Shown: positions 1 to 64,000 of the stretch, in pieces | Layout: every line of letters begins with the position of its first letter | Position numbering within the stretch: the first letter of the stretch is position 1 | Assembly: GCA_040902555.1 (NCBI GenBank) | Contig: JBBDXC010000013.1 | Location: forward strand, 211,832 to 275,831 | DNA length: 64,000 nt | DNA from: Dehalococcoidia bacterium | GTDB taxonomy: Bacteria; Chloroflexota; Dehalococcoidia; WHTO01 | Reading direction: 5' to 3' | Notes under the pieces: generated by a model | Database searches by the model: none | What the model was told of the DNA's origin: nothing | Seen by the model: only the letters and a program-made list of their open reading frames with translations | Program-made: the position numbers and the translations under genes

Positions 1-53
1 GGGCGACGGCCTCAACGAGGCCGCCGGTGGTGTCGGTTGTGACTGTCAACTAT

Positions 54-392
54 CTACTCTTTAGGCTCTTTGGAAGGCGTCTGTCGCTCCGGTCGGTAAA
101 CGACGCTTTCGAGAACGAGAAGTTTAGGGTCCGGCCTGCCGCTGGCGCCCAAGGTGCCGTCAGGCCGTAGGTACTGGTGAACGACAGCTATTCGCTCACC
201 GGCTGAGTCAACGTACTCGAGAACCTGGCTGCGAGCGTCGCTTGTTTCGCCGGATTCCTCCGAAGGCCTTCCTTCATAAAGTAACCGTTCGAGCAACTCC
301 CCCGTTTCGACGCGCTGAAGAAACCCGCCTTCGTTGAACATGCGGCGGAGCTCGGCGGCCGCCACTGTCGCTCTGCTAGGCTCTATGCCCAT
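54..392 (-). CDS. hypothetical protein (about 112 aa; start placed at internal Met MGIEPS)
   Basis: Protein-like translation (ERIAVVHQYLRPDGTL...LLVLESVVYRPERQ). No recognisable motif. Start uncertain; overlaps the divergent neighbour by about 5 nt. Confidence 0.3.
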   Translation of the reverse strand: MGIEPSRATVAAAELRRMFNEGGFLQRVETGELLERLLYEGRPSEESGETSDARSQVLEYVDSAGERIAVVHQYLRPDGTLGASGRPDPKLLVLESVVYRPERQTPSKEPKE

Positions 393-630
393 GAAGGACA
401 GTTTCAGAGACGAACTGGCGCGAAGGCTAGCAAGCTTCGCTAAAGGCACGGCCAGTCTTGACCAGTTCCGGGACTGGTACGAGGAGGCCGTGTACGACGC
501 CGCGCTCCCGGCCGGAGACGACGGCTGGGAGATGCTGCTCTACCTCTCGGAGTTCGACCGCGGGCACCGGACCGAGGCGGAGCTGCGTAAGGCTGCGCGC
601 GCCCGCGCTAACGCCCTTTCGCCGGCCTAA
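388..630 (+). CDS. hypothetical protein (about 80 aa; start placed at MPMKDS)
   Basis: Protein-like translation (DSFRDELARRLASFAKGTASLDQFRDWYEEAVYDA...). No recognisable motif. Divergent from the previous ORF. Confidence 0.3.
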   Translation, partial: PMKDSFRDELARRLASFAKGTASLDQFRDWYEEAVYDAALPAGDDGWEMLLYLSEFDRGHRTEAELRKAARARANALSPA

Positions 631-769
631 CCGCACCAAAATTTGACGGACAAGTGCCTAAGATCCTCTGCTTCGCCAGCCGGTTCGACTACGACACTTG
701 CCCCTGGCAACGTTTAGTTCGGCAACAACACCTGGCCTCACACTTTGGCGGCCCGGCACAAGCCGCGCC

Positions 770-1630
770 CTACGCCGGGACGGCTTCGTATTCCTTGAGG
801 GCGGCTTCTACGTCGTCGATCACGAAGTCTGGGGTTGAAGCGCCGGCCGTCAGGCCGACGCGCCGGCGGCCACGGAACCACGCGGGGTCGAGGTCGGCCC
901 TCGTCTCGACGTGGTAGGTCTCCACGCCCTGCTCCCGGCAGACCTCAACCAGGTGGCGGGTATTGGCGCTTTCGTGGCCCCCGATCACCACCATCACCTC
1001 GACCTGTTGCGCCAGCTCCTCGGCGGCCGCCTGCTGCCCGCTGGTGGCATGGCAGAGGGTGTTGATTACCTGCAGGTCGGAGATGTCGTTGATGTGCTGC
1101 CGGAAGAGGGCGCTGACGAAGGCGGCGAAACGGTCGGGGTTGTGGGTTGTCTGTGAGAGGACGGCGACGCGCGAGGGCATCTCGTCCCAGGGCAGCGTGT
1201 CGATCTGGTCCTCGGTGATGGCGTAGCCCTTGCTGCCGGCCCACTGCAGGACCCCGCGAACCTCCTTATGGTTGGGGTCGCCGTAGATGACGATGGCGAA
1301 CCCCTCGTCGGCCAGCTTCTTCGCCCAGCGCTGGGAGCGCGTGACGATCGGGCAAGTGGTATCGATGATCTCCTTGCCGGTGGCCTGCAGCTGCTCAAGG
1401 ACCTTAGGCCCGACACCGTGGGCTGTGATCGCCACGCGGTCGCCGCTCAGCTCTTCAATTGAGTGGGCCATGTTGACGCCGTGGTCGGCCAGCTTGTCGA
1501 CGACCTGCTGGTTGTGGACGATCGAGCCGAGGCTGATGATCTGGCCCTTCTGGGCCTCGCCCTCCATCATCTCGACAGCCCGGCGGACACCCCAGCAGAA
1601 GCCCATGTCCTGGGCGCGGATAACCTGCAT
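770..1630 (-). CDS. ispH: 4-hydroxy-3-methylbut-2-enyl diphosphate reductase
   Basis: N-terminus MQVIRAQDMGFCWGVRRAVEM and overall IspH/LytB architecture with conserved Cys and TTCP motifs. 286 aa. Confidence 0.9.
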   Translation of the reverse strand: MQVIRAQDMGFCWGVRRAVEMMEGEAQKGQIISLGSIVHNQQVVDKLADHGVNMAHSIEELSGDRVAITAHGVGPKVLEQLQATGKEIIDTTCPIVTRSQRWAKKLADEGFAIVIYGDPNHKEVRGVLQWAGSKGYAITEDQIDTLPWDEMPSRVAVLSQTTHNPDRFAAFVSALFRQHINDISDLQVINTLCHATSGQQAAAEELAQQVEVMVVIGGHESANTRHLVEVCREQGVETYHVETRADLDPAWFRGRRRVGLTAGASTPDFVIDDVEAALKEYEAVPA

Positions 1631-2410
1631 TTAGCTGTCCTGCTCCTCTGTGGCCGAGGCGACGACCTCACCCCCGCTGCGGCTGGCCCTCTCCTTGTCA
1701 AGGAGAGGGAGAGAGGGAGTCGGGTCGTCAGCGCTGGGTGGGGTGGTTTGTGGAGGCACGTTTTCGGAGGCGTAGACGCCGCGATACTGCTCCGGAAGCA
1801 GCTCGGCGATCGCTCTCATGATAGCATCGGTGGCCTCTTCGAGAGTCTGCGCGGTCACCCTGGGCGGCCGCTCCAGGTAGAAGGGCTTGCCGTAGGTGAT
1901 GCTCAGCCGGGCGCGCGAAAACAGAGTCGCCTTCCAGCTCTTGAGCTCCTCGGTACCGGTGATTGCGGCAGGGACTATGGGGACGCCGGCGCGCAGGGCG
2001 ATGAAGGCGGTGCCCGGCCGGCCGTGCTGCAGCTTTCCCTCTTTGCTGCGCGTGCCCTCGGGAAACATGCCCAGGACCTCGCCATCCTTGAGCAGTTGGG
2101 TCGCCCGGCGGACCGCCGCCGTGTCCTTCTCCAGGCGCCTGATAGGAAAGACACCGTGCAGGCGCAGCAGCAGCCCGAAGCCGGGGAAGAACAGCTCCTC
2201 CTTGGCCATGAAGCGGATGCGCCGCTTGATCGACGTGCCAACGACCCCCGGATCGAAGTTGCTCAGGTGGTTGGCGACGACTATCGCGCCGCCGACGTCG
2301 GGCACGTTCTCCAGCCCCCGCACCTTCAGGCGGAAAAGCAGATAGCGCAGCGGCATGCCCAGGGTGAATTTCAGCACCGGGTGCATGAAGGGGACGAGGC
2401 GTTCGATCAT
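1631..2410 (-). CDS. plsC: 1-acyl-sn-glycerol-3-phosphate acyltransferase family protein
   Basis: HXXXXD acyltransferase motif (VANHLSNFD), FPEGTRS motif, PlsC-like length. Pro/Thr-rich C-terminal tail overlaps a repeat-element copy. Confidence 0.85.
   Translation of the reverse strand: MIERLVPFMHPVLKFTLGMPLRYLLFRLKVRGLENVPDVGGAIVVANHLSNFDPGVVGTSIKRRIRFMAKEELFFPGFGLLLRLHGVFPIRRLEKDTAAVRRATQLLKDGEVLGMFPEGTRSKEGKLQHGRPGTAFIALRAGVPIVPAAITGTEELKSWKATLFSRARLSITYGKPFYLERPPRVTAQTLEEATDAIMRAIAELLPEQYRGVYASENVPPQTTPPSADDPTPSLPLLDKERASRSGGEVVASATEEQDS
1687..1719. repeat. palindromic intergenic repeat family, degenerate copy embedded in the plsC 3' coding region
   Basis: ccctctccttgtcaaggagagggagagagggag matches the family core (CCCTCTCC-loop-GGAGAGGG + GAGAGGG). 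Encodes the PSLPLLDKER segment of the PlsC tail. Confidence 0.5.
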
Positions 2411-3069
2411 CCGCGCACCACCAGGCCGGCGACGGCCTCGACGACGTCTTCGATGCTCATGCCGTCAGTCTTGATCGTTTGGGCGCCCTCGGCTGCCACC
2501 AGGGGCGAGACGTTGCGTGAGCTGTCGACGCGGTCGCGCTCGCGCAGGGCCTCGGCGATCTCCTCAACCGTGCGCTCGTCGCCGCCGTCGTGGTTCTCCT
2601 CCCACCGCCTCCGCGCCCTCTCCTCGACCTCGGCGTCGAGATAGACCTTGAGGTCGGCCTCGGGCAGGACGACCGTGCCGATATCGCGGCCCACCATCAC
2701 GACGGGCCGCTCGCGCGCAATCTCCCGCTGCAGCGCCACCATCACCTCCCGCACGGCGGGGACGCTGGAGACGCGCGAGACGGCAGCGTCGACCTCGGCG
2801 CTACGCAGGAGCCCCGTCACGTCTTCGCCATCGACGAGGATGCGGGTACCTTCTTCGGCCGGGACGACCTCCAACCCGCAGGTGCGGGCAAGCTTGCCCA
2901 GGGCCGCCGCGTCGTCCAGGTCGACGCCGCCCCTCAGGGCCTGCAGGGTCACGGCGCGGTACATCTGGCCCGTATCGAGGAACAACGCGCCCAGCCGGCG
3001 GGCCAGGGCGGCGCCCACCGCTGTCTTGCCCGAGGCCACGGGGCCGTCGATGGCGATGGTCAGCGGCAA
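2407..3069 (-). CDS. cmk: cytidylate kinase
   Basis: N-terminal P-loop IAIDGPVASGKTAVGAALARRLG and Cmk-like length (220 aa). 4-nt overlap with plsC suggests an operon. Confidence 0.9.
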   Translation of the reverse strand: MPLTIAIDGPVASGKTAVGAALARRLGALFLDTGQMYRAVTLQALRGGVDLDDAAALGKLARTCGLEVVPAEEGTRILVDGEDVTGLLRSAEVDAAVSRVSSVPAVREVMVALQREIARERPVVMVGRDIGTVVLPEADLKVYLDAEVEERARRRWEENHDGGDERTVEEIAEALRERDRVDSSRNVSPLVAAEGAQTIKTDGMSIEDVVEAVAGLVVRG

Positions 3070-3120
3070 GGCACAAACCCGCCGCGAAGAGTTTTAGAGG
3101 GGGCTTCCCCTATCCTCTGC

Positions 3121-4020
3121 ATGGTGAATCGACCCCTCTCGTTGCCTTCGCGCATCGTCCTCATCATCGCCGCAGCCTATTGTTTCACGCTCTTCGTCGC
3201 GCTGCACGCGCGGGCGACGGACGCCTTCTACCAGTTCCTCTGGCCGATCGGCCCGCCGACGGCGGCCTTCGTAGGCGCCTGGTTCGGGGCGCTGGCCATA
3301 ACGCTGTTCTTTGCGGCGCTCTTTCCGGGCTGGGCGGAGGTGCGGGGCTTCCTCGTCGCCGCTATCGTCGCATCCGTCTTCCTCCTCGTGGCGCCGGCCG
3401 TGGACGACAGGTTCCGCGAGGACGACTTCGTCCTGGGCATCGTCTGGTACGCCGGCCTCGCCGGGATGCTGATAGTCTTTCCTGTCGTCTTCCTCTACCA
3501 GGAGCTTCTGGTGCCACCGCGCGAAACGGCTGAGCCGGCGGGCAACGCCTGGCTGAGGCGGGGGATGCTTGCCCTGGGCCTGGCGATCTGGGTGCTGGGG
3601 CTGTTGACGGCGGTGGCGCCGGGGATCATGCAGCCGCGCTGGTCCTGGCGCTGCCTCTTTCCGGGGCCCTGCGCCGAGGGGGTGGTCCTGCCCGAGCGGG
3701 ACATGATCGCTGTCGGCGCCGTGATGCTGGGGACGGGACTGGCGGTCGGTTGGGCGGCTGTGGAGGGGAGCCTGCGGGCTCTGACCCTGGTGGCCCTGTT
3801 CGCCTTCCTGGCCGCGACGATGTCGCTGTTCGGGCTGCTGCGCTACGGCGAGTACGTTGACGAAGGCTATTGGAGCACGATCGGCATCTTCGCCGCGCAG
3901 GGCCTGTTGATTGTCGTGGCGCTGGTGACGCTCGCCCTTTCAGCGAGGCAGGTCTTCCGGGCGGACAGCCGCTTGGTCGATGAGCCGCCTGCTGCCGAAG
4001 ATCAGACCTCGGCCGAGTAA
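3121..4020 (+). CDS. polytopic integral membrane protein, function unknown
   Basis: Internal ATG at 3121 (MVNRPLSLPS...) followed by about 8 hydrophobic helices. The ORF upstream of 3121 lies antisense to cmk and is not protein-like. Confidence 0.6.
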   Translation: MVNRPLSLPSRIVLIIAAAYCFTLFVALHARATDAFYQFLWPIGPPTAAFVGAWFGALAITLFFAALFPGWAEVRGFLVAAIVASVFLLVAPAVDDRFREDDFVLGIVWYAGLAGMLIVFPVVFLYQELLVPPRETAEPAGNAWLRRGMLALGLAIWVLGLLTAVAPGIMQPRWSWRCLFPGPCAEGVVLPERDMIAVGAVMLGTGLAVGWAAVEGSLRALTLVALFAFLAATMSLFGLLRYGEYVDEGYWSTIGIFAAQGLLIVVALVTLALSARQVFRADSRLVDEPPAAEDQTSAE

Positions 4021-4080
4021 GGCCCACCCCAGCCAAAATATCGAGGTGCGGGAACTTCCCCGGCGTCTGCTAGTGGAAGT

Positions 4081-4107
4081 CCCCTCTCCCCGCGCGTGGG
4101 AGAGGGG
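4081..4107. repeat. palindromic intergenic repeat family, truncated copy (hairpin core only)
   Basis: cccctctccccgcgcgtgggagagggg between convergent gene ends. Confidence 0.55.
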
Positions 4108-4170
4108 ACCGGCTGGCCCTCCAGGGAAGAGGGAATCCTTTCCCTCGGAGGGCGAATTACAACGCCCGGG

Positions 4171-5970
4171 TTAGACCGTAACGGCTGAGGCCTTCACGAA
4201 GGTGTAGCCGGCGGCCTGGATACCCTCCACCGTCTGCTTCAGGAAGCTGATGTCGAAGAAGGGGTGGAAGTAGAAGCTGGCCCAGGCGTCGCGCAGCACC
4301 CTGTTGCGCTGAGCATCAGCGATCAGGTGTTGCGGCAGGCGCTGCGGGAAGGGACCGGCCACGGGGTCGGGCCAGCGCTCCGGCTCGATGTTGTTCAGGT
4401 TCTCCGGCAGCAGGCGCTGGCCGTAGACATCCCGCTGGACGACGTAGGGGTAGAACTGCCCGCCGAAGCGCTCCGGCTCCCCCTCAGCCGTGACGCGAGT
4501 GTTGTCAGAGGTCGGCTGTGTCCGCTCCTGGCGGCGCCGCTCCTGCTCGATCTGCCCCGACCTGCCGGGGCGCGGCGCCGTCCGCTGCGAGGTGAACTCG
4601 CGCTCGAAATACAGGTTGCGGTGGTAGCTGAGCTTGAACTTGGACCCGATCGCCTTGTAGTCGATCGCCGAGGCCGCGTAGTGAGGCGCCTCAAAACCGA
4701 TGTAGGGCAGGCTCGCCCGGTCAAGCTCGCGCCGGCCGTTATCGAGGACCTGCCTGACCCAGGAATCAGAGTCCTCCCCCACGGGGCCGTGGAAGGTCAG
4801 GCTGTGGTCCGGATTCTCGGTGACCCTGAAGAACTCGAAGTCGTCGGCACTGACCGCGCTGTACGGGTTCGGGATGTTGCGATACTGGTGGGTCGTGCCG
4901 TGCATCACAAGCTCGCCGCCCTTTGTGCGCATGTACTTGAGGGCCTCTCTCACATCCTTGCCGTCGCGACTGGAAAGTCCGATAGTCTGCGCAACTCCGT
5001 CGTTGTAGTAGCCCGTGGGGTCCTTGTAGAAGGGGATGGTCGCCACCGCAAAGGGGACGTTCCGCGACCGCAGGTAGTTCGCGCAGGCTCGGAGCTGAGC
5101 GGGATCGGAGATAGCGCTGACATCCTCGAGGCGGACCAGTGCACGTTTCGTTGGCGTCCAGCTCTTGCCCAGGATGTCGAAGAGGACGTCGGCGAAGACG
5201 TTGTAGCGATCGTCCTCGGCGATGTAGGCGAAGGGGTGGTCGGCCACATACCAGAGGTTCTGGCCCTTGAGGATATAGGGGATCTCGCGGCCAGCGTCGT
5301 TCCGGGCCGTGGCGATAACGCGAGCCTTGGTCGCATCCGTGATCTGGGTGACGCCGACCTCGGAATCCAGTGTGCTTTTGGAGAAGGTTGCGCCCTTGTA
5401 GATAACCCGCGAAAACGTCGTCGGCGACTCGAGGCCGCGGAAGTTGAAGCCGAACTTCCGGGCGAACGGGGAGTCAGGGAAGCCTGTGTCGAGCTGCCAG
5501 ATGTTGTATTTGATGATGACGACCGGCTTCGTCGTCGTCATCAGGTCGTCCTTGAAAGCCTGCGGCAGCAGGTTGTCGTAGACATGCCCGATGTAGAAGG
5601 TGGCGTCAAAATTGGCCATGTCGCCGCGCTTGTAGTCGGAGATTTTCTTGCGCGCAGCGCCGATCCCGGTGGACCCGACCGGAAGGAAGCGGCCCAGCAG
5701 GTTGGTCAGCATCTTGGCATGCACGACGCCGATCCAGGCGAACTCGCCGACGCCGTCGTAAAGGATGAGGCTCTGGCCCGGCGCTGCCTCGGCCGATTCC
5801 GCCTCCATACCCAGCAGGTTGAGGTCGAATACCCCGCTGCCGATGCCCGCGGCTGCCAGTCCCACCGGCACAGTGGCGGCACCGGCGAGCTTGAAGAACT
5901 CGCGGCGTGAATAGCCGCGACACATCATTGCGCGCTGAGCTTCGAGTCTGCGATCTAGTTCCTTGGCCAT
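4171..5970 (-). CDS. TAT-exported DUF2334 polysaccharide-deacetylase-like protein (YdaL/PgaB-N-like)
   Basis: Twin-arginine signal SRREFFKLAGAATVPVGLAAA. Central region (LVRLEDVSAISDP...FAVATIPFYKDP...ELVMHGTTHQY) resembles the DUF2334 deacetylase-like fold. Translationally coupled (16-nt overlap) to the upstream GT2 synthase. Confidence 0.65.
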   Translation of the reverse strand: MAKELDRRLEAQRAMMCRGYSRREFFKLAGAATVPVGLAAAGIGSGVFDLNLLGMEAESAEAAPGQSLILYDGVGEFAWIGVVHAKMLTNLLGRFLPVGSTGIGAARKKISDYKRGDMANFDATFYIGHVYDNLLPQAFKDDLMTTTKPVVIIKYNIWQLDTGFPDSPFARKFGFNFRGLESPTTFSRVIYKGATFSKSTLDSEVGVTQITDATKARVIATARNDAGREIPYILKGQNLWYVADHPFAYIAEDDRYNVFADVLFDILGKSWTPTKRALVRLEDVSAISDPAQLRACANYLRSRNVPFAVATIPFYKDPTGYYNDGVAQTIGLSSRDGKDVREALKYMRTKGGELVMHGTTHQYRNIPNPYSAVSADDFEFFRVTENPDHSLTFHGPVGEDSDSWVRQVLDNGRRELDRASLPYIGFEAPHYAASAIDYKAIGSKFKLSYHRNLYFEREFTSQRTAPRPGRSGQIEQERRRQERTQPTSDNTRVTAEGEPERFGGQFYPYVVQRDVYGQRLLPENLNNIEPERWPDPVAGPFPQRLPQHLIADAQRNRVLRDAWASFYFHPFFDISFLKQTVEGIQAAGYTFVKASAVTV

Positions 5971-7664
5971 TCCATTAATCTCCTTGGTTCCGTATTTGAT
6001 GCGATCAGCGCGCGCAGGTCGCTGATGGTGAGAAAGCCGTTCTTTCCCTGGCTACCGGGGTTTATGCCGGGTGGTAGCTCTACGTCGATTTGGAATTCGT
6101 CAACCTGGAGCACCGCCGAGGCCCGCGGCGGGGCGATACCATTGGCGGCGAGCACCTCTTCCAGCCGGCGAAGGTGCGCCTCGCTGCGGGCCATCAGCAA
6201 GTGGCCGTCGAGACGAGTTGGTCCCGCAACGGGCGTTTCAAAAAACGTCGCGCCGGCGATACCTTCCCTTTCACTTCTCGGCAGAAAGTTCTCTGTCCGT
6301 AGTGGCAGGAGCTGCTGTGACTCGTGGAGCCAGCGAACTGACGTGTGTGTCGAGAGGTAGCGCTGCGGCCCCCTATCGGCCTTCGGGGCCTCGAGCAACA
6401 GGATGTCGGGCAGGGCGGTGCGAGTCGTCTTGGCCCAGCCGGCGCTCCGCTTGAACGTGTTCCACGTCGCGACCAGACCGGCCAAAAACCAGATATAGCC
6501 GCCAAGGACGTAGAGATGCGACAGGGCGAATGCGCGGCCCCAACCGGCCTGCCCATCCCGATGTAACGCGATGGCGCAGAGAGGAGCCGTGCCAAGCCCC
6601 AGCAGGTACCAGGCAGCCAGCGCGACGGGCCGCTGGTCGACGCTCACGAGATCGCCCGGCAACAGGGGCGAGACGATTCCCAGGAGAAACAGGCCGAGGG
6701 CGAAAATCGAGAAGAGGCCAAGAGGAATGGTGAGGATGGGCGCGATCAGGTAGTTGAGAATGTCGATTTTGCGCAACAGCGGCATGCGGCTGGTCACTAC
6801 AGCGCGAGCATGGCGCCAGCACGAGATGTGACCCTGGAACCAGCGTGCGCGCTGGCGCAGCAGACGCCGGAACGAGGAGACAGCCTGCTGGTGGACCCTG
6901 GTCGTGTGGCAGTAGTGGTTGACCCATCCGAGCACGGCCAGGCGCAGGCCTATGTCCAGGTCTTCGGTGAGGCAGTTCGTCCAAGGCTGGCCGCCGAGCG
7001 AGGTGAGGGCGGAGAGGCGGACGAACTGTCCATTGCCGCCGAGGCTGGCGCTACCCAGGGTCTCGTGGCCTCGCGAGAACACCCAATTGAAGGTCGTGAA
7101 CTCACACTGCTGCCAGAGGGTGATGGCGTTCTCGTCGCCATTCATCATGCGGACGCCGGTCTGCACACCGCTGGTCTTCGGGTCGCGGAAGTATGGAGAG
7201 ATCGCACTGAAGAGGTTGGATTCGACCTCGCAGTCAGCGTCCATGACGGTGAAAACGATGTTGTCCAACCCGTAAATCTCCGGGAGTTCCGACGTGAGGA
7301 TGGCGTGATAGGCGTGGTTGAGGACGGCCCCCTTGCCCTCGCGTGCTATCGGGAAGTGGCGGCTGGAGAGCCTGACTTTATCCGAAGCGAACGACTCGAC
7401 GACGGCCGCCGTGCGGTCATCGGAGGCGTCATCGACGATAAAAATCAGATAGTTGTCGCCGGGCAGGGTCAACAGATGCCTGATCGTGTTGGCGATCACC
7501 AGCTCTTCGTTGAGCGCGGGGATGACGAGGACGTAAAAGAGCTCGGGTGCAGTCCCCTCGCGTGGGGTGCGCGACCTCTCGGCGATGAGGTACGTCACGT
7601 AGCCCATCACGATCATGTAGAGGGGGACCGCAGCCAGGAGGGCAAACGTGCCTCCGAAACTCAT
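5955..7664 (-). CDS. membrane-embedded family-2 glycosyltransferase, processive polysaccharide synthase-like (PgaC/IcaA/BcsA-like) with C-terminal soluble extension
   Basis: N-terminal TM helix, GT2 motifs (VIPALNEE, FIVDDASDD, VMDADC, QCEFTTFNW, QRARWFQGH) then 4-5 TM helices and a roughly 140-aa C-terminal domain. Start placed at MSFGG (7664). A longer ORF to 7805 would overlap the upstream gene by 100 nt. Confidence 0.8.
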   Translation of the reverse strand: MSFGGTFALLAAVPLYMIVMGYVTYLIAERSRTPREGTAPELFYVLVIPALNEELVIANTIRHLLTLPGDNYLIFIVDDASDDRTAAVVESFASDKVRLSSRHFPIAREGKGAVLNHAYHAILTSELPEIYGLDNIVFTVMDADCEVESNLFSAISPYFRDPKTSGVQTGVRMMNGDENAITLWQQCEFTTFNWVFSRGHETLGSASLGGNGQFVRLSALTSLGGQPWTNCLTEDLDIGLRLAVLGWVNHYCHTTRVHQQAVSSFRRLLRQRARWFQGHISCWRHARAVVTSRMPLLRKIDILNYLIAPILTIPLGLFSIFALGLFLLGIVSPLLPGDLVSVDQRPVALAAWYLLGLGTAPLCAIALHRDGQAGWGRAFALSHLYVLGGYIWFLAGLVATWNTFKRSAGWAKTTRTALPDILLLEAPKADRGPQRYLSTHTSVRWLHESQQLLPLRTENFLPRSEREGIAGATFFETPVAGPTRLDGHLLMARSEAHLRRLEEVLAANGIAPPRASAVLQVDEFQIDVELPPGINPGSQGKNGFLTISDLRALIASNTEPRRLMEWPRN

Positions 7665-7704
7665 GGCTGGCGCCGGCAACGCCTGGTCGGTTTGAGGGGG
7701 ATCA

Positions 7705-8805
7705 CTAGATCTTCCGCCTCCGCATCCCCTTGAAGAACCCGGCGCCCTGGCTGGCGTCCACGCCCAGCCAGCGAACGAACTCGCGGACGGTTGCCTCGAA
7801 CTCACGCTCCAGGCGCTGCATTTCCTGGTAGCGCGCGTTGGCCTGGTTCAGCGAACCCGAGCTGGAGCTGCAGATCTGCGAAGCCTGGCTGTGTGCCTCA
7901 TCGCGGATGCGCTTGGCTTCAACCTCCGCCTGGCGCCGAACCTGGTCCATCTCAGAGCGCGCGCGGCCAATAAGCCCGTCGGCGTCGCGCTGCGCTCGTT
8001 GGAGGGCGAGCTGCGCCTCCGTGGCAGCCTGTGCCTTGATTCGCTGAGCCTCCTCGCCGGCACGACCGAGAATGTCGGCGGCATGCTGCTCCGTGGCCGC
8101 CATTTGCTCACGGACACGGGCGAGGGCGTCGAGGCGGATTTCTGACCCGCTCTCATAGGCTTCTTCCAGCACGACGCGAGCCCGGCGGTAGACGCGATCC
8201 AGCAGCATGTGAGCGTCAGCGCCACGCGCCAGGGCTCCAACCTCCGCCCCGATTGAGGGCGGAGCGGCGGCATCAACGGGCGATGCGGGCGCCTGCGCTC
8301 GAATCGTCTCGCGCAGGTCGCTGATGGCCTCGTCCACCGTGACTCCCCCATCGCCCCACCGCGCCAACGTTGAAGTCGTTGAACCGTTGCCATTCGGGTG
8401 ATTTGTAACGCCGTTGGAGCCGCTGCCACTGGCCCCGGGCTGAGCAACGCTAATGTCCCGGGCATCCAGCGGCCGTGTCATGGTCTGCAGGGAAGCAGCT
8501 GGAACAAGATGACCGTTGCCGTTGGCGTGTCCGTTGCCGTTGGCCTGTCCGTTGCCGCTGGCCTGTCCGTTGCCGTTGGCCTGTCCGTTGCCGTTGGCCG
8601 GGGGGCTAATCCTCGGATCGACTGGAAGCCAATGGGCGGGTGCGCGCTGCCTGCTTGCCTCGGTCTTGAGCGACTCGAGGCGACGCCGAGCAGAGCTGTC
8701 GCGGGGTTCGCCGCGGGCCACCTGTCGACGGTCGCTGGGCTCGGGCGGGCGTTCGATCGAGGGTAGCGGGGTCCAATAAAGGTTCTCTGGGTTTGATTGT
8801 TCCAC
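7705..8805 (-). CDS. coiled-coil protein with tandem Asn-Gly-rich hexapeptide repeats (DivIVA-like C-terminal coiled coil)
   Basis: Five NGNGQA/NGNGHA repeats mid-protein. C-terminal 150 aa is Ala/Glu/Arg/Gln-rich heptad-like (AQRIKAQAATEAQLALQRAQRDADGL...). No enzymatic motif. Confidence 0.55.
   Translation of the reverse strand: MEQSNPENLYWTPLPSIERPPEPSDRRQVARGEPRDSSARRRLESLKTEASRQRAPAHWLPVDPRISPPANGNGQANGNGQASGNGQANGNGHANGNGHLVPAASLQTMTRPLDARDISVAQPGASGSGSNGVTNHPNGNGSTTSTLARWGDGGVTVDEAISDLRETIRAQAPASPVDAAAPPSIGAEVGALARGADAHMLLDRVYRRARVVLEEAYESGSEIRLDALARVREQMAATEQHAADILGRAGEEAQRIKAQAATEAQLALQRAQRDADGLIGRARSEMDQVRRQAEVEAKRIRDEAHSQASQICSSSSGSLNQANARYQEMQRLEREFEATVREFVRWLGVDASQGAGFFKGMRRRKI
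8511..8598. repeat. 18-bp tandem DNA repeat (about 5 copies) inside the coiled-coil gene
   Basis: gttgccgttggcctgtcc repeated head-to-tail, encoding NGNGQA on the minus strand. Coding, not CRISPR. Confidence 0.8.
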
Positions 8806-9215
8806 GGGACTCTCCTGGGCATGGCGACAATCGCCAATTTTTGCGGGGGTTACCTGGCGAAGCCCTGGACTTGGCTTGGATTGCGACGCCCGGATGTGGT
8901 GCCTGGGAGAGTCGCGGAGCAGCCTTGCCCGATGTGGCTTCGAATGACCCGGCTCTGGGCCGGGTGATGGCTATCTGTACTGGTCTTTGACCAAGCTGCC
9001 CCCTACCAAGTACTAGTGGCAGCTGGGCCAGCAGATGCCTTACCTTATCGCAACGTGTTTGTTACGCCTCGGGCACGGTTATGGTGCTAGGGCGGGCGCG
9101 CCCTGTCAAGGTCTGGAGACCGGAACCAGGCGTTTACCCGAGATCGACCGGCCAGTTTTTACAAGCCGGGATGCAAGCGAGGGAACGCAGACAGGTGCCT
9201 GCGGCGCGGCCGGCC

Positions 9216-10613
9216 TTAGCTCGCGTAGCTTTGGAGCAAGGCCCGCGGAGCCTCTATCTCCACCTTGCGCGGCTTGATGTAGCCCTCGACGATCTCGCGC
9301 GTGCCCGGGACGCCCAACTGCTCGAAGAGGAACTCGAATTTCTTCTCCAGCGCCTCCTCGATCGGCCCCATTCGCTCCGCCGGCAGGTCCCAGATCTCCT
9401 GCTTGAAGGGGCCCCAGGCGCGCTTGCGCTGGCGGTAGTAGAACTGCTGCTCGGTCTCGTCGCTTTCCTGCTCGAACTGCTCGCGCAGCCAGTCGTACAT
9501 CTTGTCGCGCAGGTCGCCTGAGAAGTGCTCGCTGTCGAGGACGAGGTTCTGGAAGCCAGTGGCGAGATGGATCTCGCAGGTGCCGGTGTCGGGGAACTTG
9601 TTGAACATCTCATCGGGCAGCGTCGAGGCGCCGTGCTGCACGGCCCCGGCCATGCCGTACTCTTCGCGGGCAACCGTTGAGAGCTCCCGCAGGGTGCCGA
9701 AGTCGAGTTTGACCTTGGCCACCGTGCCATCGGCCAGGACGACGCCGCCGTGGGAGGTCCCGCTTTGCACGCTGACCTTGCTCGGGCCCTTGTAGCCGCC
9801 ACGCTCCTGGAGGCGCTTCTGGAAGCCCTCCATGTAGGCGCGGAGCTCGCCGACGGTGCTGTTGCTCTTGCCGACCTCGCCGATCTCGCCGCCGACGGAG
9901 ATCTCGTTGCCCGGCAGCTCGTGCTCGCGGACATAGGCCGTCAACTCGGCCGCTACCTCATAGTTGGGCCGCTGCTGCGAGTCCAGGTCGGGGAAGGAGA
10001 GGTCGACGAGGGTGCTGGAGTCGATGTCGATGTTGAAGAACCCGGAGGAGATCGCCTCGTCGATCAAGGCCTTGATGGCGTTGACCTCAGGGTCGGGGTC
10101 GGCCGACCATTTCTTCTTGTCGACCTGGAAGTGGTCCCCCTGGATAAACACCGGTCCCCCCCACGCCTCGGCCAGCGCGGCGGCGATGATTATCGGGGCG
10201 AACTCGGCCGGCGGCATCCTGATGTAGCCCATCTCCGAGCGTGCCAGCTCGACGACGACAAGGCCGCCATCCATCTTCTTGGCGGCGCGGTAGGCGGCCC
10301 GCGCCTCATGGTAGGCGAGGCCGCGGGCGTTGATCGCCGGGACCGTGACGCCTTTCCACTCGCCGCGCCCGCGGGCGGCGTATGCTTCCTGGATCGAGGC
10401 GGGTAGGATGCCTTTGGCCGCGGCAAGCTCGCGGATCAGCCAGCGCGCGGCCTGCTTGACCTGGTCGCTGCCGAAGGTCGAGGCCCAGGCCAGGCGATCG
10501 ACGTGCGCGGCATCGAGATGCTCAGGGTCGACGCTGACCGTGCCTTCATTGACGCGGACGATGCCGTTGAGGGCACCAAGAAGCTCGCCTGTAGCGCTGG
10601 CGACCGAAACCAT
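9216..10613 (-). CDS. class II (metal-dependent) fructose/ketose-bisphosphate aldolase family protein, long form
   Basis: Motifs TVPAINARG, FIQGDHFQ, SGTSHGGV and VQHGASTLPDE resemble class II FBA zinc-ligand regions. 465 aa is longer than canonical FbaA. Confidence 0.55.
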   Translation of the reverse strand: MVSVASATGELLGALNGIVRVNEGTVSVDPEHLDAAHVDRLAWASTFGSDQVKQAARWLIRELAAAKGILPASIQEAYAARGRGEWKGVTVPAINARGLAYHEARAAYRAAKKMDGGLVVVELARSEMGYIRMPPAEFAPIIIAAALAEAWGGPVFIQGDHFQVDKKKWSADPDPEVNAIKALIDEAISSGFFNIDIDSSTLVDLSFPDLDSQQRPNYEVAAELTAYVREHELPGNEISVGGEIGEVGKSNSTVGELRAYMEGFQKRLQERGGYKGPSKVSVQSGTSHGGVVLADGTVAKVKLDFGTLRELSTVAREEYGMAGAVQHGASTLPDEMFNKFPDTGTCEIHLATGFQNLVLDSEHFSGDLRDKMYDWLREQFEQESDETEQQFYYRQRKRAWGPFKQEIWDLPAERMGPIEEALEKKFEFLFEQLGVPGTREIVEGYIKPRKVEIEAPRALLQSYAS

Positions 10614-10764
10614 GAGAAACCTCCTCTGACCTGCCGACGGGGTCCGGGACGAGGCGCCGAGGTGCGCGGACCCCTCAGATCATATCCCTCTTTTCGCTTG
10701 AGCCCCGGCCAGGCGGACGCCGCGCGTCTCTTGTCCGGGAGGCGCCCGATCAGAAAGTCTTGTC

Positions 10765-10803
10765 CCCCTCTCCCGGTCGGGAGAGGGTTAGGGGAGAGGT
10801 TTA
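10765..10803. repeat. palindromic intergenic repeat family, full copy
   Basis: cccctctcccggtcgggagagggttaggggagaggttta, 30 bp upstream of the MFS transporter start. Confidence 0.8.
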
Positions 10804-10832
10804 AGAAGGCGCCAGTTTATTAGTGTTAACTG

Positions 10833-12122
10833 ATGGCCCCCGAGCGCGGATCCGGATGGCTGGGCAGCACTTTCAACTCGCTCGACAACACCAGTTTCCG
10901 GATCCTTTCCGTTGGCTCATTCCTCGCCTTCGTCGGATTCATGATGTCCTCGACCGCGCAGAATGTCGTCGCCTTCGACATCACGGGCAACAACCGCGCT
11001 GTCGGCCTGGTGACGTTCGGCCAGGGCATCGCGATGCTCTTCCTGGCGCCGTTTGGCGGCGCGCTGGCCGACAGGCTTTCCAAGCGGCTCGTCCTGCTCG
11101 TCTGCCAGTCGATGATCGGACTGACGTTCCTCTCCGTGGCCATCCTGCTGGCGACGGACCAGATCACGATCTTCTTCCTCGCTGCCTCGGCTTTTATCAC
11201 CGGCACGATGTTCTCGCTTCTTGGCCCGGCGCGGCAGGCGCTCGTCGGAGAGCTGATCGAGCCCAACCGCAGGGGAAATGCCGCGGCGCTGACCCAGGTG
11301 GCCCTGAATTCAGCCCGCGTCGCCGGCCCACTGCTGGGCAGCGCCCTGCTCGCCTGGAGCCTCTTCGGCGCCACCGGCACGTTCTTCGTGGCAGCGGCGG
11401 TCTTCGTCGTCGTCGTGGCCACGCTCTCGCTGCTGCCGCCAACGCAGCGGCAGGACACGGGCGGGCGCAGCGTGCTGGCCGATGTGGCGCTCGGCATTAA
11501 GTACGTCCGCGAGAATCCTCAGCTGTTGCCGCTGGTCCTTGGCTTCATCCTTGTCGTGACCATGGGCTTCCCATACTTCACGGTGCTTCCGGGGTACGCG
11601 AATCAGGAGCTGGGGGTGGGCGCGGCGGGCTACGGGATAATGGTCGGCGTGTCGGCAATGGGCGGTCTGGTGATGAGCCTGCTCGTCGCGCCTTTGGCCG
11701 ACAGCTCGAAGGCCCGTTTCTTCCTCGTCCTGAACACGATAGGGATCGGCGTAGCGCTGATTCTCACGGGCCTCGCCCCTTCCTTCGCCATCGCCCTAAT
11801 CACGATGTTCGGGGTGGGTGCGGCGACAAGCGGCTTCCAGACGCTGAACAGCGCCCTCGTCCTGCGCGAGGCAAACCCCGCCTATTACGGCCGCGTAATG
11901 TCGCTGATGATGCTGGCCTGGGGCTTCGCCGGCGTGGCCGGGCTACCGGTGGGCGTGCTGGCCGACGCCATCGGCGAGCGTGGCGCCCTGATCGGGATGG
12001 GGACGGCTGTTTGTATAGCGATCGCGTTGTTGACGGCCTGGGGGGCTCGCCTTTCGAGCCGCCGCGAGTACGTCGCCGGCGCGACGCTGGCGGCGCGTGA
12101 GGGCGGCGCCGGGGGTCGCTAA
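10833..12122 (+). CDS. MFS transporter (EntS/DHA-like)
   Basis: 12 predicted TM helices and MFS loop motif GALADRLSKR. 429 aa. Confidence 0.8.
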   Translation: MAPERGSGWLGSTFNSLDNTSFRILSVGSFLAFVGFMMSSTAQNVVAFDITGNNRAVGLVTFGQGIAMLFLAPFGGALADRLSKRLVLLVCQSMIGLTFLSVAILLATDQITIFFLAASAFITGTMFSLLGPARQALVGELIEPNRRGNAAALTQVALNSARVAGPLLGSALLAWSLFGATGTFFVAAAVFVVVVATLSLLPPTQRQDTGGRSVLADVALGIKYVRENPQLLPLVLGFILVVTMGFPYFTVLPGYANQELGVGAAGYGIMVGVSAMGGLVMSLLVAPLADSSKARFFLVLNTIGIGVALILTGLAPSFAIALITMFGVGAATSGFQTLNSALVLREANPAYYGRVMSLMMLAWGFAGVAGLPVGVLADAIGERGALIGMGTAVCIAIALLTAWGARLSSRREYVAGATLAAREGGAGGR

Positions 12123-12148
12123 GGAGCCGGCATCTGGTCAGCCCGCCT

Positions 12149-13573
12149 CTAGGGCACTCCGACGCTCTGCCGCTCAAAAGCCCCTCGGTCGCAGCGGGCC
12201 CCGCCCGCGCCGTCACCGTTTTTTGGCCTGTCCTCGCCGCGTTGATCGCTGAGTGGACAGCCACCGGCGTTGTTGCCGGTATCTGTGGCCGGGCTTCCGG
12301 CGGGCAGCGCCCGGGTCTTCGTCGGGCCGCCGTGGTCCAGCAGTGCACCCAGCTGGGGGTTAACCCCTGCCACGTCCGTCCCCGAGTTCGTAAAGCAGGT
12401 ACCGTCGCTGTCCAGGTTGAAGCCCTGCGAGGTAACTGGGTCGCCCGCGCAGTCGCTGCCCACAAAGTTGCTGGCAACGATGCTGTTCTTGAGTCGCACG
12501 AATCCGCCGAGGGAGTCGCTATGAGTAATCGCACCCCATGCATCGAGCGTGGTGTTGTGGCTGATCGTGGTGTTCCTGATCGTCAACTTTCCGTTGTTAT
12601 CGATGCCGCCGCCGACGTGATTGGCCGAGCTATTCCCCGTGATGGTGCTGTTATTGATCAGCATTACTGAGCCCGCATAGTTGCCGATCCCTCCGCCATA
12701 GTCGGGAGATGTCGTGTTCGAGCTGATAGTGCTTCGCGTGATCGTCGTGTTGCCGCCGTTCGCGTTGATGCCACCGCCGCAACAGCTCGAGTTGCCGCTA
12801 ATTGTCGACGTCGTTACTGACAACGTGCCGTTGTTGAAAATGCCGCCGCCATCATCGTCGACTTCGTTACCGCTGATCGTCGAGCCGGAAAGGCTCACCT
12901 CGCCCTGTCTGTTGTAGATGCCTCCACCTTCGCCATTAACACCCCCAGTTGCTGAGTTGTTCTTGATGCTGCTGCCGCTGATCGTCAGTTCAGCCCCGAT
13001 GTCGTTGAGGATGCCGCCGCCGTCACCGCTGGTAGGATCCGCCGGGCTTCCCCTGATCTCGCTGTCCTTTATCACCACGTTTATAAGGGTCAGTCGGCAA
13101 CGGTTATGGATGGCGCCGCCGTCCGCGTTTCTGATCTTTCCGTTCATCAGTGTCAGGTTTTGGATAGTAACGTCGATGCACGATTCCGACACGAAAATGT
13201 CGAAGAGTCTGTCTACCTGCTGGGCATCGATGAACGTCGTGTTCTTTCCGGCGCCGGCGATCGTCACGTCACCGTCGTAAAGGTCGAGGTCGCCGCTCTC
13301 GGCATTGTCCTCATCCCGGTTGTCGGTCGCGGGATTCGTACCCAGCAGGTAGGTCCCTTCACCCAGGATGATCGTGTCGAAGTTGGACTGGGCGTTGGCC
13401 TGGCGCACTGCCTCGCGCAGAGTGCAATGGGCCGCCGTGCAGGCCGCTGGCACCGGGTCCTGGAAGTGCGTGACCGTCAGCTCCGCGGCGTCCGCCTGGG
13501 GGACACCGTCGCCCAGCGTCCCAAGAAGCGCCAACCCGGCTATGGCGATGACCAACTTTCGTAGCATGCGCAA
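12149..13573 (-). CDS. secreted CSLREA-domain / right-handed beta-helix repeat protein
   Basis: Signal peptide. CTLREAVRQAN matches the CSLREA motif. Gly/Asn/Ser/Thr-rich beta-helix repeats (GGGIxN..G.L.I..STISGN) follow. Confidence 0.65.
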   Translation of the reverse strand: MRMLRKLVIAIAGLALLGTLGDGVPQADAAELTVTHFQDPVPAACTAAHCTLREAVRQANAQSNFDTIILGEGTYLLGTNPATDNRDEDNAESGDLDLYDGDVTIAGAGKNTTFIDAQQVDRLFDIFVSESCIDVTIQNLTLMNGKIRNADGGAIHNRCRLTLINVVIKDSEIRGSPADPTSGDGGGILNDIGAELTISGSSIKNNSATGGVNGEGGGIYNRQGEVSLSGSTISGNEVDDDGGGIFNNGTLSVTTSTISGNSSCCGGGINANGGNTTITRSTISSNTTSPDYGGGIGNYAGSVMLINNSTITGNSSANHVGGGIDNNGKLTIRNTTISHNTTLDAWGAITHSDSLGGFVRLKNSIVASNFVGSDCAGDPVTSQGFNLDSDGTCFTNSGTDVAGVNPQLGALLDHGGPTKTRALPAGSPATDTGNNAGGCPLSDQRGEDRPKNGDGAGGARCDRGAFERQSVGVP

Positions 13574-13652
13574 CCTCCGGAAAGGCGGGGTAGCCGGAAG
13601 TATACCACCATTCTTCGCGCTTCCGCCCCCAATCTGACTCGCGGCGAGCGGG

Positions 13653-14846
13653 TTACGCCGTTCGCACCCGAACGAAGCGCTTCCTACCGATTCTTAGTAC
13701 GTCGCCCTCGTCCAGCTCGGCGTCGGGTGCCGTTATCTTCTCCCCATTGCGCTCCACGGCGCCCTGGGCGAAGAGCCGCTTACCCTCAGCCTTGCTGGCG
13801 ATCAGGCCGGCATCGACGAGGGATTGCAGCAGGTCCTCGCCCACGAGGACTTCCGGCATGTCCGCGGGCAGTTGGCCGCGGCTGAACACCGCTTTGAAAG
13901 ACTCCTCGGCAGCCGTCGCGGCCTCTGGGCCGTGGAGGAAGGTGACGATCTCCCTGCCCAACCGCATCTTAAGCTCCATCGGGTTCACCAAGCGTTCGCC
14001 TAGCTGGCGTTCGATCTCAGCCAGGTCATTGTCGGGCACGTCGGTTACGAGGCTGAAGTAGGGCAAAATCTGCTCGTCCGGGAGCGACATGACTTTGCCG
14101 AAGACCTCATCTGGTGGGTCCTCGAGGGCGATGTAGTTGCCCAGCGACTTGCTCATCTTGACCTTGCCGTCGGTGCCGACGAGGAGCGGCACTGTGAAAA
14201 CGCATTGCGGCCGCTCGCCCATGTCCTGTTGCAGCTCGCGCCCGACCAGGAGGTTGAAGGTTTGGTCGGTGCCCCCGAACTCGACGTCGGCATCCACGGC
14301 TACCGAATCGTAGGCCTGCATGATCGGGTAGAGGAGCTCGTGGACTCCCAGGGGCTGCCCCTCTCGGTAGCGCTGGCCGAAGTCCTCGCGCTGCAACATC
14401 TGGGCCACCGTGAAGCTGGCCGCGAGCTTGATGATCGTCTCGAGCGTGAACTTGTCGAACCATTCGCTCTGCGGCCGGATCTCTGTGCGCTCGCGGTCCA
14501 CAATCTTGAAAAACTGACGCAGGTAGGTCTCGGCGTTGGCGCGCACCTCCTCCTCGGTCAGCATGGGCCGCGTGGCCGAGCGTCCCGACGGGTCGCCGAT
14601 GCGCGCCGTCCAGTCGCCGACGATGACGACCACCGTGTGCCCTAGCTCCTGCAGCTGGCGCAGCTTGCGCAGGCCGACGGCGTGGCCAAGCGTCAGGTCC
14701 GGCGCCGAGGGGTCGAAGCCCATCTTCAGGCGCAGCTGGCGGCCTGACTTGAGCAGCCGGATGAACTCGTCGCGGGGAATGATCTCGGCGACGGCGCGAG
14801 TGGTCAGGTGCTCGATCTCAGCGTCGTCGGGTACGCGCACGGACAT
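13653..14846 (-). CDS. tyrS: tyrosine--tRNA ligase
   Basis: Class I HIGH-like motif (DLTLGHAV), KMSKS motif present, C-terminal S4-like domain. 397 aa. Confidence 0.92.
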   Translation of the reverse strand: MSVRVPDDAEIEHLTTRAVAEIIPRDEFIRLLKSGRQLRLKMGFDPSAPDLTLGHAVGLRKLRQLQELGHTVVVIVGDWTARIGDPSGRSATRPMLTEEEVRANAETYLRQFFKIVDRERTEIRPQSEWFDKFTLETIIKLAASFTVAQMLQREDFGQRYREGQPLGVHELLYPIMQAYDSVAVDADVEFGGTDQTFNLLVGRELQQDMGERPQCVFTVPLLVGTDGKVKMSKSLGNYIALEDPPDEVFGKVMSLPDEQILPYFSLVTDVPDNDLAEIERQLGERLVNPMELKMRLGREIVTFLHGPEAATAAEESFKAVFSRGQLPADMPEVLVGEDLLQSLVDAGLIASKAEGKRLFAQGAVERNGEKITAPDAELDEGDVLRIGRKRFVRVRTA

Positions 14847-14943
14847 AGGGGCATGATATCGACCCGGCGCCGCCAGGCCCCGCCCGGCGGCGACCTGTCA
14901 CAATCTGACCAGCCGGCTCGTCTACTTTCCGGGAGGGCATGAC

Positions 14944-16239
14944 ATGAGCTACAGGGCAAGGATCGCAGTGGTCGGCGGAGGGATCGCCGGGCTGGCGACA
15001 TCGCTGCAGCTGGCCCGCGCCGGCTGCGACGTAACTCTTTACGAGCGCTCCGCCGCGGTCGGCGGGCGCGCCGTTACTACCCAGAACAACGGCTTCCATT
15101 TTAACCTCGGTCCGCACGCCGTCTACCCGCGCTCCCAGAAGATGCTGCGTGACCTCGGCGTCGAGCTGCGTGGTGGCAATCCGGACTTGAAGAACGGTGC
15201 CTACCTCTTCGACGGCCGCGAGTTTCACCGTCTCCCTTCCACGGCGTCATCCCTGTTGGGCAGCAGCGCGCTCTCGATGGGCGACAAGTTCGAAGCCAGC
15301 CTCAAGCTAAACGGCATCCTCAACGACGACGGCGACGGTCTGGAGCGGCTGACCGTGGAGCAGTGGGTTTCGAACCGCCTGCACAGCCAGCAGCTGCGGC
15401 GCTTCCTGCACACGCTGATCCGGATAGCTTCCTACACCCACGCGCCGGACCGCCTGTCTGCCCAGGTCGGCGCACAGCAGATCCGTCAAACCGACGTGCT
15501 GTACCTCGACGGCGGCTGGCAGACGATCGTTGACAGCTTGCGTGCCCTGGTCGAAGACGCCGGCGTCATGATCAACACGGAGCAGCGGGTGGAGGCCATA
15601 GAAACCCGCGAGGACACCTACAGCCTGCGTCTCGCCGGCGGGGAAGAGGCTGTAGTCAGCGCGGTTGTGCTGGCGGTGGCGCCACCGGAGGTAAGCCGGC
15701 TACTGGCAGAAGACCGCTTTGGGTCAGTGCGGGAAAAGCTAGCGGCAGCTGTGCCTGTCCAGGCAGCGATCTTGGACGTCGCCGTCTCGCGACGGCCGGC
15801 GCGGTCGGTCGTGCTCCCACTCGACCGCCCGCTGTACTATTCGGTGCATTCCTCCGTGGCCAGGCTGGCGCCGGAAGGCTCAGCCATCCTGTCGGCGGCG
15901 AAGTATCTCACACCCGGCGCCCCGAGCGATGCGGAGAGCGACCGCAAGCAGCTCGAGGACTGGCTGACGCTCATCGAGCCGGCCTGGCGGAACGTGGCCG
16001 TCGAGCAGCGCTTCATGCCCAACCTCACGGTCTACAACTGGCTGCCGTCCGTCGCCCAGGGCGGTCTCGCCGGCCGGCCAGCGGTCCAGGCAGCCCCCGG
16101 CGTATACCTGGCCGGCGACTGGGTGGGGCCCGAAGGAATGCTGACCGACGCCGTCCTCGCCAGCTCGCTGAAGGCGGCAAAGCTGGCCGCGGCCCACGCA
16201 TCACGCGCCTCCCAGCCGGAGGCGGCGGCCCTGGCCTGA
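14944..16239 (+). CDS. FAD-dependent oxidoreductase (phytoene desaturase / amine oxidase superfamily)
   Basis: N-terminal Rossmann dinucleotide motif IAVVGGGIAGLATSL...LYER. 431 aa. Confidence 0.7.
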   Translation: MSYRARIAVVGGGIAGLATSLQLARAGCDVTLYERSAAVGGRAVTTQNNGFHFNLGPHAVYPRSQKMLRDLGVELRGGNPDLKNGAYLFDGREFHRLPSTASSLLGSSALSMGDKFEASLKLNGILNDDGDGLERLTVEQWVSNRLHSQQLRRFLHTLIRIASYTHAPDRLSAQVGAQQIRQTDVLYLDGGWQTIVDSLRALVEDAGVMINTEQRVEAIETREDTYSLRLAGGEEAVVSAVVLAVAPPEVSRLLAEDRFGSVREKLAAAVPVQAAILDVAVSRRPARSVVLPLDRPLYYSVHSSVARLAPEGSAILSAAKYLTPGAPSDAESDRKQLEDWLTLIEPAWRNVAVEQRFMPNLTVYNWLPSVAQGGLAGRPAVQAAPGVYLAGDWVGPEGMLTDAVLASSLKAAKLAAAHASRASQPEAAALA

Positions 16240-16242
16240 CCG

Positions 16243-17151
16243 ATGGTCTTAGCAAGGGTTGCACCAGCCGCCGTAGATAGCGAATTCGAGAGTCTCCGTC
16301 CTCTCCTCTTCTCGGTGGCCTACCGCATGCTCGGGATCGCCGGCGAAGCCGAGGACGTCGTCCAGGACGCCTACCTCCGTTACAGCGCCGTCCCGCGAGA
16401 GGAGATCAAAGAACTGAAGCCCTACCTGCTTACCGTCGTTACCCGCCTCTGCATGGACCAGCTCAAGTCGGCGCGTGTCCGTCGGGAGCAATACATCGGC
16501 CCCTGGCTGCCGGAACCCATGCCAGGGCACGTCGGGGTGTCCCGTGAAGCGGACAACCCCGAGGCCGCCGTCGACCTCCATGAGTCGATCTCCCTGGCCT
16601 TCCTGAGGCTGCTCGAACGCCTGTCGCCAGCCGAGCGCGCCGTCTTTTTGCTCCACGACATCTTCTCTTACGGCCACGACGAGGTTGCGGGTATCGTCGG
16701 GCGCAGTGAGGCCGCCTGCCGGCAGCTCCTGAGCCGGGCGAAGAAGCAGATTTCGGCCGGGCGGCCGCGTTTCAAGCCCAGCCCCGCCGAGCGACAACGC
16801 CTGACAGAGCTCTTCGTCGCCGCCGCGACGAAGGGCGAGCTGGCGCCTCTCATCGAGGTGCTCAAACCAGACGCCGTCTTCTATTCGGACGGCGGAGGTA
16901 AGGTCGCGGCGGCGCGCAACCCGATCATCGGCTCCGATCGTGTCGCCCGCCTGATCCGGGCCCTGATCGCAAAGACGCCGGAAATGTCGGCGGTGCTTGC
17001 CGAGGTCAATGCTGGGCCGGCTGTGCTCCTCTACTCACGGAAGACCTTCCTCGCCGTGATCGCCCTCGAGTTCGAGGATGGGCTGGTGAGCGAGGTAATG
17101 GCCGTGATCAACCCCGACAAGCTGACCCACTTCGCACCAATCCCGGGCTAG
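16243..17151 (+). CDS. RNA polymerase ECF sigma factor (SigJ-like, with C-terminal SnoaL-like extension)
   Basis: Sigma-70 region 2 (DVVQDAYLRY) and region 4 (LSPAERAVFLLHDIFSYGHDEVAGIVGRSEAACRQLLSRA), plus a roughly 120-aa C-terminal domain. Confidence 0.8.
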   Translation: MVLARVAPAAVDSEFESLRPLLFSVAYRMLGIAGEAEDVVQDAYLRYSAVPREEIKELKPYLLTVVTRLCMDQLKSARVRREQYIGPWLPEPMPGHVGVSREADNPEAAVDLHESISLAFLRLLERLSPAERAVFLLHDIFSYGHDEVAGIVGRSEAACRQLLSRAKKQISAGRPRFKPSPAERQRLTELFVAAATKGELAPLIEVLKPDAVFYSDGGGKVAAARNPIIGSDRVARLIRALIAKTPEMSAVLAEVNAGPAVLLYSRKTFLAVIALEFEDGLVSEVMAVINPDKLTHFAPIPG

Positions 17152-17216
17152 GTAGAGGTCGGCAGCGCGGGCTGCGGCCTGTGCCCACTGAGGACGGCGG
17201 GCGGTACGATACGCGG

Positions 17217-17642
17217 ATGAGCGAGGTTGCTCCCGTCCTCCTCTACGACGACGATTGCCGCTTCTGCCGCGCCTGCGCCGACCTCGTGCAGCGCTGGGAC
17301 CGGCGCGGGCGCCTGGCCATCCTTCCGTTCTCCGACCCCTTCGCCACCGAAAGGATGGCATCGCTCGATCCAGACCTGCGTGAGCGCAGCATGCACGTCG
17401 CCTACCCGGACGGCTCGCTGGCCAGCGGCGGGCAGGCCATGATCGCCCTGCTCAAGCACCTTCCGGGTGCTGGCTGGCTGGGCCGCCTCGCGGAGCGTTT
17501 CCCGCCCCTGGGCTGGCTGGTGGGACGTTCTTACTTCCTGGTCGCTAACCGGCGGGGGTTCTTTTCCAGGCTGGTAACTGACCGGCCGGCTCCCATCCGA
17601 AGGCCTCAGTCGATTAGGCCGTCGACTGCGGCGAAGCTATAG
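17217..17642 (+). CDS. thiol-disulfide oxidoreductase DCC family protein (DUF393)
   Basis: LLYDDDCRFCRACADLV is the DCC motif. Start placed at MSEV. Confidence 0.7.
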   Translation: MSEVAPVLLYDDDCRFCRACADLVQRWDRRGRLAILPFSDPFATERMASLDPDLRERSMHVAYPDGSLASGGQAMIALLKHLPGAGWLGRLAERFPPLGWLVGRSYFLVANRRGFFSRLVTDRPAPIRRPQSIRPSTAAKL

Positions 17643-18592
17643 CCCTGGTCGCGCAGGGCGGCGACGATGTCATCCAGCGCCGCGAAGTCCTGCGACTGCG
17701 AGCCGACGTGGAAGAGGATGATCGCGCCGGGTTCCATCTGATCCATCACCCGGTCGAAGATCTCCTGCTCCGTCAGGCCGTTCCAGCCCAGGCTGTCTAT
17801 CGTCCACATCAGCACGTGGCTGTAGCCGAGGGAGCCCACAACGTCGAGCGTCGCATCGTCGTAGTCGCCATAGGGCGGCCGCCAGAAAGGTTTGCCGTCA
17901 GTGCCCGCTATCTCCTGGAAAATCTCGTCGGTCCGCGTGATCTCCTCCCTGCGCTCCTCTTCAGAAAGCGGTTCCGCGCCCGTCGAGAAGCCCGTAAAAG
18001 AGGAGTGACTGTAGGTGTGGTTGAACAGTAGGTGGCCGTCGCCGACCACGCGCGCCACGGCGTCGGCATTGTCCTCGGCCCAGCTCCCGGTGATGCCGAA
18101 GGAAGCCGGGATGCCCTCGGCGGACAGGAAGTCGAGGATGTCATCCGCGAAGCCGCGGTCCGAGCCGGCGTCGAACGTCAGGTAGACCACGTTCTCGCCG
18201 CTGGGGTCGGCATCGATGACCTGTGCGGGCGGTCCGCCGCCATCGTCGTCATCGTCATCGCCGCCGTCATCGTCGTCCCCGGGGTCCTCGGTCGGTGTGG
18301 GCTCCTCCGTCGCGGTTTCGGTCGCCGTTTCGGTCGCCGAGGGCGTCGCCGTTGGCGTTTCGGTCGGCGTGGCTGTTTCCGTTGCCGACGGTGTAGCTGT
18401 TTCGGTCGCCGTGCCCGTTGGGACGATTACCGTATCGTCGTCATCGCCCCCGCCGCTGCTGTCGGCAACCAGGACGACGACCACCGCCAGCACGACCCCG
18501 GCGATTGCGGCCGCAGCCGCGACCGGCCAGATCCAACGCCGGTCGATGCCACCGTCGTCGAGCGGCTCCTCAGGCGGATATTGGTATGCCAT
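17606..18592 (-). CDS. membrane-anchored polysaccharide deacetylase (CE4/NodB domain) with Thr/Glu/Asp-rich linker
   Basis: N-terminal TM helix, low-complexity TATETATPSATET.../DDDD linker, then NodB-type motifs (TFDAGSD, HTYSHS, LMW, ILFH). Confidence 0.8.
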   Translation of the reverse strand: MAYQYPPEEPLDDGGIDRRWIWPVAAAAAIAGVVLAVVVVLVADSSGGGDDDDTVIVPTGTATETATPSATETATPTETPTATPSATETATETATEEPTPTEDPGDDDDGGDDDDDDGGGPPAQVIDADPSGENVVYLTFDAGSDRGFADDILDFLSAEGIPASFGITGSWAEDNADAVARVVGDGHLLFNHTYSHSSFTGFSTGAEPLSEEERREEITRTDEIFQEIAGTDGKPFWRPPYGDYDDATLDVVGSLGYSHVLMWTIDSLGWNGLTEQEIFDRVMDQMEPGAIILFHVGSQSQDFAALDDIVAALRDQGYSFAAVDGLID

Positions 18593-18684
18593 TCAGATAA
18601 ATGTACGACGCGCCCTCCCGGCTTGTTCCCAAGCCGAACCGCCTCGACGCGAGGCTACATCGCGCCGGAGCGCCAATGTCTGCC

Positions 18685-18915
18685 TTAGGCGGTGGCCGTT
18701 GTGAGGGCTAACTCCAAAAGGGCCTTGCCTTCGGCGACCATGGAAACGTCGCCGGACTTGCCCTCGAGAGCAAGAGAACACCCCTGCACAAAGTCCTCAC
18801 CGAGGTCGTCGAGCAAGCCTCGAACGGCGTCGAGCGCATCGGACTTCGACCGATAGTCATCGATCAGGTTGCCTGTCCTGGTTTCCCAGAGTTGGTAGGT
18901 CATAGCCGCTTTCAC
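18685..18915 (-). CDS. small hypothetical protein (76 aa)
   Basis: Protein-like ORF (MTYQLWETRTGNLIDDYRSKSDALDAVRGLLDDLG). No motif recognised. Confidence 0.35.
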   Translation of the reverse strand: MKAAMTYQLWETRTGNLIDDYRSKSDALDAVRGLLDDLGEDFVQGCSLALEGKSGDVSMVAEGKALLELALTTATA

Positions 18916-18987
18916 TTATCACAGTCGCAGAACGCGGACAGCGGCGGCTTCAGCGATGGTCAGTTCGGCAGTGGGAGAACAGGCTAT

Positions 18988-19026
18988 CCCCCTCTCCCGG
19001 CCGGGAGAGGGGTTAGGGGAGAGGCT
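18988..19026. repeat. palindromic intergenic repeat family, full copy
   Basis: cccctctcccggccgggagaggggttaggggagaggctt. Confidence 0.8.
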
Positions 19027-19094
19027 TACTCGTGGCGACCTCGTAGGTCGAACCGATTCTGTTAGTGGGCTACCGAAAAATTGGGAGCTTCCTA

Positions 19095-28657: not shown

Positions 28658-29260
28658 TCAGGCCGGCACGGGAACCTCGGCGTACGGCGGGGCCGGGTAG
28701 TACTCGATGTACTTCTGCACCAGCCGCGCCTTCTCTGGGCCCCACAGCCGGCCCACCAGGTGCAGTGCCATGTCGATGCCGGCTGAGACGCCGGCGGCGG
28801 TGATCACGTCGCCCTCGTCCACCCAGCGCTCCTCAACCACCTCGACCCCGTCCTTCTCGCCCAGGTGCGGCCGCATGCCCCACCACGTCGTCGCCTTCTT
28901 GCCCTTCAACAGCCCCGCCCGCTCCAGCACCAGGGCGCCGGTGCAGACTGACGTCGAGATCTCGGCGCTCTTGGCGACTTCGCCGATATAGGCCATGAAC
29001 GCGGGGTTGTCGACCTCGGTGCGCGTGCCCATGCCGCCCGGGACGATGAAGATATCGGGCTTCGGCGCGTCCGCGAAGCTGTAGTCCGCCAGCACGCGTA
29101 GCCCCTTCGCACAGGTAACCGTGCCGCCGTGTTCGGACACGGTGTAGCAACGGGCAGCGTCCTCGTCGACGTGCCGCATGCTGGTCAGGACCTCCCAGGG
29201 ACCGACGAAGTCGAGCTCCTCGGCGTCATTGAACAGGATGAAGGCGATGTTCTTAGTCAT
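28658..29260 (-). CDS. DJ-1/PfpI family protein
   Basis: Nucleophile-elbow Cys in VCTGALVLERAGLL and DJ-1 fold length (200 aa). Confidence 0.8.
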   Translation of the reverse strand: MTKNIAFILFNDAEELDFVGPWEVLTSMRHVDEDAARCYTVSEHGGTVTCAKGLRVLADYSFADAPKPDIFIVPGGMGTRTEVDNPAFMAYIGEVAKSAEISTSVCTGALVLERAGLLKGKKATTWWGMRPHLGEKDGVEVVEERWVDEGDVITAAGVSAGIDMALHLVGRLWGPEKARLVQKYIEYYPAPPYAEVPVPA

Positions 29261-29311
29261 GTGTCCAAGTCTATGCTGACGCCCGCCACCTCGCCTTCCG
29301 AAAGCGGTTAC

Positions 29312-29950
29312 TCAGTTCTCCGGGTAACCCGCCGCCCTCCGTTCGAGGATGCGTTGCGTCACTGAGCGGAAGACGTCGTAGGATTGCGCGCCAACCAGGG
29401 CAAAACGCTCGTCGAAGATGAACGTCGGCGTACCGCTGATACCGGCTGAGTGGGCCGTGTGTGTCGAAGCCCTCACACGCTCGCGGTACGCCCCAGAAGC
29501 GAGCGTCTCCGCCAGGCCCTCACCCAGTCCGCCCTCTCTTCCGATCCGCACGAGCAGATCCGGGTCGCCGATGTTCTCACCGTTCGTGAAATAGGCCTCG
29601 AACAGGCGATGGTGCAGGCGGTTGAACGGCTCGGGGCCGGCCTCGCGGGCGAACTCAGCGGCCTCAAGGGAAGGCAATGACCGCGCGATCAACTGCGGCG
29701 GCTTGATGATCAGCCCTTCCTTCTCGCCCTCCTCGCGGAGCATGCCCATGTAGTCGTCGCCACGGCGGCGGCCGCCAAACAGGCGCTCCGGCGTGATGCC
29801 CTCGGGCGGGATCTCCGGGTGGAGCTCGAATGGCTTCCAATCGATGTCGAGATCGAACTCCCGGGCGAGCCTCTCCACACGGGCGAGGCCTACATAGCAC
29901 CAGGGTCAGATGTAGTCGGAGTAGATGGTCACCGGCAGTGCATCGGTCAT
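29312..29950 (-). CDS. DsbA/FrnE-like thiol:disulfide oxidoreductase with in-frame TGA at the first active-site Cys codon (candidate selenoprotein; alternatively a pseudogene)
   Basis: Minus-strand translation from ATG at 29950 reads MTDALPVTIYSDYI-[TGA at 29908..29906]-PWCYVGLARVERLAREFDLDIDW... and continues in the same frame into the DsbA-like body. The stop sits exactly where the first Cys of the CPWC thioredoxin motif belongs. Confidence 0.6.
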
Positions 29951-30036
29951 GTCCGCAGCCTCCGACGCGGCGCCGCAGCCGTCAATCCCTACTGCACCGA
30001 GCAATAACTACCAAAACACGGTCTTCCCCCGCCAAA

Positions 30037-30095
30037 CCCTCTCCCTGGCAAGGAGAGGGCAGGGTGAGGTCGTGGGGCGGCGGGGTGTGGCGTCC
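30037..30095. repeat. palindromic intergenic repeat family, long variant
   Basis: ccctctccctggcaaggagagggcagggtgaggtcgtggggcggcggggtgtggcgtcc in a divergent promoter region. Confidence 0.75.
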
Positions 30096-30189
30096 GTAAC
30101 CGAGCCGGGTTGACTGTTACCCATCCAGGGGCGGGAACAATTGCGCAGCCTGGGGCGTTAGGGCATTAACCTGCCTGAGGGGGTTGACT

Positions 30190-30474
30190 ATGCGCATGCT
30201 TCTCGCCCTGCCCGTCCTTGCCCTGACGATCGTGGCCGGAGCCCTGCTTACGAGCTCCGCACAAGCAGCCGCCCCTCCCGACATCACCCTTAAGGCCTTC
30301 CTCAAGTGCACCGAAGAACGCCTCATCGTGCGCGTCGTCGTCGTCAACGAAGGCCGCGAGACCGCGCAATTCCTCGAGGTCTATCTCCAGGTCGAGGAGA
30401 ATTCCGGCGACAACATCAACAAGGGCATCGGATTCCAACTACTTCCATATCAGTACGGTGGACATTGCCGGTAA
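30190..30474 (+). CDS. small secreted protein (signal peptide); possibly the N-terminal part of a frameshifted larger gene
   Basis: MRMLLALPVLALTIVAGALLTSSAQAAAP signal peptide. ORF ends 17 nt into the next ORF, which is in a different frame. Confidence 0.5.
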   Translation: MRMLLALPVLALTIVAGALLTSSAQAAAPPDITLKAFLKCTEERLIVRVVVVNEGRETAQFLEVYLQVEENSGDNINKGIGFQLLPYQYGGHCR

Positions 30475-31189
30475 CTGGAGCGACCCGGTACACGCCGGCC
30501 CCTTCTTCATAGACATCAACGCTCCCGGCGCCGCAAGGATCATCGGACCCGCGGCGACCAAGGAATTCCAGCTCTCCACCCAGTTCCGCCTCAAGTGGGC
30601 GGCCAGCGACCCGAACAGTGGCCTCAAGGACTACGACGTGCGCTACCGCATGGCCAGCCTTGGCGGCGATTTCGGCACCTTCAGGAACTGGAAGTTGGCG
30701 ACGACGCTCGTAGATGCTCGTTGGGTGGGCCTGAAAGGCTACACCTACTGCTTCTCGACGCGGGCTCGCGACAACGTCCTCAACGTTTCGGCGTGGAGTG
30801 CGGAGAAGTGTACCGCGATCCCCTTCGATGACCGCGGCCTCACGGCCACGGGCAGTTGGGCGCGGGAGACCGCGTCCGGCTACTATCTCGGCAGCTATTC
30901 GCTCTCGTCAACCACCAACAACACGTTGACCAAGACCGGCATCATGGCGGAGAAGCTGCTGCTGATCGCCACCAAGTGCCCCGGCTGCGGTACAGTGCGC
31001 GTGTTCTGGAATGGCGTCGCGGTCATCGACATCGACCTGGAAAACGCGACAAAGCAACGCCGCCAGTTCATCCTCATCGACGACTTCGGCGTAATGGAGA
31101 CCGGCTCTATCGAGATCCGCATCATCTCCAGCGGTAAACCCGTCTACATCGACGGCCTCGCCGTCGGCAAGACGGCCCCGCTGCCCTAG
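30458..31189 (+). CDS. hypothetical beta-rich (Fn3-like) protein lacking its own signal peptide; possible downstream part of a frameshifted secreted protein
   Basis: GTG start. Beta-sandwich-like sequence (DYDVRYRMAS...GYTYCFSTRARD). Its frame stays protein-like about 40 nt upstream of the annotated start (NYFHISTVDIAGNWSDP). Confidence 0.5.
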   Translation: MDIAGNWSDPVHAGPFFIDINAPGAARIIGPAATKEFQLSTQFRLKWAASDPNSGLKDYDVRYRMASLGGDFGTFRNWKLATTLVDARWVGLKGYTYCFSTRARDNVLNVSAWSAEKCTAIPFDDRGLTATGSWARETASGYYLGSYSLSSTTNNTLTKTGIMAEKLLLIATKCPGCGTVRVFWNGVAVIDIDLENATKQRRQFILIDDFGVMETGSIEIRIISSGKPVYIDGLAVGKTAPLP

Positions 31190-31818
31190 CCGCCTCGTTG
31201 GGCGCTCGCAGAGCGTAGCGCCCGCAGCGCAGGCAAAGCCGCCTGCACAGCCCGCCCACGATGGCTGAGCTCATCCTTGACCGCCGAGGAGAGCTCAGCC
31301 ATCGTCATTTCCTGCCCGGCGGGCTGGAAGATGGGGTCATAGCCGAAACCACCGGCGCCACGCTCGCTGGCGACGATCACGCCCTTAACCTCGCCCCGAA
31401 ACACCTGTTCGTCGTCCGCTGCCGTGAGCACCAGCACGCAGACGAAGCACGCTGCGCGGTCCCGCTGACTCGCCAACTTCTCCAGCAGCCGCGCGCGATT
31501 CGCCGCGTCGCTCGCCCCGTCGCCGGCGAAGCGTGCCGACCTCAGGCCGGGCTCGCCGCCTAGTGCCGCCACCTCAATGCCGGAATCGTCGCCAAGGGCC
31601 GGGAGGCACGCCAGGCGCGAGGCTGCAATGGCCTTCAAGCGGGCGTTTTCCTCGTACGTTGCGCCGCTCTCGTCGACCTCGAAATTAAGGCCAAGGTCGC
31701 GGGGCGTGCGCACCGTCCAGCCCTCCGGGCCGAGCAGCCGCCGGAACTCCTCTGCCTTACCTCTGTTGTTCGTGGCCACTACGATCTCAGGCACAGCCCG
31801 GATGCTAACGCACCTCAC
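31186..31818 (-). CDS. rdgB: non-canonical purine NTP pyrophosphatase (RdgB/HAM1 family)
   Basis: IVVATNNRGKAEEF and FGYDPIFQP Ham1 motifs. GTG start placed at 31818; the longer ORF runs through a repeat element and is not protein-like. Confidence 0.8.
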   Translation of the reverse strand: MRCVSIRAVPEIVVATNNRGKAEEFRRLLGPEGWTVRTPRDLGLNFEVDESGATYEENARLKAIAASRLACLPALGDDSGIEVAALGGEPGLRSARFAGDGASDAANRARLLEKLASQRDRAACFVCVLVLTAADDEQVFRGEVKGVIVASERGAGGFGYDPIFQPAGQEMTMAELSSAVKDELSHRGRAVQAALPALRALRSASAQRGG

Positions 31819-31859
31819 CTCTCCCCCTGTCCCTCCTCTCCGTACACGGAGAGGAGGGA
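31811..31859. repeat. palindromic intergenic repeat family, copy in reverse orientation
   Basis: Reverse complement reads ccctcctctccgtgtacggagaggagggacagggggagaggtgaggtg. Between divergent rdgB and the dapA-family gene. Confidence 0.7.
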
Positions 31860-31879
31860 ATGCTGGAGAATCTAGGCAG

Positions 31880-32791
31880 ATGACAAGACTGACCGGAGCC
31901 ATCGCCGCCACACCGACCCCCTTCACTTCCGCGGGCGGAGTTGACTTCGGCTGGGTCGAGGGACATCTGGACGCCCTGCGCCGCCACAGTTGCGACGGCG
32001 TCCTCATCGCCGGGACGACCGGCGAGGGTCCTTCGTTGACACTGGCCGAGCGCAAGGCGCTGATCGACGTCGTCATGAAGGCACGCGGCAGCCTGGCCGT
32101 GGCCGTCGGTTGCGGCACGCCGAGCCTCCCCGACACCATCGAGGCCGTCCGCCACGCCCACTCCGCCGGCGCCGACGCAGCCCTGGTCCTGCCGCCCTAC
32201 TACTTCCGCCACGTCGGCGCCGAGGGGCTCATCGCCTACTACTCGCGCCTGATCGAGGGCCTGGACCCGGACTCCAACATCTGCCTCTACAACATCCCCC
32301 AGGTCTCCGGCGTGGAGATCAGCGACGACCTCCTCGCGGGCCTCGCCGAGCGCCACCCTGGCCGCGTCGAGGGGATCAAAGACTCCAGCGGCATCATGGA
32401 ACGCACTCTGGGTTACCTTGAGCGCTATCCGAACCTGCACATCTGGCCCGGAGGAGACCGCCTAACATCGGCCATGATCCGGCGTGGCGCACCCGGCGTT
32501 ATGTCAGCAACGGCGTCGTGGGCGCCCGACCTCGTCCGCACCGTACTCGACCAGGTTGCAAGCGGTCCCAGCGGGGGTCAGGCCCGCCTCGATTCAGCGG
32601 AGGCGGTGGGCAACCTCATTGACCCGCGCGCGGGGGTGAAGTATCTCTGCCACCTGCGCTTTGGCCTGCCGGCGACCTTTGTCCGGCCACCGCTGCTCGA
32701 TGCCTCAACCGAGCAGGAAAGTATCCTCCGCGAGGCCTTCGAGCGCCTCGGGCTCGAGGTAAAGGAAGCGGTCGCCAGCCCGACCGCCTAG
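31880..32791 (+). CDS. dihydrodipicolinate synthase family lyase (DapA/NAL family)
   Basis: DHDPS-family features: GTTGEGPSL motif, active-site Lys region (GIKDSSG), Tyr-containing YNIPQVSGVEI. Start at internal ATG 31880 just after the repeat element. Confidence 0.8.
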   Translation: MTRLTGAIAATPTPFTSAGGVDFGWVEGHLDALRRHSCDGVLIAGTTGEGPSLTLAERKALIDVVMKARGSLAVAVGCGTPSLPDTIEAVRHAHSAGADAALVLPPYYFRHVGAEGLIAYYSRLIEGLDPDSNICLYNIPQVSGVEISDDLLAGLAERHPGRVEGIKDSSGIMERTLGYLERYPNLHIWPGGDRLTSAMIRRGAPGVMSATASWAPDLVRTVLDQVASGPSGGQARLDSAEAVGNLIDPRAGVKYLCHLRFGLPATFVRPPLLDASTEQESILREAFERLGLEVKEAVASPTA

Positions 32792-33702
32792 CTCCCCGGC
32801 GCCTCCGGCAGGTCCGTCATCGTCGGGGCGGCGATGGGCCGCGGCCGCGCCACCTTCTGCCGGGCCTTCTCTTCCTCCACGGTCCGCGCGTACTCAGACG
32901 TGACTTCGGCGCCGACCAGGGTGATTACTCCACTGACGTAGATCCAGGCGATGAAGGCCAGCATCACACCGATCGAGCCGTAGGTTTCGTCGAAGGTCGT
33001 GAAATAGCGCAAATAGAAGGCAAAGGCGTTCTTGGCGATCTCGAAGAAAAGAGCAGCCAATAGGGAGCCGAGCAGCACGTATTCCCAGGGGATGTGGCGG
33101 TTCGGGACGAAGCGATAGATGACCGCGAAAGCCGTGAAGGAGATAAACGTCGGGAGAAGGATGAAGAAGATATCCCAGCCAGGCCCGGTAAGGTCGGTCA
33201 GGAAACCCAGGTCTTCCGTTGCCGTGCGGACGATCTGCAGGACGCCCGTCGCCGCCACCGAGGTCAGGAAGAGTGCGCCGATAGCGACCACTGCGCCCAC
33301 ATCGATCAACTTTTGCACCGGCCAGCTGTGCGTGGCCTGGACGTGCCAGGCGTTGTTCAGCGCCGTCCGCAGCGCGCCAAACATAGCGCTTGCCGACAGG
33401 AGCGTGCCGACCAACCCGATGACCGCCAGAAGTCCGCGGGCGTCGATAATCGACTGAACAACGCTGAGCACGTTGTTGCGGCCCTCGACCTGCAGGGGAA
33501 AGAGGTCGTTGACAGCATCGAGCACCCGGCGCTCCACGTCCGCCGGATCGAAGACGTAGGAGGCCAGCGCAATCAGCACGATGCCCATGGGTACCAGCGA
33601 GACCAGCGCGTAATAGGAGATGGCGGCCGCCATGTGCGTGCAGCCGTGAGCCGCGAAATCGGACGCCACCCGTCGCGAGAATTGATAAGAACGCTCGAAC
33701 AC
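32788..33702 (-). CDS. YihY/BrkB family membrane protein
   Basis: Six TM helices and characteristic N-terminal AAISYYALVSLVPMGIVLIA motif. 304 aa. Confidence 0.85.
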   Translation of the reverse strand: MFERSYQFSRRVASDFAAHGCTHMAAAISYYALVSLVPMGIVLIALASYVFDPADVERRVLDAVNDLFPLQVEGRNNVLSVVQSIIDARGLLAVIGLVGTLLSASAMFGALRTALNNAWHVQATHSWPVQKLIDVGAVVAIGALFLTSVAATGVLQIVRTATEDLGFLTDLTGPGWDIFFILLPTFISFTAFAVIYRFVPNRHIPWEYVLLGSLLAALFFEIAKNAFAFYLRYFTTFDETYGSIGVMLAFIAWIYVSGVITLVGAEVTSEYARTVEEEKARQKVARPRPIAAPTMTDLPEAPGS

Positions 33703-33741
33703 TATGTGATGCCCTGACTCAGATTACCAGCCGGCCCGCGC

Positions 33742-33770
33742 ACGCCTGCGTATCAAGCACTGCCTATAAT
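33742..33770 (+). promoter_or_regulatory. putative sigma-70-type promoter (-10 TATAAT at 33765..33770) upstream of proB
   Basis: Perfect TATAAT hexamer 18 nt upstream of the proB ATG in a 68% GC background. Poor -35; short leader. Confidence 0.3.
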
Positions 33771-33788
33771 GCGCCAAAACCGCAACCG

Positions 33789-34922
33789 ATGTCGAAAACC
33801 AACTACCGCCGTGTCGTCGCCAAGTTTGGCACCAACCTGCTGACCGCCGGCTCCGAGCGTCTCGACCTGCAGACGATGGCCGCGCTGGTCGGCCAGGCCG
33901 CCGCGCTGCGCGCTGCTGGAGTCGAGATTGTCCTCGTTACCTCCGGCGCCATCGCCGCCGGTCGTCACGAGCTTGGCAGGCCCCCCGAGGGCGGTGCCGT
34001 CGCCACCCGCCAGGTCCTGGCCTCCATCGGCCAGGGCGCGTTGATGCGCGCCTACAGCGACCTCTTCGCCTGGCACGACCTCACGGTCGCCCAGGCGCTG
34101 CTCACGCGGCGCGACCTCGCCGACAGGGCCTCCTACCTCAACGCCCGCACCACCCTGCTCTCCCTCCTGGAGCTCGGCGTAGTCCCTATCGCCAACGAGA
34201 ACGACGTGGTCGCCGTGGACGAAATCGCGGACGCCACCATCGGCGACAACGACTCGCTGTCGGCGCTGGTCGCCCACCTGATCGAGGCCGACCTCCTGGT
34301 CATGCTGACCGACAGCGGCGGCCTCTTCCGCAGCGACCCGCGGGCCTCCCCGGACGCCGAGCTGATCGAGCGCGTCGAGAACATCGAGGAGATCGCGGAG
34401 CTGGTCCGCGAGCGCGAGGTCTCCCAGGGCGGGCGCGGGGGCATGGCCAGCAAGGTGGAGGCGGCCCGCCTGGCGACAGCCGGCGGCACCGACGTCGTGA
34501 TCGCCGGCGGCCACGATGAGGACGCCCTGCTGCGCGCCGCCCGCGGCGAGAAGGCCGGCACTCTGTTTCCCTCGCGCCTCAGCCGGCTCGAGGGACGGCG
34601 CCGCTTCATGCTGGCCGGCCTTTCGGCGCGGGGAAAGCTTGTCGTCGACCCGGGCGCCGCGGCGGCCTTGCTGGGCCAGGGCCGCAGTCTCCTCCCCGCC
34701 GGCGTGATGCGCGTGGAAGGCCCCTTCGAGCGCGGCGACATCGTCACCATCGCCAACGGCGACGGCCGCAAAATCGGCTACGGCATGGTCAACTACAACG
34801 CCGAGGACGCCGCCACCATCGCCGGGAGGAAATCGGCCGATGTGGAGGCCCTCCTCGGCCACGATTTCGGCGCCGAGCTGGTCCACCGCAACAACCTAGT
34901 CATGCTCGACAAACCCGCGTAG
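33789..34922 (+). CDS. proB: glutamate 5-kinase
   Basis: RVVAKFGTNLLT and VLVTSGAIAAG amino-acid-kinase motifs plus a C-terminal PUA domain. 377 aa. Confidence 0.92.
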   Translation: MSKTNYRRVVAKFGTNLLTAGSERLDLQTMAALVGQAAALRAAGVEIVLVTSGAIAAGRHELGRPPEGGAVATRQVLASIGQGALMRAYSDLFAWHDLTVAQALLTRRDLADRASYLNARTTLLSLLELGVVPIANENDVVAVDEIADATIGDNDSLSALVAHLIEADLLVMLTDSGGLFRSDPRASPDAELIERVENIEEIAELVREREVSQGGRGGMASKVEAARLATAGGTDVVIAGGHDEDALLRAARGEKAGTLFPSRLSRLEGRRRFMLAGLSARGKLVVDPGAAAALLGQGRSLLPAGVMRVEGPFERGDIVTIANGDGRKIGYGMVNYNAEDAATIAGRKSADVEALLGHDFGAELVHRNNLVMLDKPA

Positions 34923-34957
34923 GCCCCGCATCCCGCGCCATCTGCAATCCTTGTCCC

Positions 34958-35332
34958 GTGGAAGCCGAAGCCAGCGAGCGCGCTACCGATGTTCCCCTCC
35001 CGCGCGCCCCAGCCTCCGACGACCCCGGCGACAAGATCGTCGGCATCATCAAGCGCGTCGAGGAAACCCTTTTCGTCCCCATCTTCAGCCTCCTGCTGGC
35101 CTCGCCGATCTGGGGCCCCCTGGCCGGCTGGGCTTTCGATTGGCCGCTCTGGCTGATCCTCCTGGTCAGCCTCACGCCGTGCCTGTCGCTCTTCCTCGCC
35201 GGCGCTATGCACATCGCGCTGCGTAAGTGGACACACCTGCGCCGTTCGCGGGCCAGCTCCTTCGAGCCGCCGCTGATCCTGGCCTGCCTGCTGGCCGGCG
35301 TGGTCGCGCCGCTGCTGGCCTACTACGGCTGA
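34958..35332 (+). CDS. small membrane protein, function unknown
   Basis: Three hydrophobic helices after an acidic N-terminus. 124 aa. Confidence 0.45.
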   Translation: MEAEASERATDVPLPRAPASDDPGDKIVGIIKRVEETLFVPIFSLLLASPIWGPLAGWAFDWPLWLILLVSLTPCLSLFLAGAMHIALRKWTHLRRSRASSFEPPLILACLLAGVVAPLLAYYG

Positions 35333-35333
35333 G

Positions 35334-36290
35334 CTAGAAGCTGGCGCTGATCGCGGTCAGCTCCTCTACTTCCTTCGGAGTGAGCCGAAGGTCGATGGCC
35401 GGCAGCTGGTCGGCCAGCTGCTCGGGCGAGTTGGCCCCGGCAATCGGCGCGGCGATAACAGGGTTGGCCAGCAGCCAGGCCAGCGCCACGGCCGCCGGCG
35501 CCACCGAGTGCGCCTCCGCCACCCTGTCGAGGACCTCCAGCACCGCGAACCCCCGCTCGTTCATGTATTCGTTGGTCCGCTCGCGGCGGGCGCTGCGGAC
35601 GGTGCGACCCGCCCGGTACTTCCCGGTCAGGAAGCCGGCAGCTAGCGGGCTGTAGGGGATCACGGCTATCCCTTCCTTTTCGCAGATCGGCATCGGGCCG
35701 CCCTCGAACTCGCGACGCTTGACCAGGCTGTAGTTCGGCTGCAGCGTGGCGAAGCGCGGGAGGTTCTCGCGCTCGGCGACGTCGATAGCCTCCTGCAGCA
35801 ACTCGGCGGAGTAGTTCGAGGCGCCGATGTAGCGCACCTTGCCAGCCTTGATCAGGTCGTCGAAGGCCCGCAGCGTCTCTTCGATTGGCGTTGAGGTATC
35901 AGGCCAGTGGGTCTGGTAGAGGTCTATCGTGTCGACCTGCAGGCGGCGCAGGCTGTCCTCGGCCGCCCGCATGACGTGGCTGCGCGAAAGGCCCTCGCCA
36001 TCCGGCCCGTCCCACATCTTTCCGCGCAGCTTCGTCGCGACCACCAGCTGGTCACGGTTCCCGCGCTCCTTCATCCAGCGGCCGATCATCTCTTCGGCCA
36101 CGCCGCCGTGGTTACCCTTGACCCAGTTGGAATAGATGTCGGCCGTGTCGATGAAATTCCCGCCGGCCGCCACGAAGGCATCCATCGTCTGGCCGGCTTC
36201 ACCCTCGTCCGCTGTCCATCCCCACTGCATGGTGCCCAGGCAGAGGGGCGAAACTTTCAGGTCGGTCTTGCCCAGTTGTCGCAGTTCCAT
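35334..36290 (-). CDS. aldo/keto reductase
   Basis: MELRQLGKTDLKVSPLCLGTMQWG N-terminus, catalytic tetrad context (DTADIY, ...HWPD). Start at internal ATG 36290. Confidence 0.85.
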   Translation of the reverse strand: MELRQLGKTDLKVSPLCLGTMQWGWTADEGEAGQTMDAFVAAGGNFIDTADIYSNWVKGNHGGVAEEMIGRWMKERGNRDQLVVATKLRGKMWDGPDGEGLSRSHVMRAAEDSLRRLQVDTIDLYQTHWPDTSTPIEETLRAFDDLIKAGKVRYIGASNYSAELLQEAIDVAERENLPRFATLQPNYSLVKRREFEGGPMPICEKEGIAVIPYSPLAAGFLTGKYRAGRTVRSARRERTNEYMNERGFAVLEVLDRVAEAHSVAPAAVALAWLLANPVIAAPIAGANSPEQLADQLPAIDLRLTPKEVEELTAISASF

Positions 36291-36414
36291 GCTGGTCAGG
36301 CTAATCCATGACGCGGGGCATTTTACTCCAACCACTTCGCCCGCTGTCGATACAATCTTGTGAAGGACAGGTTAGTTCCCGGTTTCGAGCTCGCCGGGCA
36401 AGGAGTAGCGATCC

Positions 36415-37245
36415 ATGCGGGTCATGGGACGGGAGACCACCGCCGAGAAGCGCGAAGTCGAGCTATTCGACTCGGTCTACGGGCGGGCCGTCAGCCGCTT
36501 CCTGCAGCGCGTCGACATCCTGACCGCCGAGCGCTGGCGCGCCGGCAAAGACGAGGACGCTCGACCCATCCGCCACCTGGGCCGCCTTCTCATCGCCCAG
36601 GAAACAGGCGTGGGCCTGATTCGGGCCAGCGTCGCCGGAGATCCATTCGGTCCCCTGACGAAGCAGCCGGTGTCGGTCCCAGACGTGGCAAAAAGCGAAC
36701 CTTCCGACCTGCTCGAAGCCCTGCGCGCCGCCGTGGCGGCTCAGCTGGAGCTCGTTCGCGGACTCGAGGACGACGGCCTCCTGCGCAGGCCCGCCGGCGT
36801 CCCCGGCTGGCAGCGCCCGGGTACCCTGCGCCACCTCCTCGACCACCTCTACATCCAGTTCCCACTGCACTACCAGCAGATCCGCGCTGTCTCTGGCAAA
36901 CCCCGCCTGCCACATTGGTTCGAGGATTGGATGCCCGAGAGCTCGAACGACTTCTACAACAGGCTCTTCCGCCTGCTGCCTCTGCTCTACACGCCCGTCG
37001 AGGGCAGCGATGGTAAGCCGTCGAGCGTTTGTATCGAGCTGACGCAGCCCGGTGGTGGCCGCTGGCGCCTGGCCGCCGAGGGCACCCGCGCAACGTCGGA
37101 GCTCGACTGCGAGGCGGGCGCCGGCGCGACGATTAAGTCCCGACCGCTCAAGTTCCTCGACTTCCTGACTGGCCAGGGCAAGGTCTCAAGTAGCGGGCGT
37201 TCCGACCTTGCCCGCAACTTTCACAAGGCCTTCCCGCTCATCTGA
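36415..37245 (+). CDS. hypothetical protein (DinB/MDMPI-N-like helical domain plus C-terminal domain)
   Basis: Protein-like, motif-poor. His-rich helix LRHLLDHLYIQFPLHY. Confidence 0.4.
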   Translation: MRVMGRETTAEKREVELFDSVYGRAVSRFLQRVDILTAERWRAGKDEDARPIRHLGRLLIAQETGVGLIRASVAGDPFGPLTKQPVSVPDVAKSEPSDLLEALRAAVAAQLELVRGLEDDGLLRRPAGVPGWQRPGTLRHLLDHLYIQFPLHYQQIRAVSGKPRLPHWFEDWMPESSNDFYNRLFRLLPLLYTPVEGSDGKPSSVCIELTQPGGGRWRLAAEGTRATSELDCEAGAGATIKSRPLKFLDFLTGQGKVSSSGRSDLARNFHKAFPLI

Positions 37246-37856
37246 TGTCTGTGGTCGGCATCCTCCTGGCCGCCGGCGAGTCCAGCCGCATGGGCCGTCC
37301 CAAGGCGCTTCTGCCCTGGGGGCCGTCTTCCACGCTGCTCGAGCACCAGGTGCGGCAGTTGGTCGAGGGCGGCTGCGACCACGTCTTCGTGGTCAGCGGT
37401 GCGGTAACTGAGGTCGAACCCCTGGCCGAGGCGGCGGGCGCCACGGCGGTCCGCAACGATCGCTGGCGCGAGGGTCGGGCCAGCTCGACCAGAGCCGGCG
37501 CAGCCGCCGCGCCCGGCGACACCGAGATAGTCATCGTGGCAAGCGTCGACCAGCCGACGACCGCTGCGATCGTCGGCCAACTCATCCAATGCGTTCGCGA
37601 CAACCCCGCCGTCATCTACGTCCCAGTCCAGGACGGAAAGCGCGGCCACCCCGTGGCACTCCCAGGAAAGTTCCTCCCGGAGCTAAGGGAAGTCCAGGAG
37701 GAAACGCACGGACTCCACGATCTCGTGGAAGCCTATCCGCCCTCCGAGGTCGACTTCGAGGACGCCATCGTCCTGGCCGACATCAACAGCCCCGAGGACT
37801 ACACGCGCTGGCACGAGCACGCCTTCCCCGGCAGCCAACCCGCGGCGGTGGGTTAG
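37245..37856 (+). CDS. MobA-like nucleotidyltransferase (molybdenum cofactor cytidylyl/guanylyltransferase family)
   Basis: N-terminal GILLAAGESSRMGRPKALLPW is the signature NTP-transferase motif. 203 aa. Confidence 0.7.
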   Translation: MSVVGILLAAGESSRMGRPKALLPWGPSSTLLEHQVRQLVEGGCDHVFVVSGAVTEVEPLAEAAGATAVRNDRWREGRASSTRAGAAAAPGDTEIVIVASVDQPTTAAIVGQLIQCVRDNPAVIYVPVQDGKRGHPVALPGKFLPELREVQEETHGLHDLVEAYPPSEVDFEDAIVLADINSPEDYTRWHEHAFPGSQPAAVG

Positions 37857-37915
37857 CCCCGCTTCCCCTGCGCACGGACCAACTCTCCGGTGACAAACCA
37901 CCTCCGTTCCCAGGT

Positions 37916-37976
37916 CCCCTCTCCTTGGCAAGGAGAGGGTTAGGGTGAGGTTGAGGGGCGGCGGGGAGGGGCGTCC
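37916..37976. repeat. palindromic intergenic repeat family, long variant
   Basis: cccctctccttggcaaggagagggttagggtgaggttgaggggcggcggggaggggcgtcc between convergent genes. Confidence 0.8.
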
Positions 37977-37996
37977 TTTCGGTCTGGAGCCAGTGC

Positions 37997-39172
37997 CTAT
38001 GCTCTGGGCAGCCCCAAGCCGCGCGTGGCGATGATGTTTCGCTGGATCTCCGACGAACCACCAAGGATGGTCTCGGCGGTCGTCCACTGGTAGTCACGGG
38101 CCAGCGTCCCGGCCAGCTTCTCGCACTTCGAGCCTGGCTCCAACTGGCCGTACAGGCCGAGCAGGTTGACGCCGAAGTTCGAAATTCGCTGGCGAAGCTC
38201 CGTGCCGAAAGCCTTGACCATCGAGGCCTCGTAATTGGGTACCTGGTTCTGGTCCTGCATCCACGTCACGCGGTAGCTGAGCAGCCGCGCCACCTCGACC
38301 GAGACCAGCAGATCGGCCAGCCTGGCCCGCACCATCGGCTGTTCGATCAGGGACTTGCCGTTGGCCTTCGTCTCCTTCGCGTACTGGGCGAGCTGCTCGA
38401 GCGTCCGCCGCGATTGGGTCGTGAAACCGATGGAGGAGCGCTCGAAGTCGAGCGTGGTCGTGGCCACGTACCAGCCGCGGTTCTCCTCGCCCATGATCTG
38501 GTCGCGGGGCACGCGCACGTCCTCGAAGATCGTCTCGGCGAAGCCGGCGTCCTCTCCCAACATGTTGACGATGGGGTTAACACTGATTCCCGGTGAAGAC
38601 ATCTCGACCAGGAAGTAGGTAATCCCCTTGTGCTTCGGGGCGTCGACGTCAGTCCGGCAGAGGACGTGGATCATGTCGGCGTAGTGAGCCTGGCTGGTCC
38701 AGACCTTCTGCCCGTTGATCACGTAGTCGTCGCCATCACGGACCGCACGGCATTGCAGCGAGGCCAGGTCGGAGCCTGAGTTGGGCTCGCTGAATCCCTG
38801 GCACCAAACCACGTCGCCGTTGGCGATTGGCGGCAGGAAGCGCTGCTTCTGCTCCTCCGTCCCGTGAATCATCAGGGCCGGGCCGACCATGCCGACGCCC
38901 TGGGCGTCGAGGTACATGGCGCCGACGGCGGCCATCTCCTCGCGCATGATCAGCTGCTGCATCTTGCTGGCGCCGCGCCCGCCGTAGACCTCGGGCCAGT
39001 GCATGGTGAGGTAGCCGCGCTGCGCCATCTTCTTCTCGAAGTCCTTGCGCTTCTGGATGGCATCCGTGTTGTCTTCAGACTCGTCGTCCGGGACCTCGCC
39101 CCAGGCGTCCTTGAGGAAACCCTTGACCTCGCTGCGAAACTCCTCGTCTTCGGCCTTGAATCGGAACTGCAT
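37997..39172 (-). CDS. acyl-CoA dehydrogenase
   Basis: ACAD three-domain architecture (CQGFSEPNSGSDLASLQCRA...). Paralog of 25707..26891 with similar N- and C-termini. Confidence 0.88.
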   Translation of the reverse strand: MQFRFKAEDEEFRSEVKGFLKDAWGEVPDDESEDNTDAIQKRKDFEKKMAQRGYLTMHWPEVYGGRGASKMQQLIMREEMAAVGAMYLDAQGVGMVGPALMIHGTEEQKQRFLPPIANGDVVWCQGFSEPNSGSDLASLQCRAVRDGDDYVINGQKVWTSQAHYADMIHVLCRTDVDAPKHKGITYFLVEMSSPGISVNPIVNMLGEDAGFAETIFEDVRVPRDQIMGEENRGWYVATTTLDFERSSIGFTTQSRRTLEQLAQYAKETKANGKSLIEQPMVRARLADLLVSVEVARLLSYRVTWMQDQNQVPNYEASMVKAFGTELRQRISNFGVNLLGLYGQLEPGSKCEKLAGTLARDYQWTTAETILGGSSEIQRNIIATRGLGLPRA

Positions 39173-39351
39173 GGATGCCTCCGCGCGCTATAGTGAGTAA
39201 TCACTAACTTAGCGCAACCCAGTTTTCGGCGCACTGAAGGGCAGACCAGGATTGACAACCAACCCGGTTGTAGGGGCAAGTGTCGTAGAAGATCAACCTC
39301 CCGAACTGCATCATCCTCAGACACCCGCCCGCCAATCGCCCGCCGTTTTAG

Positions 39352-39810
39352 ATGGGCCGCCCTAACAAGCACCCGACGTTTGAGACACGCCACTTATTTC
39401 GGAGCGCCAAAGGTATACCCAAGCCGACCAAGACCGAGGTGCTTCCAATGCGGCAGAGCTGCCCGCGGTCCCCTCCCGGACCTACATCACCGCGACCGCC
39501 ACTGACACGGCCAACAACACCTCCGAGTTTTCGTCGCTGCATAGCCGTCAACGTCGTTTGTCGGGGACGCTCGGCCCACATCTTCGGCGGCGCGGCCGCG
39601 GACGTTCTCAATGGGACCCCCCAAGAGGACGTTATCGGCGGCGGCGGCGGCGACGACACCCTGCGCGGCCGTGGCGGCAACGACCTTCTCTGTGGAGGGG
39701 GTGGCTCGGACACCCTCGATGGCGGAGCCGGCAACACCGACGTTTGCGACGGCGGCCCCGCGGCCGATACGTTCCTCGCCAGCTGCGAGCAGCGTTTCGG
39801 CGAACCATAG
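39352..39810 (+). pseudogene. 3' remnant of a secreted calcium-binding-repeat protein (HYR-like segment plus hemolysin-type GGxGxD repeats), frameshifted
   Basis: ORF frame encodes GGGGDDTLRGRGGNDLLCGGGGSDTLDGGAGNTD (RTX-type nonapeptide repeats). The adjacent +2 frame just upstream encodes AELPAVPSRTYITATATDTANNTSEFSS (HYR-like). No signal peptide or N-terminal domain. Confidence 0.4.
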
Positions 39811-39885
39811 CCCGGGAGCAACCGACCGACGGCCGGAGAGCGCCCGGATCCTCGGGGGTCTTCCTACACGTCCCGTGCGCTTATC

Positions 39886-40419
39886 GTGTGGCTTGTGCCG
39901 TCCCCGAAATGGCTACACGACGCGACCCGCCAGGCCTGGACGCCGGGTATGGTGGCCCTGCTGACCCTGATCGCCGGGCTGGCCGCCCTCGCCGGCGATC
40001 GTCCGCTTCTCTTCCCCAGCCTGGGGCCTACTGCCTTTCTTCGCGCCGAGGCGTCCCAGAACCCGCAATCCTCGGTCTACAACACAGTTGCGGGCCACCT
40101 GATCGGGATTTTCAGCGCTTTCGTGGCGCTTTCCATCTTCGCAGCCGATGACGCACCAGCAGTCCTCCAAACTGGCGATACCGACGCCGGGCGCATTTGG
40201 GCTTCTGTTCTCGCGCTTGCGCTTTTGAGCCTGTTGCAGCGAGCGCTTCGCGCCGCCCATCCCCCGGCAGCTGCAACCGTCCTCTTAATAACGCTCGGCG
40301 GCTTCGGCGTGAACTGGGAGGACGCGGGTACGATAATGGGCGGCGTCCTGCTGATAACGCTGGTTAGCGAGCCGCTGCGCCGGTTCCGCCCGCGATCACC
40401 TACTGTCGAAGCTCCTTGA
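39886..40419 (+). CDS. HPP-family integral membrane protein
   Basis: Four hydrophobic helices including LGPTAFL and SAFVALSIF segments typical of the HPP family. Start uncertain. Confidence 0.5.
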   Translation: MWLVPSPKWLHDATRQAWTPGMVALLTLIAGLAALAGDRPLLFPSLGPTAFLRAEASQNPQSSVYNTVAGHLIGIFSAFVALSIFAADDAPAVLQTGDTDAGRIWASVLALALLSLLQRALRAAHPPAAATVLLITLGGFGVNWEDAGTIMGGVLLITLVSEPLRRFRPRSPTVEAP

Positions 40420-40450
40420 CCCTTGCCCGGCCACTCCCGACCCTACATCC

Positions 40451-41803
40451 ATGCTTGGTGAATCAGAGCTGCGGCGCTGGGCCGACGTCGCCCTCGGCTC
40501 CTCGACCGCCGACCAGACCGAGGTCCTTCTCTTCTCGGAGCACGAAGCCCTCACCCGCTTCGCCAACAACTACATCCACCAGAACGTCGAAGAGACCAAC
40601 GTCAGCATCCGCGTCCGCGTCGTCCTCGGCAAAAAGATCGGCGTCGCCACCAGCAACGACATCTCCGACGGCGCCCTCAAGGCCCTCGTCGAACGAGCCA
40701 CAAACCTGGCCCGCCACCAGGTGGAAAACGAAGACTTCCGCTCACTGCCCAAATCGGAGCGAGCGCCGAAGGTAGATGCGTTCGTCGAATCCACGGCGCG
40801 CTGTGGCCCTGAGGAGCGCGCCGGCGTCGTTGGCCAGATCTGCCAGGCCTCCCGCGACGCCGGCTTAATTGCGGCCGGCGCCTTCAAGACAACCGCCGGC
40901 GAGGTCGCAATCGCCAACTCCCTGGGCACCTGGCAGTACAGCCAGGAGACCCTCGCCGATATCAACACAGTCATCATGGGCAAGACCGGTTCCGGCTACG
41001 CCGGCCGCGTCTCGATGGACGTCGCCGATATCGATGGCGACGTCATCGGCCGCGAGGCCGTGGACAAAGCGCAGATGGCGCAGGAGCCGCGGGCTCTCGA
41101 ACCCGGCACCTACGAGGTTATCCTGCAGGACTACGCCGTCTCCGACCTGCTCGACTTCTTCGCTTACCTGAGCTTCGGCGGGCTGGCCTACCAGGAAAAG
41201 CGCACCTTCATGGCCGGCCGCCTCGGCGAGAAGGTCATGGGCGAGAACGTCTCAATCTGGGACGATGGCCTGTCCGGCGAAACTCCGCCGTCGGCCTTCG
41301 ACTTCGAGGGCGTCGTCAAGCAGCGCGTCGACTTCATCGACCGAGGCATCGCCGAAGGCGTCGTCTGGGACAGTTACACCGCCGGCAAGGAGAAGGATCA
41401 GGCTTCGACCGGTCACGGATTGCCGGCCGGCAGCACCTTCGGTCCCGTCCCCATGAACATGGTCATGGCCGCCGGCGACTCAAGCCTCCACGAGATGATC
41501 CGAAACACCAAACGAGGCATATGGGTAACTCGCTTCTGGTACACACGGCCCGTCCACCCGCTGAACGTCATCGTCACCGGCATGACGCGCGACGGCACCT
41601 TCCTTGTCGAGGACGGCCAGGTCAAGCATCCCGTGCGCAACCTGCGCTTCACCCAGGGCTACGTCGAGGCCCTGAACCACGTTGAGGCGATCAGCCGCGA
41701 GCGTTCGCTCCAAAAGGCGATCATCGGCCAGAGCCTTGTGCCCTCTCTCAAGATTGGCAAGTGGGAGTTCACCGGCCAGACAGAGCCCGAAGCCTCGGCC
41801 TGA
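40451..41803 (+). CDS. TldD/PmbA family metalloprotease
   Basis: PmbA_TldD architecture, 450 aa, with conserved C-terminal GxW..R.W motif region (GIWVTRFWY). Confidence 0.85.
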   Translation: MLGESELRRWADVALGSSTADQTEVLLFSEHEALTRFANNYIHQNVEETNVSIRVRVVLGKKIGVATSNDISDGALKALVERATNLARHQVENEDFRSLPKSERAPKVDAFVESTARCGPEERAGVVGQICQASRDAGLIAAGAFKTTAGEVAIANSLGTWQYSQETLADINTVIMGKTGSGYAGRVSMDVADIDGDVIGREAVDKAQMAQEPRALEPGTYEVILQDYAVSDLLDFFAYLSFGGLAYQEKRTFMAGRLGEKVMGENVSIWDDGLSGETPPSAFDFEGVVKQRVDFIDRGIAEGVVWDSYTAGKEKDQASTGHGLPAGSTFGPVPMNMVMAAGDSSLHEMIRNTKRGIWVTRFWYTRPVHPLNVIVTGMTRDGTFLVEDGQVKHPVRNLRFTQGYVEALNHVEAISRERSLQKAIIGQSLVPSLKIGKWEFTGQTEPEASA

Positions 41804-41854
41804 GGCGTGCCCCGGGTATCCCCAGCCCGACCATTTTCCTAACCTGAGACTGGC

Positions 41855-43477
41855 ATGAGCCCCGCCATGCGCCGCGTTTCCCGTCGCCGCTTCCTCGGCA
41901 CTTTGTCCGCCACGCCGCTGGCTGCTCTCTTCATCAACGGCTGCGGCGGCGATGAGGGCAGGGCCGTTGCGCCGGACGTCGAGAGGACAGCCGAGCCCAC
42001 CAAACCGCCGGAACCGACCAGCGCCCGCTTCGACGCCGGCGTCGCCAGCGGCGCCATCACCGACGGCGCCGCCGTCCTCTGGACCCGGATCAACGCAGCC
42101 GCGATCATCCGCGGCCAGGTCTCCCGCAATCCCGACTTCACCGACATCAAAGCCGAGGCCGAGCTCACCCCGCTGGAGGAGGACGGCTTCACCGTGCACT
42201 GGTTCGTCAACGCACTCAGCGCGAACCGCGTCTACTTCTATCGTTTCCTGGCCGACGACGGCGCCAGCCCGGTCGGACGCCTGCGCACGGCCCCGCCCCG
42301 CGAGGAGGAGGCGCCCCTGCGCTTCGCCTTCAGCGGCGACTCGGACGGCACGCGCGACGCCGACGGCAACGCCCCTTACAACGACTTCGAAGTCCTCGAT
42401 GCCGCGGCCGCCGACGACCTCTCCTTCTTCCTCTACGGCGGCGACACCATCTACTCCGACAGCCCGCTGGCGCCGGAGGTCGCAAGGACGACCGACGAGT
42501 ATCGCGCCAAGTACCTCGAGAACCGCGGCTACGGCGCCACCCGCAACCTCCTGTCGCGCGCGCCCGTCTTTGCCATGTTCGACGACCACGAGTTCGGCAA
42601 TGACTTCGAGGGAGAGGACTTCGACAGCGAACGCTACGCCGCCGGCTATCGCGCCTATCGCGACTATTGGCCCGCTGAAGGTGAGCCGGCGACCTGGCGA
42701 TCGGTCACCTCCCCGGCCGACGCGCCGCCTGCCTATCGCAGCTTCCGCTGGGGCAAGCTGGCCGAGTTCTACCTGGTCGACGCCCGCAGCTTTCGTAGCC
42801 GCGACGCCGGCGACCAATGCCGGCTGCCCAATGGCGACCTGGATTTCTTGCCGTCGCTCGGCCGCGAGGGTGTCGGCCCCGACCTCAGCGGCCTGCGGCT
42901 GGTGGCCGGCTACCCCGCGCAGACGGGCCAAGACTGCCTCGACCTGATCGCCTCGACCGAGCGTACGGTCCTCGGCGAAGCCCAGCTGCGCTGGCTGAAG
43001 GAGGGCCTGGAGGGGTCCGGCGCCACCTTTAAGTTCGTCTTCACCGGTCAGCCCATCCAGCAGCTCTTCGTCAACCCCTACGACCGCTGGGAGGGCTACG
43101 AGGCCGAGCGGCGCGAGCTCCTCGAGTTCATCGGCGAACGCCGCATCCGCAACGTCATCTTCCTCAGCACCGACCTCCACGGCAACCTGATCAACGACGT
43201 CAGCCCCGACATGCTCCAGGATCTCGACCCCGTAGCGGTCGAAGTGGTCACAGGGCCGATCGCAACCCACACCTTCGCCAGCAAGATCGCCGCCGCCATT
43301 GGCGAGGACCTCGTCCCCGCCTTCAAGGAATTCCTCGGCACCGCCGCCGGCACCCGCTGCCTCGAGATCGATGTCCCCTCCTACGCGCTTTTCGACGTCA
43401 CGGCCGAAGAAGCGATCGTGGAGATCAAAAACGCCGAGGGCGAAATACTCTACACCGAGACCTTCGCCGCAACTTGA
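41855..43477 (+). CDS. phoD: alkaline phosphatase D (PhoD) family lipoprotein, TAT-exported
   Basis: Twin-arginine motif SRRRFLGT with lipobox (INGCGG). PhoD-like metallophosphatase motifs (GGDTIYSD, FDDHEFGND, GNHE-like). Confidence 0.85.
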   Translation: MSPAMRRVSRRRFLGTLSATPLAALFINGCGGDEGRAVAPDVERTAEPTKPPEPTSARFDAGVASGAITDGAAVLWTRINAAAIIRGQVSRNPDFTDIKAEAELTPLEEDGFTVHWFVNALSANRVYFYRFLADDGASPVGRLRTAPPREEEAPLRFAFSGDSDGTRDADGNAPYNDFEVLDAAAADDLSFFLYGGDTIYSDSPLAPEVARTTDEYRAKYLENRGYGATRNLLSRAPVFAMFDDHEFGNDFEGEDFDSERYAAGYRAYRDYWPAEGEPATWRSVTSPADAPPAYRSFRWGKLAEFYLVDARSFRSRDAGDQCRLPNGDLDFLPSLGREGVGPDLSGLRLVAGYPAQTGQDCLDLIASTERTVLGEAQLRWLKEGLEGSGATFKFVFTGQPIQQLFVNPYDRWEGYEAERRELLEFIGERRIRNVIFLSTDLHGNLINDVSPDMLQDLDPVAVEVVTGPIATHTFASKIAAAIGEDLVPAFKEFLGTAAGTRCLEIDVPSYALFDVTAEEAIVEIKNAEGEILYTETFAAT

Positions 43478-43541
43478 CGACCAACTCGGCGGCCTCGATC
43501 TTGACCGCGTGAGCCCTCGGGAAGCCAACCTCAACTCTATT

Positions 43542-43586
43542 CCCCTCTCCCCTTGGCAAGGGGAGAGGGCTAGGGAGAGAGGTTTA
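43542..43586. repeat. palindromic intergenic repeat family, full copy
   Basis: cccctctccccttggcaaggggagagggctagggagagaggttta, 10 bp upstream of a TTG start. Confidence 0.8.
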
Positions 43587-43596
43587 CGGGCGCCGC

Positions 43597-44604
43597 TTGC
43601 ATAGACCCCTGGCCATTCTTGCCCTGCTCACCTGTGCCATCGCGGGCGTCCTTACCGTCGCCATGCACCTGGCCATCGGCCGCCGCCTCTTCCAACGCGG
43701 CGAGCCCGTCGACCTGGCGCGCAAGACCGGACTGGACCTCGAGCACGTCGAGTTCTTCTCCGCGGACGGCGTCAAGCTCCACGGCTGGCTCTACAAGGCG
43801 GCCAACCCCCGCGCCTCGATCGTCTTCTTCCACGGCACCAGCTACAGCTCACTCGACATGGTCTCGGAGGCGGAGCGGGCGGCGGTCTTTGGCCGCTTCC
43901 TCGAAGACCTTAGCTGCGACTGGTTCATGTTCGACTACCGCGGCTACGGCCCGAGCGAGGGCAGGCCGAGCGAGGCCGGGCTCTACCGTGACGGCGAGGC
44001 CGCCCTCGCCCACCTTCACTCTCGCGGCGACTTCGACATGGAGCGGATCGTCCTCTACGGCTTCTCGCTCGGCAGCGCCGTGGCTGTCGAGATGGCCGTC
44101 CGCCACCGCTGCCTTGGTCTGATGCTGAGGGCGCCCTTTTCGTCGATCCGTGACATCTCGGAGACCCGCGCGCCCTTTACTCGCTATCTCCACGCCCTGC
44201 TGCCCTGGCTGCCGCGCGTGCGCTTCGACACCCGAGGCAAGATCGGCCGCGTCCGCGCGCCACTGCTGGTCATGCACGGCGACAGCGACCTGACGATCCC
44301 GGTTTGGATGGGACGCTGGGTCTACGAGCTGGCCGGCAGCGAAACCAAGCGCTTCGTCGAGCTCAAGCAGGCCGCCCACGGCGACTTCCCGATCGACCAG
44401 ATCGTCCCCGCGATAAACGCCTTCATCGACTCGTTGCCCGACGAAATGACCGCGCCCGCCCCGGTACCCCGAGGCTGGCGCCTCTGGAACGCCCGCGGCG
44501 ACCGTGCCGGCGAACGCTACGTCGAGACCACCGACACAACCCCTCGCCCCGCCGTAGAGGCCGCCACCGTAGCCGCCGGCGACGAAGCCGCCCCGCCGGC
44601 TTGA
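43597..44604 (+). CDS. alpha/beta hydrolase (membrane-anchored; S9/dienelactone-hydrolase-like)
   Basis: N-terminal TM helix, nucleophile elbow GFSLGSA, catalytic Asp/His region (HGDSD...AHGD). TTG start. Confidence 0.8.
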   Translation: MHRPLAILALLTCAIAGVLTVAMHLAIGRRLFQRGEPVDLARKTGLDLEHVEFFSADGVKLHGWLYKAANPRASIVFFHGTSYSSLDMVSEAERAAVFGRFLEDLSCDWFMFDYRGYGPSEGRPSEAGLYRDGEAALAHLHSRGDFDMERIVLYGFSLGSAVAVEMAVRHRCLGLMLRAPFSSIRDISETRAPFTRYLHALLPWLPRVRFDTRGKIGRVRAPLLVMHGDSDLTIPVWMGRWVYELAGSETKRFVELKQAAHGDFPIDQIVPAINAFIDSLPDEMTAPAPVPRGWRLWNARGDRAGERYVETTDTTPRPAVEAATVAAGDEAAPPA

Positions 44605-44810
44605 TACCGGCCGATACGCCTTGTAGGGGCAGCCAAAAGCCGAGCAGTCAGTGACGAGCTGACATCCACATCGCGTTGCCTGCCCCCTCGTGGCATCCGA
44701 AAATGACCTTCGTATCCACCACGCGCCGCTGCCCAGAGCAATACCGAACAGCGCGTCACCCAACCCTTCGACCGAACATCGATGCCGGCCCCGCGGCTTT
44801 TAACGCGGCC

Positions 44811-45044
44811 TTACCGCCTGCGCAGGTTCCGCGCGAACAGGAACCCCGCCCCAAAGCTGATCGCCGCGGCCAGCAACAAGGCCCAGGCCAGCCGCACCGT
44901 GTACTCGTGGACCACGAAGTCAACCTTGACTTCCTGCGAGTTGGCCAGCGCAAACACGGCGAGGACAACGAGCAGCGCGACCCCCGCCCCAATGCGCAAG
45001 TACAATCGCGCCCTGTGAAACCTGGAGCCACCCGTCTCGCTCAT
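44811..45044 (-). CDS. LapA/DUF1049-like small membrane protein
   Basis: Two TM helices and a C-terminal basic tail. Start placed at MSETGG. Confidence 0.45.
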   Translation of the reverse strand: MSETGGSRFHRARLYLRIGAGVALLVVLAVFALANSQEVKVDFVVHEYTVRLAWALLLAAAISFGAGFLFARNLRRR

Positions 45045-45086
45045 TCGCCGTCCTTCTGCCCAAACTCTAAGCAAGCGCGGCTGTTG

Positions 45087-46067
45087 ATGAAACTACTCTC
45101 CCCCTACCTTGCCTTGCTGGTCGCAATCATCTGCCTGTCCCAGGCGTGCGGCGGCGATGACGACCCCGAGCGTCGAACGGCCGACCGCACGCCGCAAGTC
45201 GAGCCCACCGCCCGCTCCTCCAACCCCGATGGTCGGTCAACCGTTATCGCCGACGAAAGTAGCGGCGAAATTACGGTCCACGCCGGAGGCTTCTCCGGGA
45301 CTGTCGATGTCGGCGGCTTCTCCCTCTACATCGAGTGCCGCGGCAGCGGCGCCCCCGCCGTCATCTTCGAGAGCGGCGCCGGGGGCGGCCACGGCGGCTG
45401 GAACTCCATCTGGGACGAAGTGGCCGAGACGACTACCGCCTGCGCCTACGATCGAGCCGCCAGCGGCGACAGCGACCGCCGCCCCGGTGCCCCAGCTGAA
45501 ACAATTCAGCCGTACATCGATGAGCTCCACACGCTCCTCGATGATGCCGACGTCCCCGAGCCCTACGTTCTCGTCTCCCACTCCGCCGGCGGCTACTACT
45601 CGCGGCTCTTCGCCGGCCAGTATCCAGACGAGGTCGCCGGCCTGGTCCTCCTCGACGCCCGCCACGAGGCGTTCGACCTCCGCCAGCGCGATATCCTGCC
45701 GGCGGTGCTCTGGACCAGGGAGGTGCCGCACGGCCTCCTCCTCGGCTATCTCGATGTGACCGACCGCGAGGCAACGCTGGAGCTCCTCCAGGAAGAAGCG
45801 GTGTTACAACCGATGCCGCTGGTCGTCATCGAGGGCGGCCAGACCTTCGTCGCCATCCCGCCGGGCTTCACCGCCGCCCAGAACGAGGCGGTCCGGCTCG
45901 CCTGGTCTGAGGTTCAGAAGACGGTCGCCGATTCGGTCCTCGGCGGCGAGTACGTCTACCTCGCCGATACGAACCACGGCATCCATTACGAGCAGCCCGA
46001 CTTCGTCATCGCCTACATCCGCCGCGTCGTCGAGTCGGTCCGCGCGGGCTGCACACAGCTCTGCTAG
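45087..46067 (+). CDS. alpha/beta hydrolase lipoprotein
   Basis: Signal peptide with lipobox (LSQACGG), nucleophile elbow VSHSAGG, C-terminal His region. Start at internal ATG 45087. Confidence 0.75.
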   Translation: MKLLSPYLALLVAIICLSQACGGDDDPERRTADRTPQVEPTARSSNPDGRSTVIADESSGEITVHAGGFSGTVDVGGFSLYIECRGSGAPAVIFESGAGGGHGGWNSIWDEVAETTTACAYDRAASGDSDRRPGAPAETIQPYIDELHTLLDDADVPEPYVLVSHSAGGYYSRLFAGQYPDEVAGLVLLDARHEAFDLRQRDILPAVLWTREVPHGLLLGYLDVTDREATLELLQEEAVLQPMPLVVIEGGQTFVAIPPGFTAAQNEAVRLAWSEVQKTVADSVLGGEYVYLADTNHGIHYEQPDFVIAYIRRVVESVRAGCTQLC

Positions 46068-46120
46068 CCGTTGGTGTAAACTTTCTGACCAGCGGGACAA
46101 CTAGTTTTCGGGAGCACAAC

Positions 46121-46858
46121 ATGTCGAAGCTGCACCAGCGCATGATCCAGCGGGAGGCCCTCAGGGAACCGCCCTACCGGCAGATCGAGACCATCTCCGA
46201 CGAGGAACGCGCCGAGCTGGTGCGCAAGATCGGCGGCGTCGAGAACTACAACCTCGAGACGCTGGCAATCCTCGTCGAGAAGCACCCCGACAACCCTGAT
46301 TACAAGCGCGCCATGCTCAGCCTCGTCCTCAGCGCCGAGTTCCGCGGCCTCGACGCCTTTGGCCGCTTCGTCTGCCAGTGGCACCACCAGGGTGTGCCCT
46401 GGGAGATGACGCTGGCCATGAGCCGGCAGATGTGGGACGAAACCCGCCACGCCCAACTCAACATGCAGCTCCTCGAAAAATCAGGCGGCGAGCTTGGCGA
46501 ATACCCCGACATCCTCGGCCGCCCACCCGGCGCCGACAAGATGACTCCAGAGGAGCTGGAGCGCTTCGAGAACATCGACCCCGTGCGGACCATGGCCACC
46601 GTCCAGGTTGGCCTCGAAGGCGTGGCCCTCTCGCGATTCATGGACACCCACCTGCTGGGCAAGAAGATCGGCGACGAGGCTCTCGAGCAGGCCCACGACT
46701 ACAACTGGGCCGACGAAGTCACGCACGTCGCCAACGGCGACTACTGGATCAAGCAGCTCTGCAAGGACGACCCCGAGCGCGAGGCCAAAGCCCTAAACGC
46801 CCAGGCCTTCTTCGAGATGGCGATGTCCTTGCAAAGGGAAGCCCTCCCCGAAAAATGA
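46121..46858 (+). CDS. ferritin-like diiron-carboxylate superfamily protein, function unknown
   Basis: Two ExxH motifs (WDETRHAQL, ADEVTHVANG) each preceded by a Glu-bearing helix. Predicted all-helical. 245 aa. Confidence 0.5.
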   Translation: MSKLHQRMIQREALREPPYRQIETISDEERAELVRKIGGVENYNLETLAILVEKHPDNPDYKRAMLSLVLSAEFRGLDAFGRFVCQWHHQGVPWEMTLAMSRQMWDETRHAQLNMQLLEKSGGELGEYPDILGRPPGADKMTPEELERFENIDPVRTMATVQVGLEGVALSRFMDTHLLGKKIGDEALEQAHDYNWADEVTHVANGDYWIKQLCKDDPEREAKALNAQAFFEMAMSLQREALPEK

Positions 46859-46918
46859 CGCCAGTTCCCGCCCCTTCCCCACTAGTGCCACGCGAACACC
46901 CCCACTTCGCCGTCCTGT

Positions 46919-46962
46919 CCCCTCTCCCCTTAGCAAGGGGAGAGGGCTAGGGAGAGAGGTCC
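46919..46962. repeat. palindromic intergenic repeat family, full copy
   Basis: cccctctccccttagcaaggggagagggctagggagagaggtcc, directly upstream of the ferredoxin TTG start. Confidence 0.8.
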
Positions 46963-46964
46963 TT

Positions 46965-47282
46965 TTGGCCTTCAAGATCGAGTTGGCCCCCTGCATAAAC
47001 TGCGGCTGGTGCCGGCGCTCCTGCCCGACGACCTGCATCGAATACTTCGCCACCGGCCGCCGCACGCACGTCATCACGCCGCGCGACTGCATCGACTGCG
47101 GCATCTGCGCCAACGTCTGCCCCGTCGACTGCATCCACCCCGACCCCACCTATTCCCACGAACCAATCGAGCTCGAAGCCGCGCGGGAAAAAGCGCGGGG
47201 CTGGGCCAAGAACCGCCGCCAGCGCAAGCTGCACATGCTCGACGCGGTCGAGACGCGGGTAGAGGCCGGACGCGATGCCTGA
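46965..47282 (+). CDS. 2[4Fe-4S] ferredoxin
   Basis: Two CxxCxxCxxxCP clusters (CINCGWCRRSCP, CIDCGICANVCP). 105 aa. TTG start. Confidence 0.8.
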   Translation: MAFKIELAPCINCGWCRRSCPTTCIEYFATGRRTHVITPRDCIDCGICANVCPVDCIHPDPTYSHEPIELEAAREKARGWAKNRRQRKLHMLDAVETRVEAGRDA

Positions 47283-47895
47283 GCTGCACGTCGACCAGCG
47301 CCGCATCGGCGGCGCCTTCTCGGTGGACGAGAACGCACGGCGCATCGTCCACTTCCGCTACGCCGAGATAAAATGCATGGAGGCGCTTTCCGGCTGGCCG
47401 GCCACGATGCCCACGATCAAGGTCAAGCTGGCCATGGGCGAGCAGGCTTACCAGGACGCCCTGCACGCCGACGCCCTGGGCCGCCGTCTGCCGGAGCTGC
47501 GCGATTACGAGAAGGCCCAGATCGAGCGTCCGCCGATGCTCCGCGGCTCAGAGAAGGCCCTGCCGGCCAACGCCGAGTTCGAGCACTTCATCGAAGAACT
47601 GCACGACGAAGAGGACGAGCTGCTGCGTATCGTCGGCCTCTACCGCGTGCTGAAGACCCACCTGGCCGTCTACTACCGCCACCACATGGCCGTGACCGAC
47701 CAGATCTCCGACGCGCCGACCGTGCGGACGCTGAAGTTCATCCTGGTCGACGAGGAAGAGCACCTGAAGTTCGGCCAAGCCATCTACGAAGAGCTGGCCG
47801 ACACCGTCGAGAAGCGCCGGCGCGCCCTCGACTGGCAGCGCCATCTGGAAGAGCTGCTGGTCCAGGCCGGCGGCATCCACGGCCTCCACGCTTAG
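47275..47895 (+). CDS. ferritin-like/helical protein, function unknown; 8-nt overlap with the ferredoxin gene
   Basis: Helical, Glu/His-rich (VDEEEHLKFGQ, YYRHHMA). Translationally coupled to the ferredoxin. Confidence 0.45.
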   Translation: MPELHVDQRRIGGAFSVDENARRIVHFRYAEIKCMEALSGWPATMPTIKVKLAMGEQAYQDALHADALGRRLPELRDYEKAQIERPPMLRGSEKALPANAEFEHFIEELHDEEDELLRIVGLYRVLKTHLAVYYRHHMAVTDQISDAPTVRTLKFILVDEEEHLKFGQAIYEELADTVEKRRRALDWQRHLEELLVQAGGIHGLHA

Positions 47896-48576
47896 TTGGT
47901 CCGCGCGGTCCTCTTCGACGTCGACGACACCCTCAGCGATTGGCCGGCGGCTGTCGAAAAGACCCTCGACGAAGTCCTGCCCCTGGTCCACGGAGTCGAG
48001 CCCATGACCATCCGCGCCCGCTTCTACGAGGTCCTCGACGAGCTCTACCTCGTCTGGCGCGATGGCCAGGTCATCGACCGCATCCACTGGATGCTCCTTG
48101 TCGACCCCGAGCGCTCCTGGAAGCTGACCCTGCCCGATGGGCCGGCAGAGCTCTGGATCCAGCTCGCCGAGGCCTTCCGCAAGGCGTTCCGGCCGGTAGC
48201 CTTCGCCGACGCCATTCCCACCCTTGAGGCGCTGAGGCCCAAGTATCAGCTCGCCGTCCTCAGCAACAACCACCTCGCCGAGAAGGTCGTGAGGCGGCTG
48301 GGCTTGGATGGCTACTTCAGCCGCGTGCTCTCGGCCGAGGACGGCTGCTACAAGCCGCATCCGCGGGCCTTCAGCCGCGCCTGCGACGTCCTCGGCCTCC
48401 CGCCCAACGAGATAGCCTACGTCGGCGACAGCATCGAGAACGACATCGAGGGCGCCCTCCCCGCCGGGTTGCTTCCCATCTGGTTAGACCGCTTCGGCTA
48501 CAACTACGAGATGCCGGCCGGCGTACACCGCATCACAACCCTGACGGAGCTCCCAACCCTGCTTCACTCGATTTAA
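47896..48576 (+). CDS. HAD-superfamily hydrolase (subfamily IA)
   Basis: Motif I VLFDVDDTL, motif II LSNN, motif III/IV region (YVGDSIENDIEGA). TTG start abutting the previous stop. Confidence 0.8.
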   Translation: MVRAVLFDVDDTLSDWPAAVEKTLDEVLPLVHGVEPMTIRARFYEVLDELYLVWRDGQVIDRIHWMLLVDPERSWKLTLPDGPAELWIQLAEAFRKAFRPVAFADAIPTLEALRPKYQLAVLSNNHLAEKVVRRLGLDGYFSRVLSAEDGCYKPHPRAFSRACDVLGLPPNEIAYVGDSIENDIEGALPAGLLPIWLDRFGYNYEMPAGVHRITTLTELPTLLHSI

Positions 48577-49271
48577 ACGGAGCCTTTCAGGTCTAGCCCA
48601 CACCCCCCAAAAACATGTAGTGGCGGGTGTCAGCCTCCCATCCAACCACGTCCTCTGAGTAGCTGCTGACACCCGCCCTTCCGAGCCTCCGTATGGGGTT
48701 ATGTACCGGCTCAAGGTTCAAAGCCGAGCCGCAATCCCCACGGCCATGGTTTCCGCGACAACTCCTGTCGGCATCCTGCCTACAAAGGAATAGAAACCCG
48801 GCGCGCGCACGGTCATGAGCCCTGCCGCCTCCTTTACAACTGCATACTCCTCGGTCCGAAACCCGATTCCCCACACCCTGGCCACGTTTTTATGTAGGGC
48901 GCAGGTGTCGTATTAGACAGACCCTCCGCCCACGAAGTCCTGAGACACCTGCCCGCTCCGCCGGCCGGCGCGAGAGCCTCCATGACGCGACAAAACCTCT
49001 GCCCACAGTCGTCCGGACGAGGCTCAAAACGAACCAAGTCGGCAAAAAACAAAAGCCAACCTTCCTTAAGGCGATTTAGCCACGCTTAAGCGCGATTAAC
49101 GGCAGATAAGACCGATTAGCGCCGATTAAGGCGATCCGGATCCGCCAACTAAGGCCAACTAAGGCGATTTAGTGGCGAATAGCGCTCTTTCGTAGAGCAG
49201 CTTCGCCAGGTCTTTTCGGTTGAACGAGAACTAACCACGACTAAGATGTAGCCACGATGGTTTCAGTGGGA

Positions 49272-49541
49272 ATGCGCGAACTCCGGTCTTCTCTAAGCCG
49301 CTACATTGCTCGGGTTCGCGAGGGCGAGACTCTGGTCGTTACGTTTCGAGGCGAGGAGGTTGCGCGAATTGTCCCCGCCAAGCCCCTTTCGAAGGAATGG
49401 CCAGCTTGGTATAGAGAAATGGTGGCCGAGGGGAAGATAATTCCTGCCCAAAACCCACGGGGCACCTTTTGGCCAACCCCGATTAAGATGTTGCCCGGAG
49501 ACAAAACCGCCGTCGACTACGTCCTCGAACAACGGCGCTGA
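49272..49541 (+). CDS. Phd/YefM-family antitoxin, orphan (no adjacent toxin gene)
   Basis: MRELRSSLSRYIARVREGETLVVTFRGEEVARIVP is the Phd/YefM N-terminal fold. The next gene 85 bp downstream is a CoA transferase. Confidence 0.65.
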   Translation: MRELRSSLSRYIARVREGETLVVTFRGEEVARIVPAKPLSKEWPAWYREMVAEGKIIPAQNPRGTFWPTPIKMLPGDKTAVDYVLEQRR

Positions 49542-49626
49542 TCCTTGGCGCCCTCCTCCGGCCTTCGGAGGACCTGTTCGGGCCCGAAGGTTGCGCGTTC
49601 GGCCCCTGACGCGGAGCCTTTGAAGC

Positions 49627-50817
49627 ATGCAGCCACTTGAGGGATACAAGGTTCTCGACCTCTCACGCCTCGCCCCGGGGCCTTTCTGCTCGATGGCCCT
49701 CGGCGACCTCGGCGCCGAGGTCCTCCTCGTAGAGGCGCCGCCAGGCGCGATCGGCGGGGGCGCCAATATGCCCGGCGCCGATGCCGAGGCACGGGCGAAA
49801 CGCGCCGCCGCCTACGACCCCCTGCGCCGCAACAAGCGCTCGATCCAGCTCAACCTGCGCGAACAGGCCGCCCGCGATGTCTTCTACAAGCTCGCCAAGG
49901 AGGCGGACGTCGTCCTCGAGGGCGCGCGGCCCGGCGTCGTCAAGAGACTGGGCGTCGACTACGACACCCTGAAGGAGATCAACCCCCGCATTGTCTACTG
50001 CTCCCTCTCCGGCTACGGCCAGACCGGCCCCTACCGCGAGCTCGTCGGCCACGACATCAATTACATCTCCATCGGCGGAGCCCTGGGCATGATCGGTTGG
50101 CCGGGCCAAAAGCCTGCGATCCCGCTCAACGTCATCGCTGACTTCGCCGGCGGCGGCCTGATGGCCGCTTTCGCCATCCTCGCCGCGCTCCTGGCCCGCG
50201 AGAAAACCCGCCGCGGCCAGTTTGTCGACATCGCCATGTCGGACGGCGTCCTCTACTTGCTGGCGATGTTCACCGGCCAGTACTTCGGCAACGGCAGCGC
50301 TCCTATGCCCGGCGGCTTCCTCCTCAACGGCGCCGCTCCCCACTACAACATCTACGGGACATCGGACGGCAAGTGGGTCAGCCTCGGCAGTCTCGAGCCT
50401 CACTTCTGGGCCAACCTTTGCCGCGTCATGGGCCGCGAGGACTTCACTCCCCACGAGTACGACAGCGCGAAGTGGCCCGAGATCTTCGAGCACTTCACTC
50501 AGACCTTCAAGACCAAGACCCGCGACGCGTGGTTCGACGTGCTGAGCGCCGTCGACATCTGCGCCGCCCCGGTCTACGACTTCCCCGAAGCCCTGAGGGA
50601 CAAGCAGAACCTGGCCCGCGAGATGGTGATCGAGGTCAACCACCCCGAGCTGGGCGCGGTCAAACAGGTAGGCATCGCCCCCAAGTTCTCCGACACCCAG
50701 CCCTCGGTCAGGACGACCGGAGTAGCGCCAGGCACCCACACCGACGATGTCCTGTCTTCTCTGGGCTACAGCGCGGATGAGATCGCCGGCCTCAGGGCTT
50801 CGGGCGCCGCGAGCTAG
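49627..50817 (+). CDS. CoA transferase, family III (CaiB/BaiF)
   Basis: N-terminal LEGYKVLDLSRLAPGPFCSMALGDLGAEV and catalytic Asp region are characteristic. 396 aa. Confidence 0.88.
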   Translation: MQPLEGYKVLDLSRLAPGPFCSMALGDLGAEVLLVEAPPGAIGGGANMPGADAEARAKRAAAYDPLRRNKRSIQLNLREQAARDVFYKLAKEADVVLEGARPGVVKRLGVDYDTLKEINPRIVYCSLSGYGQTGPYRELVGHDINYISIGGALGMIGWPGQKPAIPLNVIADFAGGGLMAAFAILAALLAREKTRRGQFVDIAMSDGVLYLLAMFTGQYFGNGSAPMPGGFLLNGAAPHYNIYGTSDGKWVSLGSLEPHFWANLCRVMGREDFTPHEYDSAKWPEIFEHFTQTFKTKTRDAWFDVLSAVDICAAPVYDFPEALRDKQNLAREMVIEVNHPELGAVKQVGIAPKFSDTQPSVRTTGVAPGTHTDDVLSSLGYSADEIAGLRASGAAS

Positions 50818-50823
50818 CTGCCG

Positions 50824-51816
50824 ATGATCGACAAGTTCACCATCGCCGCCGTCCAGGCGTCGCCGGTAATCCTCGACCGCGAGGCCACCGTCGACAAGGC
50901 CTGCAAGCTGATCGCCGAGGCGGCAGCCGGCGGCGCACGCCTCATCGTCTTCCCCGAGGCCTTCATCCCGACCTACCCCGACTGGATCTGGGCCCTGCCG
51001 CCCGGCGACTTCAGCGGCCAATCCAGCCTCTTCGCCCGCTTGCTCGACCAGGCCGTAACGATCCCCAGCCCGGCCACGGACCGTCTTTGCCAGGCGGCGC
51101 GCGAGGCCAACGCATACGTCGTCATGGGCATGGACGAGCGTAACAACGAGGCCAGCGGCGCGAGCCTCTACTGCACTCTCCTCTACATCGACAACAAGGG
51201 CGAGATCATGGGCAAACACCGCAAGCTCGTCCCCACCGGGGCCGAGCGCCTCGTCTGGGCACAGGGCGACGGCAGCACCCTAGAGGCCTTCGACACGGAG
51301 CTTGGCAAGCTCGGCGGGCTGATTTGCTGGGAGAACTACATGCCCCTCGCCCGCTACGCCATGTACGCCTGGGGCACCCAGATCTACGTCGCCCCCACCT
51401 GGGACCGCGGAGAGCCCTGGCTCTCCACCCTGCGCCACATCGCCAAAGAGGGCGGCGTCTACGTCGTGGGCGTCTGCACTGCGCTTCGCCGCGACGCAAT
51501 GCCCGCCGACATCGCCGCCCGGGTCCGTTACTCCGAGAATGGCGACGAGTGGATTAACGTCGGCGACAGCGCCATCGTCTCGCCCACCGGCAAGTTCCTC
51601 GCCGGCCCCGTCTCGCGCAAGGAAGAGATCCTCTACGCCGAAGTCGACCCCGACGAGTTCGGCCACCGCTGGGAGCTCGACGTCGCCGGCCACTATGGCC
51701 GCCCGGACGTCTTCCAGCTATCCGTCCGCCGCGACGCCCGCCCCATGGTCTCCGACGCCACCCCCACCCAACCGCCCCCCGAGGTCGCAGCAATAGGCCA
51801 AGAGTCGGCCTTGTAG
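50824..51816 (+). CDS. nitrilase / cyanide hydratase family carbon-nitrogen hydrolase
   Basis: Catalytic triad context: E in VFPEAF, K in GKHRKL, C in LICWENYMP. 330 aa. Confidence 0.85.
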   Translation: MIDKFTIAAVQASPVILDREATVDKACKLIAEAAAGGARLIVFPEAFIPTYPDWIWALPPGDFSGQSSLFARLLDQAVTIPSPATDRLCQAAREANAYVVMGMDERNNEASGASLYCTLLYIDNKGEIMGKHRKLVPTGAERLVWAQGDGSTLEAFDTELGKLGGLICWENYMPLARYAMYAWGTQIYVAPTWDRGEPWLSTLRHIAKEGGVYVVGVCTALRRDAMPADIAARVRYSENGDEWINVGDSAIVSPTGKFLAGPVSRKEEILYAEVDPDEFGHRWELDVAGHYGRPDVFQLSVRRDARPMVSDATPTQPPPEVAAIGQESAL

Positions 51817-51971
51817 GGGCAGATGGCCGGCCGATTGCGCCGACCAGCCTCCGAATCCAAGAGCCTTCTGCCCCTCCCATCGGTCGAGACAAGCGATAGG
51901 GGAAAAGCAAACGTCCGAGGTCCGACGGCGGTGGCTTCGAAAGGCGACCCACCAAACGGGCTGCCAGAATA

Positions 51972-52940
51972 GTGATGGAAATAACAAGCCCCCAAGCCCC
52001 CCTGTCTATGACGAAATTCCAGCTCTACGCCCTCGCCACGACCCTTGTCACCTTCGGCCTCGTCATCCTCGGCGGCGTCGTCCGCGTCACCGACTCCGGC
52101 CTGGGCTGCCCCGACTGGCCGCGCTGCCACGGCTCCTTCATCCCACCGGCCGAAACGGAAATCTGGATCGAGTGGTCCCACCGCCTTACGGCGTCCATCA
52201 CCGGATTCCTGATCTTCGGTCTGGCTATAGCCGCCTGGCGCAGCCAGCGCGAGAACCGGGTAATTATCGCCGCGGCCGCCGCGTCGTTGGTGGTCCTGGC
52301 GGTGCAGGTGATCCTCGGCGCCATCACCGTGAAGCGCGAGCTTCCACCCGAAATCGTCGCCACCCACCTCGTCACCGGCCTGACCCTGCTCACGACCCTG
52401 ATCGTCATCACGATTGCTTCGTTCGTCAGCCCCCGCCAGCCACTGCGCGTCGAGCGCAACCCCCTCTTCCCGCTCCTCGCCGTCGCCCTCTTGGTCACGA
52501 TCACGACCATGTGGCTGGGCGCCTATATGACCGAGAGCGGCGCCAACTTCGCCTGCGACGGCTGGCCGCGCTGCAACGGCACCTTCCTGCCCGAGTTCAC
52601 ACGGCTGGTGCGCATCCACTGGCTCCACCGCTTCCTCGCCCTCGTTATGGGTGGAGCCCTTGTGCTCGTGGCCCTTCAAACGCGCAGCCTCTTCGGCCCG
52701 CGCTCGACGCTCTACTCAGCCGCGGCGGCTGCCGTGGGGCTCTACGGTGCACAGGTACTCATGGGCGCCGGTAACATCTGGACAGACATGTCGGAGGAAA
52801 CCTCGATCAGCCATCTCGCTCTCGGCTCCCTGATCTGGAGCTCGCTCGTCGGCCTGATGGTGGCTTCCTTCTACTTCCCGGGGAGGCAGGCGGCCGCCAC
52901 GCGCGGCCGAGCCCTGCCACAGCAGGAGCGCGCGTCTTGA
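51972..52940 (+). CDS. ctaA: heme A synthase (COX15/CtaA)
   Basis: Two CxxxxxC-type Cys pairs in extracytoplasmic loops (GCPDWPRCHG, ACDGWPRCNG) and 8 TM helices. Alternative start at 52008 (MTKFQ). Confidence 0.85.
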   Translation: MMEITSPQAPLSMTKFQLYALATTLVTFGLVILGGVVRVTDSGLGCPDWPRCHGSFIPPAETEIWIEWSHRLTASITGFLIFGLAIAAWRSQRENRVIIAAAAASLVVLAVQVILGAITVKRELPPEIVATHLVTGLTLLTTLIVITIASFVSPRQPLRVERNPLFPLLAVALLVTITTMWLGAYMTESGANFACDGWPRCNGTFLPEFTRLVRIHWLHRFLALVMGGALVLVALQTRSLFGPRSTLYSAAAAAVGLYGAQVLMGAGNIWTDMSEETSISHLALGSLIWSSLVGLMVASFYFPGRQAAATRGRALPQQERAS

Positions 52941-53836
52941 CCGCGCTGACCCTGCGCCAGAGCAGCGCCTGGCAGACAGCGGGCGCCTACGTCGCCCTGA
53001 CCAAGCCCAGGATCATCGTCGAGCTGCTGATCACCACGATCCCGGCGATGATCCTGGCGGCCAACGGCTGGCCCAACACCTACCTGGTGGTGGCGACGCT
53101 AATCGGCGGCACCCTGGCCGCCGGCAGCGCCAACGCCATCAACATGTTCATCGACCGCGACATCGACGGCATCATGCGGCGGACGCGGTCGCGCCCAATC
53201 CCTAGCGGGTTGGTAACCCCCGCCCAGGCCATGGCCTTCGCCACAGTGCTGGCAGTGGTCTCCTTCCTCCTCTTGGCGTTCGTGGCCAACCTCCTGAGCG
53301 CAGTCCTGGCGATGGTCGCCCTGCTCTTCTACGTTTTCGTCTACACGCTCTGGCTCAAGCGCTCGACCCCCCAGAACATCGTCATCGGCGGCGCGGCCGG
53401 CGCCATGCCTCCATTGGTCGGCTGGGCCGCCGTAACCGGCACCCTCGACCCGGCGGCCATTGTCCTCTTCGCGATCATCTTCGTCTGGACCCCACCCCAC
53501 TTCTGGGCGCTCGCCCTGAACCTCGAGGCCGACTACCAGCGCGCCGGCGTCCCCATGATGCCGGTGGTCGCCGGCGAGGCCAGCACCAGGGTGCAAATCC
53601 TCCTTTATTCCCTGCTCCTCTTCGGCGTGGCGCTGCTGCTGGTCCCGTTCGGGGCTGCCTCCTACTTCTACCTGGGCTCCGCGCTGTTGCTCGGGCTTGG
53701 CTTCGTCTGGTTTGCCTTCCGTCTCTGGCGCCGGGGCACCGCACGCGCCGCTCAGCGTCTGTTCCGCTATTCGCTGGTCTACCTCGCCCTCCTGTTCGTG
53801 GCGGTAGCCGTTGACACTGCGATTGGGCGCCTTTAG
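52937..53836 (+). CDS. ctaB: protoheme IX farnesyltransferase (heme O synthase)
   Basis: UbiA-family motifs (NxxxDxxxD: NMFIDRDIDGIMRRTRSRP) and 9 TM helices. 4-nt overlap with ctaA. Confidence 0.9.
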   Translation: MTALTLRQSSAWQTAGAYVALTKPRIIVELLITTIPAMILAANGWPNTYLVVATLIGGTLAAGSANAINMFIDRDIDGIMRRTRSRPIPSGLVTPAQAMAFATVLAVVSFLLLAFVANLLSAVLAMVALLFYVFVYTLWLKRSTPQNIVIGGAAGAMPPLVGWAAVTGTLDPAAIVLFAIIFVWTPPHFWALALNLEADYQRAGVPMMPVVAGEASTRVQILLYSLLLFGVALLLVPFGAASYFYLGSALLLGLGFVWFAFRLWRRGTARAAQRLFRYSLVYLALLFVAVAVDTAIGRL

Positions 53837-53872
53837 AAGTCGGATTAGGATACCTATGGAGGAGGACGCGGC

Positions 53873-54451
53873 ATGAGTGACCCAGCCCAGCTCAGCCAGG
53901 TGGCGGAGATGGCCCCCCACGACGAGGCCGACCACGCCGAGCACATCCACCTTCCCGGGCCGAGCTTCTGGCCCATCAGCCTCGCCGTCGGCATCATCCT
54001 CATCGCCATGGGCTTCGTGACCCACCTCGCCGTAGCCAGCGCCGGCGGCCTGATAATGGTCGGGGCGATGGCCGGCTGGATCGCCGAGACGCGCAAGCAG
54101 GCCCGCGAGCTAGAGGGCCGCGAGGGACCTCCGCCCTACGTCCACACCGTGCTCTTCCAGTACATGGCCCCTGACGAGGGCCAGATCAACCGCAGCAACG
54201 GCCTGCGCTCCCAGATCGACCAGCACCTGCTGGCGATCAAGCAGATGCCGGGCTTCGTCGACAGCCGCATCCTGCGCACACACAACTACGAAGGCCCCGT
54301 CCAGACCATCATCCAGACGACCTGGCGCGACGCCGAGAGGCTGGCCGAGTACGAGGAAAGCGGCGCCACCATCGAGTCGGTGATCAAGGCCCATAAGGGT
54401 GTGGTTGTCCCCGGCAGCGTCCAGGTCTACGACCTGCAGGACGTCAGCTAG
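53873..54451 (+). CDS. fusion of cytochrome c oxidase subunit-IV-like membrane segment and ABM (antibiotic-biosynthesis-monooxygenase-like) domain
   Basis: N-terminal HIHLPGPSFWPISLAVGIILIAMGF resembles prokaryotic aa3-oxidase subunit IV; second TM follows. C-terminal 100 aa has a ferredoxin-like ABM/Dabb pattern. Position directly after ctaAB. Confidence 0.45.
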   Translation: MSDPAQLSQVAEMAPHDEADHAEHIHLPGPSFWPISLAVGIILIAMGFVTHLAVASAGGLIMVGAMAGWIAETRKQARELEGREGPPPYVHTVLFQYMAPDEGQINRSNGLRSQIDQHLLAIKQMPGFVDSRILRTHNYEGPVQTIIQTTWRDAERLAEYEESGATIESVIKAHKGVVVPGSVQVYDLQDVS

Positions 54452-55718
54452 CGGCGTCGCCGCCGGCCGCCAGCGCCTCCTCGCGGCGCGCCGCTGGAAT
54501 CGCTCCTTTCACGCCTTGCAGTGCCAGCAGAACCAGCAGCGAACCGACGCCAATCGCCACCCCGCCGACGAAGAATCCGGCCTGGAGCGACCTCGCGTCA
54601 GCAACGGTGCCGATCAGGGGGGAGAAGCCGGCCATGGTCAGGGCCAGGACGAGCTGGCCGGCCGACAGTATCGTGGCCCGCTGCTCGCTGGGAATGCGCC
54701 GGTTAATCATGTCAATGACCAACGGCACCGACGCCGCGGAGGCCAGGCTGATGACCGGAAACATGATGAACGCCGCCAACGAATCCCATACTCCGAGGAC
54801 GATGTAAGAGCCGGCACAGGCCGCGGCGATGGCGTAGAGACTGCGCTGGTCGCCGGCGCGGCGCGCGAACCAGAACGCGGCGAGGGCGCCGAACGCCCCG
54901 AACAGGCGCGCCGGCGCCTGCAGGTAACCGACATTGCCCAGCTCAACGCCGTGGCCGTCGAGGAACGGCTGGAAGAAGACCGCAGTGCCGATCGCGCCAA
55001 CGCTGAGGAAGGCATACAGCACCATCAGCAGCGGGACGCGGCCGTCGCGGCGGGCCAGCCGGTAAGTATCGACTACAAAGGAGCTCAGGGCCGGCCGGCC
55101 GCCGGGCGCCCGCAGGCGCAGGGGCTCCTTCAGCGTCAGAGCGACGGCCAGCCCGCCCAGCGAGGCCAGCGCGCTAAGCTGGACCGCCGTGTCGAGCCCG
55201 ACGGCGTCGGCCAGCGGCGCGCCGATTAGCAGGCTGGCGACGATAGCCATGTTAAAGATGGCGGTCGATCGGCCCATCACCTCCTGAAAGCGCTCCTCCT
55301 GGCCGAGCGCTTTGAGGTTGTCGTACATGAAAGCGCTGTCGGAGGAGTTGAGGATCGCCAGCGACCAGGCCCAGAAGATGTACGTCCCAAGGATCGCGAG
55401 ATAGCTTGCGGCCAGGCCGAAGGCCACGATGGCGCCGCCATTGAGGACCGCCCCGATGATCATCGTCAGCTTGCGGCCGTAGCGGTCGGCGAAGATGCCG
55501 GCGGGCACCTGGATGACCACGATAGAGAGAAAGAACGGCACCTCGAGAAAGGCCACCTCGGTAATGGAAAGACCCCGGAAATCAGTCAGGTAGAGGACCC
55601 AGATCGGCCACCAGAAGCCGAAGGTCACGAAGAAGCGAAAGAGATAGATCTTCCAGATGTTGGCGCGGTAGGCGCGCATCACCTGCGCCTCGCTCAAGGT
55701 GTCGGTCGGGGGCACCAT
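54444..55718 (-). CDS. MFS transporter
   Basis: 12 TM helices and MFS loop motif (GIFADRYGRK). 424 aa. Confidence 0.85.
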   Translation of the reverse strand: MVPPTDTLSEAQVMRAYRANIWKIYLFRFFVTFGFWWPIWVLYLTDFRGLSITEVAFLEVPFFLSIVVIQVPAGIFADRYGRKLTMIIGAVLNGGAIVAFGLAASYLAILGTYIFWAWSLAILNSSDSAFMYDNLKALGQEERFQEVMGRSTAIFNMAIVASLLIGAPLADAVGLDTAVQLSALASLGGLAVALTLKEPLRLRAPGGRPALSSFVVDTYRLARRDGRVPLLMVLYAFLSVGAIGTAVFFQPFLDGHGVELGNVGYLQAPARLFGAFGALAAFWFARRAGDQRSLYAIAAACAGSYIVLGVWDSLAAFIMFPVISLASAASVPLVIDMINRRIPSEQRATILSAGQLVLALTMAGFSPLIGTVADARSLQAGFFVGGVAIGVGSLLVLLALQGVKGAIPAARREEALAAGGDAAS

Positions 55719-55808
55719 GCCAGCTTAATTAACCAGGCCGCCGCCTAGCCCGTGAAAAACGGAGGCCCGGCGAATCGCCGGGCCTCTGTTGACTATGCGC
55801 CGAGAAAC

Positions 55809-56630
55809 TCAGTCGAAGACGTCACATTCGGACTCGTCGATCAGCCCCTGCGCCGCCGAGTCTTCGCACTGCTGCCGCAGGGTATCGGGGTCGCAGGAGT
55901 CGGCCGCCTGCTCCTCCGTGAAGCCGCTGTCGATGAACCCCTGCTCGCAGGCGTCACGGTCGAACCCGCCGCTTAGGCCACCACCGCCACCGCCCCCGTC
56001 CGAACCGCCAATGGCGTCACCCACCTCGCTCGCCTGGGCGTCGAGGAACCAGACGCCATTGACGTAGGGGTAGTCGCCGAGGTTGTCGCCGGTGGACACC
56101 TCGGAGACGGCGCCCATGATCACGGCGAAGGCCGCGAAGCCGGCGAGGTTCGCCATCGTGATCTGAGAGCTCGTGGTGTCTGTCGCCGCCGCTATCGCGT
56201 ACTGGCTGAGGACAAACGCCCCAACCATTCCCAGGATGGCGAAAGGCCAATCGAGGAAGGTGATGAAGATGAAGAAGCTGACTATCGCGGGCACATAGGC
56301 AAAGCCCAGCGTGGCGATCAGCTGCTGGATGTTCGACCGCCCCTTGTAGACGGAGTTAACCAGCAGATGAGCCACCCCCGGCCAGGCCATCCAGACTATC
56401 GTCTGGACGATGCTGCCGATAATCACGCTCCTCAACAGCAGGTCACCAGTCTCCGGATAGTCCTCGAACTCCGCGTACAGGTAAGTCCCGATGCCGATGA
56501 CGAGGTTGGTGACAAACACCACGACCAGCCCGGCGATGAGGCCGGACGGGTCGATCTTTATCTCGTCAAAGGCCGTCGTGTCGAGCCGGATGACCCGGCC
56601 CAGCCAGTTCAAAACTCGGGATGGGTCCAT
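55809..56630 (-). CDS. Yip1-domain membrane protein with Gly-rich and Cys/Asp/Glu-rich C-terminal tail
   Basis: Five TM helices homologous to the upstream paralog, plus a 70-aa tail (GGSDGGGGGGG...DACEQGFIDSGFTEEQAADSCDPDTLRQQCEDSAAQGLIDESECDVFD). Confidence 0.65.
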   Translation of the reverse strand: MDPSRVLNWLGRVIRLDTTAFDEIKIDPSGLIAGLVVVFVTNLVIGIGTYLYAEFEDYPETGDLLLRSVIIGSIVQTIVWMAWPGVAHLLVNSVYKGRSNIQQLIATLGFAYVPAIVSFFIFITFLDWPFAILGMVGAFVLSQYAIAAATDTTSSQITMANLAGFAAFAVIMGAVSEVSTGDNLGDYPYVNGVWFLDAQASEVGDAIGGSDGGGGGGGLSGGFDRDACEQGFIDSGFTEEQAADSCDPDTLRQQCEDSAAQGLIDESECDVFD

Positions 56631-56668
56631 TCAGCAACCTCCCTTGAGTGCAGGTCGAAGCTCAAGAA

Positions 56669-57286
56669 TCACGTGAGTAGTCCGCCGAGCCAGTCGAGGA
56701 ACCAGATGCCGCTGGCGAAGGGGTAGTCGCCCAGCCCATCGTCGCCCAGGATCTCCACCGCGATGACGCTCATCAGCACCGAGAACGCGGCCAGCCCGGC
56801 GAGGTTGGCCAGCGTTATCTGCACACTGCTGGCGTTGCTCGATGAGGCGATGGCGTACTGTGTGAGGACGAACGCAGCGACCATGCCCAGGAGGGCGAAC
56901 GGTGTGTCGAGCGGGGTGATGAAGATCAGCGCCATAATCGCTGCCGGTACGTAGGCAAAGCCCATCGTGGCGATGAGCTGCTGCACGTCGGCAGTTGCCT
57001 TATAGAACGAGTTGAGGAGCAGATAGGTGACCCCCGGCCAGGCCACCCAGAGTACGGTCTGGACGATAGTGCCGAGAATGACGGTTTTGATCAGCAGGTC
57101 ACCCTTCTCCGGCAGGTCCTCGACCGTGCCGTAGATGTAGGTGCCGATGCCGATGACGAGGTTGGTCAGAACCACGGCGATGAGTCCGCCGATCATGCCG
57201 GACGGATCGAGCTTGATCTCGTCGAAAGCTGTGCTGTCGAGGCGGATCACGCGGCCTAGCCAGTTGACTGTCCTTGCGAAGTCCAA
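56669..57286 (-). CDS. Yip1-domain membrane protein
   Basis: About 70% identical to the downstream paralog over the TM core (NWLGRVIRLD.TAFDEIK.DPSG...). Confidence 0.65.
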   Translation of the reverse strand: MDFARTVNWLGRVIRLDSTAFDEIKLDPSGMIGGLIAVVLTNLVIGIGTYIYGTVEDLPEKGDLLIKTVILGTIVQTVLWVAWPGVTYLLLNSFYKATADVQQLIATMGFAYVPAAIMALIFITPLDTPFALLGMVAAFVLTQYAIASSSNASSVQITLANLAGLAAFSVLMSVIAVEILGDDGLGDYPFASGIWFLDWLGGLLT

Positions 57287-57437
57287 ATTGCCTCCTTTTT
57301 AGCTTCAGGGAGGGGTCAGGCGATCAGCGAAAACTCTGCGCTCCTCACCTCCTGGACTCGTACTCGATTTGCATTCTGCTGGCGGAATAATATCACAAGA
57401 TTTGGCCCGCGCAGGCCGAAATCAACGGCGAAAATGA

Positions 57438-58196
57438 TTACGCGCCTAAACTTTTGCTTTGTGTTCGCCGATAGAGAGCGGCGGTTCGACGTGGGTATCG
57501 GCTTTCCGTCGGCGAAACCTTGTCCACCACGACGACGACGGAATTCAGTTCGGCGCTGTCCAGGAGCGGGACCGAACCTTGCAGTTTTCCTCCCAGGGCC
57601 GGCAGAAGTCCCTCAGCCTCAGTGACCTCATCGCCCACTCGGCTGCCCTTCTGGGCAAGGAGGCGACCGCCGACCTTCAGCAATGGCAAACTCAGCTCGA
57701 CGAGGATCGCCAGCCGGGCGACGGCCTTGGCCACCACGAGGTCGAAGGCAGCGCGGTACTCGGGGTTATGAGCCGCGTCCTCGGCCCGCTCGCCAACCAC
57801 CCGTAAGTCGAGGCCGAGCGTCGCCGCAGTCTCCCGCAGCCAGTCGGCTTTGCGCGTGCTGCCCTCAATCAACGTCACTTGCCACGCCGGCCGAGCTATC
57901 GCCATGGGTATCCCCGGCACGCCGCCCCCGCTGCCCAGATCGGCAAGCGTGACCCCTTCTCTCATCCCCCCTCCCCTAGGGGGTGAGGTCGCCATTTGGT
58001 CGATCAGATGCAGCAGTGCCAGGGACTCGACAACCTGTCGGGCGACCAGCTCTTCGCGAGTCGAGATCGCCGTCAGGTCAAGGCGCTCGCGGTCGCGTTC
58101 CAGCGCCGCCAGATAGCCCTGCATGAGCTCAAGAGCCGGCTGCGGAAGCGTGTAGCCGGCTTGCTCAAGTTGCTCCGAGAGGTCCCCCGAGGTCAC
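57438..58196 (-). CDS. rsmG: 16S rRNA (guanine527-N7)-methyltransferase
   Basis: SAM-binding DLGSGGGVPGIPMAIARP and RsmG/GidB overall pattern. 252 aa. Confidence 0.85.
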   Translation of the reverse strand: MTSGDLSEQLEQAGYTLPQPALELMQGYLAALERDRERLDLTAISTREELVARQVVESLALLHLIDQMATSPPRGGGMREGVTLADLGSGGGVPGIPMAIARPAWQVTLIEGSTRKADWLRETAATLGLDLRVVGERAEDAAHNPEYRAAFDLVVAKAVARLAILVELSLPLLKVGGRLLAQKGSRVGDEVTEAEGLLPALGGKLQGSVPLLDSAELNSVVVVVDKVSPTESRYPRRTAALYRRTQSKSLGA

Positions 58197-58256
58197 AAAT
58201 ACATCACTGAGGCAAGCTTTCAGGGAGGTGCCGAACTAGAATCGACAGAAGTGAAC

Positions 58257-59066
58257 ATGACAACCGCCAAAACGCTGGCTGACGCCCTCCAGCAATACCT
58301 CGAAGAGGGAAGTACAAAACTGATAGGCATGAAGCGCCGCCTCGCTGAGAACCAGGCCGAGCGTTTCGTCAAATGGGTCAAGCCGGATACCGCTCTGGAC
58401 AACGTCCGACCCTACGATGTCGAATCCTTTGTCAACGCTAACATCAGCGGCCACGCTTCCGACGCCGCCGACAAGGTCGAAGGCCTGCGCCACTTCCTTG
58501 AGTACCTCGGTAAGACCAGCGCAGCCATAAACCTCAAGAAGGAAGCCAAGGTCCCGCGCGTCAAGGGTTTGAAGCGCGGCACCAGCTCCCGCGAGGAGAC
58601 TGTCGTCCACCAGTTCACCGCGGAGGGCCACGCCTCCCTCACCGCCGAGCTGGAAATGCTGAAGAACCAGCGTCACGACATCCAGGCCTCGATCGGCGCC
58701 GCACGCGCCGACAAGGACTTCCGCGAGAACGCGCCGCTCGACGCCGCCCGCGAGAAGCAGGCCCTGCACGAGTCTCGGATCAAGGAAATCGAGAACTTGC
58801 TGAAGCACGCCGAGATCATGCCCAGCGGCGGCGATGGCAGGCGCGGCGTGCACGTCGGATCGACCATCATTGTCGCCAACGCAAAGTCCGGCAAGGAGCA
58901 GCGCTTCACCATCGTCCACCCCCGCGAGGTCAACCCCCAGGCCGGCAAGATCTCTATCGAGTCGCCGGTCGGCAAGGCCGTCCTCGGCAAGATGCCCGGC
59001 GACGAAGTCGAGGTCCAGGCGCCCTCCGGTATGCTGGTCCTCACGATCCGCAGCATCGAGTACTAG
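58257..59066 (+). CDS. greA: transcription elongation factor GreA with roughly 110-aa N-terminal extension
   Basis: C-terminal 160 aa is canonical GreA: coiled-coil with acidic tip (DFRENAPLDAARE) and FKBP-like domain (GSTIIV...GKISIESPVGKAVLGK). Start at internal ATG 58257 with upstream GGAGG. Confidence 0.8.
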   Translation: MTTAKTLADALQQYLEEGSTKLIGMKRRLAENQAERFVKWVKPDTALDNVRPYDVESFVNANISGHASDAADKVEGLRHFLEYLGKTSAAINLKKEAKVPRVKGLKRGTSSREETVVHQFTAEGHASLTAELEMLKNQRHDIQASIGAARADKDFRENAPLDAAREKQALHESRIKEIENLLKHAEIMPSGGDGRRGVHVGSTIIVANAKSGKEQRFTIVHPREVNPQAGKISIESPVGKAVLGKMPGDEVEVQAPSGMLVLTIRSIEY

Positions 59067-59236
59067 GCGCGCAGGCTCGCCTGCGATGAATCTTCACCTC
59101 CTGGCCTCCTCAGGCAACGCCTTTGCTTCCGGAGGAGGGCGCGCGCAGGCCGGGCCCCTCCAGCACCCCGCTCCTCACCATACCGCAGGGTCTTGTAACG
59201 CCAACCCCGGAGACTGCAGTGTCGTGCTCTCTCCTA

Positions 59237-59280
59237 TCCCCCCTCCCCTTGGCAAGGGGAGGGGGCAAGGGGGAGAGGTC
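59237..59280. repeat. palindromic intergenic repeat family, full copy
   Basis: cccccctccccttggcaaggggagggggcaagggggagaggtc. Its GGAGAGG tail sits 7 nt before the ATG at 59284. Confidence 0.8.
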
Positions 59281-59283
59281 GCG

Positions 59284-60009
59284 ATGAAGCTCCAGTTCCT
59301 GGGCTCGGGCAACGCCTTTGCCCCCGGCGGCCGCGGCTGGAGCTGCTTCTTGCTGAATGATCGCTACCTGTTCGACTGCGGCCCGCAGGCGCTCTCCTCG
59401 CTGAAGCGGCTCGCCATCGACCCGGCCCGCGTCGAAGCCATTTTCATAACCCACTTCCACGCCGACCACTGGCTCGGCGCTCCTTTCCTCTTCCTCGAAT
59501 ACGACTACATGACGCGCCGCGACAAGGTGTTGGAGGTCGTCGGCCCGCCGGGGATCGAAGAAAAGTTCGAGGATATGTACGAGCGTGGGTACTTCAAGAA
59601 CCGCAAACAGAAGCGCTTCAAGGTCAGCTACACCGAAGCCGCGCGGAGCAAGGCTGGGGAGGTTGCCGGCCTACCCTATGTCTCGCTGCCGATGAACCAC
59701 GCCAGGGAGAAGCTCGAAGCCTTCGGCTATCGGGTGACCATCGAGGGCCAGCTCCTGGCCTATACCGGCGACACGGCGTGGTGTGACGAGCTGTTGCAGC
59801 TGGGCGAGGGCGCCGACGCGATGGTCATCGACTGCTCCTATCCCGGTGACGGCGACGCCGGCACCCACATGGGCTTCAACGACGCCAAACGCCTGCGCTC
59901 GCTCATCGACCCGAAGACGACGCTGATCCTGACCCACCTCCAAGAGACGCCCGCGGAGTCCCTGCCATCCACCATCGTGGCCGAGGACTTCGCCACCTAC
60001 GAGATCTGA
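59284..60009 (+). CDS. MBL-fold metallo-hydrolase
   Basis: HxHxDH motif (THFHADHW) and the further MBL metal-ligand residues conserved. 241 aa. Confidence 0.75.
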   Translation: MKLQFLGSGNAFAPGGRGWSCFLLNDRYLFDCGPQALSSLKRLAIDPARVEAIFITHFHADHWLGAPFLFLEYDYMTRRDKVLEVVGPPGIEEKFEDMYERGYFKNRKQKRFKVSYTEAARSKAGEVAGLPYVSLPMNHAREKLEAFGYRVTIEGQLLAYTGDTAWCDELLQLGEGADAMVIDCSYPGDGDAGTHMGFNDAKRLRSLIDPKTTLILTHLQETPAESLPSTIVAEDFATYEI

Positions 60010-60650
60010 TGCGCGCCCTTGTCTCGGCCGGCGCCCCCGTCACCCAATCCCCCCTAGTTGAGGAAGCGCTGCGCAAGGCGGACTTGCTGATTGCCGCCAA
60101 TGGCGGCGGCGCGCGCCTGTTGCAGCTCGGCGTGACGCCCAACCTGCTGGTCGGGGACCTGGACTCGCTCACGCCCGGAACGCGAGATGCGCTCGTCGCC
60201 GGCGGCACCGAGTTCATCGAATATCCGCCCGCCAAAGACAAGACCGACACCCACCTCGCGCTCGAGGTAGCCTTCGAGCGCGGCGCCACGCAGGTCGACA
60301 TGCTCGGCCTCTTCGGCGGCGACAGGCTGGACCACGCCGTGGCTAACAGCCTTCTCCTGGCCCACGCCGACTTCCGCGAGCGCGACATCCGGATCATCGA
60401 CGGCGCCAACGAGGCGCGGCTCTGCCGCGGCTGGACTGTCGTCCAGGGTAAAGCCGGCGATTACCTGACCCTCATTCCTCTCACGCCCGAGGTAACCGGC
60501 ATCCGCACGAAGGGGCTGCGCTACGAGGTCCCCGAAGGCCGGCTAATGTTTGGCGACTCCCTCGGCGTGAGCAACGAGCTGATCGGCTTCGAGGCCGCCG
60601 TAAGTGCGGCGCAGGGCACCCTCCTCGTCCTCCACCACCACAGGTCCTAA
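60009..60650 (+). CDS. thiN: thiamine pyrophosphokinase
   Basis: TPK catalytic motif GDLDSL and C-terminal thiamin-binding domain. 213 aa. Confidence 0.85.
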   Translation: MRALVSAGAPVTQSPLVEEALRKADLLIAANGGGARLLQLGVTPNLLVGDLDSLTPGTRDALVAGGTEFIEYPPAKDKTDTHLALEVAFERGATQVDMLGLFGGDRLDHAVANSLLLAHADFRERDIRIIDGANEARLCRGWTVVQGKAGDYLTLIPLTPEVTGIRTKGLRYEVPEGRLMFGDSLGVSNELIGFEAAVSAAQGTLLVLHHHRS

Positions 60651-60654
60651 CTTT

Positions 60655-60711
60655 TCCCTCTCTGTTTACGGAGAGGGGGGCAGGGGTGAGGTTGGGGCGG
60701 GGCGGGGTGGC
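60655..60711. repeat. palindromic intergenic repeat family, long variant
   Basis: ccctctctgtttacggagaggggggcaggggtgaggttggggcggggcggggtggcc, immediately after the thiN stop. Confidence 0.75.
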
Positions 60712-60830
60712 CAATCCGCGGCGTCGGAAGACTACCGCGGCAACACCCGCAAACGGGGGCAGGTGGGAATTCGAGGCAGTCGGCCACGACCATCCGCTAT
60801 CCTGCAACCGTAACAACTGAATACGGAGAT

Positions 60831-60926
60831 CCGCTGGGGGAGTCCACTCAAGGGTGGACTGAGAGGCTGCTCGTGAGGGCACGACCCCTGGAACCTGACC
60901 TTGCTGATACGAGCGTAGGGAAGCGG
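60831..60926 (+). promoter_or_regulatory. TPP (thiamine pyrophosphate) riboswitch aptamer
   Basis: Conserved THI-box elements in order: CUGAGA, ACCC, GAACCUGA, GCUGAUAC, GCGUAGGGA, with closing P1 helix CCGC...GCGG. Confidence 0.85.
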
Positions 60927-60944
60927 GCTTAAGGGACACCAGTA

Positions 60945-60981
60945 CCGAGAGTCGCATCAGCGGGCTCTCGGTCTTCTTTTT
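60945..60981 (+). terminator. intrinsic terminator (riboswitch expression platform)
   Basis: 7-bp GC-rich stem ccgagag/ctctcgg followed by tcttcttttt, directly after the TPP aptamer. Confidence 0.7.
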
Positions 60982-61020
60982 CCCCTCTCCCGGCCGGGAG
61001 AGGGGCCAGGGGGAGAGGTT
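60982..61020. repeat. palindromic intergenic repeat family, full copy
   Basis: cccctctcccggccgggagaggggccagggggagaggtt, between the riboswitch terminator and the thiB start. Confidence 0.8.
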
Positions 61021-61045
61021 TGCGGGCCTCCGTCCGGGAGACTCG

Positions 61046-62086
61046 ATGAAGCTCATTTGCGCCTTACTCGTCACGGCTCTTGTTTTCCTTGCCGCCTGCG
61101 GTGACGACGACCACAGCGGCGGCGGCACGCTGCGCCTGCTCACCCACGATTCCTTCGCGGTCGATGAGGACGTTATCACCGAGTTCGAGCAGGGGCACGA
61201 CATCTCGGTCGAAATCATCCGCGGCGGCGACGCCGGCGCCGTCGTCAACTCCGCCATCCTCAGCAAGGGCAACCCGGTCGCCGACGTCCTCTTCGGGGTC
61301 GACAACACCTTTTTGGGGCGCGCCCTCGACGAGGAGATCTTCGTCGCCTATGAATCGCCGGAGCTCGACAACGTGGATGACCGCTTTGAGTTTTCCGAGT
61401 TCGTGACACCCATCGACTACGGCTACGTCAACCTAAACTATGACATCGCTGCCCTGGAAGCTGAGGGCCTCGCGCCGCCGGCGACGCTCGAGGAATTAAC
61501 CGAGCCAGCCTGGGAGGGTCTGGTGGTGGTCGAGAACCCCGCCACATCATCGCCCGGCCTCGCCTTCCTCGCTGCCACCGTCGCCTACTTCGGTGAGGGC
61601 GACGACTACGACTACCTGGACTTCTGGGCCGACATGCGCGCCAACGGCGTCGAGGTCAGCGACAGTTGGACTGACGCGTACTACACCCGCTTCACCCTCT
61701 ATGGCGGCGAGCAGCCGGTCGTCGTCAGCTACACCACCAGCCCCGCCTGCGAGCTGATCTTCGCCGAGGAGCCCCTCGACGAGCCCCCCATCGGCAACAT
61801 CACGCCGCCGCAGGGCTCGTTCGAGCAGATCGAGTTCGCTGGAATACTCGCCGGTGCCGACAACGAGGACGCGGCGCGCGACTTCATCGACTTCATGCTG
61901 GGGGAGCGCTTCCAGGTGGCCTTCCCCGACGACATGTGCGTCTTCCCGGTACGCGACGGCGCCGCCCTCCCTGAGGCCTTCTCCTTCGCCGAGCCGCCGG
62001 CTGAGCCTGCCGACCTGGATTACGAGACACTAGCGGCAAAGCGCGACGATTGGATCGAGGCATGGACCGACGTGGTACTGCGCTGA
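61046..62086 (+). CDS. thiB: thiamine ABC transporter substrate-binding lipoprotein
   Basis: Lipoprotein signal (LVFLAACGDD), periplasmic-binding-protein fold. Downstream of the TPP riboswitch and followed by a two-domain permease. Confidence 0.8.
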   Translation: MKLICALLVTALVFLAACGDDDHSGGGTLRLLTHDSFAVDEDVITEFEQGHDISVEIIRGGDAGAVVNSAILSKGNPVADVLFGVDNTFLGRALDEEIFVAYESPELDNVDDRFEFSEFVTPIDYGYVNLNYDIAALEAEGLAPPATLEELTEPAWEGLVVVENPATSSPGLAFLAATVAYFGEGDDYDYLDFWADMRANGVEVSDSWTDAYYTRFTLYGGEQPVVVSYTTSPACELIFAEEPLDEPPIGNITPPQGSFEQIEFAGILAGADNEDAARDFIDFMLGERFQVAFPDDMCVFPVRDGAALPEAFSFAEPPAEPADLDYETLAAKRDDWIEAWTDVVLR

Positions 62087-63774
62087 CCAGCGCCGGACGA
62101 TCCGCGCGCTGGCCACGCCTTTTGCCCTACGGCTGGCTGGCCTTCGGCGGCGCCCTAACCTTCCTCGCAATCTTCTTCGCCTACCCTCTGGTCGAAATCC
62201 TCAGGCGCAGCCTTTTCGACGGCTGGTCCCCGGACCTCGGCGCGTTCTCCGAAGTCCTGGGCGACGACTATTTCCGGGGGCGCATCTTCTTCAGCTTTTG
62301 GCTGGCGCTGGTATCGACTGTCGCCACGGTGGCCCTGGGCTTGCCCTCGGCCTACGTCTTCGCCCACTACAGCTTCCCCGGGAAAACCCTCCTGAGGTCG
62401 GTCAGCACCGTGCCGTTCGTCATGCCGGCGATCGTCGTGGCCTTCGGCTTCATCGCCCTTTTCGGGCCGGACGGACTGGTCAACGACGGCTTACGGTGGC
62501 TGCTGGGGCGCGACGACGCGGCGCTGGACATGATCGGCACATTCGAGGTCATCGTCCTCGCGCACGTCTTTTACAACTACACGATCGTGATGCGCGTGGT
62601 CTCGGGTTTCTGGGCCTCGCTCGACCCCCGGCTGGCCGAGGCCTCGCACGTGCTGGGCGCCGGGCGCTGGCAGACGCTGAGACATGTGACGGTCCCGCTC
62701 GTAGCGCCCGCGGTGGCCGCTGCCGCGCTGCTGGTCTTCATCTTCTCGTTCACCTCCTTCGGCGTGGTATTGATTCTCGGCAGCCGCGACCACGCGACAC
62801 TGGAAGTTGAGATCTATCGTCAAACGGCCCAGATCTTCGATCTACGCGTCGCCGGCGCTCTGGCCATGATCCAGGTCGTCGTCACATTCGGCTTCATGCT
62901 CCTCTACACACGGCTGCAGGAGCGGTCAGCCGCACGGATCGACTTCCGTCAGCAGCTTCGCGAGCGCGCGCCTGGGAGCGTTCTGGCGCGTTGCGCTGTG
63001 GTCCTGAATGCCCTGGCGGTGCTGCTGGTCGTCCTCTCCCCGCTGCTCGCCCTGGTCCACAGCGCGCTGCGCGTCGACGGCCACTATTCGACGGCGGCCT
63101 TCGAGAACCTCTTCAGCGGAGAGTCCGCGACGCTGCGCCTCGTCGCACCGGAGACGGCTATCAGAAACTCGCTGGCCTTCGCGGGGCTGACCGTCCTACT
63201 GGCGGTTCCGCTCGGGACGGCAATCGCCTATCGGCTGGCGGCGCAGGCGCGCTATAGCTTTGTCCTCGACGCGGTGCTGATGTTGCCGCTGGCGGTGTCC
63301 GCGGTAACCCTCGGCTTCGGCTTCCTGATCGCCCTCGACGAGCCGCCGCTCGACCTGCGCGCCAGCTGGCTGCTGCTCGTCATCGCCCACAGCCTGATCG
63401 CCTACCCGTTCGTCGTGCGCAGTCTGTTGTCCGTGCTCCGTGGCATCAACCCGAGGCTGCGGGAGGCTGCCGCGGTCCTTGGCGCGGGCCGGCTGCGCAC
63501 CTTTACCGAGGTCGACCTGCCGATCATCTGGCGGGCCCTGGTGGTTGGGGCCGTCTTCGCCTTCGCCGTCTCGCTCGGCGAGTTTGGCGCGACATTGCTG
63601 CTGGCACGGCCCGAGTACACGACAATGCCGGTGGCGATCTTCCGCGCGCTCGGCCAACCCGGCCCGCGCGCCTTGAGCGAGGCGTTGGCCATGGCGTCGC
63701 TGTTGATGCTTGTGGCCGGCGCGGGCTTCATTCTGATCGAGCGGTTGCGTTACCGCGGCAGCAGCGGGTTCTAG
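62050..63774 (+). CDS. thiP: thiamine/iron(III)-type ABC transporter permease (two fused transmembrane domains)
   Basis: 574 aa with 12 TM helices and two EAA-like permease loops. Start may be the second ATG at 62062. Confidence 0.8.
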   Translation: MDRGMDRRGTALTSAGRSARWPRLLPYGWLAFGGALTFLAIFFAYPLVEILRRSLFDGWSPDLGAFSEVLGDDYFRGRIFFSFWLALVSTVATVALGLPSAYVFAHYSFPGKTLLRSVSTVPFVMPAIVVAFGFIALFGPDGLVNDGLRWLLGRDDAALDMIGTFEVIVLAHVFYNYTIVMRVVSGFWASLDPRLAEASHVLGAGRWQTLRHVTVPLVAPAVAAAALLVFIFSFTSFGVVLILGSRDHATLEVEIYRQTAQIFDLRVAGALAMIQVVVTFGFMLLYTRLQERSAARIDFRQQLRERAPGSVLARCAVVLNALAVLLVVLSPLLALVHSALRVDGHYSTAAFENLFSGESATLRLVAPETAIRNSLAFAGLTVLLAVPLGTAIAYRLAAQARYSFVLDAVLMLPLAVSAVTLGFGFLIALDEPPLDLRASWLLLVIAHSLIAYPFVVRSLLSVLRGINPRLREAAAVLGAGRLRTFTEVDLPIIWRALVVGAVFAFAVSLGEFGATLLLARPEYTTMPVAIFRALGQPGPRALSEALAMASLLMLVAGAGFILIERLRYRGSSGF

Positions 63775-64000
63775 ATGGCCACTCTCCAGTTGACCGACAT
63801 CGGCAAGAGCTTCGGCGACCAGGTCGTGGTCGATGGCGTCTCCCTCGCTGTTTCCGACGCCGAGATCGTGGCCCTGCTCGGCCCGAGTGGTTGCGGCAAG
63901 ACGACGGTCCTGCGCATCGTCGCCGGCCTCGAGCCGGAGTACGAGGGAAGCGTCGCGCTGGACGGCGACGACCTGCGCGGGGTCCCGCCCAATGAGCGCG
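63775..64000 (+). CDS. thiQ: ABC transporter ATP-binding protein (thiamine importer ATPase), 5' partial at window end
   Basis: Walker A GPSGCGKTT in MATLQLTDIGKSFGDQVVVDGVSLAVSDAEIVALLGPSGCGKTTVLRIVAGLEP. ORF runs off the window. Confidence 0.75.
   Translation, partial: MATLQLTDIGKSFGDQVVVDGVSLAVSDAEIVALLGPSGCGKTTVLRIVAGLEPEYEGSVALDGDDLRGVPPNER

Follow-up and report, generated by a model that had tools for sequence, protein, structure and literature searches.

The minus-strand gene at positions 29312..29950 of the window, by which we mean the whole 64-kb stretch of Dehalococcoidia DNA analysed here, very probably encodes a 212-residue cytoplasmic thiol-disulfide oxidoreductase of the DsbA/FrnE type with the active site U15-P-W-C18, in which an in-frame TGA serves as a functional selenocysteine (Sec) codon. 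This reading is drawn from comparison of the gene sequence with those of its homologues. The gene leaves the general understanding of selenoproteins unchanged, and adds a Dehalococcoidia member to a DsbA/FrnE-like selenoprotein family known since 2005. In that year, DsbA-like proteins (COG2761, UxxC) were described as a new selenoprotein family of the Sargasso Sea metagenome, with nine sequences and predicted SECIS elements (PMC1088965), in agreement with the statement in the initial annotation that such proteins occur in selenoproteome surveys. Members were later found in Anaeromyxobacter, Desulfovibrio, and Desulfotomaculum (PMC1794560), and a 2026 review contains the entry "DsbA-like protein form 1, PF01323, UxxC" (PMC13188914); the family is recorded from Deltaproteobacteria, Clostridia, and Asgard archaea (PMC1088965, PMC1794560, PMC13188914).

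Gene structure and reading frame

The minus-strand frame opens with an ATG (29948..29950), reads MTDALPVTIYSDYI-[TGA 29908..29906]-PWCYVGLARVERL..., and is closed by a TGA stop at 29314..29312, giving 212 codons from Met1 through Sec15 to Asn212 plus the stop. The TGA at 29906..29908 is the sole in-frame interruption. It lies 14 codons 3′ of the start codon and takes the place of the N-terminal nucleophilic Cys of a CxxC motif (position U15), where homologues have TGA or TGC/TGT. The resolving Cys of the U-P-W-C motif, Cys18 (TGC at 29897..29899, minus strand), is the only Cys in the translated protein, and the position three residues after the U15 site holds a Cys in every one of the 149 distinct sequences. 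A Shine-Dalgarno-like GGAGG occurs at 29959..29963 on the same strand, 9–13 nt upstream of the ATG with an 8-nt spacer (the 20 nt upstream read CCGCGTCGGAGGCTGCGGAC). The initial annotation had reported an in-frame TGA at the first Cys of a CxxC motif in the minus-strand ORF 29950->29312, and its coordinates, frame, and motif are all correct in the sequence and its translation.

A scan for promoters and terminators returned zero sites. Fifty-one nucleotides downstream, on the same strand, lies a gene of the DJ-1/PfpI family (28658–29260), and the two may be co-transcribed. The same arrangement was seen in locus L176, and a GNAT acetyltransferase gene occupies the position in other members of the clade; the gene neighbourhood offers no functional lead. 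On the other side, a pair of ORFs at 30184–31189 (plus strand), divergent from the selenoprotein gene, had no match in Pfam (E ≤1e−5) or NCBIfam.

Conservation of the in-frame TGA

When the homologous codon was read in all 177 loci fetched, 70 of them (65 distinct sequences) had TGA, 62 had TGC, and 28 had TGT. The two Cys codons together accounted for 90 loci (84 distinct), and neither TAA nor TAG occurred at this position. Alignment with Sec and Cys homologues, a check suggested alongside the initial annotation, thus pairs the TGA with Cys in 84 distinct sequences and with Cys22 of the Deinococcus radiodurans protein FrnE. A separate scan of GTDB, with one genome per species, yielded 80 loci from the closest species representatives, and among these the Sec form is commoner than the Cys form (TGA in 51, TGC/TGT in 28, and one unreadable), mostly in Chloroflexota and Dormibacterota metagenome-assembled genomes (MAGs). 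The TGA is present in 10 of 10 distinct members of the clade to which the window sequence belongs (66–99% amino acid identity), and also in homologues sharing only 37–51% identity. A metagenome scan with a back-translated pattern containing DYICPWCY matched only distant, mostly Cys forms, because the pattern itself included Cys at the active site. TGA-containing DsbA-like genes were also encountered in bins named "Mycobacterium leprae", "Candidatus Nitrosopolaris" (archaeal), and "Hyphomicrobiales" (loci L071, L047, and L045); these labels look like mis-binning or, failing that, horizontal transfer of the genes.

The residues flanking the codon are kept in the Sec and Cys classes alike, with SDY[IVL] on the 5′ side and P[WF]C[YF] on the 3′ side. 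Within the 10 sequences of the clade, the residues 5′ of the TGA are fixed, and they are written with four different codons for Thr, three for Ser, and two for Ile; this synonymous variation at fixed residues indicates that the segment upstream of the TGA is translated in frame. An ATG or GTG stands 14–15 codons 5′ of the TGA in all 10 clade members. A separate Logan assembly, made from run SRR27977660, matches positions 26403–30060 of the window (3658 bp) at 100% identity, including the TGA; this contig probably comes from the same sample and therefore counts against an assembly error only. Elsewhere in the window, TGA is an ordinary stop codon: the 50 Pfam-supported ORFs end in TGA 21 times, in TAG 20 times, and in TAA 9 times, and TGA also ends the selenoprotein gene, so that recoding would be local and context-dependent.

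A rough neighbor-joining tree of 150 sequences combined with Fitch parsimony required at least 14 switches between Sec and Cys, and dynamic switching of this kind has been described for Sec/Cys families (PMC1794560). In the same rough tree, the clade of the window sequence is a monophyletic Sec group, and its sister is a Cys form (locus L013, protein P0002).

Truncated database entries

The nearest database entries (P0001 and P0003–P0010, 64–99% identical) are only 188–189 amino acids long and begin with V/M-ERLA..., just after the TGA, and more distant entries of 181–189 amino acids likewise start immediately downstream of it. In every case in which the surrounding DNA was fetched, the frame extends upstream through ...SDYI-TGA-PWCY.... 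The start chosen by the automated gene callers, which produces the 188/189-amino-acid entries, is a GTG at 29876..29878 (minus strand), and this triplet is the GUG within the apical loop of the hairpin described below. Every public gene call examined for the clade starts at this loop GUG, by which the active site is lost and the selenoprotein is hidden. The clade-wide truncation is a systematic mis-annotation, and its correction is the practical outcome of this analysis.

A SECIS-like hairpin downstream of the TGA

The 23 nt at 29890..29868 (minus strand), the core of the candidate bacterial SECIS (bSECIS), fold into GGCCUC-G-CC-CGUGU-GG-A-GAGGCU with a minimum free energy (MFE) of −12.0 kcal/mol. 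The hairpin consists of 6 bp, a 1×1 internal loop, and a further 2 bp capped by an apical loop of 5 nt (CGUGU), the second and third nucleotides of which are GU; the UGA is 24 nt from the apical loop. The initial annotation had proposed a stem GGCCUC/GAGGCU beginning at the 16th nucleotide after the UGA and enclosing an 11-nt loop. The stem is present as proposed (29890..29885 paired with 29873..29868), and the loop is smaller, being reduced to 5 nt by two more C–G pairs.

The published bSECIS consensus has an apical loop of 3–9 nt, a stem of 4–16 bp, a spacing of 16–37 nt, an MFE of −7.5 kcal/mol or lower, and a G at loop position 1 or 2, after which G or U is typical (PMC13188914). On every one of these points the hairpin agrees with the consensus (loop CGUGU, 8 bp, 24 nt, and −12.0 kcal/mol). 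The model is passed by all 65 distinct Sec forms but also by 49 of 84 (58%) Cys homologues, and compliance is weak evidence here because the model is permissive in a GC-rich context. When the MFE of the 39 nt following the PW codons was compared with that of synonymous-codon shuffles, the window clade gave z values of approximately 0, indicating that stability alone does not discriminate in a context of 65% GC; the stem in this clade is neither longer nor more stable than those of the shuffled sequences (p = 0.2–0.5). The earlier description of the stem as compatible with a SECIS, but not diagnostic of one, was therefore apt: it does no better than synonymous shuffles, and more than half of the Cys homologues fit the model.

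The diagnostic evidence is instead evolutionary. Among the 10 sequences of the clade, only locus L001 departs from the 24 nt GGCCTCGCCCGTGTGGAGAGGCTC, a C-to-G change at a stem position being accompanied there by a G-to-C change at its partner; the hairpin is thus 100% paired in all 10 sequences, with one compensatory pair (C–G to G–C). Among identical residues, synonymous differences amount to 0.026 in the eight hairpin codons compared with 0.475 in the rest of the gene, and those eight codons show the lowest synonymous divergence of 200 sliding windows along the gene in the ten-sequence clade. The codons fixed in the hairpin include the Arg codons CGT and AGG, which are rare in the genome (7% and 9% of Arg codons). 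The Cys-form sister L013/P0002, which is 64% identical, encodes a nearly identical peptide, GLARVEKL, with different codons and lacks the hairpin. Judged from these substitution patterns, the hairpin is under constraint at the RNA level.

Across the whole family, the mean uninterrupted stem is 7.1 bp in the Sec forms and 5.4 bp in the Cys forms (Mann–Whitney p of approximately 1e−15, with kinship ignored), and Sec forms, but not Cys forms, exceed their synonymous shuffles. The Sec-form stems begin 16–18 nt from the U of the UGA, and their sequences and registers vary by subclade (for example, UCGGCCU/GGGCCGA, GCUGCCC/GGGUAGC, and UCGACUC/GAGUCGA). In the window subclade, the stem starts 16 nt after the UGA and contains the 1×1 internal loop, whereas most other Sec forms have stems of 7–8 bp starting 14 nt after the UGA. 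Because the registers differ between subclades, a count of fixed columns separated Sec from Cys forms only in part, and a single family-wide consensus structure was rejected; an extended lower helix that includes the UGA was also discarded, being poorly conserved (74% paired). An Rfam scan of the hairpin region returned only a chance snoRNA match (E = 0.47), and the element belongs to no Rfam family. Like the bacterial SECIS of Escherichia coli fdhF, the hairpin is a stem-loop located in the coding region immediately after the UGA, but it shares no primary-sequence similarity with the fdhF element, and SelB would presumably bind it. A Cys (TGC) form from a Chloroflexi MAG (WY5.bin150; L031, from 1351 onward) still has an 8-bp hairpin at the SECIS position and may be a recent Sec-to-Cys conversion.

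Protein fold and probable activity

With Cys substituted for Sec, residues 7–196 of the protein matched the Pfam family DSBA (PF01323) with an E-value of 2.5e−33 and a score of 115.9 bits (cut-off 25.6), and the closest solved structure by sequence was FrnE of D. radiodurans (PDB 5cnw, E = 1e−18), in line with the DsbA/FrnE assignment made in the initial annotation. In the alignment, the TGA falls on Cys22 of the FrnE motif 22-CPWC-25. The GTP loop aligns with the cis-Pro loop of FrnE (GVP); the Thr174-Pro175 codons, at 29426..29431 on the minus strand, correspond to the cis-Pro loop of the thioredoxin fold, which faces the active site, and T174, P175, and T176 are invariant. For the full-length Cys homologue P0002, AlphaFold gave a model with a pLDDT of 95.6, in which the CxxC motif follows strand 1 and stands where helix 1 begins. 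The best PDB matches of this model were FrnE (5co3, TM 0.89) and SCO1869, and the more distant ones were Kappa-GST/HCCA isomerases and classical DsbAs.

FrnE (DR_0659; PDB 5cnw and 5co3) is assigned to the subfamily cd03024 as a cytoplasmic reductase/isomerase, and the window protein shares with it the CP(W/F)C-type site, the cis-Pro loop, and the lack of a signal peptide. By inspection, no signal peptide was found: strand β1 starts as early as residue 5, and the N-terminus lacks a hydrophobic segment. The window protein differs from FrnE in having Sec, on our reading, in place of Cys22 and in ending at residue 212 (...RRAAGYPEN) without the C-terminal CxxxxC tail, so that Cys18 is its sole Cys. 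In FrnE this tail regenerates the active site, and tail-less homologues, which the window protein resembles, are known in S. roseofulvus and D. maricopensis (PMC8945050). Periplasmic E. coli DsbA (CPHC), the partner of DsbB, is similar in its thioredoxin fold with a helical insertion and in the position of its CxxC at the start of helix α1, but the window protein has a CPWC-type motif, and the structural match is weaker (TM 0.55–0.6 for the P0002 model), much below that with FrnE. Pfam scans found no DsbB or VKOR in the window. An identity as a periplasmic DsbA of oxidative folding was rejected on the grounds that there is no signal peptide, that the window contains no DsbB, and that the structure is nearer to FrnE. 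By analogy with FrnE, the activity is most likely that of a cytoplasmic disulfide reductase/isomerase with Sec as the nucleophile and Cys18 as the resolving residue. A second thiol-redox gene in the window encodes a DCC1-like thiol-disulfide oxidoreductase (PF04134; 17181–17642, plus strand) and has no in-frame TGA.

In the mechanism that we propose, translation would start at the ATG at 29950, and the hairpin at 29890..29868, acting as a SECIS inside the coding sequence, would recruit SelB and Sec-tRNA(Sec) at the UGA (29908..29906), leading to insertion of Sec in place of termination. The ribosome would proceed to the genuine TGA stop at 29314..29312. Sec15, predicted to sit where helix α1 starts and to face the cis-Pro loop (Thr174-Pro175), would attack substrate disulfides or other oxidised thiols in a manner similar to FrnE. 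The resulting mixed selenenylsulfide would be resolved by Cys18, and the Se–S bond would be re-reduced by a cellular reductant.

Alternative explanations for the TGA

The initial annotation had named a nonsense mutation or a TGC-to-TGA error as the alternative, and neither accounts for 70 loci with TGA, the lack of any TAA or TAG, and an identical Logan copy. A pseudogene, in which a TGC-to-TGA nonsense mutation inactivated a DsbA/FrnE gene, would need a single transversion; Cys forms are common in the family and include the sister L013, and no Sec machinery was seen in the 64-kb window. Against this, the same TGA recurs in 65 distinct sequences spread over several phyla, in which TAA, TAG, and frameshifts are absent; the frame is intact, with the peptide kept on both sides of the TGA; and the synonymous sites of the hairpin are frozen, which is unexpected for a decaying gene. 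We consider inactivation very improbable. An error of sequencing or assembly concealing a true TGC is conceivable for a window derived from a MAG, yet the Logan assembly of SRR27977660 is identical (albeit probably from the same sample), and nine other clade members, assembled independently (JGI, ENA, Logan, and GTDB), have the same TGA, so that this explanation is the least credible of those considered. It is also highly unlikely, to about the same degree as inactivation, that the real gene is the short annotated ORF of 188 amino acids from GTG 29878 to 29312, with the 14 codons and the TGA as an untranslated leader. The public calls for the clade are all 188–189 amino acids long and GTG is a legitimate start codon, but the product would lack strand β1 and the entire redox motif of the thioredoxin fold; the ATG is preceded by GGAGG, and the GTG by nothing resembling a Shine-Dalgarno sequence; the residues LT[IV][YF]SDYI encoded 5′ of the TGA are retained through synonymous codon changes; and the GTG supplies the GU that is conserved in the apical loop of the SECIS. 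Taken together, the conserved TGA, the in-frame flanks, and the start codons effectively rule out inactivation, sequencing error, and the short ORF alike.

A further explanation accepts that the UGA is recoded, but with a residue other than Sec. A few bacteria have been described in which tRNAs resembling tRNA-Sec insert Cys at UGA in a SelB-dependent manner, and near-cognate read-through stimulated by the hairpin (with Trp, Cys, or Arg) is another route. The inserted residue is not identifiable from sequence alone, and the 64-kb window shows no Sec machinery. Several points nevertheless argue for Sec: the position is that of the nucleophilic redox Cys, a classic Sec site; the family is catalogued as a selenoprotein family (PMC1088965, PMC1794560, PMC13188914); large selenoproteomes document the use of Sec in Dehalococcoidia (PMC13326102); and the 14 or more changes between TGA and TGC/TGT match the pattern reported for Sec/Cys families (PMC1794560). 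Recoding to another residue is thus improbable, if somewhat less so than the three explanations above. The reading of the gene as a UxxC selenoprotein, already put forward in the initial annotation, is upheld by a TGA conserved in the clade and down to approximately 37% identity, by conserved flanks, and by a constrained hairpin.

Comparison with known members of the family and origin of the Sec form

The gene shares with the DsbA-like form 1 family the PF01323 domain, the UxxC motif with Sec for the first Cys, and a bSECIS-type hairpin with a small G-containing loop, and Cys homologues are widespread in that family, as they are here. The window member comes from a Dehalococcoidia MAG; published representatives of the family include AACY01178397 and NIP15863.1. 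Because the sister of the window subclade is a Cys form, this subclade may have gained Sec independently of the other Sec clades and may have built its SECIS from the shared peptide-coding stretch in another register, a course of events that we regard as more probable than recoding to a residue other than Sec. If such a gain occurred, the family would provide a natural series for studying the origin of a SECIS inside a coding sequence. The Sec/Cys switching and the differing hairpin registers over one conserved peptide are possible material for studies of SECIS evolution.

Sec machinery and other features of the window

Pfam scans of approximately 60 ORFs found no selA, selB, or selD in the 64-kb window, tRNA scans found no tRNA-Sec in the window or in 58 related loci, and no Sec machinery was present in the approximately 2.7 kb past the left end of the window or near the homologues. 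The window contained no other convincing selenoprotein candidate with an in-frame TGA. Dehalococcoidia MAGs with 46–49 predicted selenoproteins are on record (PMC13326102), and the use of Sec is thereby established in Dehalococcoidia as a class.

Several features unrelated to the selenoprotein gene were noted. Five regions with coding-like GC3 had no Pfam match (E ≤1e−5): 12149–13573 (minus), 30184–31189 (plus; the divergent ORF pair mentioned above), 36415–37245 (plus), 47275–47895 (plus), and 53873–54451 (plus). A PIN-domain ORF is located at 26965–27378 (minus), a small ORF with RTX calcium-binding repeats at 39352–39810 (plus), and two tandem genes for Yip1-domain membrane proteins at 55809–57286 (minus). 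ARAGORN called a 92-nt "tRNA-Ala(ggc)" at 63451–63542 (plus), which lies wholly within an ABC permease ORF (62050–63774) and is most likely a false positive. That permease ORF belongs to an ABC transporter (61046–63774, a solute-binding protein and a fused permease), which, together with a thiamin pyrophosphokinase gene (60009–60650), flanks a TPP riboswitch at 60826–60938 (plus; Rfam RF00059, 63.4 bits), and the transporter presumably serves thiamine uptake.

Follow-up and report, generated by a model that had tools for sequence, protein, structure and literature searches.

Dispersed hairpin repeats resembling the BoxC/PIT triplex motif in a 64-kb region of a Dehalococcoidia genome

A 64-kb stretch of DNA (hereafter the window) from a Dehalococcoidia MAG of 65% G+C carries a short palindromic repeat at a dozen places, several of them immediately upstream of start codons. 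This raises the question of whether the repeat is a new mobile family which may supply ribosome-binding sites, promoters or RNA structures to neighbouring genes, as the original prediction suggested, or belongs to a kind that is already catalogued. All 12 predicted copies are present. The core CCCTCTCC-N3-10-GGAGAGGG has seven matches in the window and its 9-nt version three, with none in 100 dinucleotide shuffles. A generic finder was defined as a pyrimidine arm, a complementary purine arm and a mirror purine block (8-nt arms, at most one mismatch per arm, first loop of 3-9 nt, second loop of 1-6 nt); it recovered 11 of the 12 copies and nothing else, and had no match in 20 dinucleotide shuffles. 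The copy missed was copy 2, which has no third block. Short purine-rich and pyrimidine-rich tracts are frequent in high-GC DNA, and GGGGAGAGG alone was found at three unrelated sites too, but an origin by chance or composition is already refuted because the composite motif was absent from both sets of shuffles; copy pairs are, in addition, 88-98% identical across 38-60 nt. With 11 copies in intergenic DNA and one within the low-complexity tail of an ORF, a dispersed, hairpin-forming, intergenic family is confirmed.

Each unit, 38-60 nt long, consists of a C-rich arm, a short loop, a complementary G-rich arm, a further 2-5 nt and a second G-rich block which is the mirror of the first G-rich arm. 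The trailing unit had been described as resembling the right arm; this is correct for 11 of the 12 copies, where it is specifically a mirror repeat, and fails for copy 2. Blastn comparison of the spacers restricted the similarity to the unit itself; between copies 8 and 9 identity reaches 97.7% and stops where the unit ends. For every copy, nearest-neighbour folding predicted a hairpin with the third block left free, a method which ignores Hoogsteen pairing, so that a triplex lies outside its scope. The hairpin is maintained, in that the variable loops are self-complementary (0.99 extra pairs vs 0.31) and compensated arm changes were found in copies 6, 10 and 11. Two loop subfamilies (TTGGCAA and CGGCCG) occur in the window, and a T or C comes after the third block, which reads GGGGAGAGG or GGGTGAGG. 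As predicted, three copies are extended: the GGGGCGGCGGGG extension was found on copies 5 and 7, in a variant form on copy 11, and nowhere else. A MAFFT alignment of the copies was structurally inconsistent because arm lengths differ; pattern matching to the core and the generic finder between them picked up every copy, and no false positive.

Copy 1 (1665..1709, minus strand) is composed of the hairpin CCCTCTCC-TTGACAA-GGAGAGGG (1687-1709), 11 nt and the third block GGGGGTGAGGT (1675-1665), and is located 34 nt upstream of the ispH ATG (1630). It had been placed at 1687-1719, within the 3' end of plsC. It does lie in the low-complexity C-terminal tail of a plsC-like ORF, but is better read on the minus strand, and with this re-orientation the tally becomes 10 plus-strand and 2 minus-strand copies instead of a single inverted one. 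Copy 2 (4081..4107, plus) is a hairpin only, CCCCTCTCCC-CGCGCGT-GGGAGAGGGG, without a mirror block, and is situated between convergent genes; an unrelated second GC-rich hairpin follows at 4116-4153. Copy 3 (10765..10803, plus) is of the short type, with loop GGTC, second loop TTA and third block GGGGAGAGG; it occupies a divergent spacer and its tail is 29 nt upstream of an MFS ATG (10833). Copy 4 (18988..19026, plus), also short, with loop GGCC and second loop TTA, lies 68 nt past the stop of a NosD-like gene. Both genes flanking it are on the minus strand, so that it is antisense, and the "secreted protein" start once assigned to it is unsupported. Copy 5 (30037..30095, plus) is of the long type, with third block GGGTGAGG and 3' extension TCGTGGGGCGGCGGGGTGTGGCGTCC, in a divergent spacer. 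In copy 6 (31811..31859, minus) a compensated CCT/AGG insertion lengthens both arms. It had been described as docked at a dapA-family start, but its tail faces Ham1, 16 nt upstream of the GTG (31794), and it is its 5' end which lies 20 nt from the DHDPS-family start (31880).

Copy 7 (37916..37976, plus), between convergent genes, is of the long type, with loop TTGGCAA, second loop TTA, GGGTGAGGTT and extension GAGGGGCGGCGGGGAGGGGCGTCC. Copy 8 (43542..43586, plus) is short, with 10-nt arms, loop TTGGCAA and third block GGGAGAGAGGTT, and a gap of 10 nt separates its tail from the downstream TTG start of an alpha/beta hydrolase whose N-terminus is lipoprotein-like. Copy 9 (46919..46962, plus) precedes a ferredoxin gene. 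Copy 10 (59237..59280, plus) shows a compensated T-A to C-G arm change (CCCCCCTCCCC / GGGGAGGGGG) and, at the greA-MBL junction, precedes an MBL-fold hydrolase gene. Copy 11 (60655..60711, plus), a degenerate long type (CCCTCTCTG / CGGAGAGGG), occupies the interval between the TPK stop, 4 nt before it, and a TPP riboswitch (60826-60938), 114 nt beyond its end. Copy 12 (60982..61020, plus), a short type, is 25 nt upstream of the thiB ATG (61046), flanked on one side by the T-run of the terminator hairpin belonging to the riboswitch and on the other by the Shine-Dalgarno sequence (GGGAGA) which thiB retains for itself. The riboswitch is thus bracketed by two copies, as had been noted, and was the only Rfam match at gathering score. 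In E-value mode Rfam returned chance hairpin matches far under the gathering score of each family.

Repeats with this architecture have been known from E. coli since the 1990s as BoxC, PIT or triplex motif (TMECO) repeats, which are G/C-rich class II intrastrand triplex motif repeats (PMC4666352); Hoyne/Maher 2000 is cited for such a motif in Holder et al. 2015 (PMC4666352). The three blocks have the identical order in E. coli and in the window and the arms are nearly equal, being CCCTCTCCC and GGGAGAGGG in E. coli. The E. coli copies read CCCTCTCCC-loop-GGGAGAGGG-TTA-GGGTGAGGG, and three window copies have the same TTA second loop. Both sets are multi-copy and intergenic, lack an associated transposase and differ sharply in copy number among relatives. 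There are also differences. The third block, GGGGAGAGG or GGGTGAGG plus T/C in the window, is GGGTGAGGG in E. coli; the window has palindromic first loops (TTGGCAA, CGGCCG) and a long subfamily with the 3' GGGGCGGCGGGG extension; its host is a member of the Chloroflexota whereas TMECO was reported from Proteobacteria; and its copies cluster in sense orientation just upstream of starts, unlike those of E. coli.

None of the 12 window copies matched the strict TMECO consensus, 5'-CCCTCNCCC N3-6 GGGNGAGGG N3 GGGNGAGGG-3', and therefore the window repeats represent a sister subfamily. The same expression did match the E. coli control (L245), a Dehalococcoidia locus (L110), a WOR-3 locus (L039) and others. 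The ITxF class II definition, in which the purine block mirrors the purine arm (G*G-C, A*A-T or T*A-T triads) with stems of at least 6-8 nt, no more than one mismatch and short loops, describes 11 of the 12 copies. As in BoxC/PIT, the repeats are multi-copy, dispersed and intergenic, with 12 copies in 64 kb. The lack of bias in orientation or distance with respect to neighbouring genes, which is a reported behaviour of the E. coli copies outside the structural definition, was found among the matches listed across phyla and not in the window. Judged by sequence, the 12 repeats are to be classed with the BoxC/PIT/triplex-motif kind and not as a new REP or MITE family; identity to a catalogued family is the outcome which the original prediction had itself called ordinary. 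Neither a function nor a copy mechanism has been agreed for these repeats in the roughly 30 years since they became known, no post-2016 literature on their function was found, and the window adds a clear instance from the Chloroflexota. Its density, one copy per 5.8 kb, was considered as a distinguishing mark and rejected, being typical among genomes that bear the triplex motif; at other such loci a further copy occurs every 6-11 kb. Sequence of this organism in a Logan contig runs 2.7 kb beyond the window and contains no additional copy.

The arms in the window are almost mirror-symmetric, so that the window alone cannot separate a mirror from a direct repeat. With a hairpin-only query of metagenomes, a mirror block (at most one mismatch) was found beside 88 of the 133 hairpins listed, compared with 38 for a direct repeat and 7.7 (maximum 16) for shuffled flanks. 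Among the metagenome matches listed the block covaries with the arm, GGGGAGG accompanying GG[T/A]GGGG and GGGGAGAGG accompanying GGTGAGGGG. The mirror relation of the third block is a conserved constraint, and these counts provide pattern-independent support for a third block which tracks the arm across many phyla. The motif is present in most bacterial phyla among the matches listed, and in many genomes the copies are single or arranged as inverted pairs. In keeping with amplification within lineages, loops are identical in 29% of same-genome pairs vs 1.2% of pairs between genomes; the TTRGCAA loop is widespread among the matches listed and not lineage-specific. The sharing among many phyla could also be convergence on one of the few G-rich mirror-symmetric 9-mers.

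Viewed from the G-rich side, the same E. coli sequences are HPG1 and HPG2, for which a G-quadruplex/hairpin/duplex switch regulating neighbours has been proposed. The G-rich half in E. coli, GGGAGAGGGTTAGGGTGAGGG, forms a quadruplex in vitro, and Kaplan et al. 2016 noted for HPG1/HPG2 a C-rich 5' flank that is conserved and a potential to form hairpins (PMC5100583). In the window, copy 11 contains a canonical G3x4 motif and the long variants add GGGG tracts. However, copy 11 is the only one of the 12 with four G3 tracts and loops of at most 7 nt; unlike HPG1/HPG2, the short type has no fourth tract and is limited to three since a T or C comes directly after the GG with which its third block closes. 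Such a switch would also leave the C-rich arm and the mirror relation unexplained, and is regarded as highly improbable.

The original prediction held that copies are docked near start codons and not placed at random. In the window, 6 of the 11 intergenic tails end within 30 nt upstream of a same-sense start vs 1.9 expected (P about 0.001). The figure is post hoc: it comes from 11 copies, with starts called heuristically and a threshold picked after the data had been viewed. With copy 1 re-oriented, six of the window copies in tandem contexts are sense and one is antisense. Across phyla such contexts are neutral, with 42 sense and 35 antisense among the matches listed, and start proximity was at expectation, without enrichment, among the matches listed in two cross-phylum samples. 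Docking near starts is therefore true of the window and not a property of the family. The 10:2 excess of plus-strand copies is mostly explained by the downstream genes, which share that orientation. A replication-linked strand bias was considered and dropped; GC3 skew and gene orientation shift in opposite ways around 20-30 kb, and a check of the window for origin genes found none. A consensus scan over copies 8-12 revealed nothing promoter-like or terminator-like, the suggested promoter function finding no support in these copies.

STAB-SD and ribosome standby sites are gene-specific leader features. The start-proximal window copies resemble them in having a Shine-Dalgarno-like purine tract ahead of the true start and adjoining a stable hairpin; they differ in being part of a dispersed repeat. 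The whole family might accordingly be read as a cis-acting RNA of 5' leaders, the hairpin stabilising the mRNA or shaping the ribosome-binding site and the exposed G-rich tail serving as a Shine-Dalgarno, standby or STAB-SD-like pad. The start-proximal tails, the sense bias and the position of GAGAGG, 5 nt ahead of both the ferredoxin and the MBL starts, would be in keeping with this, as would a ferredoxin spacer devoid of any other Shine-Dalgarno-like sequence. The neutral orientation and the lack of start enrichment across phyla argue against it, as do copies 2, 4 and 7, which are antisense or face gene ends, and thiB, which still has its own Shine-Dalgarno sequence beyond copy 12. The repeats have no match in Rfam, and published E. 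coli tests showed neither promoter nor terminator activity. The mirror third block has no RNA rationale, as purine-motif triplexes are not formed in RNA according to Holder et al. (PMC4666352). Taken together this makes an RNA element unlikely, and we infer that the repeat has no general role in gene expression.

Single copies may nevertheless have been put to use. At copy 9 the GAGAGG core (46954-46959) ends 5 nt before the ferredoxin TTG (46965), which contradicts the earlier view that this copy could not act as a ribosome-binding site. The DUF455-ferredoxin spacer is 106 nt in the window vs 1-27 nt among relatives and 1-8 nt in the nearest ones; in the two nearest, L248 and L251, a Shine-Dalgarno-like purine run is located at the end of the preceding gene. 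A repeat-bearing insertion now splits the two genes, and the tail of copy 9 is the sole Shine-Dalgarno-like element of the 106-nt spacer. Donation of a ribosome-binding site by copy 9 to the ferredoxin gene is thus credible. At copy 10, GAGAGG is placed 5 nt before the MBL ATG (59284), and here donation may perhaps be suggested from spacing only. What stands of the proposed ribosome-binding-site donation is therefore the ferredoxin gene and, by spacing, the MBL gene. DUF455-ferredoxin is a concrete locus at which a repeat tail is the only such sequence in the spacer, and if docking near starts holds genome-wide, this organism would be suited to testing whether such repeats are merely tolerated or reused as translation signals.

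Relatives differ in the presence or absence of the repeats. The site of copy 12 is empty in five relatives, the triplex motif was found at one place only (in L249) among nine related loci, and five to eight related loci have no copy vs 12 in the window. In E. coli the copy between tauD and hemB is inside an allelic cassette of ~105 bp, and of 5,426 E. coli genomes about a third have an unrelated allele instead. A clean empty site was not found there, as the locus shows cassette replacement and no indel of the size of the unit. None of the ~50 window ORFs scanned against Pfam is a transposase, Y1 included, and neither visual inspection nor blastn of the spacers showed terminal inverted repeats, target-site duplications or shared flanks.

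Movement as a REP/REPIN element by RAYT, or by an IS200/IS605-like Y1 transposase acting on single-stranded hairpins, deserves attention on account of the size of ~40 nt, the imperfect palindrome, the intergenic location, the single or inverted-pair arrangement and the 10 to 2 plus-strand excess. REP, BIME and REPIN sequences are likewise short, imperfectly palindromic, extragenic and highly repeated, with lineage-specific subfamilies. REPs, however, lack the third mirror block and are species-specific, whereas the window repeats have a mirror purine block with homopurine/homopyrimidine arms and a sequence common to several phyla. A conserved GTAG-like 5' tetranucleotide, a conserved flank and a Y1 transposase among the scanned ORFs are all missing, and the strand excess largely follows downstream genes; this origin is very unlikely. 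MITEs are similarly non-autonomous, small, intergenic and polymorphic for presence, and occasionally donate regulatory signals, but the 38-60 nt unit has neither terminal inverted repeats matching a transposase-bearing parent nor a target-site duplication. The proposed label of a MITE/REP-like element is consequently not retained.

The explanation we prefer, with a probability of about one in two, is an interspersed triplex-motif repeat which has been amplified within lineages, its use as a ribosome-binding site at the ferredoxin and possibly the MBL gene being a by-product or exaptation. One strand would form a hairpin along whose purine arm the trailing block would lie as an antiparallel third strand; the resulting fold would be a purine-motif intrastrand triplex, which CD and NMR have shown in vitro for the E. 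coli version (PMC4666352). The unit would be a small non-autonomous element, multiplying within lineages and settling in intergenic spacers, and its copying machinery probably acts on folded single-stranded DNA, a mechanism reached purely by inference because a transposase, terminal inverted repeat and target-site duplication were not found. Copies persisting in the source genome appear to concentrate in sense orientation just upstream of start codons, where the G-rich tail GAGAGGT could substitute for a Shine-Dalgarno sequence; such use, at the ferredoxin locus and possibly at MBL, would not be the reason for which the family exists. Against this explanation stands the tauD-hemB cassette of E. 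coli; moreover, neither duplex DNA nor in vivo DMS footprinting gave Holder et al. evidence of a triplex, and these authors interpret the variability as instability, not mobility (PMC4666352).

Selection by the host for the structure itself, the triplex or hairpin in single-stranded DNA pausing forks, seeding recombination or repair, or binding a nucleoid or repair protein, is possible but doubtful. The covariation of the mirror block implies selection for a triplex-compatible fold. In E. coli the motif is reported to block polymerase in vitro and to have hypervariable neighbourhoods, the tauD-hemB locus shows allele replacement, and the element occurs on chromosomes and chromids and is almost missing from phages. 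On the other hand, no in vivo triplex signal is published, and no binding protein is known. A mobile or decaying repeat would equally yield hypervariability, and the absence from five to eight related loci vs 12 copies in the window suits a dispensable element better than a housekeeping site.

A further reading, which is decidedly improbable, is a pan-bacterial self-propagating single-stranded DNA element, recognised by its hairpin-plus-third-strand fold and domesticated here as a portable leader module. Recognition of the fold would account for the covariation of mirror and arm in unrelated phyla. The module would bring a stable hairpin and an exposed Shine-Dalgarno-like tract, rewiring translation initiation upon landing between genes such as DUF455 and ferredoxin. 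Matches on plasmids were mostly on large, non-mobilizable replicons, and association with phages was essentially nil.

The repeats also have a bearing on annotation. The Logan contig from this organism is interrupted within the copy 1 hairpin; repeat units of this kind break assemblies and can lengthen ORFs, as in the plsC-like tail.

Twelve copies of a palindromic repeat family had been predicted, and the claimed sequences were present in all twelve stretches (12/12). Numbered by position, copies 1 to 6 are located at 1665-1709 (minus strand), 4081-4107, 10765-10803, 18988-19026, 30037-30095 and 31811-31859 (minus strand), and copies 7 to 12 at 37916-37976, 43542-43586, 46919-46962, 59237-59280, 60655-60711 and 60982-61020, all on the plus strand. 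The core CCCTCTCC-N3-10-GGAGAGGG occurs seven times in the window and a 9-nt version three times; neither appeared in 100 dinucleotide-preserving shuffles. A sequence-agnostic finder (8-nt pyrimidine arm, its complement 3-9 nt on, and a block mirroring the purine arm 1-6 nt further, with T permitted opposite A and at most one mismatch per arm) recovered 11 of the 12 copies and no other site in the window, and nothing in 20 shuffles. When the twelve spacers were compared with one another by blastn, the likeness stopped at the unit boundaries: 43 nt were common to copies 8 and 9 (97.7%), 60 nt to copies 5 and 7 (88%), and 38 nt to copies 3 and 4 (94.7%). Among the window copies there are two subfamilies by loop (TTGGCAA and CGGCCG), as well as a long type. 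The GGGGCGGCGGGG extension was found solely joined to copies 5, 7 and, as a variant, 11.

In each unit a C-rich arm is joined by a loop to a G-rich arm, and 2-5 nt further on comes a G-rich block mirroring the second arm; an intrastrand purine-motif (class II) triple helix is built in this way. A full-text literature search with GGGAGAGGG led to Holder et al. 2015 (PMC4666352), where the E. coli "TMECO" copies read CCCTCTCCC-TGT-GGGAGAGGG-CCG-GGGTGAGGG, or end in TTA-GGGTGAGGG. This element was first named BoxC and later PIT (Maher laboratory), and has also been described as the HPG1/HPG2 G-quadruplex-hairpin switch (PMC5100583). Its isolated strand is reported to give a stable triplex in vitro, and neither duplex DNA nor in vivo footprinting showed a triplex signal; the element is also reported to have neither promoter nor terminator activity and, in E. 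coli, to be intergenic without orientation or distance preference, in unusually variable neighbourhoods (PMC4666352). No literature after these papers was found that resolves its function, and no Rfam family corresponds to the repeat. The strict published TMECO regex matches the E. coli control, a locus of another Dehalococcoidia MAG and one of a WOR-3 MAG, but none of the window copies, and a canonical four-tract G-quadruplex motif is present in only one of the twelve. The repeats in the window were observed correctly; their kind is already known, and the host is new. The window's thiB product matches a protein from a Dehalococcoidia MAG (392-kb contig) at 100% identity.

Folding gave a Y-R hairpin in all window copies and left the third block unpaired. 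Compensated changes were observed in copy 10 (T-A to C-G in the arm) and copy 6 (a CCT/AGG insertion in both arms), and the variable loop is self-complementary past the fixed core (0.99 versus 0.31 extra pairs in 140 cross-phylum copies among the matches listed). The mirror block was examined in a metagenome scan that specified the hairpin alone (CTCCCCTTRGCAAGGGGAG), counting a block where, on one side, the whole purine arm was mirrored 0-8 nt away with no more than one mismatch. Among the matches listed, 88 of 133 hairpins carried it, against 7.7 (maximum 16) with shuffled flanks, and 38 passed a direct-repeat criterion. In the same matches the block tracks the arm, GG[T/A]GGGG being accompanied by GGGGAGG, GGG[T/A]GGGG by GGGGAGGG and GGTGAGGGG by GGGGAGAGG, and it often runs on into TT, opposite the loop-closing AA. 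Its frequency and arm-tracking show that mirror symmetry, which an antiparallel third strand needs on geometric grounds, is a maintained property of the family rather than a search artefact. A related Dehalococcoidia MAG (L249, ~1890-1950) has a "double" unit ~33 nt ahead of the start of an amidohydrolase: a single hairpin (CCCCTCCCCC / GGGGGAGGGG) for which both strands carry a mirror block.

One genome per GTDB species was scanned with CCCTCTCC-N3-12-GGAGAGGG-N1-6-GGGNGAGGH, and at least 119 stretches matched. Those listed include Bacteroidota, Cyanobacteria, Chloroflexota, Acidobacteriota, Verrucomicrobiota and Planctomycetota, as well as several proteobacterial classes, Nitrospirota, Patescibacteria, WOR-3, Bifidobacteriaceae and others. 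The flanks of the listed cross-phylum units are unrelated, and in AT-rich genomes the unit is a GC island. Similar sequences are present on chromids and megaplasmids, with hardly any in phages. The density of triplex motifs in the window (one per 5.8 kb) is not exceptional, a further motif being found each 6-11 kb in the sampled loci. Inverted unit pairs 100-150 bp apart were seen in several phyla (L027 4294-4476, L044 6448-6624, L070 561-684); in L027 and L044, both Acidobacteriota, the paired units have common outer flanks, e.g. ttcgaagcgca. Such pairs suggest a bigger composite element built round the unit, similar to a REPIN or a MITE.

Loops are shared in 29% of same-genome copy pairs versus 1.2% of pairs from different genomes. 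Copy 12, located between the T-run of the riboswitch terminator and the SD of thiB itself, is absent in five relatives that have the MBL-TPK-riboswitch-thiBPQ order of the window or, at the least, its junction of riboswitch and thiB. In nine related loci the triplex motif occurs in one place only, in L249. The E. coli tauD-hemB copy sits within a ~105-bp cassette, instead of which ~1/3 of 5,426 genomes have an unrelated 37 bp; this is cassette replacement, not a clean unit-sized indel. At least three allelic forms of that spacer (L245, L246, L247) exist in these genomes: the BoxC cassette, the unrelated 37-bp terminator-like hairpin, and an extra 51 bp adjoining the unit. Neither a transposase nor terminal inverted repeats nor a target duplication turned up in the Pfam-scanned window ORFs and the twelve spacers; with no clean E. 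coli indel either, the copying mechanism is one that we infer. The reading with most support is that of a small DNA repeat, structure-defined and non-autonomous, that amplifies within lineages and several copies of which would have ended up ahead of genes here.

The original prediction placed most copies just upstream of start codons. With position and orientation randomised, conditioned on each copy's own spacer, the window showed an excess there: six of the 11 intergenic copies fall no more than 30 nt ahead of a sense start versus 1.9 expected (P ~0.001 at 30 nt, 0.004 at 40 nt, with small n, heuristic start calls and a post hoc threshold). It did not extend across phyla, where, among the matches listed, tails at most 30 nt ahead of a sense start numbered 5 versus 4.6 expected in the genome sample and 5 versus 4.5 in the metagenome sample. 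Orientation in tandem contexts was 23 sense and 23 antisense in the former, and 19 and 12 in the latter, again among listed matches. With orientation neutral and start proximity at expectation, these samples speak against a role at the RNA level in general. Neither a promoter-like nor a terminator-like consensus was found over copies 8-12.

The repeat plausibly supplies the RBS for one or two window genes, the best single case being ferredoxin. The distance from the DUF455 stop to the ferredoxin start is 1-8 nt in relatives at 73-74% identity and 106 nt in the window. Relatives have an SD-like purine run (GAGGAG or AGAGGAA) at the DUF455 end, in place of which the window has ccccgaaaaatga, and the sole SD-like sequence in the spacer is the repeat tail, located 5 nt ahead of the TTG. 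This copy had been dismissed as an RBS for ending 2 nt before the TTG, yet its GAGAGG core ends 5 nt before, a normal SD spacing. At the MBL gene the spacing to the repeat tail is likewise 5 nt, but relatives do not conserve the upstream context of this gene; thiB retains its own SD. A hairpin and T-run (60945-60981) come after the TPP riboswitch, with copy 12 downstream of this terminator. Since the hairpin and T-run are kept in relatives (L001 5665-5697, L122 75-112), the riboswitch probably acts by transcription termination.

Several copies were reassigned. Copy 1, previously read on the plus strand, reads better on the minus strand, as a hairpin, 11 nt and then GGGGGTGAGGT, from which the ispH ATG lies 34 nt downstream. 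It sits within the 40-residue low-complexity C-terminal tail (1631-1760) of a plsC-like acyltransferase ORF; this tail traverses the copy and stops 1 nt ahead of the ispH ATG. The end of the ORF may have been lengthened or reshaped by the repeat. A separate short-read assembly from this organism (L252 1-30, Logan SRR27977660) breaks exactly within the copy 1 hairpin, which indicates that these repeats fragment assemblies. Based on Pfam domain positions and a codon-score gene caller, the tail of copy 6 faces Ham1 and not, as had been proposed, the dapA-family gene, the copy lying between the true starts of Ham1 (minus, 31794) and the DHDPS-family gene (plus, 31880). Both neighbours of copy 4 are minus-strand genes, to each of which it is antisense. 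Copy 2 is a hairpin without the third block. Directly 3' of it, between convergent genes, is an unrelated second GC-rich hairpin (4116-4153, CCCTCCAGGGAAGAGGGAATCCTTTCCCTCGGAGGG); folded jointly they give -29.7 kcal/mol (z = -5.1), and the region may be a bidirectional terminator without T-runs.

ARAGORN called a 92-nt tRNA-Ala(GGC) at 63451-63542, probably a false positive since it is over-long and inside the coding sequence of a thiP-like permease ORF (62050-63774). At ~20000-30000 gene orientation goes from mostly minus to mostly plus, and the GC3-skew difference between plus and minus genes flips sign, opposite to the direction expected of an origin; no replication genes were found nearby. 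A ~680-nt stretch of lower G+C (52-58%) at 48576-49257 has no Pfam-supported ORF and no Rfam match. Downstream of it, a sigma-70-like consensus (49412-49441) falls within the ORF of a Phd/YefM antitoxin (49257-49541), one of the scattered toxin-antitoxin components, together with a MazE-like antitoxin (24600-24827) and a PIN-domain protein (26965-27378).
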